Of a stretch of 57,201 bases of DNA, positions 1 through 57,201 are shown one piece after another. Numbering within the stretch: position 1 is the first letter of the stretch; every line of letters begins with the position of its first letter. Origin of the DNA: Ruditapes philippinarum. Lineage: Eukaryota. Made by a program: the position numbers and the translations under genes. The notes below the pieces were generated by a model, which saw nothing but the letters and a program-made list of their open reading frames with translations, did no database searches and had not been told where the DNA came from. The DNA lies in assembly GCF_026571515.1 (NCBI RefSeq), contig NW_026858783.1:124001-181201 (forward strand), written 5' to 3'.

Positions 1-1355
1 TGTGGTTTAAATCTTTCTTTAATTCACTAGTTTATTTTCATTATCATATTTTTGGTTAATTACAAAGAGTTTATATTACAGTACTTACTGTCAACTTGTT
101 TAGCTTTAAGTAACTTTTAGTTTAGTGTAAGTAAAAACTTTGTTCATTGAAAATTTGGTTGATTTAAATTTATTCAACATTTGTGTTTTATTTCCCTTTG
201 CATTCAAAGGGTGGTGTCATCCTGACGATTAGATTTTTCCTCATAAAAGAGTACTCCTGAGCAAACTAAGAACATTAGGTAATAAGTAACTAATTTCTAT
301 TTATAGAAAACATAATAAGGCTTTTAATTTTCAACACCACAACAATGGTGCCAAGTGGGATAGAGGCCTACTTCTATTTTTAGAAACACTTATTAACATA
401 ATTTTTAATCACCACAACAACATCATATATTGTTCAGATGAATTCATATAAGGATGCATCTATATAATATATTCATGAGTGCACATTGTATAAAGAAAGT
501 GTGACACAACAACGTTCATTTTTATAATCATAAGACAGTCAATGCTTTCCATAAACAGACGCATGTAAAGAAAATGACGTGAGGCGTTTAACGGAGCAAA
601 CAAATACAGCTGAGAGTTATCATTGCGGTGTAACTTTTTGATATTGTAATACAATAAACTTATTGAACGTGAATCTAGAAATATGCCATAAGACAAAAAG
701 CATCTATATATTTCTATGTCAATTTAGAAAAAGCAACTTTATATTTCTATGTCAATTTAGAAATTTACAGAAATTCAATCATAAATTAATACATAGGCTA
801 CAAGAAGTTTAGCAAAGCCAACCAGGCGATCCTGAGCTAGATACTACACAAAGGAGTGTTGCGTTGTAAATCTTTTAACAAAATAAAGATATTTCAATAT
901 TTATTGTCTTTTTTTCCGGTAATGCTACGGGCACTGTAGAGGATCTGTCGATGTTTTATATGTTCTGTTCACCGACCATTAAATCAGAAAGCAATTGACA
1001 TGTTAATAAAACAGGGAAATATTACATTTTACTCAAAGTTTTACTATTCAAAATGTAATTCTGACAAATGTAAGATCAAACTATTATTTCAATCCTCTTG
1101 TAGAAAGTGTGTAATTCTGAAGTACATCCCTATTCTCTGTTTTATATACAAAATGTATATTTACAATGATAAAGAAAAATCATATTTTGGTAATATCTGA
1201 CCTTCTTATTAAAAAAAAAAACATGTATTTTTGTAAATACGGACATTATACAAAGCTCCCGTATATAACGAATGTACGGATCACTGTATATTAGTGATAC
1301 GTATTCCATGTACATCTAAGTATTCAAATTTCACTTATTCTATAATATTCGGAAT

Positions 1356-2529
1356 TCAGCAGACATTTTCACAAAAAATCTTACGACAATTTTTTGTCGT
1401 AAGATAAATCTTACGATAAATCTCCTTTTCACAAAAAATCTTAAGAAAATCTTAAGTGCAAAATCTGTCGTAACTTTACGATAGGTCTTCCCCGTTCGTA
1501 AGTGTAATTTTTTTCTCTCTTAAGGTAAAATATCATGTATCTCTTGCCTAAACTGAATAAAAACAAACAAAAAGTTGGAGGACAACTAAATATTAAGCAA
1601 ACAGTATGCTATAAATAACACAAATTGAGGTGTTATTATTTTTCAACATATACATTTGTGACGTCATGACTTGATGACGTCACGATGGAGAGGGTTATGA
1701 ATAGTTTAAAATAATGTGAACTATACAGTAGACTAGTATTATTGAAAACTTATAATTTGTACAATTGGTGAGTTCGATTTCATTGCCAGCATGTACTTGT
1801 GGTACCTTTTTATTCATAGTAATAACATAGTAGACCTTCTTTCTGAATCTTTTAGATATATATAATTTTCTTCAATCAAGATATAAATTATATCAGTTTT
1901 CAAGAATCCTTTTTTTTTTGTTCTTATTGAAATTTGATTGTGTTCAATAGATATTTCAAGCCCTTGATTACTTGATTTTAAAACCGGAATCAAATATAGA
2001 GCATGCACATCACTATCAAATGAACGTTGCTAAAAGATTCAGAAAGAAGGTCTACTATGTTATTACTATGAATAAAAAGGTACCACAAGTACATGCTGGC
2101 AATGAAATCGAACTCACCAATTGTACAAATTATAAGTTTTCAATAATACTAGTCTACTGTATAGTTCACATTATTTTAAACTATTCATAACCCTCTCCAT
2201 CGTGACGTCATCAAGTCATGACGTCACAAATGTATATGTTGAAAAATAATAACACCTCAATTTGTGTTATTTATAGCATACTGTTTGCTCAATATTTAGT
2301 TGTCCTCCAACTTTTTGTTTGTTTTTATTCAGTTTAGGCAAGAGATACATGATATTTTACCTTAAGAGAGAAAAAAATTACACTTACGAACGGGGAAGAC
2401 CTATCGTAAAGTTACGACAGATTTTGCACTTAAGATTTTCTTAAGATTTTTTGTGAAAAGGAGATTTATCGTAAGATTTATCTTACGACAAAAAATTGTC
2501 GTAAGATTTTTTGTGAAAATGTCTGCTGA
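1356..2529. mobile_element. Foldback / long-TIR non-autonomous DNA transposon (500-bp inverted arms, 174-bp spacer)
   Basis: 1356-1855 (tcagcagacattttcacaaaaaatcttacg...gaatcttttag) is the reverse complement of 2030-2529 (ctaaaagattc...gtgaaaatgtctgctga). I noticed only one mismatch by eye. No coding capacity and no clear direct TSD. Confidence 0.9.
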
Positions 2530-3230
2530 CTTTTATCGAAAGGGATGGGGAAAATAAAATCACGTGTACCGAAAACATTCGTGGACCCCCGAATTTTCTT
2601 AGTCATTTACACTGAGTAAACATTTTAAAGTACGTTAAAAGAATAAAAAATATTTCAGGATTTTTTTAATCAGTCGATTTAAAGCCGAAAAATGCGGCTA
2701 AACTGGACGTAAAATTTAACACAAAATTGACATTTTTTTTTCCATTTTTCAAACATTTTTTCGGCGTAAAACGATAAATTTTATATCAGCTTAAAGTAAA
2801 GAATAATTTCCGTCGAATGCTGTAGAATTAAAGATATTTTGCCCGCCTATGGCGTTGAAATAACTATAACAGCTGCCAAGGATACGCAACGACGTCATGT
2901 TCAAAAACTGGCTTTGATGGTCAACTTTGACGCCGTGTGCACAAACAGTGGCTGAAACTATTGAACTAAAATTAACAGAACCTAATCAGAAATGTGATCA
3001 ACTTTTGCATGCCAATTTTCAAGACTCTACTCGAAAGTTCGCAAAGTGTCGCGTTCTACCTTATTTCGTATTTTGAAACGGAGCATGCGCAAAACAATAT
3101 TGGTAGACTGCTCCTGATGATTTACGCTATAAATGAGATTCATTCACTACAATCAGATACCCAAAAAATGGAAGCCGCCAGCAATCAGTCTGAACACTGT
3201 GGAGTGGTCTGATGACCTCTCCAATAATTG

Positions 3231-3357
3231 TATCGTTACATCCAACTTGCCGACAAGAGCTATGAATACTGTCATATCCCGCTTGCTTACAGAAGCTCTT
3301 CATATCGTTATATTCAACTTGCCGACAGAAGATATACAACCGTCATAACCCACTTAC
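3231..3357. repeat. Degenerate short tandem repeat (~36-bp monomer / ~72-bp dimer)
   Basis: tatcgttacatccaacttgccgaca at ~3231 recurs as tatcgttatattcaacttgccgaca at ~3303, with related gtcata..cc.ctt.c units in between and after. Confidence 0.55.
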
Positions 3358-3607
3358 CATATAGCTTATACATATTACCGTTATTATACACACACTTTAC
3401 AAATTGCTGTTTCAATTTTGCAGACAGATGCTATATATTCCCTGCTATTAAAAAGAATAATACAATTTTATTCAACTCGTTTGATAGTATTGTACCTATA
3501 TCTACAAATATTTCACGCGTTTTGTTAGTAAAATATTTGTCTACATGTATTTATAACGTTTTAATGTGATTCCGCTTTGTCAGCCATGTTTGTATTCATA
3601 AAGTCTG

Positions 3608-3697
3608 TTTTGGTAAATATACGTCACTGTGAAAACAACAACATAATCATGTACAATGTTTTATTGATAAACATTCAATACTTAACATATGCCATAT
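3608..3697 (-). repeat. Split direct repeat B2 (3' terminus of PAT-like element)
   Basis: 90 bp, matches 3845-3934 with one mismatch (ttattgataa vs ttatttataa). Confidence 0.95.
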
Positions 3698-3766
3698 TCT
3701 CCACATGTCATTCCACATCTGTATTATACTCATAGGCCTATCATTCAACCAATTAAACAGAGCACC

Positions 3767-3934
3767 TGAACAAGTCGAGAACAAATTAATACGTCACACT
3801 TATGTGTGACGTCATATGAATAGTTGTTGATCACGTGACTACTATTTTGGTAAATATACGTCACTGTGAAAACAACAACATAATCATGTACAATGTTTTA
3901 TTTATAAACATTCAATACTTAACATATGCCATAT
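3767..3934 (-). repeat. Internal B1-A2 junction (B1 3845-3934, A2 3767-3845)
   Basis: Copies of both element ends abut, sharing the base at 3845. This reproduces the junction expected in a circular intermediate. Confidence 0.95.
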
Positions 3935-4076
3935 GTAATGAGTAAAAACAGAAAAAAATAATACAAAAAAAAAAATATAAAAAAATACAATAAAAATAAA
4001 ATAAATGTATGTACTTATTTGTACAAATCATAGTAACCTACTATACTTGCATGTGCTAGCATTGAATAAAATGTCC

Positions 4077-5105
4077 TTAATCGTGAAATATAACATCGTC
4101 AGTGAAATTATCAGGCGTTCTTGCATGAACATAATGAGCGAAAAAACCTCAGAATCCTTCCAACGACCAACTTTTCTTACTATTTCTGGATTAATACCCT
4201 TTTCAATGGCAGAAGTAGCACCAGTGGGGCGAAATGATTTTGCTGAAAAACCTTGACCACCAAGACCAGCTTACGTTATAGCTTCTTCTAGTACCTTAGC
4301 TATTGAACTAGCCACTAAAGCCTTATAAGGGGGTCTTAAAGTAAGGAAAATAGCATTGTCAGAAGACCTATAATTTTTTGTTCTCTCAATGTAATCCTGC
4401 AGGGTTTGAACAGGATCTAACTTTACAATACTGGCGCGAGGCAATACAATCTCAAAACCTGTACGTTTAGTATCATTCTTGATACCAAAAAATTGAATTT
4501 TGGCATCTTCATCAGAAAATGCAACTTGATCAACAGCAAAAACCACCTTCCTAACACCATCTGTGTCAACAGTCTGAGCATTAGGAGCTATCTCAGATGG
4601 TCTTAACATAGCTGTCAAGGCAAGCAGAGTAATGGCTTTAAGTCTCAGGGCTTTAATATCTAATGTATTGTTGTCCTCCCATTTCAAAAACAAATCATGA
4701 AAACTACTTGTAGGCATAACCTTAGACCTTTGCATGGGCCTGGAAGTACCTGACTTAACAAGAGCACAAATCAGCATCTTAATCTCATAACTATCAGCAA
4801 TGTTTGGTAAACTTTGAACTTTATATATATGACCAATAGCAGCTGTAGCAGTACGTAATACTGAGTTAGGCCTTTGTGACTGACACCCTATCAAAAATAA
4901 AAAAATCTGCAAGATCTTTGTTGGCTAACGGAGGTAAAGGACATGGTCTAGACAGGCAAAAATCATACAGTTTCTCTAATATGTGGTTATATGAACGAAG
5001 CGTACTTGGAGCAATACAAAACTGAAATCTAGCAGAAACCTCTAATGACCAGCCCTTAAGTTCAAGTTTGTGCCTCCATATATCCTCCAAGCATACAGGG
5101 CCCAT
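4077..5105 (-). pseudogene. Tyrosine recombinase of PAT-like element (disrupted)
   Basis: N-terminal APSTLRSY helix; LLALTAMLRPSE (catalytic R), GIKND, SAKSFRPTGAT (R), VGRW and HY motifs. Frameshift in a T-run at ~4900, in-frame TAA at 4271-4273, frameshift in a T-run at ~4141-4146 just before the catalytic Tyr; stop at 4077-4079. Confidence 0.88.
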
Positions 5106-6920
5106 TTTCTGTTGCGGCAGGGTTCCGCTACTCCCATTGACCGACATACTCTCGGATTGTTTGGTAACCTCAATGGTGGGGAAATGGACATTTTGACTAG
5201 ACGGTGAAACCAAGTCTGACCTAACCATTTTGGGGCTATCACAGTTGCATATGCTTTTTGTGTTTGAATAACATCTAACACTTTGTGAAGTAAGCAAAAT
5301 GGGCGTTTACAAAGTTGTTTTTCTAAGTGCCAGTTGACCTGAGAAAGAGCGTCCACTGCTTCGGACAATGGTTCCCAGTACCGACTGTTGAACCTCTCTA
5401 ACTGACTGTTCTGACAATTTGCAAAGCGGTCGATGGTATGAGGACCCCAAAGTTTGTCTTGATATTTGAACAAATGCCGGTTTAACATCCAATTGTGTTT
5501 GTGGGGTGTCCTTGACCAATAATCCGACTCCCGATTGTTTACCCCTGATATATGTGCACACTTGACTTTGAGTCCAAGATCTATTGCTTCTGCCATATTG
5601 CTATTGCTAAATTGGTAAGGGATGGACTTGGACCCCATGTGGTTTATATAAGCCACGGCTGATATATTGTCTGTTAAAATCTGAATACTCTTTCCCGAAT
5701 AAGGCTGAAAAAGCTTTTAAAGCCATTAGTATAGCAAACATTTCTCTCTCGTTCGAAGACAGGTACGACATTCTTTTGTTCCAGTCGCCCGAAGCAACGT
5801 GACCTTTGTAAATAGCTCCCCAACCCAGATGGCTGGCATCCGTAACAATCTGACCTTGAACTACTTCTGTACATATTACTTTTTCATTCCAGTAATCAAC
5901 AGATTCTAACCACCAATTAAGTTCTTGTAACCCTTCAGGTGTAAGTGTAACCTGATTGGACCAACAACCCTTACACTTAGAAAGTAAACGATATGTGTTC
6001 CTGAGAAAAAGCTTGCCAGGAGATACAACCCAAGATACAGATATGCACTGACCACAAATTTGCGCTAAAAACCTAAATGTAATACGCTTGAGGTGTAACG
6101 CTTTACGTATGCTACGCTTTAGTTTAGAGGTACGAACAGAAAGCGCCTTGACTCTTACATTTTCTACAGTGCTGTAAATAGAATACCCAATATATTTAAT
6201 AGATCTAGAAGGATTAAGTTGTGATTTATCAAAATTGATAGTAAAACCCAACTCAGTCAATGTTTGTTATAACTGGTCAACGTGATCAGTAGCAGTTGAC
6301 CTACTAAAAGCCAACAGAAAATCGTCAACAAACGCAGTAACACGTAATCCAATAGATCTAAGATAAACAATAACAGTGCGGATAACTTTGTTAAAATAAT
6401 ATGGACTTGCACATAAACCAAAAGGTAGAACTTTCCATCTGTAATATGAATTATCAAACCTAAAACCTAAAAAATCTCTACAGTTTACAGCAACAGGAAT
6501 GTGAAAAAAGCCATCTTTTATATCAGTTGTGACAAAATAATCTCCAGGTTTAATCAAATTAACAGTATCTCTAATGTCTTCATTTCTGTATTTGGGCACA
6601 GTACAATAAGAGTTTAGTTTTCGCAAATCTGTGATGAGACGAAGATTGTTGTTCTTTTTTGGTACACAATGAATGGGATTAACACACGTTGGTTTTATAT
6701 CACATTTTTCAATACAATCAGCGTCAATAAGCCGCGATATTTCGTGTCTAAGAAAAATGTACTCCTTCCGACTGTAAGAGTTATTATTAAGTTCAAAACT
6801 AACACTTACTGGTGACGAAAAAGGTATTTCTATTCCATTGTTTATCCAGTTCAAAATGTAGGACGGTGCGTTGATATTTTTCCACGCGTCTAAATGATTC
6901 CGAAGCGTACTAATACACAT
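5042..6920 (-). pseudogene. pol of PAT-like element: reverse transcriptase + RNase H + N6-adenine methyltransferase-like domain (disrupted)
   Basis: RT: LRLITDLRKLN, TDIKDGFFHI, VLPFGL, FVDD. RNase H: TDASHLGWG, SNEREMFA, TDNISAVAYIN, HISGVNNRESDYWSR. MT-like: WGPHTIDRFA, VDALSQ, (N)xPF, VIAPKW..QTWF. In-frame TAA at 6267-6269 and several homopolymer frameshifts. Confidence 0.92.
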
Positions 6921-6943
6921 TTAATGTTAAAGGGAAAAAACTC

Positions 6944-7738
6944 TTATATCGACTCCGAACCTTGCACGTTTGAGTTGTCCTCCCTTGGTTGCCTTCGATT
7001 AGGAAATTGCCTATTAGCAAAACTCTGGAAAACGTCACGATCCTGTCTATATGAAAACGAACCTCGTCCTCGGCCACGACCATAAAAATACGACTGTCCA
7101 CGGCGTCCTCGCTCGTCGCCAGATCCAGATGAACGTCCAGCTGCAGCTAATGTTGCTGCTGATCGCAATGTTTCCAATGAAGTTTGGTCGAAACCCGAAG
7201 TATTTCTCTGAAGACTGCAGAATATTTTGGCAGTTGACGTGTCAAATTGACCTTTAACAAGTAAGGCAGCAAACTCCTCTTGAAGATATTTAACCTGTGC
7301 GTGATGAATAAGAAATAAGTTGTCCAAAGTTTCTTGATCTAAAGAACTGCCAGCTTCCAAAGTTCCCAACAGTTTTATGCCAGTTTCACAATACCGACCA
7401 CATTTTACAATGACATTCAATAGAGGTTGATCACTTCTCTTAATACCTTGTCTACTGTCATTTAATCTCAGTTCTGCCGGAATTTTTACCTTACTCAAAC
7501 TGTCCTTCAACGATTGGAACTCCGCCTATAAGTCCAGCTGATTACTAGTAGCGCCCGTCGCTGAAGACAAAAATGGCGGATTACTAGCGCCCACGAGGCC
7601 TAAAGCTGGAGGAATGGAATCCTCAGAGCGTCGCTCTTGCGCGAATCTGGTCTCAGATAAACCTTTCTCAATGTTTCTAAGTCGATTATCAAATGAACTC
7701 ATAAATTCATCAAACTTATTTTCAAGAGAATCAGACAT
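6944..7738 (-). pseudogene. gag-like ORF1 of PAT-like element (one internal stop)
   Basis: ORFs 7526-7807 and 6944-7510 are in the same frame, separated only by TAG at 7526-7528. ATG at 7738 (MSDSLENKF), coiled-coil-like N-terminus, RG-rich C-terminus, positioned 5' of RT. Confidence 0.8.
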
Positions 7739-7789
7739 AATCCGAAACTTTTGTCCAAAGCACAAAAAATGCACGTCCTGACTGTGGAA

Positions 7790-7868
7790 TGAACAAGTCG
7801 AGAACAAATTAATACGTCACACTTATGTGTGACGTCATATGAATAGTTGTTGATCACGTGACTACTAT
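7790..7868 (-). repeat. Split direct repeat A1 (5' terminus of PAT-like element)
   Basis: 79 bp identical to 3767-3845. Contains hairpin acgtcacac/gtgtgacgt, TGACGTCA and TCACGTGA. Confidence 0.95.
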
Positions 7869-9534
7869 CCAAAGTGAAAGTAGGCCAAAATTCACATAAC
7901 AACAAAGCTCATATTGTAAAATGATGAACCATTTGAAAGTACACGTCCAGGTTTATATTTTAAGGACAATTATAAACAAAAATAAACATGAAAACAATAA
8001 GAATATTTACCTTGGATGTGCTACATTTCTGAAGACCAGGAACATTCTGTTACAAAGTTTTATTCCCAAACCAGTAACAAAATTAATAAATTTAATATAG
8101 AAATTCTTGCCAGCAAAGTGTTTTCAAAAAGTGAACAAAGCCCGTCAACAGATACAAAAGCTGTCTAAACAAGTGTTACAAAATATTAGGCATAATTTGG
8201 AAAATTGGTTTTAGTGGCACAAATATAATGATTTTGTTTGATTAAAAAAATTTGATCAATTCGTGTCTGAACTATGAGGTTGAAAGATTTAAAGACACGT
8301 TAGCTTTATTCTAAAGAGACTATTTAAAAAAAAACAAAGCGGAAAAAGTTTCAAACACAGTGATCTTGTGAAAGACACAATAGGAATTGAGTAAATATCT
8401 TATAGCGTCGCAGAGGACGATGTACTTCTGCTGAATAAGTTAAAGATTTTATGGAAATAATTACAACATATTTTAGAAATAACATGAATACTTAACTGGA
8501 AAGGTGCATAAACCAGAAACAAATGCATTGTGACATGATTCATAAAAAAGCCCTGGCTAAATCAAAAGAACAACTGCTGTCGTCTACATGTGTTTCAACG
8601 AAAGACATTAAAGACGACACATCTTACATATATAAAAAAGTAAACTAAAAAAAATAAACAAACAAAAACAAACAAACAAGAAATAAACAAACAACATCAA
8701 CAAGAACATTTTTAATTTATTTTTGGGTCTTGGGTCCTTTTTGTCCGTAATTCTTTAAACAAATATACAAGGACCTCGCTTGTGTGACAGTATTTTATCG
8801 CCATTTATAGCGCATGTATATACTGTTCCGCTGTGAATATTAAACAAGAATTTGTTTGGTTAAGATAATAATCGGAATACATTGACCGATCGCATAATAC
8901 ATTTCTTATCTTCATTCACCTGTCACTTCATAATCAAAATAGCTCACTTTACTTGACCTCTGCTTCTACAACCAATATTTTTAAAATATTTACGTACATA
9001 GAGGGCTCTAGTTCAATTTAGACTTCGCAGATCGATAGAAAATTTTGAAATTTATAAGGAAATAATAAACGTTTTCTGTTTATTTCGTAGGAATCGACCG
9101 GAAATCGTGTTTGTATAAATGAATAGATTGAAAGTCGAAAACGACATGGATTGAAAATATTGGCATTTAGTGGAGCTTTTACTCATTTCGTTGCTACTTG
9201 AAGAATGTTAATGAATTAAAAAGCGTTAAAGCTTGGATTGATCCTTTCGATAGTCGACCAGAAAGAGATAACCGTGATCTGGTCGTTTCTTGCCGCAGTG
9301 TCCTTGTTTGTTCAGTATGATGTTTTTGTTCTGTTGGAGACCTTATATCTTTATAGTATTATAGTATACAACCCATATAAAACTTTAAAAACTTTGTTTA
9401 AAGCACCTGTGAGATGACGTCATTTTACCATTATGAATGGAGTTGTAAGTTCATACGATTCTAAAAGAAAACAGTGCGTAATGAGAAAATTAGTTTTCGT
9501 AATTTCTCTTCTGAAAAATAATTGATATGCAATA

Positions 9535-9700
9535 TGCAAGAAAAAGAATCAAACACCGGTTGTCGGTACAGAAGGGAATATCTAGTTCTCGCGTCACAGT
9601 TTAGCGGAAGTTCGGCCGAGACTCGTTACCGCCCTAAGCAGTTACACTCGAGCTAGATATTGAAGTCCTTACCGGCAGCCAGTGTAAGTTTCTTATATTC
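9535..9700. mobile_element. Imperfect palindromic repeat remnant, resembling non-autonomous Crypton-type elements
   Basis: Loose dyad symmetry (accggttgtcggta...atatctagttctcg / cgagctagatat...taccggcagccagtg) around a GC-rich centre. Family assignment is by resemblance only. Confidence 0.35.
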
Positions 9701-10135
9701 TTGTAAAATTCAAAAGGGTTAAACATAGGAACAAGCCGTGAACATTGCAAGTTATGGCGGCAAGTCATACAGTAGACACAACATGCGTTCTTTTCACAAA
9801 ACCCGGGATTATTTGCAAAAACAAAACAAAACAAAAACAACAACATTTATCACGAGTGTCTGCCCATATCAGCAAAGTCCTTCATCACAGCTTATTAATG
9901 CAATTGATGCAGCATCCCGTTCAGAGCTTAAATGTCTGGAAAACTCTTAATGAGTAATTAATTCAGTCATTCATATACTCTCTACTCCAGAAAATATGTA
10001 GACAAAAGTTCACCCTATCGTACAAGCAATTTTATAGGTACTATGAACGACAATGGTTTAATAAATAATTAAAAACGATGCATACAGAACAAAAAGATAT
10101 TCCTATAGATAATGCTTACTAATGTTTGCTAAAAC

Positions 10136-10268
10136 CAGGGGCGGCAAAATCAATTGTCCGTATTGTCCAGGTTGTCCCCTGCCTATACAGACAAGTGGAA
10201 ATTTTCTAAAATTTTCTACATAAGTATCATACGGACAAGTAAGTCAAAATCAGATTTTGCCGGCCCTG
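10136..10268. mobile_element. 133-bp MITE, hAT-like CAGGG termini, 5-bp TSD
   Basis: TIRs caggggcggcaaaatc / gattttgccggccctg (1 mismatch in 16); flanked on both sides by aaaac (10131-10135, 10269-10273). Confidence 0.75.
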
Positions 10269-10308
10269 AAAACGTATAGATTGTATAATAAAAATTACTC
10301 ACAAATAC

Positions 10309-10506
10309 TATAATATATATCAAGTCTTGTCTTTAGATATATTTTTTATCTGGATGGAGAAATAACTCCTCTAACCTTAAAGGTAAAATTTGATATACAT
10401 TACCGGTCTTTATTATATGACGTCATAAGTTTATGTGTACTCACGACTAGACATTTCTGGAAACTCAGGGAGGAAGGTCAGAAATGTTTTCCTCAGTTTT
10501 TAAATT
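10309..10506 (+). repeat. Ngaro split direct repeat A1
   Basis: 198 bp, colinear with 15691-15888; about 16 mismatches by manual count. Confidence 0.93.
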
Positions 10507-11079
10507 TCTTAAAGTTAGTTACAAGTTCCTTATATTGTCTTATTCGGGTATTAATTACTTTAGAATATCTTGAACGTTACGTTGCCCGAATTATATCCAG
10601 TAATTTTTCTTCTTTTATCGCTAAATTGCTATTTATTCTCATTTTCAAGTCGAAGCACGTGGGGTAGAAGTGACAATGGCGTGGCAGCCATTTTTCACTG
10701 TTTAAGTGCATCGTATTATAATAACATATATTTTAAAAATTTTATCAACAAATTTATTCGAATGAAAGTAAATGCTAGTAACTTAAGGAATTTTTATAGA
10801 ATTCCTTAGAATCCACAGACCACGTGGTGTCTTAGCAGTGCAAGCCACATAATGCACATTTTTATAATATTCATAGATTTAGTTCAGAACCGTTCTTAAA
10901 ATTTCAACATTAATTGATAAAAGAATTGATAAAATAATTTACTTATAAATGAATAAATTTGAATAATATGAATGAAATTAAGAATTATTGCAATAAATAA
11001 CATGTTGCTTCATTTATTAAATTTGCTGAACATTCCACTTTTAATTTCTGTTTTAATTTATTTTACATATACGGCCAAT

Positions 11080-12359
11080 ATGCCTCGTCCGAAAAGGAAA
11101 CTTCCCCTTGCTGGACAAGTTGATCAACGTCGTCAAAGGAGGAGGGCAGCTGCAGCTTCCCCCCCTTTTTTCTGGGCCTAATGTCCCTGCTCCACATACT
11201 AATTATACACCTCATCCGCTGGCAAGTAGTGTACCTGCTCCATTATACTCTAGTGGGAATCAACATTTTCAGTGTGCGGAACCTCCTCCAACAGCTCATG
11301 GCTCTGTCGCATCATATGCAACTGCAAGTAGAAACGAAGACTTTCAGTTTCCTCCACCTGGCTTTTCTGCTCCACAAATTAATAATACATCTGATCCGCT
11401 GGCAAGTAGTGTACCTGCTCCATTATACTCCAATGGGAATCAGCAATTTCAGTGTGCGGTACCTCCTCCCGCAGCTCATGGCTCTGTTGTTTCATATGCA
11501 AAAGCAAGTAGAAACCAAGACTTCCAGTTTCCTCCACCTGGTCCTAGTGTTCTTCAACCACACCCTGATATTTTGGATCAGCCTCCAGTTATGGCAACAC
11601 CTGCTGATCATAGTTTAGGTAACCTTTTTCCTTTACATTCTGTTTGTACCAATATGTGTATGCATATTTCACAAAAAATTAAAGAGCAAGTCTGGTCAGG
11701 TGAATATATTGATTTAGGATTACTGTTACAAAAAGAACCATTACCAGACGCTCAGTCTATTAAAGTTTTAAATGGCAATATCGTATTAGACAGTAGTCCA
11801 AAAATACATGAAATGAAGAACATAAGTTGATGGACTGACGCATTTTTATTCTTGTTTGTTCTTTGTTCTTTATTCATTTTTATTATATATTCACATAGTT
11901 ATTATGAAAAGTCCCTCTCTTGCCTCGGAGTTAATACAGTACATGCACATGGTCCGCCTAGCTGCAAAACGTAATTCATTTGGCTGGCTTTATTATGATA
12001 AAGCTTTTCGGCAGAAAGAAGCTATGCATGCCGATATGAAATGGTCCTCTATTGATTGCGAACTTTGGTTGCTTACAATGACTGGTACTTCACATGTTAG
12101 ACAGCCTCAAAACCAGTTATATAAATATAACTTATGTTTATTCTTTAATAATAAAGGCTTTTGTACAAAGTCTGGGTTCCCTTATCAGCATCTCTGAAAA
12201 AATTGCAGAGGTCCCCATTCAGCTAGTTCATGTGGGATTCGAACCTCAACTTCTATGCAAAATCCGTTAAATAATTTCAGGCCTAGAGTCGTTAAACCAC
12301 AAGGCCCAAGATTTAGTGCTCCTCGAGCGTTTGTTGGAGTTAGGCGCATCACCAATTGA
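11080..12359 (+). pseudogene. Ngaro gag-like ORF1 (disrupted)
   Basis: ATG at 11080 (MPRPKRKL), Pro-rich region, KIKEQVWSGEYIDLGLLL, WTDAF, GWLYYDKAFRQK, WSSIDCELW, and a degenerate C-terminal Cys/His finger (CLFFNNKGFC...YQHL*KNCRGPHSASSC). Frameshift at the C/T run ~11160 and stops at 11828 and 12195. Confidence 0.85.
11187..11541 (+). repeat. 180-bp (60-aa) tandem duplication inside Ngaro gag
   Basis: ggcaagtagtgtacctgctccattatactc occurs at 11221 and 11401; peptide PLASSVPAPLYS...DFQFPPPG occurs twice. Confidence 0.93.
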
Positions 12360-13920
12360 CATAAAACGTTTAAAGATATGGTTAAAGGGTTATGAGGTTG
12401 CTGAACAAAAATATCTTTTGAATGGCTTTAGAAAAGGATTTGGACTCCAGTACTCTGGCCAACAGATTAGTTATGAATCAAAAATTTAAAATCTGCCATT
12501 TTAAATCCAAAGGTATTAGAGGAAAAATTAATTAAAGAAGTTGAACTGGGTCGGATTTTAGGCCCATTTAATGAAGAACCATTTTCTAATTTAAGAGTCA
12601 ATCCTCTGGGATAAGTCCCCAAAAAATCGGGGGGTTGGAGATTGATTACTAACCAGTCTCATCCTATAGGCAATGGAGTTAATGATTTTATTGATTCAAA
12701 GTATTGTCAGTTCATTACTCCAAGTTTGACAATGTTATTGAAAAAAATTCAAATATTGGGTAAAGGGACTGAACTTGGTAAACAAGATATTTCTTCTGCC
12801 TTTAACCTGTGTCCAATTAGGCCAGAGGATTGCCCACTGTTGGGGATCAAATATAAAAACAGATACTGGATACAAAAAATGCTGCCTCAGGGTGCATCAA
12901 TAAGTTGTGCAATATTTGAACGGTTTTCTTCCTTTATCCAGTGGGCAGTTTCAAATTATACAAAATCTTCTAACATTGATCATTATCTAGATGATTTTAT
13001 TTTTTTTGGTAAACCTGGAACTAAAGACTGTTCTAAGTTGATGTCGGATTTTAAACATATCTGTGATGACATGAACATTCCACTAAATCCAGATAAGTCT
13101 GAGGGTCCAGTTACTGTCCTTACCTATTTAGGTTTTATACTTGATACAGACAAATTGGAAGTCCGTATTCCACTGGAAAAAATAGAGAAGGCTAAAGATT
13201 GTATTAATGAAATTATTCATAAGAAAAAGGTCAGGCTAAACAAATTCCAGTCTGTTGTTGGTCTTTTAAATTTCTTTACAAGAGTGATTCCTTCAGGTCG
13301 AACATTTAATTGTGGTTTATACAAAGCAATGTCCCAGGCTTAACGCCCAAATCATTTCATTCGAATTTCTTCCTCAAACAAAGGGATTTAATGGTGTGGC
13401 TTCATTTTTTAGAGCATTATAATGGTATATCAGTTTTCAGCAACCTTGATTGGGTGTCCGATAAAAAGCTTCATTTATATACTGACTCTGCTGGAAATAG
13501 AAATTTGGCCTGTGGAGCTTATTTAGATGGAGAATAGTCAGTTTCTAAATGGCCAGAGTGCTGGAGTGATGAAATTTTCAAAGACATAACCTTTTTGGAA
13601 TTAATCCCAATTGTTTTGTCATTTTATTTGTGGGATTCCAAATTAAAAGGGAAAAAATCATTATTCATAGAGACAATCAAAGTCTTGTCCAAATTATTAA
13701 CAATTTATCTTCACACAACAATCGTGTAATGATATTAATGAGACAGTTGTTCTTAAATTGTTGCTGCAAAACATTTCAGATTAAAGCAGTTCATATCGAG
13801 TCAAAAGAAAATGGTTATTTGTGATGCCATCAGTCGTCTGCAATATTTACGATTACTATCTTTATTGCCACATAATGCTTGTAAAAGTTCCACTTTCAAT
13901 TCCACAGGACTTCCAGCATT
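12331..13920 (+). pseudogene. Ngaro pol: reverse transcriptase + RNase H (disrupted)
   Basis: LLNGFRKGF, GRILGPF, VPKKSGGWRLI, KQDISSAFNLCPI, MLPQG, HYLDDF, LTYLG; RNase H LYTDSAG, DITFLELIPI, DNQSLV, AVHI, CDAISR. Multiple stops and frameshifts; boundaries approximate. Confidence 0.9.
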
Positions 13921-14807
13921 TTTGTGCCAGCGAAATTGGCCATCTTGTTGATCAGTCTTTGTCTGCCAATACGCATAGAACTTACTGTTTCTGCACTTCA
14001 AACCTTTGACAAATTCAGATGTTCACAGTTTAATAATAAAAGTTGGCCCCCGCCATTATTTCATATATTACTCATTACATAGCTTATATGTCATTAAGCG
14101 GTTATTGCATACAAAACTGTTAATTGTCATATACATTTTGTATCTGCAATCAGTTTCATAAACAAATTGTATAATTTGACAGATAACACTCAATTTTTTT
14201 TAGTCCGCAAACTTCTTGATGGTATATGAATAGATCTCAAAGGCGTAGGGACACTAGACAGACAGTTACCATTAATTTGCTACATCTTCTGGTTCACAAC
14301 CTCAAATTTGTCTGCTTGTTCCCATTATGAATCAATTTTATTTACAGCGGCATTTATGGTTGAATTTTATGCTCTCTTGAGAGTGAGTGAAATTAACATA
14401 ATTAGTAAAAAAGAAGATGTATATTTATCTGATTCACACTTGTGTCTTAATATCAGACATTCAAAGACTGATCAATTACATAGAGGTTCCATAGGGAACA
14501 TTCCATTAGATAGAAATTTGTCCGGTCAATCTCAAGGAAGTAATCCTTAATTATATGGCAGTGCGTCCCACCTCTGGCTACCAATTCCTCTACCATTTAG
14601 ATGGTTCACCACTTACGCCTTACCAATTTTAGATCTGTTTTAGAAAAAACCTTAAAATATTCAGGTATAGACTGTTCTAGACTCAAAAGTCATTCCTTTC
14701 GAATTGGTGGTGCTACTTACTGGATTATGCAAGGCGTTTCAGAAGATGAAGTAAAAAAAATGGGCAGATGCAGCTCAAACTCGTATAAGCTCTATGTGAG
14801 GCCATAG
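13921..14807 (+). pseudogene. Ngaro tyrosine recombinase (disrupted)
   Basis: SLSANTHRTY, FYALLRVSE, HSKTDQ, KSHSFRIGGAT, MGRCSSNSYKLYVRP*. The R, K, HxxR and Y residues are recognisable across frameshifts; the usual GRW is GRC. Confidence 0.9.
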
Positions 14808-14852
14808 TATAGTTAGTCCATGTTATCATTCTTTTGCATTTTTCCATATTAG

Positions 14853-15290
14853 GTGAACAGTCCAGCCATTCAGTTTGGTTGGTTGGCTCCTCAATTTTAC
14901 GAGATGCTCATCAGTATGCAAAGTGTAACAGTACATTAGGTGAACATTTACAATTTAATACAATTGGTGTAAACGTTGTTTGGCGCTATAGACCAGGCTT
15001 AAAAATTCAGCACCCTTTATAATGATATTCAATTATTAGCCACTGAGCATAATTCTTTGCAGATATTTTGTTTATTCATTGTGGAGGAAATGATTTGGGT
15101 CAAAACCAGTCTTTCCTACATTAATTATTCTTTAATGGCGTGTCTTGCAGATTTATTACATTTATTACCAGGTACGAGAACCATTTGGTCTGCTATTCTT
15201 CCTAGGCTCCATTATCGAAATGAAGAAAATCATTTCAAGTTAAATAAAGGAAGAAAACCTATCAATAGCACCATGGCACACAACTTCTGA
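14853..15290 (+). pseudogene. Ngaro accessory SGNH/GDSL hydrolase-like ORF (frameshifted, C-terminally truncated)
   Basis: Block I VWLVGSSI, block III FIHCGGNDLG (off-frame at ~15070-15100), then IWSAILPR. No DxxH block before repeat B1 begins. Confidence 0.75.
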
Positions 15291-15888
15291 TTTTCCAGAG
15301 TTTGTACATTCAATCATGTATATATATATATATTCTTTATATGTAAATTTCCAGACATCCGGAATTATGGTGGTCTGCCATATTGCCCCTTGGGATCAGC
15401 GCAGCACCAAAAAATTCTCTTGTGCATTGCAAATGTATTTAACAGCCATGGCCAAACACTGCCAAACTTATTTTATATGCATTGATTGACATTCTTAAGA
15501 ATATAATATTATTAAATTAGTTTTGTATTAATGTTATAAACCTACAGAGATTATTGTAAGACATTGATATTTACAATTACATGTATTATTATTTTATAAA
15601 GAAAATAATAATTCAAATATATTATAAAACAGTTAGCTTTACTCTGTTTTTATTATATTGTATATTTAATTGAAACCCTTTCCCTGATGATATAATATAT
15701 ATCAAGTCTTGTCTTTAGATATATTTGTTATCTGGGAGGGAAAATAACTCCTCTTACCTTAATGGTAAAATTTGATATTCATTATCGGTCTTTATAATAT
15801 GACGTCATAGTTTTATGTGTACTCACGACTAGACATTTCTGGAAACGCAGGGAGGAAGGTCAGACATTCTTTCCTCAGTTTTTAAATT
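15282..15888 (+). repeat. Ngaro internal B1 (15282-15688) - A2 (15691-15888) junction
   Basis: Sequence reads ...gaaaccctttccctgat-ga-tataatatatatcaag..., i.e. the element 3' end joined to its 5' end. Confidence 0.93.
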
Positions 15889-16677
15889 CCCTCCACACCC
15901 ACCCTTTCTATGGTCTTTTGCTGCTTTCTTTTATTGTCTATTTTCAGATTTGTCCACAACTTGGGGTTCGTCATGGCTGTCGTAACCGTTTCCAAAGTGG
16001 CTGCTCATTATGCGGGAACATGGATGCCTCGTATAGTAAAGTGTTTCACAATGGGCTTAGAATCGATGGAATGGATAAAATAGTAGTTTACGACATGAAA
16101 GTGTTCAAACTTGTGTAATGAAACATTATTATGTCTTTCAAAGGATTCAGTTTTCCTTTACATACGTACATTTTGATTAGATACCATTAATTGAAAATTA
16201 TGGCATGGAACATTACTTCTTGTGTACTGTGAACATTATTTATGTCATTGATTTATTGAAAATTAAACCCTTGCATTTAATTGTATGCATATTTAAAATT
16301 GTTTAAACTTTTTAATGCCTTACATGTAGACATACTATATTGTTAAAGATTAATGTTTAATCAATTCTTTAATTATAATTGTAACTTAATACAGTAAGCA
16401 AGTCTATCCATTTGTAAATATGTAAACTTAAGTGTAGAGATTATTAATTTGACAAAATGTTTGTTATAAGCAAAGCTAGTGTTGTCAATTGTAATCGTAT
16501 TAATCAGTTTGTTTCTTAATACTGTTTCTAATTCTATATGCAGTAAGCCCATTACTTTCAATTTCTTGAGCAGGCACTTGCGCAGATTTTTAATGCATTT
16601 GCAATGTACAAGGGTGTTTAGCAAACACAATTGTTTTTATAATTTTAAACATGATTGGATGTAGCTGTTTCAACAAG

Positions 16678-16957
16678 ATATATTTTCCAAATGTCCGAAG
16701 TGAAATATAAATTTCCGATTGTCCGGAATGAAACATAAATTTCCAATTGTCCGGAATGATACATAAATTTCCGATTGTCCGGAATGATACATAAATTTCC
16801 GATTGTCCGGAATGATACATAAATTTCCGATTATCCGGAATATGAACAAATTTCCGATTATCCGGTATATGAAAATAAATTTCCGATTATCCGGAATATG
16901 AAAATAAATTACCGATTATCCGGAATATAAAATATAAATTTCCGATTGTCTGGGATA
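16678..16957. repeat. Minisatellite, 10 copies of a 27-30-bp unit inside the Ngaro 3' region
   Basis: Consensus ataaatttccgattRtccggaat(gatac/atgaaa); each unit has the dyad ttccg-N6-cggaa. Confidence 0.93.
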
Positions 16958-16995
16958 CTTTATTACTATGTAACGCTCTCCAGTCTGAACAAAAT

Positions 16996-17398
16996 AACTT
17001 CTGATTTTCCAGAGTTTGTACATTCAATCATGTATATATATATTCTTTATATGTAAATTTCCGAACATCCGGAATTACGGTGGTCTGCCATATTGCCCCT
17101 TGGGATCAGCGCAGCACCAAAAAATTCTCTTGTGCATTGCAAATGTATTTTACAGCCATGGCCAAAGACTGCCAAACTTATTTTATATGCATTGATTGAC
17201 ATTCTTAAGAATATAATATTGTTAAATTGGTTTTGTATTAATGTTATAAACCTACAGATATTATTGTAAGACATTGATATTTACAATTACATGTATTATT
17301 ATTTTATAAAGAAAATAATAATTCAAATAGATTATAAAACAGTTAGCTTTACTCTGTTTTTATTATATCTTATATTTAATTGAAACCCTTTCCCTGAT
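16996..17398 (+). repeat. Ngaro split direct repeat B2 (3' terminus)
   Basis: 403 bp matching 15282-15688, with about 11 substitutions and a (TA)2 length difference. Confidence 0.93.
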
Positions 17399-17966
17399 AA
17401 TTTAATACATTGTACTTATATAACGTTATATCAATGCAATTTTTTTTATGATGTGTAATAGTATCAGCTATAAGTAAGTTAGAAATATACGAGTTTACAC
17501 ATTGCGCATGTCCAGTAACATATCTGGCCAGCCTCGACATCTATAAGAGTTTTCACGTCTTTTTGTTCTTTAACTTTTTGCGAGATATTCTTGATTATAA
17601 AATTACTCAACACAACCAAACAGTGACAATTATATATAGCTCAATCATGATGACTTCGTACCATACTCAATCATAACAAAATGACGTCTTTAATCAATTG
17701 GAACTATGGAATTTCTGTTATATTCACATACTTCAAAAATTTACTATTTCAAGTAACTATCTGTCATCAAAACAAAAAGAATCGCCTCCATTACAAAACT
17801 CTTTATACACGTCTTCATCATTATAATCTGGTATATGAAATATTCTTTTTAACAACAAATTTATATCTCACACACATTCCAGCAGTAAAAGATCAATTAT
17901 ATATCACTTATGTTGTTCAACATATCAAGTTATAGCTTGATATATTTTTTTCAGTATATTATAATT

Positions 17967-18194
17967 TGAGCCGTGTCACGACAAAACCAACATAATGGGT
18001 TTGCGACCAGCATGGATCCAGACCAGCCGCGCAGTCTGATCAGGATCCATCCTGTTCGCTATCAGTTTCTCTACTTGTAATAGAGTTGGTAAGCGAACAG
18101 TATGGATCCTGATCAGACTGCGCGGATGCGCAGGCTGGTCTGGATCCATGCTGGTCGCAAACCCATTATGTTGGTTTTGTCGTGACACGACTCA
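17967..18194. mobile_element. Palindromic MITE (~230 bp), copy 1
   Basis: tgagccgtgtcacgacaaaaccaacataatggg... / ...cccattatgttggttttgtcgtgacacgactca; nearly fully self-complementary. A second copy lies at 36435-36675. Confidence 0.9.
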
Positions 18195-19177
18195 TTTGTA
18201 TTCCCGCTGTTACTTTGAATAGCCCGACTGATGTTGGTAATGATCTTGACCACAAACGAAAAACCGGTACAAATTCCTACTAGTGATGACGAGGGTGGGA
18301 TAGATGTGTGTCTGTTTCAGTTCAAAAGTAATTGGAAGAAAACACAATCAATACAATTAACTATTTGCTATATTTTCTAAATGACACGGGCAGCATTTGT
18401 ACATACTTGAAATCAATAATAGAACTTGTAAAAAATCACAAATGCATCAATAGGTTCATGTTATATCCAAGGAAATATAGCTCTTTTGGAAAAATTTAAA
18501 TGTGCAAATTTTTATGATAACTATGTGAAATCATAAGTCAAGTTTATAATAGTAGTAGCATGACGTGTGAGCTGTTAAAGTATTATGTATCCAAACATTT
18601 TTTGCTTAAAATATATTGTTTGATACCTTTAGGACTACAAAAGCGTTTCATGTTTTTGCATTATTCCAAGTGTATTGTTTTGCCATAGTGATCACATTTT
18701 TAAAACCTGAACACAATAAAAAATGCTTCAAATGTAAATTGCAATCTTCAAATGGTTAAAGAGGATTTACTTAGTATCATTCAAATCAATTGCTGATTCA
18801 TTTGTTACTTGCTATAATCACGCGGTTTTCCAAAACAAATTAAAATTAGCCTATCACATTTTTAAGGATTTCAAATTTATGTACATGATTAAAAAATTAT
18901 ACGTATAACCATAATAATGCATTTTTGCCATGCTTAATGAAAATATTGCATGTATTTTATGAATTCTTTATGTATCTTTTTTTGGACTGATGGAGAAAGG
19001 GAAGAATCAATATTTGAGGTTATTTTTATGTTGCATATTCCCATATAATTTGAGTGAGTACTTTTGACGTAAACCGACGGTAAATCTTGTTTCCTTTCTT
19101 TAAACCTTAAATTTGGGACGGAATGAATAACATAAAGCATAACATTGTGGTGTTCAGACCGATGAGGCAAAAGCCTT

Positions 19178-19212
19178 TTAGTCGCCTTCTGTGAGCGAGG
19201 AGACCAATAAAT
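19178..19212 (-). CDS. TM-Pro-rich-CARD protein, last coding exon ((D)LLVSSLTEGD*)
   Basis: Acceptor aatcttttccag at 19213-19224; phase 1 matches the previous exon; TAA at 19178-19180. Short exon, so less certain than the others. Confidence 0.6.
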
Positions 19213-19478
19213 CTGGAAAAGATTATTAATGTTTTAATGTCAGGCGCTCAATTTATCCACCAAAATTGGAGATTTCAATGATGATATATGACCACAAACC
19301 TCTCCTTGATTCGCCAGACTAAGGAAACAAATAATGAGGACAATTTTTGAAGTATGGAAACACATAATTAAAAATTCGGACATATTGAGTCACAAGTTTA
19401 GATGACTTGACAATAGTAACTCCAAAGTATAAGCACCTAGACCCTACGCTTTGTCTGTGCAGATAAACTTGCACTTAC

Positions 19479-19710
19479 CTCTTTTTTGTTTATCATATAC
19501 CGTACGTGTTATTTGTTCTTCTAACATTTTGTCAAGTTGTTGTTCTATCTCATCTGTATTTAATCCCCTCTCTGTATAAGTCAAAAGGTCTGCAAGTTTG
19601 CTCTGATTTGTCATTTTAAGACGTTCTTTGAAATCTTTGTAAGCAAGTTCGCCTTTTGATCTTACTTTTGTCAAAATAGCTTCGTTTTTCTTTGTTGTAA
19701 TTGTCTCATC
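19479..19710 (-). CDS. TM-Pro-rich-CARD protein, coding exon 4 (C-terminal half of CARD-like domain + helical tail)
   Basis: ttacag acceptor, G/gtaagt donor, 232 bp, phase 0 to 1. DETITTKKNEAILTKVRSKGELAYKDFKERLKMTNQSKLADLL fits the CARD helix 4-6 pattern (KGxxAY/FxxFxxxL..Q..LAxLL). Confidence 0.82.
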
Positions 19711-20457
19711 CTGTAACAGTGTACTTGCTTTTGTAATCTTTCTATTGTAGATATACATTTTTTGAAGTTGTTTATGTAAACAAACATATATCACATAATC
19801 ACGGTCCGTAACCGCATACAAAATTATCTTTCAATTTTATTAATTATATAGGTTGCAACAATAAAATAGCCCTTGAGTAAAGTTATATTAAGGACACGTA
19901 AAAGGTAGTAATTACTAACAAGATTCACTATCGCTTAACCCATTCAATGTTTTCTTATTATTAATATATATAAGCGATATCCACATATGAATAAATTGAA
20001 ATTGCGTATACACCTTCTGTTATGGACATTATAATAGTTAGTCCTCGTAATAAAAGAAACCCATATTTTATAAAAATGTACTTGTAATAATTTTACATAT
20101 TAACCTATATTGACACTAGCAAATTATTTTCTTCAAAGGTTATATTGTCGGCCTAGGTAAGTCGGATGCCGCCTACTATCTAAGCTCTATCACTTGTGGT
20201 ATAAGAGAGAAACATTTTTTGAAGATATATTTTTCTAAAAAAAAGGGTTTTTCTAAAAAAGGTATCTATGTGACAGACTATATTCTTGACCCAAGTATTT
20301 TTGGTTCACATAATATAATGATTCAGGATTATTCCATTTTGTTTCAATTCCTGAAAAAAAAAATCAGCAGACATATAGATTTAATAATTTTAAGATGAAT
20401 TTTAAATACAAAGGCAATATGCAATGAAGCATATTATAAAAGTAGTTGATATAATAC

Positions 20458-20618
20458 CTTTATGTCCCGTCTGTCAATGCGGGAGAATAATTCGAACCCT
20501 GTGTCCAGGTCAATGATTTCATCGGGATTGAGATATGTTTTAAGCTTCCTTGTGCTTTGATCGAAGACTTTTCGCCAAACCTCGATTTCTAGTTCTGTAG
20601 ATTGTACAGCCATCCTTT
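20458..20618 (-). CDS. TM-Pro-rich-CARD protein, coding exon 3 (N-terminal half of CARD-like domain)
   Basis: Open 161-bp exon, phase 1 to 0, AG acceptor at 20619-20620, AAG/gtatta donor. Encodes (E)RMAVQSTELEIEVWRKVFDQSTRKLKTYLNPDEIIDLDTGFELFSRIDRRDIK. Confidence 0.78.
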
Positions 20619-20789
20619 CTTTATTAAAATATATTAAAAAAAAAACAACTTAAAAATATCCAAATATATGGAAATATGATTTTGATTTCGTTTCGAGAAG
20701 AAAGTAGAAGAAATGTAAATTTATTCACACATTTTTAAGCTTTGACACTGAGCTTATACAAAAGGCATTACAATTTAAACATGGAAATC

Positions 20790-21445
20790 AATGATCTGCT
20801 ACAATGATCAGCTGGCAAAGAAATCTAGTGTGGCATACCTAAATATAAAGGAAAATGTCCTGTTGGAATACTCAGCTTGCTAAGCAAAATTTTGTATAAA
20901 AATAATCTGTTGAAATAATCTGCTGTTCTGGCAATCTAGCGGGCAATCAGAATAATAGTGAAAAATGCTTTGCAGGATTAATCAGCTGGCTAAGCAATCT
21001 AGCAGGCCATTATAAAATAATCTGTAATATCATTTCTGCTGAAATGCCGAGCTGGCATAGCAATCTAGCGGGACATTCCTGAAAACAGTGTATATAATGC
21101 TTATATGTATGCTAAGCCGACAGACCAATCCAGCAAAAAATTCTAAAAATTTAAAGTCAAATTTCTCTGCTAGAATGCTCAACTGGCAGAGCAATATAGC
21201 GGGGTATGTTCTTAAAAAATGTAAAAAAAAACTCTGCTAGAAAACTCAGCTTGCAGAACAATGTTGCGGTGGATTCTTTAATATAGTATAAAATTGCTCT
21301 ACTGGAATGCTGAGTTGGCTAAATAATATAGTTGGGTATTCCTAAACTAGGGTATATCGAATCAAAATGCTCTATTCGAATGCTCAGCTGGCTAAACAAT
21401 CTAGCGGCACATTCTAAAATATTGTGTAAAATGCTCTGCTGGAAT
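20790..21445. repeat. Degenerate ~62-bp tandem repeat (~10 copies), intronic
   Basis: Recurring aatgctcagctggc.aagcaatctagcggg...aaatgctctgct units spaced ~55-74 bp apart. Confidence 0.85.
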
Positions 21446-22377
21446 AAATTTTATAATTGGAATTGTTTGACATTCAGTTATGGACATTCCAAGTCATCAT
21501 AACCACGCTATTTTACAAAAATGTAACGTTATAAAGGGCATTTGCTAGATATCATAAATGCAGTGATGGAAACTTAACTTATATAAAGGTTGAAGAAGAC
21601 CATTTCTGATTATATACACATAAGGTAGCGAAATGGTAAGGCTTCATTTTGGAATGTAATTATTTCATTTGAAAAAAAAACAAACAAACAAAAAACAACA
21701 AAAACTTCATATTAACAAAATGTAGGTTATGTAAAAATGTAATATGTTGTTCGATGCTTAAGAAGCGCAACAGTGTTCTAAAGATCTATAAAGGTCGTGT
21801 TGGACCCTGTACTTTCATATTTCTTATATGTCTCAAATACCATCGAGTTATTTTTCCGCTTCAAGTATAGCAATGATGATAAGTGCAAACTTCTATTGAA
21901 CAATATCTATGGTTGAAATCATCTCGTATTCAGAAATAGATATTGTGCTCCGACCCATACAAAACCTTCATAGCTATAACTAAGAAAGAGATGATTGAGT
22001 TCTACGCTTGCCCAATCTGATATTGTGATCCATAGCTTTTTTCAACCTAAAACAAGTGACGCTCAGCAGTAGTCCTAGTAAATAAGCCATTATCTAAATA
22101 TTATGTCTTTTTGTTGGGTCCGAGCTAAAATATACTATTTCAAACTGACCATTCTTCAAAAGTATAGTTTTTCTTTGTATTTAGTGTGGTCATTACATAA
22201 ATTTACGCTCCCCGTTTATTATATTTTTGTCCTTTTTTTTTTCGAGAAATGACGTCATTGTTATTACTTTGCATAAATATGGACGGATCATCGTTTTGAC
22301 TCTGTGTATTTTTATAGTTTGAGAGCATACTCTGTTACATAGCTTTGAAACTAAGTTGTGTCTAGGTTGTCTCTTAC

Positions 22378-22887
22378 CTTGTTCTTCTGCCAGTTGCTGC
22401 GCCATGTCCGCTTGTTGTTGTATGGGTGTCACAGGCGGTGGTGTAGGAGCCCTATCCGGAGGTGTAGGAGCCCTTGGTGTGGGTGTAGGTGGCGTAGCCA
22501 GAGGTGTAGGAGCCCTTGGTGTGGGTGTAGGTGCTCTTTGCATGGATATAGGTGGCATAGTCGTGGGTGTAGGAACCTTTTGCATTGGTGTAGGTCCCCT
22601 TATCGGGTGTGTTGGTGCTATTGTCATGGGTGAAGGAAATATTGCTGTAGGTGTATGTGACGTAGGAGGAATCGGAGGTGCCCTTGGCGTGGGTGAAGGG
22701 GGCTCAGTCGGGGGTATAGGCGCTCCTGGCGTAGATGAATGTGGCCTAGGTGGTAGTGTACCAACCGAAGACATTATTGGTGTGGTTGTCCTTGGTATAG
22801 TTGGCCGCCTGTTACGTAGCGACGATTGGTCATGATCCTTAAGTCTGACAGGTACTTTCGTCTTTTGAGTCGATCGCCTTATATTCT
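22378..22887 (-). CDS. TM-Pro-rich-CARD protein, coding exon 2 (basic juxtamembrane segment + Pro/Thr heptad repeats)
   Basis: attcag acceptor, G/gtaaga donor, 510 bp, phase 1 to 1, fully open. ~21-bp / 7-aa repeats (TPRAPTP). GC-rich against AT-rich introns. Confidence 0.88.
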
Positions 22888-24009
22888 CTGAATATAAATA
22901 AATAAAAATATTTTGGTTAAAAAAACCTTTTCATTTTATTCCTCTCAGAATATTTTTATTGTCAAGAACACGAGAACCGAAAACTCCGAAAACCAGAATC
23001 AATTTTTTCCCAATAAGTTCATACAAAGTATCCTCTAAAAACCGGAACCTCTGAAATCCGAAAACCGGACGGTTTTCTATGGCTACTTATGTATTCTGCG
23101 TATGCTTCATATTTGGGATGGGCGTTTAGATACGGGTTCTTACACAGATTACGGACACAATGGTTGTTAAACAATAAATCATGTATTGTGTCAACAGGCT
23201 AATTTTTGGCGTATTAGTACTTTCGACACAAGCGATTTTATGAGTGTTAAGACCATGTTATGTTACAGTTTAGCATCATGGCACATAAGTATGAGGAACC
23301 CGAAGTATAAAATGTATATACAGGCTGTCAAGTGGTCCCACACCATAAAATAGGAAAAAAGTAGGAACACGTTTTGCCAAAAAGTAGGAAAATAGTAGAA
23401 AAAAGTAATAACATTTACCATAAAAAGTAGGAATATTTAGCTGTCTTACCTAATTAAATACTAAATGATTTGTATTCTTTGATTTAATTAACCTAACAAT
23501 TGCATACTGATTACATGGTCAATGCACACAATTTATCAATCGACGAAAATTTCGTGAGATGCACACAGTAAGATGTGATTAGATATGATTTGTTTCTAAT
23601 GAAATAATTATACTGACCTTTATAGCGCAATAGAGTAAACTTCCGGTTTATAATTTTTTAATGTCCTATTTGTCTTTAGTTCCCTTTTTTAAGTTATAAA
23701 TATTTTCAACATTAATGAAACTATGATTTTTGTTTTTGGATTTTTTAGTATTTTTTGCACTCACTTATTTATATAAAGGCTATATTCTTTTGAATAACAT
23801 GATTAAAGAACTAATATTCAGAGTTCATTCTGAATTGAAATCAATAAATATCTTTTCAGTGCTGTAAAAGACTATGCAAAACGAAATAAATCAGTGTTTC
23901 TAAGTTGTAGACAATTTTGAAAGCACTTAAATTTTATTATAATTATACTTCATGTAGCAATTTTCAAGCTTTACTGGTTGCGTGAGACCTAAAATACCCC
24001 AACTGGTAT

Positions 24010-24168
24010 TGCTTTAGGCACCTGAGTAGCATCACTGACGTTCTGTAAGCTAGCTGGATAGATTCATTACATAAAGCAAATATTAAATCTTAACATCCTT
24101 ATTGGGTTTCGAACCCATAACGTAGTGTTTGATGTCAACGGCCATAATGACTTGGCCACGGATGTCCC
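24010..24168 (-). mobile_element. Degenerate tRNA-derived SINE
   Basis: Minus strand shows A-box-like gtggccaagtca, B-box ggttcgaaaccc and body tatccagctagcttacagaacgtcagtgatgctactcaggtgcc; related to 51775-51985. Confidence 0.55.
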
Positions 24169-24217
24169 TTACTGTCAAACTTATTCACATAAATATATAA
24201 AAATAGATTCACTTTAC

Positions 24218-24314
24218 CGTTTGGAAAACATTTCGCGCATGCTATAACAAATCCGGCAAAAGCGACGAGAAAAGCAATAATAAAGCCAAATGTTTGCGTG
24301 TCTACCAAATCCAT
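24218..24314 (-). CDS. TM-Pro-rich-CARD protein, coding exon 1 (signal-anchor transmembrane helix, CxxC)
   Basis: Exon 24218-24327 with ttcttttgcag acceptor, accATGG Kozak context and G/gtaaag donor (phase 1). Encodes MDLVDTQTFGFIIAFLVAFAGFVIACAKCFPN. Confidence 0.8.
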
Positions 24315-25942
24315 GGTTTCTGTGGATCTGCAAAAGAAAGATACCATCATAAACTTTAATTCATAAAAGCAAATGCACCTTATTTAATCATATTGCAATT
24401 ATGCGGTTCCTTTAGCCAAGATATTATTGACAAGTTTATCATTTTCAGGTAATGGCTTTACTCCAATTCCCCTATAAAGGTGTCATTATTGTTTGCTTTT
24501 CTTGCGATCCCTATTGCTCATCAAATACAAACTTGATTATCATTACTTGTGTTATTTTCCTTTTATTTTCTTACAAATTTATATAATAAACGTCTTGATT
24601 TGTGAAGTTTTTTTAAAAAAAAAATAGAATACTGATTAGCTTAATATATAGTATATAAATACATTTTAAGGATCCATTTACATAGTAAAAAAGCATAAAT
24701 GATGAAAACAGAAATAAAACCTATTGTTTTTAAACCAGAATTTTAAAAATAAACAAAACAAAAAACTTTTTTATGCATGTGATAAACATTTGATGTTCTA
24801 AATATATTTGACTCTATAGGTCAGGGTGAAATTTGTATCGTCTGTAATTTTTGTCCTAGGTGTTTGTTTAGTATGAAATAAGTCATCTCCTTTCAAGGAA
24901 AAGTACGTCAATATCAGGAGAAATCAATGATATCAAATTACACTATTATCACTCATTATTTAAGTCATAGGTCTTTTTGTCAAATATAATTCAAATTTTT
25001 CATCTATTGACAAAGTGATTGCCATTTGATAATCAAAGTTCAAAAATAGTACGCTGATTTTCAATGTCAATTTAAACCCAATGTCATCGTTTGCAGTATT
25101 GTTTTATGCTTAGTATTGTTTTGTCAAATTATGAATGACATATAATCATAGATAACAAAATTATTGCTGCATTCACAAAATATCAGTAAGGTCTAGGTCA
25201 TATATAAGTCATGACTCAGCTTAAAGCATTTTAAGGAATTTTCAAAGGGCTATAAGTATTCCGATTTACAAAATAGTTATAGCTATTTTAGCTAAATTCC
25301 ATGCAATGACTTTGAACATCAAGGTCACATATGAGTCAAGGTCTAATTCCTTACAATATAAAGGTATACTGCCTGATATTTCCTCCTTACAAGCTTTGTA
25401 AAAAAGTTAATGCACAGTTATAGCAAATAGCATAAAAAAAATAATTTGACTATAAAAGTGAAGGCATATAAACTTTAAGGTATAATTCCACTCAATATTA
25501 TTGTTAGTCCAAGTAAAGATGAAATACGCCCGTAATATACCAAGTTACAGCAATATAAGCAAAGTCAAGTATAATACAAAATACTAATAAGCAGATGTAT
25601 TTAGCCTTTAAGTGACTTATTATCTGAACGTCTTCATGAATTTTATTACATATCGATGTGCGATTGGTTAGGGGTTACGTATATCTCAACTATATTGAAA
25701 GCTATCGTAAACCCATAAAAGTAGAAACATAAAAATTTAACCTTGTAATCAAAATTGTCGAATCAGCATATCTTTAAACAAGATACTATTCAAAAGATCA
25801 AAAGCACAAAATGTTACCGTAATTATGTTTTAAATAAGTTTTATTTTAACACAATCTGTTTAAATTTAAACAAAACACAACAACAAAATCCAGTAGAGGT
25901 TTCAATCTATTCACATTTTAAAGGGGGAAAAACAACAAAACA

Positions 25943-27083
25943 AAATAATAGGGCCATGATGGCCTTGAGTCGGTCACCAGAAACAACTGCTTTTCAGTGT
26001 TGGAAATTTTGGGGTATTTATTTAAGCGTTAGCTTAAACGATCAAATTAATATAAGCAAACTTAATAAAATACTACCTTAGAATGCTACAAACAAAGTTT
26101 GGTGATCATCCAACAATTATTTCAGTAGGAAATGATGTTTTTTTCTATTTTTAAATTAAGCGGCCGCTAAAAGGGGAAAATCAAATTAATATGAGCACAC
26201 TTCATAAAATATTAGGAATGCTACAAACAAAATTTGGTAATCATCCATCCATTAGTTCTGTAGAAGGAGATGTTTAAATGTACTTCTATTTTTAGCTTTA
26301 GCGGCCCCTAAAAGGTGACAATCAAATATGAGCAAACTTGATAAAAAAAATCCCAAGAATGCTACAGACAAAGTTTGGTGATCATTCATCAATCTTTTCA
26401 GAAGGAAATGATGTTCAAAATAGCTAAAGAAGATTGTTCCATTTTTAGCTTTAATGGACACTTAAAGGGGCCAATCAAAAATAATATTAAAAAAACTTGA
26501 TACAAGTGTATCTTTAAATGCTACAGACAAAGTTTGGAGATCATTTATAAATTAGTTCTGAAGAAGGAGACATTTCAATGTATTCCTATATTTGGCTTTA
26601 GCGGCCCCTAATAGAGGCCAATCAAATAAATATGAGCAAACTTGATAAACGACTAACCAAGAATGTTACAGACAAAAAAGTTTGGTGATCACCCATTAAT
26701 TATTTCTGAAGGAAATGATGTTCCAAGTTTTTTTTTCTTTCTATTTTTAGCTTGTCGGCTCTTAAAAGGGGCTAATCAAATTTATATGAGCAAATTTGAT
26801 AAAAGACTACCCTTGAATGCTAAAGACACAATTTGGCGAGCATCCATCAATTAGTTCTGTTAAAGGATATGTTTGAAGGTTTTTTCTATTTTTAGCTCTG
26901 TTGACCCCTTAAAAGGCAAATTGAAATGACATGATCAAATTCAAGTGTGATTAGCAGAAAGATGCTACAGACCAAATTTGAAGTATATCTTCTCAGCGAT
27001 TGTTGACTCATGACGACGGACGCCGGAGCATCTACCTTTGACACTAATAGCTCACCCTGAACCTTCGGTTCTGGTGGGCTAAT
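25943..27083 (-). mobile_element. Non-autonomous Helentron/HINE-type element with ~7 internal ~135-160-bp core repeats
   Basis: One end has hairpin agctcaccctgaaccttcggttctggtgggct plus a gacg microsatellite remnant. The other end has palindrome agggccatgatggcct. Core motif atgctacaRacaaa recurs at ~26083, 26218, 26359, 26518, 26663, 26817 and 26962. Confidence 0.8.
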
Positions 27084-27764
27084 AAAGTGCACTTTACTGC
27101 TTGTAAAAATACATGTACATATTAATGTTTATAGATTTGATAAGTCATGAATTCGCAATGTGATTATTGAAGCAAAGGCATTTTAAGTAAATCATGAAAA
27201 TAAATTCCTGATCTTCATTATTTGCCCAGGTAGTTTATGAATCATTTGTTTGTTCGTGACTGATTGCAGTGTCTTATTACCATAATCAATGAACCATTAA
27301 TATCGTCTTTTGATAACCGTTTCATGCAATTTTGCCTTAATTTCTTATATCACCAATATCATACTGACCTTAGAAAAGCTATAATCAGTATGAGTTGTGC
27401 TAATTTCATTAACTTGAATACATCTTTATATTTGTGATTGTTTCGTTAATATATTTATATTTCAAGTTTGATTGAACCCATGCAACAGAATACATTAATT
27501 TAAGATGTAACGCCAACGGTATATATACATAAAAGGCTTTTACAAATTCACCTGATGAAAGAAGACAATTTCGCAAGATATATTAACTAAATCAGTTCAT
27601 GATATAAGAGGTTTTAAACAACCAATGTGTCATGTTACGACTAACATTTTGATTTAACTACCTAGATTTGAGTGATATTCGTTTTGAATAAATAAATCGA
27701 TAATTACATTTCAGAGAATCTTTAAAGAATTTATAAGCTAATGATGCGCTTTGATACAATTGAA

Positions 27765-27826
27765 ACACACACACACACACACGCCCGAGCCCGCCCGCAC
27801 GCACACACATACACGCATGCACATAC
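27765..27826. repeat. (CA)n-type microsatellite
   Basis: acacacacacacacacgccc...gcacacacatacacgcatgcacatac. Confidence 0.85.
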
Positions 27827-27847
27827 AAAGTTAAAGAGACACGAGGG

Positions 27848-28557
27848 ATGATAAAATGAAAAAATGGAGTAAAATGTAAAGTTTACGGTAAATTATGGTT
27901 TAATTAGGTCAATTGTGTAAATCTATTATTACTGACATCTAAATTCAAGAAAGAATGTTGACAAAAGCATCAATATATCGTGTTTCTTCTCTGCATAATA
28001 TACTTCATTATTAACGCAGTAGCATGTATAAATAGAAGATTATTGATTCAACATGGTCACGTGTAACAACAGTGGTTCGGAACATCCCGGTATTCGGTAG
28101 GACGAGGTTGTATATCAATTTACGTCAATTATTAGGCTCTACTCATGTTTCAAGCTTAAAGTTTAAATCGATATATTGGCCATCATATATATTATAAAAT
28201 TAATCAATTATATGTTTAATGCCACAAAATACTATAAATATCAAAACCAAAACAGTTTATTCGTTTCCCTCAATGTTTGATAAAATCCCGGAGTCCGTGC
28301 GTTCCGGATCACTGGTCTACATACTGACATGTACAATCACATGGAACTGAAAAAAACCAACTGAAGGAAGTTCGTACGATAAAAAATGAAGGTATATCCC
28401 GTTGGCGGATAAGCAAACAGTTATCTTCATAATAATGTTAAAATATGAACATTTTGAAGTGTCATTACTATTTCTTAAAATATATATATAAATTTTTCTG
28501 AGGAGGGATTTTTAAATATCATTTTTTCCGTTACCTTCTTGAGTCCTGCTGCTTAAG
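27848..28557 (-). repeat. Inverted duplication, arm 1 (probable first-exon end + 5' part of intron 1 of the CARD gene)
   Basis: The reverse complement aligns colinearly with 39938-40651: aagcagcaggNctcNagaag/gta, cacttcaaaNtgttcatatttt, gtgatccggaacgcacg, acacgatatattgatgctttt. Confidence 0.85.
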
Positions 28558-28599
28558 ACTTATACGGAAATGCAAAACACAACGTTTGCCTATTTTCAT
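28535..28599 (-). other. Probable upstream (first) exon of the CARD gene, 5'UTR or short in-frame N-terminal extension
   Basis: AAG/gtaacg donor at 28533-28534, conserved in the inverted copy. An ATG at 28599 would read in frame (MKIGKRCVLHFRISLKQQDSRRSTET) into the TM exon. CpG-rich sequence lies upstream. Confidence 0.45.
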
Positions 28600-28810
28600 T
28601 AAAGCGCGGGGGAAAATACGTACTATAGGCAAGATGACGTCAGGTGTTAAACTACTACGAGAACGCTGCGCAAACAAAAGTAATTTAAGTTTATTAACAT
28701 CATCGCGGTGCAGCTTCTAACTATTATAGAAACGAAATGATATTTTAATTGACAAATATGACATTATGAACACACGCAACATTTACTTTTTATGCGCACG
28801 CGCAATTAAC
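28600..28810 (-). promoter_or_regulatory. Candidate promoter of the CARD gene (CRE and ISRE-like motifs)
   Basis: Locally CpG-rich; TGACGTCA at 28635-28642, GAAACGAAA at 28729-28737, GGGGGAAAA at ~28608. Short motifs that could occur by chance. Confidence 0.3.
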
Positions 28811-30533
28811 AGTCTACGAGGTATGGTCATTGAATATGGGTCTAAATCTATTTTTGATACTCCGAATATCCAATTAAGACAGTGAATATATGATACTTCA
28901 TCCGGTGAATATGATTTGATAAATATTTCAGTTGACGACTGTTTGGACCAATGAGATTGCAGCTATATTTAGATCATATAATAAGATATAATGTAATACG
29001 TGAATCTATCAGAAATTCTTGTTTGTCACACTTTTCTAAAGTTCCATAGAACAACGAATGTTTTCACGATTCAAAAAATATTTGAAGCCAAGAAAACTTA
29101 TAGTTGGTAAGCAGACAAGAATCTCTGAGATTGCAGTGTAGTAAAATATTCATGGTTCATTATAAACATACTTTAGATATGTTAATGCTTGCTTCAAACA
29201 TACTTCTAACTCACTTTAAACTACATTTCTATAATAAAAACAAATGAAATATGATATTCGCAACACTGGTAGTTTAAACAATAACATCAGATAACACTAA
29301 TCTTACAATGATATTCATGTTTATTTACTATTCACTGAAGAAAAACAAAAGCCATTGTTCAATGCAGTTGAAATAGTAATATTAGTCTATGTATTTCTCA
29401 ATAACAAACGTGTCTATTGTGTCATTGATAAATGATTCAAAATAGTTTACACCATCTAATCAAAATATCAATCTGATCAGTTTAAATGCTTATTATGCTT
29501 AAGACACTAATGTGTTTCTTTTCTTTTGTATAAAGGGCAATAGGTAGTTTTATGGCATGTGAATAATGGTTTTAGGGCATGTTCAAGTGGGAATAGAGCT
29601 GACTGTAACAATCTGTGTCATTTAAGTAGCAAACGGTAAACAAAGTGGTATTTCTGTCTTCCTTACAAAATACCAAATCACTTTTACTGAAATTATTGCA
29701 AAAAAGCAACTAAAGGAAAAGATAATTCATATAAATGGCAAACAATGACCTTTTTGGGAACAACAGGAGTTCATCAAAACATTTTTATTAAAAATAAAAA
29801 TGAAAGCATTTCTTGGGTATATTCGGCTATTCACCTTGTATATCTTTCATATTTGTTGACACACTTTAGTCGTTTATTTGTAGTTTTAGCTGAATTGTAA
29901 TTGGATACTTTATTTATTCTTTCTGTTGACAACGAATAAGGAAAAAAATGTTTCCTTTTATCTGGGACCTAAAATAAACCTATATTTATGTCCCAGTTTT
30001 TATTTACATTTCCGGCACATTTCTTTTTCTTGACATATTCGACAAAGTTATAACAAATCATACGATCTTGCAAAAATATAAACAAGAGATGGTGAAATTT
30101 AAAGCGTTAGCAAAAAAAAAACCAAAGTATTAAAATATAAGAAACAGGTCAAAGCGACACTCCATTTTTCCGATATCACATTTTCACTTGGATTTTAATT
30201 TTTCTGTGAATTATTTATGTTTAGATTATTAACCGGATGAAAATCATATTGATTTCGGCTATTGCCTCGATACTATGACATCTGCGAGTCATTAATTAAA
30301 TAGTAACCATTTGCCTCTAAAATCATGTGTTTGCAAAGTGCTCACATTGAATAAGTAATTTAGCATAAAGAATTCAATATACATTCAATTCAATAATTAT
30401 AATAGACAACATATATCACACAATATATTGCGATAAACTGATTATAATAGGTTATAACTATTGAGCCAGCATAACACGTGTAACACATTGCTATGGAATT
30501 AACATAAAATAGAAAGAAAATAAATGCATTTAA

Positions 30534-31327
30534 GGTATTAGCACCCTAATGCATTACCTCCGCTTTGAAGAGTATTCAAATAGGCTAAAACTACTGTTAA
30601 CTACATTGAAAATGAGGGCCATGGGTTCAATCCCCAGAAGGGTCAACTTTTTTTTCTTTCTTTTTTTTCTTTTAACATTATTTATGTATCTCTCATGTCC
30701 CATTTGGAAAGAAAAAAGTGTTTTATTTTGATTTTTTAATTTATATAGGTATTTATTGGCTAAATTATGCTAAATCTAGTAATAAATATGGTACCTGATA
30801 TTTTCAAAGTGTAATATAATCAAAACTAGACGGTAAAAGTATTTCATATTTTACAAGATCAACCAATATACTTTTCTAAAAATTTAGGGAAACTTTGAAA
30901 ACAGGCACTCATTTGGATAAATTTTAAGAATTTTTTAAATTAGGCTCCCTAAGTAGAAAAATGGTCAGACACGTGGTAAAAATGGGTGGGGTAGGGTAAC
31001 ATTTTTATACAGATTTCATAAATTTTATGTAGAAACCATAATTTTGCTTATTTTGATTGTTAGCTGAATGGTACTATTTGTTTCTTACCAAAAATTAATG
31101 GGAAAACATTTTTCATTAGAATGTTATTGCAGATTATCTAAAGGTTCCTACTTTCTAAAAAAGGGCCCTCATAACATCCTAGCTTGAGTTCAGAAAAGTG
31201 GCCATAACTTGATTTCCGTACGGTAAACTTTGTTTAAATTTTGCATACAGGTGTACTTTAAGGTAAACATCTGACTTATGATGTCAATTTTTTAGTTCCT
31301 GATAGTGCCTATTAGGGTCCTAATACC
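30534..31327. mobile_element. Kolobok-like non-autonomous DNA transposon, TTAA TSD
   Basis: ttaa|ggtattagcaccctaat ... attagggtcctaatacc|ttaa; GG..CC termini with a TTAA duplication. Confidence 0.8.
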
Positions 31328-32334
31328 TTAAAGTATAAATGCTGATTGAAATTAAAGTTTTAATCAGCTATTTTACAATTGAAATCAGGGACCAAGTTCT
31401 TTTCGTCTCTAGATTATTAGTGATATATATTGTAAAAACTACTTGGAACATTACTGAACTATGCATTGATTTATACTCTAAACAATTTTTTATTTTTTTT
31501 GTTTTCCTTTTTTACTTAAATATCAAATCTATTTTTAGGGCACGAAGCTCAGAAAATGTATAGCAGGGTAGTAATTAAAATATATATTCATATATTTTTC
31601 TCCCTAATGTACGAACTGGAATTCATTGAAAATGATAGCTACTGACGGTCGACAGGATAATTTCTGCATGTACAGGGGCGAAACACATACTATTCTTAAC
31701 GGGTGACTATGTGATATTATGCACAGATAAATGATTCATTCTAAATGTGTTATAAATAGTTTGTGCCAGGTTCTGCCCTATATATCTGTTAATGATGTAA
31801 ATTGCATTGTAAAAGGTTTTGGACGAAGAACGATATGAAATAGTTTCGAACATTAAATAAGTTAGCAGCAACAGAAAAACAATGTATGTATATTCAATTA
31901 AATTTTGTAAATGTTCACTTGCCTTTTCTTACTTATACAAATTCCTTATATCATTCGGATTATGACACAAGGGTAAATCAGTGCTTCATGTTCGTATCTC
32001 GGAATTTTCTGGAATTCATCCTAATTTAAACATAATGGTTTGTCTTGCCCTATTCTTCTACTATGGTAAAAAGAAACATTCATTGTATGCCTGTTTCTCT
32101 CATTTGAAATTCAGATATACGCTTCGATAAACAAATATGTGGCTATGGTAATCAAGCTTGTCGTACATTGAAATATAAAACAGGTCATCCAATTGAATCA
32201 TTAACAATCATGTTTTTTTGTTGATGTGCCATGTTCTGATTGACAATCATAGACGCTGCATGTTGCGGACTTTTCATGGTTTTTAGGCTTTAAGCATTAT
32301 ACTCACTTTTAACCTGTCAATATGATTGTCTAAT

Positions 32335-32560
32335 CTGGACACTCCAATTTTGATCAATGTGATTACCTAAGCTGGACACTCCAATATTGGTCAATGTGAT
32401 TACCTTAGCTTGACATTCCAATATTGGTCAATGTGATAACCTTAGCTTGACACTACAATATTGGTCAATGTGATTACCTTAGCTTGACACTCCAATATTG
32501 GTCAATGTGATTACCTTAGCTTGACACTCCAATATTGGTCAATGTGATTGCCTTAGCTGG
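32335..32560. repeat. 37-bp minisatellite, 6 copies
   Basis: Unit gacactccaatattggtcaatgtgattaccttagctt. Confidence 0.95.
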
Positions 32561-33359
32561 GCATCACAGATGTGTTGTTATGGGTTTTAAACCGTGCCTA
32601 TTTTGTTTCCATATATGTTTACATGTACTGTTTAGTTTGTGGCTTAAACACTGAATGAACTTCTGCTGATTAAATGAATTAGCAAAATAAAGTAAAGAAA
32701 ATCTACAACGCGAGCTGATTCAAGGACTTTTTCATTATACTTAACAGTAATAATTTCACTATTCTTATCGCCTTTTACGTTGGCTAGAAAATATCAAACG
32801 TGCAGCATGTAAAAGTAACTATAATCTAACTGATTCTGAAATAACATTAGCTTATAACAAATATACTGAATCATCAACAAAGTAAGAAATACTTCTGTTT
32901 GGAAAGGAGCGGATGCGCGTTTAGTGTTCAAATACGCTAAAATAGATAGCACATTATTCCTTTCGCCCCTTACCATTGCTTCACACAGTATTCAACGTTC
33001 ATTTGAAAAACATTTGAACAATTAAGAAGCTTAACATTTTGAAATTCTATTTATTTCTCTTTGTTGCTTGGAAATTATTGTGTTTTTTTTTTACAAAACA
33101 GATTCACACAGTACAAAAATAAAAGTCGTGCATTTGAATACGCAAGCAATTGTTTTAACTTAATCTTATTAAAATTCATAATGCGCTACAACAACAAAAA
33201 AAAACACTTTAAGATTTCCATTCATTCACATTTAATGGAACCGAACATCACAATAAAAAATAACGGATCTTCCTCGTTGTAAAAGGTCTTAATTATGCTT
33301 ATTAATTTGATGCATAATGAATTGGTAACGCTTTATTTGAAACAATGGTTTTTCAAGTC

Positions 33360-33724
33360 AATTATTATTCCTATTATCACATAAACCGCCGCGCAGGAGT
33401 GTAATAAAGCCATTTAATAAAAATGATATTACACTAGACGATATTACACTAGTGTAATAACACTTTGGCGTGACGTCATTTGCGCTATAAACATAACGTT
33501 AATGTTAGCATTATACTATAGGTGCGTTATTGTTTACAGTTTACCGTTCTTATTTTATATATGTGATAAATAGAATATTATATTCGTGTAGATTTAATAC
33601 TAAAATTATTAAACTCGTTGAATAAAACAATATTATGCTCGACGGAGGCTCGCATAATGTGATTTAATTCAACTTGTTCAATAAATTTAATATTAAACCT
33701 AAACTCATTCAATATCTTCTATGT
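33360..33724. mobile_element. Non-autonomous Crypton-like palindromic element
   Basis: tattatcacata ... tatgtgataaata inverted pair, followed by a long imperfect palindrome (tagaatatt...ttgaataaa...attatgc / gcataat...ttattcaa-like...aatatcttcta). Family by resemblance. Confidence 0.45.
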
Positions 33725-36434
33725 ATTTGCAATGTTGTAAATGAATCATACGTGACTGATCTTAGCTGATACATGTAATTATCGACTCGATTAATCGTTA
33801 AACTCGTATATTTTTAAACGTTTTTTTTTCCAAATCATTATTCTAGCCTTTATTTTCTTATTATATCGCCTATCTGGTAAAAACTAATTTTTATACATGT
33901 AAAGTCTTAAAAAGAACTTTAATGTATATGCATGCCAATACATATGTTTTGAAAATCATTCAATTTAAACTATATCTTAATATTTGGAAATGCTTCGTAG
34001 GCGCTTTTGTACATCAAGTTTGAATATCTCTCAAATGAACCCAACTATGACATATTATTCTATCGAATGCAATGTTATGTTTTGAACTATTGACCTCAAA
34101 TATATATGTTTACAAGTTGATCTGATTAGACAAAACACTTGACACAATAGCTTTGAAACAAATACATGTAGGTAGGTACATAAAGCAAAAATACAAAGGT
34201 AGGTTTGAATAACCAATGCTTTATTGCATGTCTCGGTCTCAGCATTATGATTTCTATTATGAATTCTATGTTTTAATATATTTTATTTCTGCTTAAATTT
34301 TTAACAAAATTATTGTTATAATAATACTCCTGAATAAATATCAGAATGCATGTAATGAATTTAAATTGCATTGGACATGGATACTATTAAACAGTTTAAC
34401 ACCAATGCGTGTTTATAAAAGATTGAAGCAAAGGATGGGCTGTGACAATTTTAATAGAACACAAAAGCAAAATAAATATTAAATAAAAAATGAAACGTAT
34501 AACTATTGAAACAGTACATCAAGTCCATCGAAATAACTTTAACATTTAGCCAAATGTGTTGCAAGCAAGACACGTTCTACCCATTCCTTATGCTTGACAA
34601 TCCAATTATCGTATAGTTTGCATAACAAATGTTAGAAAACAGTAACTGTTATAATTCAGATTGTGAACTATACAGGTTTTATAAATTTATCTTGGTTTGA
34701 ATTACGTTATCACAATCATGTTTAGTAAACTTTGAACACTAACGCCAACTGCTACAGCAACCGATAACATATACATTATTAGAATATCCCAGCACATAAA
34801 TCTTATTGTGTTTTTACAATTCCAGTTATAATTATTACTAAGGAAAACTTATAAGTGAAGATTATAGCTATCCATTAAAAAGTTAAACCAACTTTAGTTG
34901 AATATGTACATGATTGTATTTACTGTTTCAGTAAGATACCGTTTGCTTGTTGTCTCTCCCTTTTGAATACATTTATATTTAGGCATTTTATGGAAAACAA
35001 TTATAACAAGCCAAGCGCAATTTAAATATTTGTACGGACTTTATATGAAGAGATATTTCTTGAGCAGCTTTACAATACAGGAATCGATCTGAATCTAAAA
35101 TACAAACATACATTGATTCTATGAACTGTGATCTATTTTCAGTATTTATTTTAAGTTTCTTAACATAGCATCTATCATGAATATACTAATTCCAAGTAAA
35201 CAACAAAATGATGCAAATAACTTTCAAAGCTCCTTTATAGCCCTTTATTTTGTAAATGATCATGTGTACTTAAAGAAGAATCGAAAATCTTTAATACAAT
35301 GTTGATTTAAGTGTCCACGGACTAGGACAGACAGGCTGACCTTAAGACAGTTATGAGACAGACTTTATTCCATTTAATTGTTTTTGCATGTACATTGCTC
35401 TTATTTCTTGTAGTAATAAAACAGTTAAATTCAAACATTGTTTTATGTCCTTTATTTTAATTAACAAACCGTTTACATATAAATGATTGTTTCATTTATG
35501 CTACTTATACACTTAAATTAATTTTTCTATATTAAATTGAAATCTAATCATGGCATATGGCGTGTTCAACACTAGTCGATACATTGAATAAATCAAACAA
35601 TAACCTGACACCAGTGACTCAGATGACACTAAACTGATAATGATATTCATTTATGTTTACAATCCTAAGACTTCAAACAAAGGACATTGTACAATGCAAT
35701 TTAAATTGGAATCGGATAGTTTGTTTTTCAATATAATTACCGTAACTAATGTTTCTTTGTTTGATGGTTCAGCCGACAATACATTCAAACCGACATATGT
35801 CAAACAAAGGTCAAAGATATGTCAATCTGATAATTTTAACAATTTTGTCCTTTTTTATGAATCTATACATAAATTGTTCATGTGTACTTTTAGCTTAATT
35901 ATAATCTTATATTTCATTTATTTTCTTTTAATTTATGTTATAATGAAGAAACTTGTTTATTACATATATGAAGAAGTTAAATGTGTTGCTTTTTAATCGA
36001 CACATTCATAACAAATCTTTAACCCATAGCAGTTAAAATACACCAGAACAACACATGTTTCTTTAATCTTTTCTAGTTTTGACTGTTGTCTTCATCAGAA
36101 TAACGTACAAAGCATTTGACGACACGTCCGATAGGACGTCAACGTGACAAATTGGCGCAAAAACGTGAATGTAAAGTAATTAACTAATAGATATAGATCA
36201 AAAAGATACAGCGGGTATTAATAATTATAGAACTATATTTCTACAATATAAAAAAATATATAACCCATAGCCGCATATATAGATGAACATTATGTTAAGT
36301 TATACCGAAAAATTGCACGTCAACATTTTTAGCTAGTTAAATATAAAATAATTGTGATGCAGTAATTGCTTTAATACTTTTGTAATAACAAAAATCACAA
36401 GAACATAAGCAAATTAATTTTTATGCAATTAAAA

Positions 36435-36675
36435 TATAAGCCGCGTCACGACAAAACCAACATAGTGCGTTTGCAACCAGCATGGATCCAGACCAGCCTG
36501 CGCATCCGTGCAGTCTGATCAGGATCCATGCTGTTCGCTTACAAACCCTAAAATAAGTAGAGAAACTGATAGCGAACATCATGGATATTGATCAGACTGC
36601 GCAGACGCACAGGCTGGTCTGGATCCATGCTCGTCGCAATCCCATTATGCTGGTTTTGTCATGACGCAGCTCATA
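36435..36675. mobile_element. Palindromic MITE, copy 2
   Basis: Same family as 17967-18194 (gtcacgacaaaaccaacata...ggatccagaccagcc...ggttttgtcatgacgcagctcata). Confidence 0.9.
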
Positions 36676-39185
36676 CAGTGTTGAGGTTCAAGCTAATAAT
36701 TATATGTATTAGATCAACATAATCCTTGTCTGAAATATTTTACTTCAAGATTCATGCTAATTATAATAGCATGGTAACAAATGAATTTAATCTTACGAGA
36801 GTGGGTCGATATGTTATATATTAATGCATTATATTTTCTAATTAAGCTCGTGATATTTGAATTTATTAAACTATACTATGTTCAAAGCATTTGATACCAA
36901 AAAATACGTGTAAACAACCGATTAGGAAATTTAATTCATATCTAAAGAGTCCTTATACGTTTAACTTCTTCTAAAATATGGCCCTCCAACGTCTAGTTTA
37001 AAGTTTTGAAATACGGGCTTTATAAAGCTTAAGCAGAACTAGCAAAGAACTCTGCTACATGTATATGTTTTTGTATGATTTTTGTAACATTTATGGCAAC
37101 AATGAACTAACTTATGCATTTGTTCGCAGTAGATTAAAACATAAAAAAGGGCACGAAAATGTTTCACGGTAATTGGCATATCATTCATATGTTGCCACGC
37201 TATCACTTACTCATATAGCTTATATAACAGGAATATCACTGTCAACTCATATGATTCTGAAGAATCACTTGGAAGGCCGAAAAACTGCTAGATGGATACC
37301 CGACAACGCTCCTACACACAAACTGTTTACTTAATTTATTGCTTATTTATTTAATTAAAAAAAAAACAGAACAAAACGAGTAACTGTTCTTCATATTAGA
37401 ATAAGCGCCATGATTATTTTTTTCTCTTCCATATGGATTTGATCGGCCATTAGTTATTGAAAAAGGTATACCTAAGGGGGTTATGTTTAAGCATTGAGAA
37501 ATTAAATTATCCATCTGAAACCTTGTATTTCTGTAGGAGGCGATTATGTCAAAGAATTGAACTAGTAAGTTGTAAAATATTTGCTCTTTTTTATTTGTTT
37601 ACAGTTATGCATTACATAATTATGATCAACGTCGTTACTATTACACATATTGTCGAACACTGACAAGGAATTTTATGTGCTCTATTCCAAGACAGCAAAT
37701 TCGCAACTTCTATGTTTTAACTTCAAATTTGCCTTTTTCTATTTATCATTTTCAATTCGCAAATAGATCGACTTTCCACTTTCACTCTTCCATTCGTGGA
37801 ATGACCGAACAATTAACAAGTCACAGTAACTGTGGAGAAAACAAGAATTGCTTTTAAATTTAAAGAAACAAACAAAATACTGTTAACATAGTCAAGATCA
37901 TTCTACACATTTTGAAGATCAACGAAGTACAAGCAAGACATTTGTATCTGTGACATTTTTCTTTACAAGAAATTCAACACAATTAAAGATATATGTAATA
38001 TAAATTATTTATGATAATATTATTAGCTTGTGCAAGATTCAAAACTATCTGCTAGTACATTATCGTATTTTGATATGACTTAAGTACTATGATGCTGGAG
38101 TATATGAATGTAAATAATTTATGTTTAAAATATATCAAAGGTAAAAAGTTCGGAAACTTATAATTGATCGGGTATATTTCATACTGTGTAAATTGTATCA
38201 ATTCAATATTAACAAATACGATAAGTTATTGTGGATCTTCATTAAATTATGAGAATATTTCAGATTGTTGAGTACAGTACTGAATTCAAATTGAGAGCAC
38301 ACAGCTGCAAGATCGTTTGGCTGATATGTTTTCAAGAGTCCAAGAGAATCACTTTTGGACACTGAAAATAGAAAGGTTATATTTGATGCAATATACATTT
38401 GATGTTTTCCTTTGTACCCTTGAATGAAAATGAGGCTTACGTGATAAGATTGGATCCTATTATCATTTTTGTTTAGTATCAAGTGGTTCGAAATCTGAAA
38501 GTTCATTTGTTATTTGTGTATATAATCCGTACCAGGCCCTTCTTTAAAGCTACTCTCCCACACAAAACAGGTCTAAAAACATCAACATATTGCTGACATA
38601 TATTGAATTTACATACAAGTCAAATATTCAGTTTCCAAGAGATAATAATGACCTTACGGTTGTTTTGTTTTTGTTGACACAGATATAAACACCCCTACTA
38701 TCACTTCCGTTAACATGAAACGAGATATTTTCTTCCTTTTCTCTTTTTTATAGACATAATTTTCTATGATAAAGTCGATTGCAGAATAAGAACAAACCTA
38801 CCAAGAAAAACTTTTCTTACAACAATCAACGGATCTGCTTGCAACCAGTTAACGGATTTGTTTATAATTTAAGTCTATATTTACAAAATAAAACGTTGCA
38901 ACGGTTGAAAATTACAGCATTATAAACATTGCAAAACTATATTTAGATGTTGTTTGTAGACAAGACATGTATTAATCACCTAGTTCCTTTTAAATATACA
39001 AGCCTGTGGTGATTTTTTTCTGTTGATGTTATTTAATATAAAATTCGAAAAAACTGCAATCTTTGGGATAGTAGCTTCAATCAATTGTCAGTGTTTAAGA
39101 AACAAATCTTTCTTTTTTTACATCGTGATCCATGATCATGTTTCAAATTATCACAATTACCACAGATAACTCAGTCTTGTCTTAA

Positions 39186-39537
39186 AAGGGCTCCACTGAG
39201 GTTTAAACGCCTAAAAACAACATTTGAATTTCTAACATAAATAAGCCGGGGTAATTTAAACAGAAATATATGCAAAGATAGTTAAGAAATATACTTTCAA
39301 ATAAATCGAAAGTCGTATTTTTATGCTTTTCTTGGCCCGATTTGAGTGAAAAGCGTTTAAACGCTTTTCATTTTTGGTCATTTTTTACAATTTGAATAGT
39401 GTTTCTTAAAAAACGAATTGTGCGAATGATCTGAAATTTTGCACAAAGATTAGTGGTCTAAATCTACATCAAATGTAACATTTATCTGGAAAAATATTTT
39501 CAGTCCCATCATGTCAAAAAACCTCAGTGGAGTCCCT
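39186..39537. mobile_element. Kolobok-like MITE
   Basis: TIR core ctccactgaggttt / aaacctcagtggag; TTAA at left, degenerate tgaa at right. Confidence 0.6.
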
Positions 39538-39937
39538 GAACAACAAAAGTTCAATTTAATTACTTCATTGATTTTGAATATAACAGATCGTAAAGCATAA
39601 AAGTCACTTTAATGTTCGCTTTACGGTTAAAAAAACCGCTTGCGCGTTATTCAATAAAAATGCAACGCCAAATATTTTAGACAATACTTTACTAACTGTT
39701 TGAAAACATTACGAATGCCAATGGGTAATTAAGAAATAAAGTCATTTAATACAAATGACATGTAACGCTTTGCTGTGTCCAAAATCACTTTGCGTGCGCT
39801 TGATTGATCGTATATAGCCGTTGCGTTCTCTTTTTAGATTTATGAGATAAATCTATTTAAAGAAAAAAAACAGAAAACAGAAAAAAAACTTGTATAGATG
39901 TAACGACAAAGTGATATGCATGGTCATTGTAGTAATT

Positions 39938-40651
39938 TTAAAGCAGCAGGCCTCCAGAAGGTAGAAAAACTGCCGTCTTACTTATATTCAAATCTCTATT
40001 CAAAACATTATATAGTTGAAAGAAATCGAAATGGCACTTCAAATTGTTCATATTTTGATATAATTGCTCTAAAATCTAATAGTTCTTTTTTCCACAGACG
40101 GTAAAACCTTCTTTTATTATACCACGGAATTCTTTTTATCGTACTAATGTAGTTGTACAAGACAATGTCACGAACTGTGATCCGGAACGCACGAAATCCG
40201 GGATTGTATCAAACATAGAAAGAAACGAATGACTACTTTTGTTTTGATACTTGTATTAACGTTGTCACTAAAACTATAATTTATTAATTATATCATAGAT
40301 ACATGTATGATGACCAATTTATTGATTTAAACTATTCTAAGGGCCTATTCAATGAAGCAAAAATGATACGATGATACGACCCCGGCATACTGGATACCGG
40401 GATTGTTTTGGACTACTGTACATGTTGTGACAGGTGACTATGTTAACTGGATTATTGTTCTCCTATTTATATTGGCTACATCGATAGTAACTAAGAATAT
40501 TATGCAAAGAAAAACACGATATATTGATGCTTTTATGAACATTCTTTCTTAACTTAAGATGTATATTTGTAATAGTTCATTTAAATAATAAACCCAACAA
40601 AAATATTTTATGTTTACTTAAAATTTTATTTCATTTTTCCTTTTTTTCATC
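39938..40651 (+). repeat. Inverted duplication, arm 2 (paralogous exon end/donor at 39960-39962 + intron-like sequence)
   Basis: Diverged, colinear homology to the reverse complement of 27848-28557. Confidence 0.85.
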
Positions 40652-43600
40652 TGGAGACCAGTGGCTTTAATATCAGACATTGTTTTATTTTCTTTACGTT
40701 GCACTCTTTGGACATTTTATATACACGTAACGATTTTTTTTCTTACGTGATATGCATCTATCATGTTCTATCTACATTTTGAAAATTCTATAAATGACCA
40801 TACATTTTAAGAGGGTAAATCGTGCCAATGTATGAGTTAATGCTATGACATTGTTAATTTCTGTCAAGCATTATCACATCTTTGAAAAAAAAACATATCG
40901 AATAAAATGAATTATCTTGATATATCTCTTATATATCAAATCAATAATAATATAATAATAAGTCCTTTCCATGTAGTGTTACATAAAAATACATAAAAGA
41001 TATATGAAATGAAACACATGTAACACGTATCATTCGTTTCGACACACTGTTATTTTAATAAATGATATCTCATATAAATAATACATTGTATGATTATAAT
41101 ATAAAATTCAACGGTTAAGTCAGGCCGGATTTTAAGAAATTGTGAATGCAAGGGACATTTCATAGTACAAGTCGTATCTTAAGTTTCTATTGTTTTAGAG
41201 AATAAGCACAGCAAATAACATTAACTGCAAGTAGGGTTTGGACCCAAATCCCATGCACACTGTTTCTCAAATTCAATAGTTTCAGGTTTTTAATAAGGTA
41301 TCTCTTTTCTCTCTAATTACTTAATTATGCTTGTCTTAATCAAATGAGTATTCAATATCCTATTTAATTTAATTTATATGAACAATAAAGTTATAACATA
41401 ACACATTATTTATTAAATAAAATTTGCCCCCTAGAAACATGGTCAGAGAGGTCATATTAATTATTCTTTTGCAAAACATGATTATCATTTATGTTAGGTA
41501 AAATTAAAATTAAAACATATGACAGTGTCTCCTGTATAAATTTGATACTGAAGAAAGAAATATGGTTTCATAGTTACTTTACTTCACTATAATGCATTGG
41601 GTGCTATTTTGTTATGTGAAAATATAGCAGAATTTGTCAAGTTCTGAAACATTTGGAGGCGATGCGTTCTCGTTATAAGACGTTTTTAAAGTTATGTCAT
41701 ATGTTGTTTTAGGCCTTAATACTGTTGTGGTTAAAGATGAAAGCTTTTAAAAACTAGTTTAGGGAATGTAAACCAGTGATTTGTGGAAATATTAGGGCTT
41801 ATTGTCTCGGAGATTCCTTAGAATACAATACTTTTGATTTTAGGTCTGTAATTGAGAGATTTTAGAATGCCACTTTGGAGGATTAGACTATGAGCGTATC
41901 ATGCCATGATTTCATAAGGACCTGGAATTTAGGTTGGTCAAAGCTGGGGCTAGTGCTTTGTGCCTTTAGAAATGAATGTTGTTATTTATCGGTTTGTATG
42001 GAATGTTACGAAATGTCAGTAGTGAAATGGTAATAACATGGAACCATTTTACTATACATTAAAGGGCAAATATATACATCATTATGTTTTTTGTATTATA
42101 ATAAGTAAAAGTGAGTAATGAGTAAAAGTATAAATATCTGACTCTCGTTCCGGATACCACCAGAGCAAGCTAAAACACAGCTTTAATAGGATTGTGAAAA
42201 CCCTGTGAATCTTTGAGGTAGTATTAAGTTGTGTGCATCGTTTATAACAATTCAGCTTTGGCCTATAAAAATAGGGCTCAAATTATAATAGGTGATCCCT
42301 ACATTGTCTAAGAAGCCACCAGATCAACGGTCTGTAAATACTAATAGTGCTATAAGTCCATATTTTGTAGGAGACATATAGTTGGAGTAGTGGTGGTAAG
42401 AACTTTTTAACAGTCAAACAGTCTTCCCCAAATTCAATTTTTCTTTTTTCACTTTTGTTCCCCTGATTTTTGCGACTAGGGTATAGGAAAATTTTGCTTA
42501 TTTTAAAAAATTTATTTTCAAAATTAAAAAGAATTAACCCTTTAAACACAATTTTGTTTGCTAAGGGGGCACTAAAATTTTAAAATTTTTTGAAAGGTTA
42601 AATCGGTGGAAAGTAACAATGTACAGGGTTGATGTGTTTGGCGTGAAAAAAACTACAAGTTTTTTTATTTATATATATAACGTGTAGCTTTGGTAGAAAA
42701 GAACCTAGCTTATAACTTACTTCCAACTTGAAAAAAAGTGCACTTTAATGCTATTTAATGGCCACCATGATCAAATCGTCATTTGCCTTCCTTGAAGTTA
42801 TTTTTTATTAATTATTAAAGTTGTAATCGAAATCGAAATAATTATATTATTCACATGTATCATATCAATGACTTTGCTCTTGAATTTAGTTCATGAGTTT
42901 TTATTGTAAAGATAATGTCGATATGAAAGGACCTAACACAATTATTACGCCAATTTTATATGTAAATAGAATGTGCAGAATCGTATGTTTGTCTCTTAAG
43001 TACTTCCGCTTCAAAGCTATTTAAGTACATATATAACGTAAATTCTAGTACTGTAACAGTAGTTACTTTGCAAAAATGGACCAAGATTGCCTCTTTATTA
43101 TAGTTCAATTATTACAAGGTTTAGTAAAAATGGCCTTTTATAGATATACCGTAAAAGTAATTATATAAACGTGTCACTATTGATTATTACGAATATTAAG
43201 TTTCTTCTTTGCCTTGTATCAAATTTAAAAATCATAACCGCTTGACTTCATTTTGACAGTGAATACATTGCATAGATAGACGAAGTTATTTTAATGTTTA
43301 ATTTATCCATTCAACACCGGTCAGCTTGACAAGATATTTTATTTTACCCTTTGTATTTGATCACTATTATCCGATCGTTAAGCTTTTTTTGTTTCTCTTT
43401 ATTGTTATCAAACGTTTCGTTGTAACTCTATATAATTACATTACTTTTTTGCTTTTTATATGCGTCCGTACGTCGTCATACATTTTTAAAACGACCTAAT
43501 TTCTGGAACCACCTTGTCAAATTTGAAGTATATCGGGGGTCATGCGTTTTTGCTTAGATGTATATAGTAAACAAACTAAAATCATTGTTCTTCTTCACAA

Positions 43601-44911
43601 CAATTAAGGCTAAAACTAAGATATTTAGCATGAATAATTGTCTATTAGACCTTAAACAAGTTTTCACAAAGTATAACATGGGGTCTAAATTAGACCAATC
43701 TCGGGGTGCTCATAGATTAACTAAATTAAAACAATTCCCCTTTATATTTATAAATGAAACATGTTTACGCATGATTTAATTATAGCCTGGTTCCATGCTA
43801 TCAAATCTCGGTAAACTACAGTTGCACAGTCATTATATGTATATGGATATAAGAAAACATTCTCTTTCCATTTGAAGAAAATGTTAATAAATTTTTTTTC
43901 TGCAAAGCAAGAAATCTTAAATTAGTCCTGAAGTGTAAAGCTAATGATTTTTTTATATACATGCACTTTTGTTTTCATTGAAGACTCGCAAAGTTAATTG
44001 TGTCGTTCTGCAGCAAATCATGTGTCTTATTCAAAGTGTTAAAAGACTTGCCTGGCTGCTTAGCAGCCGAATAAAGGGACACAACCCATGAGGGAATAAA
44101 ATAAATTCGAAAGAGTTTTGTGAAACGGTTTATATCTATACAGTATGGTTATAATGCAAGTATCATTGCGTCTCGCGAACATTTCTCTCTCGTGTTGATA
44201 TTTAGATAATACATCAGCGATAATATTCAATTTCATCAAATTTAGAGGTTTAATAAAATCAAGAATAATGTCAAAAGTGCTTTCAGTATACATTTTCTAC
44301 ATGCTTACTTTTCTGCTAAATTGTGAGGAAATGTATATATGGCTGTATTTGTCTCTATACCAACTAGTACTTTTCAAAAAATGATAATTACCTAAGTAAC
44401 GCTCAAACCAAAGCCATAGGTAAATAACCTACGTGTTAACGCGAATATATTCCTCGAGAACCTGCTTTAACCTTGCTGTGATGAAAAATGTTATACTATA
44501 TTAAACCTTTCTTGAATATGTTAGTACTTTTGTCACAAAATGATCAATAGAATTCCTCCTGTACGGCCCAGAAGGTCACACGGTACACATGCAGACAACC
44601 TGATCTCAAAGCTTGTGGCTTAACATGCATTTCCCATTTGTGAGGAAAACACAATTTTATAATCGGGTTTCTTTTATGCACCACAATACTATTCAAAAAT
44701 GATAATTTGTCTATTTAATATTAATTACCAGGCTTAATGTTTACGGATTAAAATAAATAAATTAAGATATAGCAAAGTGTTCTAAAATCGCTTAATTTTA
44801 ATAGTTTTATTTTTTACACATAAAAACATATTGATATGAATATTTGATAATCCTTTCATGTTATGAGGGCTCAATGTGTCTGAATTGTAAACAAAAAACA
44901 ACAACATCCAA

Positions 44912-45780
44912 ACAGGACAGACAGACATTTTATTTCAATCAAAAAGGCTTATAAGCCCATGATGACATAATACATCATATTTACAAGATAACGAACAGTG
45001 CATATGTTAAAATAAAAACATTATCACAGTATAATTATGACTTTACAGGAGAAGGTCATAATAACAACTTATTCGTTAGAACGTAGAACAATACAAATAT
45101 TAATTTATGTTTGTCTTACACTCACGTACTTCTTATCTGTTACAATGATTGCATGAATTAAATGTTCTGTTCTAGAAATGTTTAGCTACCCAAAATTAAT
45201 ATAATTTACCATGATGTTAATCTATGAAGTAGTGTCACAACAAACATAATTAATATTCACTACATTACATAAATCATTAAACTAAATTAGTTTATCTACA
45301 TATCTTACCTCACTATTGAGCCAAGATACATAGATTATATTATATATAGATTCCTATTATGCTAATAATCCCATATTTAATCAGTCTTACCGAAACGAAA
45401 CTGTAAGACCGATAGTATGACATGCAAATATACATAATTATATAACATATGTTAGACATGTGTTTGAGATATATACTTATGCGAATATCAATACATTTCT
45501 TATTAAGATGCTTATTACAATACAATATATATTACATATCTATTTTACTTATGACTATACATCTAAAATATCAATATCTATTTAATAATTTATTTGAAAA
45601 CTTTTAATTGGTATATAGAACCGAATTTCGAATATTAAAGGCATTATAGATATATATTCCAAGGTTTCGAAGAGTGTTCTTATTTTCTGAATTTACAAGT
45701 TCAACCAATTTTCGCATACTAGGTCTTATCCAAAAGCGTCTATCAATATACTTTTTTCTTATATCAATAAATAACAAACA
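44912..45780 (-). mobile_element. 5'-truncated LINE (CR1/L2-group-like): ORF2 C-terminus, 3'UTR, AATAAA and (TCTG)n tail
   Basis: Peptide IRKKYIDRRFWIRPSMRKLVELVNSENKNTLRNLGIYIYNAFNIR* resembles invertebrate CR1/L2-group ORF2 ends. The minus strand ends aataaaatgtctgtctgtcctgt. Confidence 0.7.
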
Positions 45781-47677
45781 GGCATTGACAGTCCATTGAC
45801 AGTCCATTGACAGCCCATTGACAAAAGTGACGCATTTCAGAGGAATAAAAAAGTAAGTCTATTTACAAAAAAATAACATAGAATTTTGCTAGCAATAGTG
45901 TTAAATAATATTTTTGTCGTTTCATTGTAATCGTTTTGAGCAATGACATTGAAATGTTATTTAATAAGTGGTTATAACCTGACTTGTAGCATTGGTTTTC
46001 ACTTAATTGTCGATATTTATTTGTGAATAAGAGAAACGTTATAGAACCCAATCATACTTTGACCGTATCAACTTGGATATAATGGAAAAAAAGTATTCAA
46101 TAGAGAATAATGGATCCGTAAAGTAAGCAAAAAAAAATAATTAAAAAACACAACAAAATTAATAGATTTGCCGCTCAGTTTGATTTTGGCCTGTTCATGA
46201 ACTGGTAAGTGCATGCTTCTATTTGTGCCCACTTGCACCGGCTTAGGCAGAACTCAATATTTTAGTATTAACTGTATAATTATTTTTAGATGTGGCGGTT
46301 ACAATGGAACCTGCAATCTGATCGTTCAATTAATTTCATTTCAACTAAATATGATTTGCCATAACAGCACTTGGCAAAAAGAAAAAAAATGGAATTTTGA
46401 AATGGGATTAAAATAGATTATTATGCCTCCATATTACAGGTAAGCCTTCAAAGGACAACTTTCAAACAGGCAGCATATCCTACGAATTATCTACAGTATC
46501 CATGGAGGAATACCTGCACCACCAAAATACAAAACGAACAAACAAAACACACTAAAACAACGATAATGTTGTGCTGAACGATCTTCGAGATATAATTTAT
46601 AATTTAAAATTACGTCCAGAAAAAGGCCTCCACGCGACACAAACAAGGTGTGACAATTGAATAGAGAAAAAATCACAAAATATGTTTGAAAAGAAAACCA
46701 AACAAAACAACATGCCATTCAAGACATCGATGATGTCTGCTAAGAAGGTGAAAATACAGAATACATCAGAAAACTGATATAGAAAATTAAATGTTAGATG
46801 CATTAGAATGTATAACTTACGGTAAAGTGTCTTCTTTAATCCATTTATGGTGTTTTTAATCAAATGGTATTGAAATTGTGCAAAAGGTTCATCTTTACTG
46901 TGTTTTCATGTCCCCTGTTTAATGGAATCACAGTAGCACATTTGATCACAAAAAATATACAGAAAACAATATTGTCCAAAACAATTAGTACAATGTATTG
47001 CCTCGCTTGCTTTAATTTAAACACTTGGAATCAAAAGTTTCAACGTTATTATAATCACGTTTCGGTTGAAGAAGCCGCTTACCTATTAGCCAATGAAAAT
47101 TCAACTACTAATACCTTAAAACAAAACAATAGCAAATGGTATATCTATAGATATTACGCACGAATGAATTACAGGTAAAATTATTTAAAGACGAATATTA
47201 TGTTTCTGTTTGGCCTTTTAAAATCATTCAAATGGTGATTTCACAAGGTTAATTATTAAATCTATCGATTTTGTTAAAACAAACTGGTATGTGATCAGAG
47301 TTTCTTAAGAAAAGAAACGTGATTTAACATGTCAAGCATGCTGTCCGAAATATTTGTCATTGAACATAATTCAATACTTCCTTTGATCAAATTATCTATC
47401 ATGTTATTGTTTCATTTTCTTTAAATTGCCTTATTATGTTCGTATATTGAAAATACACGAGACTGAAAATAGAGCCTTGTTTTGCATACATAATTGTTTG
47501 TATTAATAGTTTTGTAATATTTTAAACAGTGAGTGAATACAATATATATTTCAAACAATAACAGACACATTTGCATTTCGATTTATTTATTTATCGATTT
47601 CTGCCAAATGATTTGATTGTATGAAAAAGTTACGATCTTATTTCATGTATTTTAACTATATTAGATTTAAAATATAA

Positions 47678-47680
47678 ATA

Positions 47681-47713
<33 letters not shown>

Positions 47714-47720
47714 ATAATAA
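47678..47720. repeat. (AAT)n microsatellite
   Basis: aataataataataataataa... Confidence 0.9.
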
Positions 47721-48615
47721 TTTCAATAATAAACATGGATAAATAAATTAAAAGTAGCGTAAACTGTTTCAAATTAGTATTATATACTTTTCATATCCAC
47801 CCTCAACTCATCATTTTCAATGAATATGCATTTACAAATCGGGCATCTAATTCAATTCATTAATACACAGTGTAAAGAAAATGCTATTTCAGTAAATGAA
47901 AGTCCCGTGAAATCAACAAATTGTAAATGAATCGTCTGCTATAATATGTGCTTATATACATATGTTTATTGGTTGTAAATCGACGTTAAAAGTTACAGTA
48001 AAGAGCTTTTTGATCAAAAGTTCTATTTAGGATAAAAAAATGTCTGAGATATGTCAATAGAATGTTTAAATACGGAAAATTATAAACGAAAATGCAAACA
48101 TTAAAAATGCTCCAGATTCGGTTCATTTAGAATAGATTAGCTACTGACTACGCAGTTAGCATCAGATTGAGCAGAATTAAACATAAAAGATAGAAATGGT
48201 AAAATGTTAAATTTAAAGCATCCGATGAAGTTCACATACGGCTGTAATATTAGAGTCTTCAGTATGAAAACAGTGGTAACTACCAAAAAGAAATTTTGAA
48301 AGGGTATCATAAGTTATAAGCCTTCAAAACGTCTGTAACTGTGAGAAAGGAGGTGCATATTAATTTGCTATAAGTCAGTGTCCTCGCATTGAACGAATCG
48401 TAAACCAAAATGAAAGTTGTATCCAGTCCTTTCAAGAAAGAGATACATAACGCCGTCATCAATGTTCATGTTGTCTAATCTCAATATGAGTTTCTAGTTT
48501 TGCAACTCACGCACATGACACGGATCGTACAAATATTTGTACAACTTTTAATTGTGCATACACTTTCCAATTTCAAACACTTACATATTATCTCTTCTTT
48601 CTACAAATAATATTA

Positions 48616-49300
48616 AGAGGATATCTTTCGTGTCAGTGAAATATAGAATATATTTTTACGAAACATGATAAAATGCCACATATTTTCACGAGCCGGGACG
48701 GCGAGTCAAATATGTGACATTTTATCGTAATGAGTGAAAGATATAGAGGATATTTGTTTGTTTTGCATGTAAGATTGAAATATAATTTCACTGAGTGAAC
48801 ACCAGATGCAATAATTTCACGAGTGGCGTAGCCACGAGTGAAAATATAATAGCTGGTGTTCACGAATGAAATATATTTCAATCTTACATGTAAAACAAAT
48901 ATAAATTTTCTTTTTATTGCATGCGTTTTAAGTAATTTTAAGTATTTTTTTACCGATTTTGCCGCGTAACGTCGCGCATTCTTCTTTGTGACGTCATCAC
49001 ATCACATCAACAATTTTGAAATATAGTTCTGTTAAATTTCTCTAATTTTGTTACATTTTTAACATAATGTATGGTGACATCGACTTTCTTCCCTAAAGAA
49101 GCATAATTTACGTATGACGGCATTTATTTCTGCCTGTTATTCCATTCAGTTATGATTTTCTTTTCATCCGCATTCAGATATAGTCCGGCTACAGTGAAAA
49201 TTATATTTTATAAATTTCACTAGTGGTTTATCAGAATATAATCATCTGATATATTACAATAAAACACTGGAAAGCATGAAATAAATACCATATTTCACGA
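48616..49300. mobile_element. Nested/compound Crypton-like palindromic repeats
   Basis: Two agaggatat-initiated units. The second is a long palindrome centred on cacgagtggcgtagccacgagtg (ttttgcatgtaagattgaaatata / tatatttcaatcttacatgtaaaa). Family by resemblance. Confidence 0.5.
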
Positions 49301-51774
49301 AAAACGAAAAAATAACCTTTTTATCTAATTTCATTATCAAAGAAGAAATGGTTACGAACTCCCTTGTTTGCTACGCAACTGCAATTGTACAGTATTGTAT
49401 AATCATTGTCTTGTTTTACACGCGATATTTAGCGCTACATTGTGACGTCACATAAACAACTCTTTAAACGTCTGTAAAGCGTTAATGACTGAATTAAAGA
49501 TATTTGTGTTCGGATTTATTTTCTTAGTTAGACCATTTTCTATCATTTTAGATAGTTTTCAAAACAAAATTCAACAAAAGTAGTTTTGTATTTATCAGAT
49601 TTTTCAAACAAAATGGCGAAAGAAGTCCCTTTAAATAAATATAAGTTTTGACTCCGCCCACTCCCATCTTTATATTTCATATTTATTTAAAAAAAAAAGA
49701 AATATATTTGACTGATATAGCACCATATTTAATGAGTAAAATTAAATAAAAACTTGTAGTCAGTAGACAGTAGAATAAATATCAAGATTTATAAAATTGA
49801 AACTATCATTTTAAAGAACCATTCGTAAATTCATTTTTGTAAATTTGTGTTTAGATAGTCAATCTAACAGTCAAGATATTTGATTATTATTATTTTAGAA
49901 GGAAAAAGACTATTAGATGTGTATGTTGAGCGGTGTAAAACCATGTTGATAAATGAGTGTAAAACTAAAACAGAGACAAATGATAGAATCACAACAAAAG
50001 TGATTTAAATTACTAATATATTTATCTTGGCAATTAATGGTTCTATTTATTCAAACGTTTCTGCACTCGTTCAAAATTCATTATAATATTAATTTCTTGT
50101 GAAATCCTTAGCATTGAATTACTAGTACATGTGTAGACACTTTAATCTGATAATACATTTAATCCGGTTATGGTTACTGAGTCGTTTGACAAGTGTTTTA
50201 TGTGTATTGTCATGCGATATCATAGAGTAATACCTTACCCGTTACGTTACTTTATTGTTTTCGTTTTCTTTAAACTGTTGACAGAAAAGACATTAACTTG
50301 CTATCTCAAATGATTTATAGACATTACTAGCATTGTTCTTAAAACAGGAATATCAAAGACGACATTTGTTATTGCAGTGTTAGTATTTTTCAATATGATA
50401 CTACAGTTTTAAATCACTGTATGCTTCTATCACAATTTAATGAAAGTTTTTCATTTAATTAGAAAATTGACATAATAATAAACAATCGAATATAAATGCT
50501 CGCCTCTTTTTTGGCCGGCCGCCGAGCCTTCGCTTCCCATCTTTCTGCCCGCCGAGAAGGTGCAACCCATGCACAAATATTAGTTGTTCTCTTTCATAAT
50601 TGCCATCCTTAGTCACCTTAAAATTTGCTTCATATATGTTACGTACTAACTTTAAATAGTGTTTTTTATAATAAATTAATTTAGATCTATTATTGCCATA
50701 TGGTATTTTCAGCACTGAGATGTACTTTAAACAAGTATAACAATAATATGGCATACATGTTTTATATGCCACTTTACCGATATTAATATTTATAATACTA
50801 GTTTACTTTTCATTTTAGTACCAACGAACGTCATTGTAAAATACCATTTATAACAATGTGTTTTTTATTAAAAAAACAACAACCATATCAAATTCAAGCC
50901 GACAAAACATGCACACCTATAAATATTATACAATGGTCAGATGTGTGATCTAAGCAGTTTAACAATTTTGTCAATTATAAATTTTGTTAATTATATTAAA
51001 TTATATTGATATACTTAAATGCTTAAATTGCATTTTACCTAAACTGTAAGATGATTTTTTTCATTTAAATCCTTGTAATGAACAAACTGGATTGCGTTAC
51101 AATGTTGTTTTGTTAGTGCATGTATGTAGCCAAAACAAAGTCTTGAAATTGTATACCATTTCGAAGCAATTAAAACATAAAAAAAAATACATGGCAGTTT
51201 TAGGTTTAAATGAAAATGTTCATGAGGGATAAAGAAAGCCCCTACCACCTTATGACCCAAGGGCTAAAGCTCTATTTAATCCTCAACACACACAAATGAT
51301 CTCGAATGATGTTGTATTCTTTTTTTATAAATAAAAAGAATACTTTCACTCTCTGAATTCAACTTAGTAGCCTATATCAATGAACAATTAGTAGGACTAT
51401 AACAATATGTTGTACGTACACGTTTGCAGCATCTATCATAACAAACAATTGTGAAGAAAACTATTAAATACCGTTGTCATGGGAACAAAATAATGAATAC
51501 CATAAGCAGATAGAAAACTTCGTTTTTACTTAATCATAATTGTTATTGTAAGAGGTCTACGTAATTTCGGTTTCTAGATGCATGCTTAATAATACGCGTA
51601 ACATATTAACACCTGCATTTATTACATGCGCCGGAAATGTTTGTATTCGTAAGACAGCGAACGCTTCTATGTTTCAACTTTAACTATTTTTATTTAAACA
51701 AGCAAATTATTTTATTGAGATTAATTAATGGTATATTGAATGTCTTTCCACTTTTTACAATTCTCTAAAAAAAA

Positions 51775-51985
51775 TCAGGACCATCACATGTTGAGGTAAT
51801 GGGATTTTATAAGTGACTTAAGAGCTCAGGTGCTCCATTGTGCATCATTTCAGGCATGAGCGGGTAACTGAGTTGAACCACCGACCTTTCAGTAAGCACT
51901 TTGAGGAAACCAAAATGCATTACGGAATTGGAACCAACTGTGGTTGGGACAAATGGTCTGAAATCAAGGATATTAACCCATAATC
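51775..51985 (-). mobile_element. tRNA-derived SINE
   Basis: Minus strand: tRNA-like head (gggttaatatccttgatttcaga...ggttccaattcc) then aaggtcggtggttcaactcag...cctgaaatgatgcacaatggagcacctgag, a body resembling bivalve SINEs; related to 24010-24168. Confidence 0.6.
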
Positions 51986-54552
51986 CGGTTATCATCAACA
52001 CTTAGTATATTTTAATCAAAGTCACGTTTGGTAAAAAATATTAGTGGTATAAATGGAATTGATGTCATTATTTACATAACAATTTATAATGTGTTTTTAT
52101 ATTGGATTTAGTACACAATGACAAAAATTTAGTAACGAATGATTAGTAATGATAAAACCTGAAGACATTTGCGTTTTGTTTAAAATACAATGTACCATTT
52201 CCGATAGTTTTACATTTCCGTGTGATTGTAATACATTGGTTGTGACCCACTTATTTTCAACGATTTTACTGCAAACAATTTTCTTTTTAATTACACAAAG
52301 TTTAAGCATTTAGTATGCTAGTTTAATTTTTTTTCTTTGCCTTTGTAAATAAAATGCACCTCTCCCGAATACGTCTTTAATTGGATATTGGGAAAGTTTT
52401 TAAGTTTGTATTTTGTTAAAAATATTTCTCTTTTTCGATGTCAAACTGTTAGTTTGCATTATATTGATAATATAAAGTGATCAAAATCATATTGATGTTG
52501 ATATTTTAAAGTAAAAAAAAAAAACAAGCATTGTCTGGAAAATTTGATTTTGCATGATACCTGTTTATTGTCGGCATATGTTTATTTTTACAAATATTTC
52601 AAACCATATAAAATGTTGGATTAATTTTAATTTTTTAAGTAAATACAAGGGTATTATAGCGCAATTTAGGTAGATCCACAACGAGTTTATATTTACAAAA
52701 TGAAAGATTAAAGCATTAGTGTAGCCAAAAGTCTTCTCCTAATTTAAAAAAACAATGATACGTCTATACATTTCACTTTTTACAGCGTAAGTAAATGAAA
52801 TGATAATGTTTTTAATTTCTAGTAATATATTGTTGCTCTTTCTGTTATCAAGCATATCAATACATTAATACGTTGAGTGTTTGTGTGTTGCATGTACACA
52901 ATAAAAGCTAGTGACTAAGTGTCATGAAAATATACTAAACTTGAGCCAGAGTCGAAACTATAGCAAGAAGCTAATTTTTTTTAATTGACGTCATTATTTT
53001 ATAGTTAATGAGTGTTAAATTAAATAATATATTCCTTTGCTTTCGTAACATATTTTAAACACAGCTTCGGAAAAAAAATGTCATTACATAACAACTGTCT
53101 TAGTTCGATATTGTCAGATAAGTGAGTTCTTGTAATTCTTTAAAACATTAAACAATATTATTAGAAAATACCCAGTAATATAATTGTTACCTTATGATCT
53201 TCTAGTTTAATTCATAGCCAATGTTATAGAAACGATTGTTTTTTTGAAATTCTCTTCTGTAAATAATGTTCCAAATGTTTATATTTCAAATGTACATATA
53301 CAATTTAATTATCACAATGTTCCACAGAAAACTCATGTATGCCCTTATAGAAATAAGTCAATATCGGATTTGTATTTAATATAATATAGTTTTAAAACAT
53401 AACTGTTGTTCACTATTATATTCGCTTTATGGTTGAGGAAGTCGTTAGCCCGTTAGCCAATGGTTAACGTTATTGTCTTTTTTTTTTTAGATATTACGTA
53501 TGACATTGGATAAACTAATTAAATACGCTCTTTTTAAGATGAATACTATGCTTTCTTTTGCTTTGGCAAAAACATAAAAAACAAACATAATGTATTCGTT
53601 AAGTTAGAAAATATATATTATGTGGGTTCTTTTGTAGTATCGATTTGTAAAAGACAATCTATAATCTCCAATATTTTTTGTTTTGTGACATGTTTTTTTA
53701 TAGATTAAACACTGTTTTTTTCTCGTGGTAGACATGTAACATGTTCTAGACCAAATATTAGAATATAACAAATTGACATTCCTCTTAATAGATGAATCGT
53801 ATCAATGTTCAATCTTTAAAAGTATGGCCAACTATAACATTGTTTAAGTATGTATCTTTGAGTGCCATAACTAAATATTATAGTATTTTGTTTGGCCCAA
53901 GAAAAAAACCCTATTAAGCATTATCTTATTTTGAAAATACAAAGAAAGAAAGTTTTTTAAACATCTTGAAAACAGACAAATAATAACTGATTAATTAACA
54001 TTTCGTTGTAATATTCTGTTATGTAAAAACATCTTATTTTATATAACCAGGTACGATTATAATTCAAATTACTTTCAAATAATATTTCAAACGTACTATT
54101 CATTTCCATAAACTGTAATAAAACAAATTTCATAATAGAAATATACAAAATTAATATTATCGTTTGTTTCAATATTCTGAAGGATACATGTTCTGCTTTT
54201 GGGTCAAAATTCACATACTATTAAGTTGTATATAAATTATGGAACTTGTAGGATTGTTATATACAATGTTATCATTCCAAATGTTCACACATAAAATTCA
54301 TATTTTCAGAAACTTTATTGTCTTAAACTCCTAATGTTTGAATGAATCGCCACCGTGAGTTCTATAACAATACAAAATTTAAATGACACTTGCAAACGGA
54401 ATCAAAGTAAGTTCCGCTCAACATGTATCATTTGTAAACTGTAGGAGAACTCGTTGCATACTACGATGTACAAGGGTTAGATATCAGAGGTTTAAGCATT
54501 TCATAGAATTCCTAACTATGTATTAATTATTATTTAATCTTATATTCATTTT

Positions 54553-54586
54553 TTATTTATTTATTATTTTATTTATTTATTTATTT

Positions 54587-54618
<32 letters not shown>
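54553..54618. repeat. (TTTA)n microsatellite
   Basis: tttatttatttatt... array immediately left of the tRNA-containing unit. Confidence 0.9.
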
Positions 54619-54867
54619 TGTCACGGCTCAAAGCGGTTCGATACTTAGGGGTGAAGATGTTTCAGTGGCCGCATAGCTCAGTAGGTAAAGCTGCGGTACG
54701 GTATTTTCAGGTTCCGGGGTTAGATTCCCGATCAGAGAGCACATTTTTCTCACCATGTAACATGAGTTAGCGGCTGGATACCTAAGTTGGTAGAGCCGAG
54801 GTACGATATTCAAAGGGTTCAAGGTTCGCGTCCAGGTCCGGCTGCACAGTTTTATCACCCTGTGATA
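54619..54867 (+). mobile_element. LTR-like unit carrying two tandem tRNA-derived (Pol III A/B box) modules
   Basis: Ends tgtcac...gtgata, with ttta on both sides. Modules at ~54666 (tagctcagtaggtaaagc...ggttagattccc) and ~54770 (tacctaagttggtagagc...ggttcgcgtcc), each followed by gcaca.tttt.tcacc.tgtRa.a. Confidence 0.6.
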
Positions 54868-55880
54868 TTTATTTATTTATTCATTTTAAATCATTTATTC
54901 TTTATTGCATGTTATGCTATAAAATATGCCAATATTATGCAACTAACTGATGTTTTGTTCCGTTCCTTTAAATATAATTTTATTGTCCGATCCCTTCCAA
55001 CCAAGCATAATTTATCTTTATTCAATTAATTGATCTAAAGTTTTACTTAGTCAAATTGGCAAAGTGCCGTTTTAAAGGGACGTAATGCAATTATGATACC
55101 AATTTTACATTTCAAGAATTAGTTTTTCATGTCACTTTTATATTTATCAAAAAAAGAAAAAACATAATCCTGTAAAGGTCTCTACAATACATTTTAGTGT
55201 AATGGCGATCGAACGTAAGAAAATGTTCGTAAATTCTAAACCAGAAGTAACAGATATGTGTATCAATGATATCTCTTTATCACAGTTCAGTTATTACGTA
55301 CAATTAAAAGGCGTCATTCCGGAAAATTACGAATATCAAGTTTCTTTGTTACCTTGTATGAAAAAACATGATATAACTGCCTTGTATTGTTTTATTTTAC
55401 AGAGTGTGGAAAGACACGTTTACTTGATCAGATAATCTATTTCGCCTTTGTATTTTGCCGCTATTGCCGAACCGTAAAACTTGTAGCTTTTTTTTAATTG
55501 TAACTAAATATTTAGTTGTAACTTTTTAATACCTTCTATATGATCGTTTTAAAACTTGTGTTATACTATTATTATTAAGAAATGTGTACTGTCAATTTTT
55601 AATACAAAACTGATTTTTTTTCATCTCATTCTCATCATATTTTAAACATCTTCTGTAATAATAAGTCGTTACTTCTATTTTATAAAATACATACAAAAAC
55701 ATGTATGAAATATATTCAAATACATGTATGTTTATTGTCAACAAAAATTAGTTTTTCTAAAATCAACATATACGAAACATTATCAAATGTATATCGAAAA
55801 TAAAAGATATTAATACCTGTTCTTTCTAAATTACAAAGACCATGAAGATAATTTCAGAAGAAAAAAATGAATTATGTATA

Positions 55881-55994
55881 GGTTAGAGTGCATATTGGGT
55901 GTTCTTCGTAAATAAGAAAGCTAAAAAGGAGCGGAGCTTGCGAAGCGACTGTAGCTTTTCTTATTTACGAAGAAATCCAATATGCACTCTAACC
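55881..55994. repeat. Long hairpin/palindrome, probably part of a Crypton-like non-autonomous element extending to ~56150
   Basis: ggttagagtgcatattgg...ttcttcgtaaataagaaagcta / tagcttttcttatttacgaagaa...ccaatatgcactctaacc. Confidence 0.7.
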
Positions 55995-57201
55995 GGCTTA
56001 GTGCTCCGCCCACTTGCGTTTTATAATATAAAAACGTCCAGTTTTATATAAAATCTGTTCTATTAAGATTTGAAACCTGAAAATTTGAAAACCCTCGTCG
56101 GTGATTGGCTTAAAAAATTGGCGAACACTAATGATTATAATCAGATAATATACATGTACATGAATATTTAAAACATTGCTAATTTGTTGCGAACATTAAA
56201 GTACAAGACATATAATCTGTGGGAGATTATGCATGCAATTATTTACAAAAAAATAAATTAGACACGCATAGGGGAAATAACCAAAAAACAATATTGTGCA
56301 ACGAATATCCACATTTGTTTACCCTTCGATTTTTAAATAATTTAATAAATAACCAATATTGTATTACCGTGACAATAGCAAATGGAAATGTATTTTTAAC
56401 CAATTAACATTTTAGGCTTTGGCTTTCGTTTAATGCAAAAAACAGTTGTTTATACCCAGACACAACAAATATGCAAGTAAGAGCACGTTCAAAAGATACA
56501 TGGACACTTTTTTTATGTTTATGTGTTTCATTTTTACACTTGAAATAATAAGAAGAAAAAACAGTGATATTTTGATGTTGACAACGTCAATTTGCCTGAT
56601 AGGTCAAGCATAGACACAATCTATAGAAATTGTAATTGAGTAGGAGAAAGTTACTTTCTCAAAAACAATTACTGTCTCTTAACCTGGGCAAATTGCGTTG
56701 GTGAATTTGTGTTAATATAGGTACAAAGCCACTCATGTGTTAGTTTTTCTGCCACTTGTATATCTAGATAATTTGTGCATTTACGGACACATTTGCAAGA
56801 GGAATGGGCGATGTAAATTTCGATACGGCACCACAAAACAATTTGACATATGATTAAAACCTTGGTATGAATACACAAACATTTCTATGCACATGCCTTA
56901 CCGAATATATTTTGTTTTGTTAGACTAAATTCTTTTTGTTTCTTTGATAGACAATCAGGTGCTTCTTCTTAATATTTAAGTGAATATTTGAATCTTAAAC
57001 TTTATATCACGCTCCAGTGTAAATCAGTCGTTTTAATACGTGAATTGTTTCTAAAAAAGGTGAAATTTGCAACCTTGTGAATACATTGATAATTAAGATA
57101 ATTTCAAATGAATTTTTAATGATTATTATGATTATAAGGCCAATGAGATTTATTTCTTAATGTTCAAGAGGCTTTGTCTACTATCGAGACGTCCCGTTTA
57201 C

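Follow-up and report, generated by a model that had tools for sequence, protein, structure and literature searches.

CARD adaptors organise cell-death and innate-immune signalling, and the site at which they are anchored decides what is sensed, as with MAVS on mitochondria. BinCARD (CARD19), a small protein, pairs an N-terminal CARD with a single C-terminal transmembrane helix and has neither an enzyme domain nor a Pro/Thr repeat linker. MAVS is a vertebrate protein for which an oyster homologue has been described (PMC5557890). In bivalves, lineage-specific expansions of TM - DED - TRADD-N proteins are known (Kaur et al. 2021, PMC8195603), and DUF4559 has been linked to NACHT proteins in clams (PMC8298618).

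We compared these systems with a predicted gene on the minus strand of a 57,201-nucleotide stretch of the Manila clam (Ruditapes philippinarum) genome (contig NW_026858783.1, positions 124,001 to 181,201; hereafter the window, whose own numbering is used throughout). Like MAVS, its predicted product is an enzyme-less adaptor whose CARD is accompanied by a proline-rich stretch and one membrane anchor. The initial annotation called it a reversed MAVS, which is apt in that similar parts stand in reversed order (anchor - Pro - CARD), but this is an analogy only, as the CARD is of another type and the anchor and linker are unrelated modules. The putative anchor is an N-terminal signal anchor whereas MAVS is tail-anchored at its C-terminus, the CARD belongs to PF00619 and not, as in MAVS, to CARD_2 (PF16739), and no sequence relation to MAVS was found outside the death fold. 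The window gene has neither an N-terminal PF16739 CARD nor a C-terminal tail-anchor helix; PF16739 occurred only as the second domain of paralogue P0003. We therefore rejected the gene as a MAVS relative, its CARD being PF00619-type and its anchor and linker modules being shared with DUF4559 paralogues.

The likeness to BinCARD lies in the small size, the one transmembrane helix and the lack of an enzyme domain, and BinCARD CARD structures were among the structural matches of paralogue P0002 (ranks 29 and 33, see below). LAT, PAG, NTAL, LIME and SIT share with the predicted product of the window gene a very short leaderless ectodomain, a single transmembrane helix, a juxtamembrane Cys and a long scaffold tail, which here would be cytosolic. 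These lymphocyte adaptors use tyrosine motifs, whereas exon 2 of the window gene has no Tyr, its output module is a folded CARD and its CxxC is not conserved among paralogues; the LAT/PAG-type combination of CxxC and tyrosine motifs is thus absent. The bivalve TM - DED - TRADD-N proteins also combine, by shuffling, a constant N-terminal membrane module with variable C-terminal immune domains, but they carry a Cys-rich extracellular domain, DED and TRADD-N, while the window gene has no ectodomain and a lone CARD (DUF4559 in paralogues). CARD-only and multi-CARD paralogues in the clam itself (XP_060580077.1, XP_060596527.1 and others) are 77-92% identical to exons 3-4 and have the same exon structure and start-codon position; in contrast to them, the window gene has anchor and linker exons spliced ahead.

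Exon structure and transcripts

When recomputed, the annotated gene model agreed in all its arithmetic: five minus-strand segments, all with GT/AG borders, join in phases 1,1,0,1 into 32+1+169+1+53+77+1+10 = 344 aa without internal stops. Exon 1 (24218..24314, coding) starts with an ATG at 24314-24312 and has homologues elsewhere in the genome; it encodes an 8-aa acidic N-terminus, a hydrophobic helix (residues 9-27, about 24234-24290) and KCFPN, and ends at a phase 1 donor (ACG/GTAAAG). In exon 2 (22378..22887, phase 1-1), the basic juxtamembrane motif (22778-22885) and the end, PVTPIQQQADMAQQLAEEQ (22379-22435), are conserved; tandem repeats rich in Pro and Thr occupy about 22436-22601. The CARD is divided between exon 3 (20458..20618, helices 1-3), whose acceptor at 20618 is kept across the CARD exon family, and exon 4 (19479..19710), which holds helices 4-6 to about 19567 and a C-terminal helix and has a donor (GAG/GTAAGT) kept in every close paralogue. 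Within exon 3, the ancestral start codon of the CARD-only paralogues is intact at 20611-20613. Two endings are available, a candidate exon 5 (19178..19212, 11 codons including the stop) and an ending at 19444..19478 formed by retention of intron 4, in which a Gly codon beginning with the last base of exon 4 (19479) is followed by KCKFICTDKA and a TAG at 19444-19446; the database model P0001 has an ending of the latter kind.

Transcripts were taken from Logan assembled contigs of two public runs, X1 and X2, which are labelled 'RNA?' (probably RNA). Joints of three of the four exon pairs were seen, all canonical GT..AG and each in a single contig; in two of these contigs one side of the joint is short (23 and 28 nt). 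The joint of exons 1 and 2 (24218 to 22887) was exactly as predicted in an X1 contig of depth 86, which might derive from a near-identical paralogue such as that on contig C9566, and the joint of exons 3 and 4 (20458 to 19710) was exactly as predicted in an X2 contig of depth 12.7, with a short side of 23 nt. The predicted exon 2 donor at 22378 is in use in X1, but in the sole contig seen (depth 25.7) it is joined to 20594 and not to 20618. This acceptor lies 24 nt inside exon 3 and keeps the frame at the cost of 8 aa, so that the annotated 344-aa frame is open but the observed form gives 336 aa. The joint of exons 4 and 5 (19479 to 19212) was found in no contig or read searched. Exon 5 is therefore an unsupported candidate, the more so as its acceptor AG is shared with just one of nine paralogues, a copy on contig C6961 that is 98% identical; the other eight have CAAAC at this position. 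Contigs of X1 and X2 cover 18800-19480 at low depth, and the alternative 3' tails of RefSeq paralogues were not found in the window or its 1.5-kb flanks. Among raw RNA reads, most of those from X21 matched repeats over part of their length, which left too few clean reads for junction counts, and X23 gave no placed reads; a high-depth repeat in intron 1 contained no tRNA according to ARAGORN. On balance, we think that this is probably a real, spliced and expressed Manila clam gene encoding a single-pass membrane CARD protein of ~336-344 aa.

The CARD, the anchor and the linker

The C-terminal helical domain is a CARD, as had been proposed from the sequence, and belongs to the caspase/Apaf-1 type (PF00619). 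Exon 4 alone, which is only part of a CARD split by an intron, matched positions 44-83 of the 85 in Pfam PF00619 (E = 0.0049, 17.3 bits against a cutoff of 23.9). Relatives exceeded this cutoff, P0012 narrowly (24.4 bits against 23.9) and P0007 with three CARDs (E = 1.5e-21, 76.6 bits); P0003 aligned to CARD positions 2-83, and the family profile matched the CARD of CED-3 (E = 3.6e-4). Structure predictions were made on paralogue P0002, which is 88% identical to exon 3 and 92% to exon 4, as a proxy for the window's own joined peptide. Its AF2 model (pLDDT 78.5) is an antiparallel bundle of six helices (3-27, 30-34, 45-53, 57-71, 73-85 and 89-100) followed by a tail helix, and it lies nearest to solved CARDs. 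Nearly all top Foldseek matches in the PDB were CARDs (CARD8, caspase-9, Apaf-1, NLRC4, ARC and others); the top ten had target-normalised TM scores of 0.72-0.82 and an rmsd of about 2 A. The E-values were only 0.07-2. A predicted homotrimer of P0002 residues 1-105 reached an ipSAE of 0.84 (best control 0.00), above a mark that 21 of 30 solved homomers but none of 23 monomers attained, with a contact agreement of at least 79% between runs and a partner pLDDT of at least 85. This score supports self-association, although the model may be reproducing CARD filament structures on which it was trained. The anchored CARD could self-associate or recruit CARD proteins through homotypic CARD-CARD contacts; candidate partners would be caspases that carry a CARD and the numerous CARD-only and multi-CARD paralogues.

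The upstream part also agreed with the initial annotation, hydropathy and composition confirming a short N-terminus, a hydrophobic helix, a basic segment and a Pro/Thr stalk. Hydropathy peaks over the 19 residues FGFIIAFLVAFAGFVIACA (9-27; Kyte-Doolittle mean 2.65), which form the sole hydrophobic helix, whereas the exons at the C-terminal end are hydrophilic. Pro makes up 35% and Thr 20% of the exon 2 core, whose tandem repeats have in-frame periods of 21, 42 and 63 nt, and the exon encodes no Cys. The window copy has a juxtamembrane CxxC, which we rejected as a conserved palmitoylation-type feature since among paralogues only Cys26 is kept (7 of 9 copies). Around the helix, the N-flank contains no K/R and two D/E and the C-flank eight K/R in 31 aa; an acidic N-flank and a strongly basic C-flank fit an N-out/C-in signal anchor. 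Topology and cellular location are predictions from these features. The one transmembrane helix would serve as a signal anchor after the 8-residue N-terminus, the charge distribution would place the C-terminal part in the cytosol, and a flexible linker of about 110 aa, made of Pro/Thr-rich repeats, would tether the CARD to a secretory-pathway membrane or the cell surface.

The product had been annotated as enzyme-less, and this was borne out: the model contains no enzymatic domain, no Pfam match was found in minus-strand open frames of at least 60 aa over ~11 kb downstream, and the window contains no DUF4559 or CARD_2 exon. A protein search with the whole exon 2 frame found nothing, being swamped by Pro-rich candidates, and one with its juxtamembrane part gave two candidates, neither significant. 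The anchor and linker were present in none of the annotated proteins of 135-429 aa in the database searched, and a search from the P0003 CARD (127-404 aa range) returned CARD-only or multi-CARD models exclusively. Within these length ranges no annotated protein combined anchor, Pro-rich region and CARD, and the domain order remains as unfamiliar as the initial annotation had held. This layout is unusual, although such domains are freely shuffled in clam genomes.

Modular origin and competing readings

Exons of the exon 1 type were found at 11 loci in the genome (56-88% identity), exon 2 had 36 matches and the CARD exon family has at least 50 copies. Exon 2-type exons precede DUF4559 exons on contigs C288, C9566 and C6415, and at a loose end in X1 a paralogue's exon 2 is spliced to a DUF4559 exon. 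Contig C7438 seems to be a near-duplicate of C288. Alignments and open frames define an anchor-linker module, in which a transmembrane exon is followed by a phase 1-1 exon with a basic start motif and the end consensus PVTPIQQQxDMAQQL, and this module is not a described family. Scanning 10-20 kb upstream revealed no convincing transmembrane first exon for the exon-2-plus-CARD paralogues C1048, C14163, C13815 and C6961 or for the second exon 2 of C2012. By sequence comparison the window gene is a product of exon shuffling, and we regard its modular origin as established at that level. The symmetric phase 1-1 module, found before DUF4559 elsewhere, would have been placed ahead of a small CARD gene, whose old CARD-only start codon persists within exon 3. 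Because this ancestral ATG is intact, the gene may also yield a soluble protein with the CARD alone.

The same start codon underlies a reading with two transcription units, in which the main product is a soluble CARD-only protein from the exon 3 ATG and the exon 2-3 joint is a minor read-through or chimeric splice of an anchor-linker stub without its own 3' exons. The RefSeq models of P0002, P0003, P0019 and P0020 do begin at the homologous Met, both this ATG and the conserved acceptor just upstream of it are intact, the observed joint uses a cryptic-looking acceptor inside the old frame, and exons 1-2 belong to DUF4559 genes at other loci. However, the spliced contig in X1 has about the same depth as exon 3 (25.7 against 20), so that the splice is no small minority; the window offers the exon 2 donor no alternative partner, at the loci L012 and L013 the reading frame stays open across the conserved acceptor, and on at least 11 contigs exon 2-type exons stand immediately ahead of CARD exons, an arrangement that speaks for an architecture in use. 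We consider two separate units unlikely. A functionless young chimera that is transcribed and spliced while decaying into a pseudogene seems to us quite improbable. The partial duplicate on C6961 has taken this course (a stop and frameshifts in exon 4, no exon 1, dN/dS 1.2-1.6), the exon 5 acceptor arose by a change specific to this lineage, and no protein model matched in the length ranges searched. Against this, the window copy is open across all exons, exon 4 has a dN/dS of 0.25-0.73 against functional-looking paralogues, contigs are much deeper over the exons than over introns 2 and 3, and the repeat periods of exon 2 are multiples of three. For exon 1, dN/dS was 0.27 against C6415, other comparisons having too few sites. 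Because its partial duplicate is a pseudogene, the young fusion may nevertheless be short-lived in evolution.

Pro/Thr-rich tandem repeats right after a transmembrane helix are typical of extracellular stalks, and the repeats of exon 2 occupy this position. In a type II protein (N-in, C-out) the O-glycosylated repeats would act as a mucin-like stalk that presents the helical domain extracellularly. We hold this to be very improbable, as the positive charge is concentrated on the C-terminal flank, exon 2 lacks Cys, and CARD and DUF4559 are intracellular domain types.

A proposed membrane-anchored CARD in clam immunity

For the predicted membrane-anchored CARD protein, we tentatively suggest, as one possible function, that exons 1-2 serve a defence system peculiar to clams as a common membrane 'address tag', whose anchor and juxtamembrane motifs place a CARD or DUF4559 at one membrane site; the anchored CARD would there nucleate a membrane-proximal signalosome recruiting soluble CARD-only and multi-CARD proteins. 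The initial annotation, too, had put the protein forward as a candidate nucleator of a signalosome or inflammasome. The partners and the signalling output are predictions in this proposal, which, if true, would describe a signalling layout without a characterised counterpart. Synthesis of a CARD with such an N-terminal signal anchor would take place at the ER, from where the protein could travel to endosomes or the cell surface, locations that to our knowledge have not been described for CARD adaptors. The finding is so far limited to one clam lineage and known from sequence and predicted structure. The locus shows exon shuffling in progress, with a symmetric-phase cassette moved between CARD and DUF4559 genes. 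This bears on the diversification of innate immunity in bivalves and also on genome annotation, because no protein model with the anchor-linker-CARD layout was found.

Gene model and transcript evidence

The initial annotation had joined five minus-strand segments into one 344-aa open frame (exon 1, 24218-24314; exon 2, 22378-22887; exon 3, 20458-20618; exon 4, 19479-19710; exon 5, 19178-19212). Borders, phases and translation agree with the sequence: GT/AG is present at all five segments, and exon-by-exon translation in the proposed phases gives 32, 169, 53, 77 and 10 codons, three split codons (E, E, D) and a stop. Exon 1 encodes an acidic N-terminus of 8 residues and then a hydrophobic stretch. 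The most hydrophobic 19-mer spans residues 9-27 (Kyte-Doolittle mean 2.65), and the 31 residues after it contain 8 Lys/Arg versus none before it; this hydrophobic segment with its basic C-flank supports the predicted N-terminal anchor. Pro makes up 35% and Thr 20% of the exon 2 core, which lacks Tyr, Cys and Trp and has tandem repeat periods of 21, 42 and 63 nt, every one a multiple of three.

Junctions were sought in assembled Logan contigs from two public runs labelled 'RNA?' (X1 and X2) and in two raw RNA runs (X21 and X23). The exon 1-2 joint (22887|24218, X1 contig, depth 86) and the exon 3-4 joint (19709/10|20457/8, X2 contig, depth 12.7) were seen as predicted, both with canonical CT..AC ends (minus-strand GT..AG). 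The exon 2-3 joint (20594|22378, X1 contig, depth 25.7, short side 40 nt) used the acceptor tctacag|AA, 24 nt inside the predicted exon 3, which keeps the frame but removes RMAVQSTE, giving 336 aa. The exon 4-5 junction was found in none of the X1/X2 contigs or X21/X23 reads. The proposed structure is largely right; the corrections are a variant acceptor for exon 3 and the lack of support for exon 5. X1 depth was 20-120 over exons and zero in introns 2 and 3 outside repeats; X21 reads gave mainly partial repeat matches, and no X23 reads were placed.

The exon 1-2 contig could in principle derive from a near-identical paralogue. Two loose ends are paralogue-derived: in one, exon 2 follows an exon 1 coding IACSKRFPN, and in the other it continues into ..AGAMTHEKH, the first DUF4559 exon of another clam contig, C9566. 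For the exon 2-3 contig such an origin is excluded, since protein identity to the closest copies of exon 3 is just 85-87%. The 'RNA?' contigs show a spliced mRNA encoding a TM segment, a basic motif, a Pro/Thr linker and a CARD.

At the 3' end, the exon 4 donor GAG|GTAAGT is kept in all close paralogues. The exon 5 acceptor ttttccAG|A occurs only in the window and in the copy on contig C6961 (98% identical over that stretch), and the position reads CAAAC in eight other paralogues. RefSeq paralogue models join exon 4 to differing 3' exons, which encode a DETRQD.. tail, a GMRGSGSSL tail or, in P0003 (XP_060596527.1), a CARD_2 domain; none of these exons was found in the window. Retention of intron 4 would give a protein ending GKCKFICTDKA. 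Minus-strand open frames of at least 60 aa between 7800 and 19200 gave no Pfam match and so offer no support for a catalytic domain downstream. At 18965-19220 an X1 contig (depth 4) skips 254 nt with non-canonical CT..AA ends, and X2 has a loose end at 18965. The skip, probably an indel polymorphism between individuals, would delete the predicted exon 5.

Intron 2 contains about ten degenerate tandem copies of a ~66-nt unit (20790-21450; …CAGCTGGC.AAGCAATCTAGCGGG…). X21 reads match this repeat but in internally rearranged form, and transcription of related copies at other places in the genome is therefore probable. Two intron 1 stretches (23922-24118 and 22937-23133) reach an exon-like X1 contig depth of 68-111 in several sequence variants and are probably dispersed repeats; the former carries a box-B-like GGTTCGAAACCC, and ARAGORN found no tRNA in it. 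The 3608-7868 region holds minus-strand ORFs of 143-217 aa that overlap one another.

Identity of the C-terminal domain

Searches were run exon by exon, and P0002, a close RefSeq paralogue (88% and 92% identical to window exons 3 and 4), stood in for the joined CARD in fold and complex prediction. The nearest database entries are uncharacterised RefSeq proteins of Ruditapes philippinarum. Exon 4 alone matched positions 44-83 of 85 of the Pfam CARD below threshold (E = 0.0049), as expected of a CARD split by an intron. Among the relatives found with exon 4 are a three-CARD Mercenaria protein (76.6 bits), P0012, just over the Pfam threshold, and P0003, in which the first domain aligns to CARD positions 2-83 and the second is CARD_2. 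The family profile matches the CED-3 CARD (E = 3.6e-4), followed by CARD8 and Apaf-1. The AlphaFold2 model of P0002 (17-row alignment, pLDDT 78.5) has six helices plus a C-terminal helix. Nearly all its listed Foldseek matches in the PDB are CARDs (top ten, target-normalised TM 0.72-0.82, rmsd ~2 A); E-values were weak (at least 0.07), as is usual for 90-residue bundles. The C-terminal helical domain, read as a CARD in the initial annotation, is a CARD.

A predicted homotrimer of P0002 residues 1-105 scored 0.84 versus 0.00 for the best control; the mark used was attained by 21 of 30 solved homomers and by none of 23 monomers. Contact agreement between runs was at least 79%, partner pLDDT was at least 85, and the KG turn (K71-G72), nearly invariant in the alignment, takes part in the contacts. 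The prediction supports a possible CARD self-association, although the score may reflect memory of CARD filaments.

Among paralogues, P0018 (a partial XP_ entry, 401 aa) is annotated as three tandem CARDs and P0003 as CARD plus CARD_2 (RIG-I/MAVS type).

Origin of the anchor and linker

We searched the clam genome (1.41 Gb, 15,874 contigs) for each exon type and found at least 51 exon-4-like and at least 42 exon-3-like matches, 11 exon-1-type TM exons and 36 exon-2-type matches. Common to the exon-2-type copies are a basic motif at the start (xMRRSTxKRKxPVRLEDHDQPxLRNRR) and a second motif at the end (PVTPIQQQxDMAQQLxEEQ|gt), with Pro/Thr repeats between them, in open frames of ~130 to >770 aa. 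They lie immediately upstream of CARD exons on at least 11 contigs, distant CARD subtypes included. An exon-1-type TM exon, exon 2 and CARD were found together only in the window (within 5.1 kb) and on C2012 (over 28 kb). DUF4559 (PF15112) exons come after exons 1 and 2 on C288 (L018:168-836 and 1364-1603), C9566 and C6415, with a further copy on C7438, which resembles a near copy of C288. Judged from sequence, these would form a membrane-anchored DUF4559 family, of which we found no description; many NLR-like proteins of the clam Corbicula are reported to carry DUF4559 in fusion with NACHT (PMC8298618).

CARD-only RefSeq paralogues begin at a Met that is still present in window exon 3 (20611-20613). 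Shortly before this Met lies an acceptor conserved family-wide, and some CARD-only copies have an in-frame TAG before the ATG. Given this ancestral Met, and the presence of the cassette elsewhere before DUF4559 or CARD exons, the locus is best read as a CARD-family gene that acquired its anchor and linker when a symmetric phase 1-1 cassette was shuffled in. On C6961 there is a partial duplicate, 87% identical in nucleotides over 23689-18852, in which exon 1 is missing and exon 4 is broken by a stop and frameshifts. Compared with intact paralogues, window exon 4 has dN/dS values of 0.25-0.73.

Five contigs (C13815, C14216, C4268, C5595 and C8655) carry two to four tandem exon-2-type exons upstream of one CARD exon pair, and every one of these tandem exons begins with the juxtamembrane motif; the search for a first exon on these contigs gave none. 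The tandem exons could represent phase 1-1 cassettes that are used alternatively or included in series.

Relation to known proteins and proposed role

The initial annotation had likened the protein to a reversed MAVS. Kinship with MAVS is ruled out by a different CARD subtype, an anchor of another kind at the opposite end and an unrelated linker. The likeness to BinCARD/CARD19 is limited to CARD plus TM, and that to lymphocyte transmembrane adaptors to the predicted topology; unlike those adaptors, the protein has no Tyr motifs, and its CxxC is not conserved, Cys26 alone being kept. In bivalves, membrane-anchored death-fold proteins whose C-terminal immune domains vary are already known to have undergone lineage-specific expansion (PMC8195603), and the principle is therefore known. 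The TM - Pro/Thr linker - CARD layout was found neither in the literature searched nor in protein databases within the length ranges searched, in line with the unfamiliar domain order first noted.

By the positive-inside rule, the hydrophobic helix would insert N-out/C-in as a signal anchor, and the linker and CARD would therefore face the cytosol. General CARD behaviour suggests that the protein may act by homotypic recruitment or oligomerisation at the anchor membrane, where its likely partners would be the expanded soluble CARD proteins or CARD caspases.
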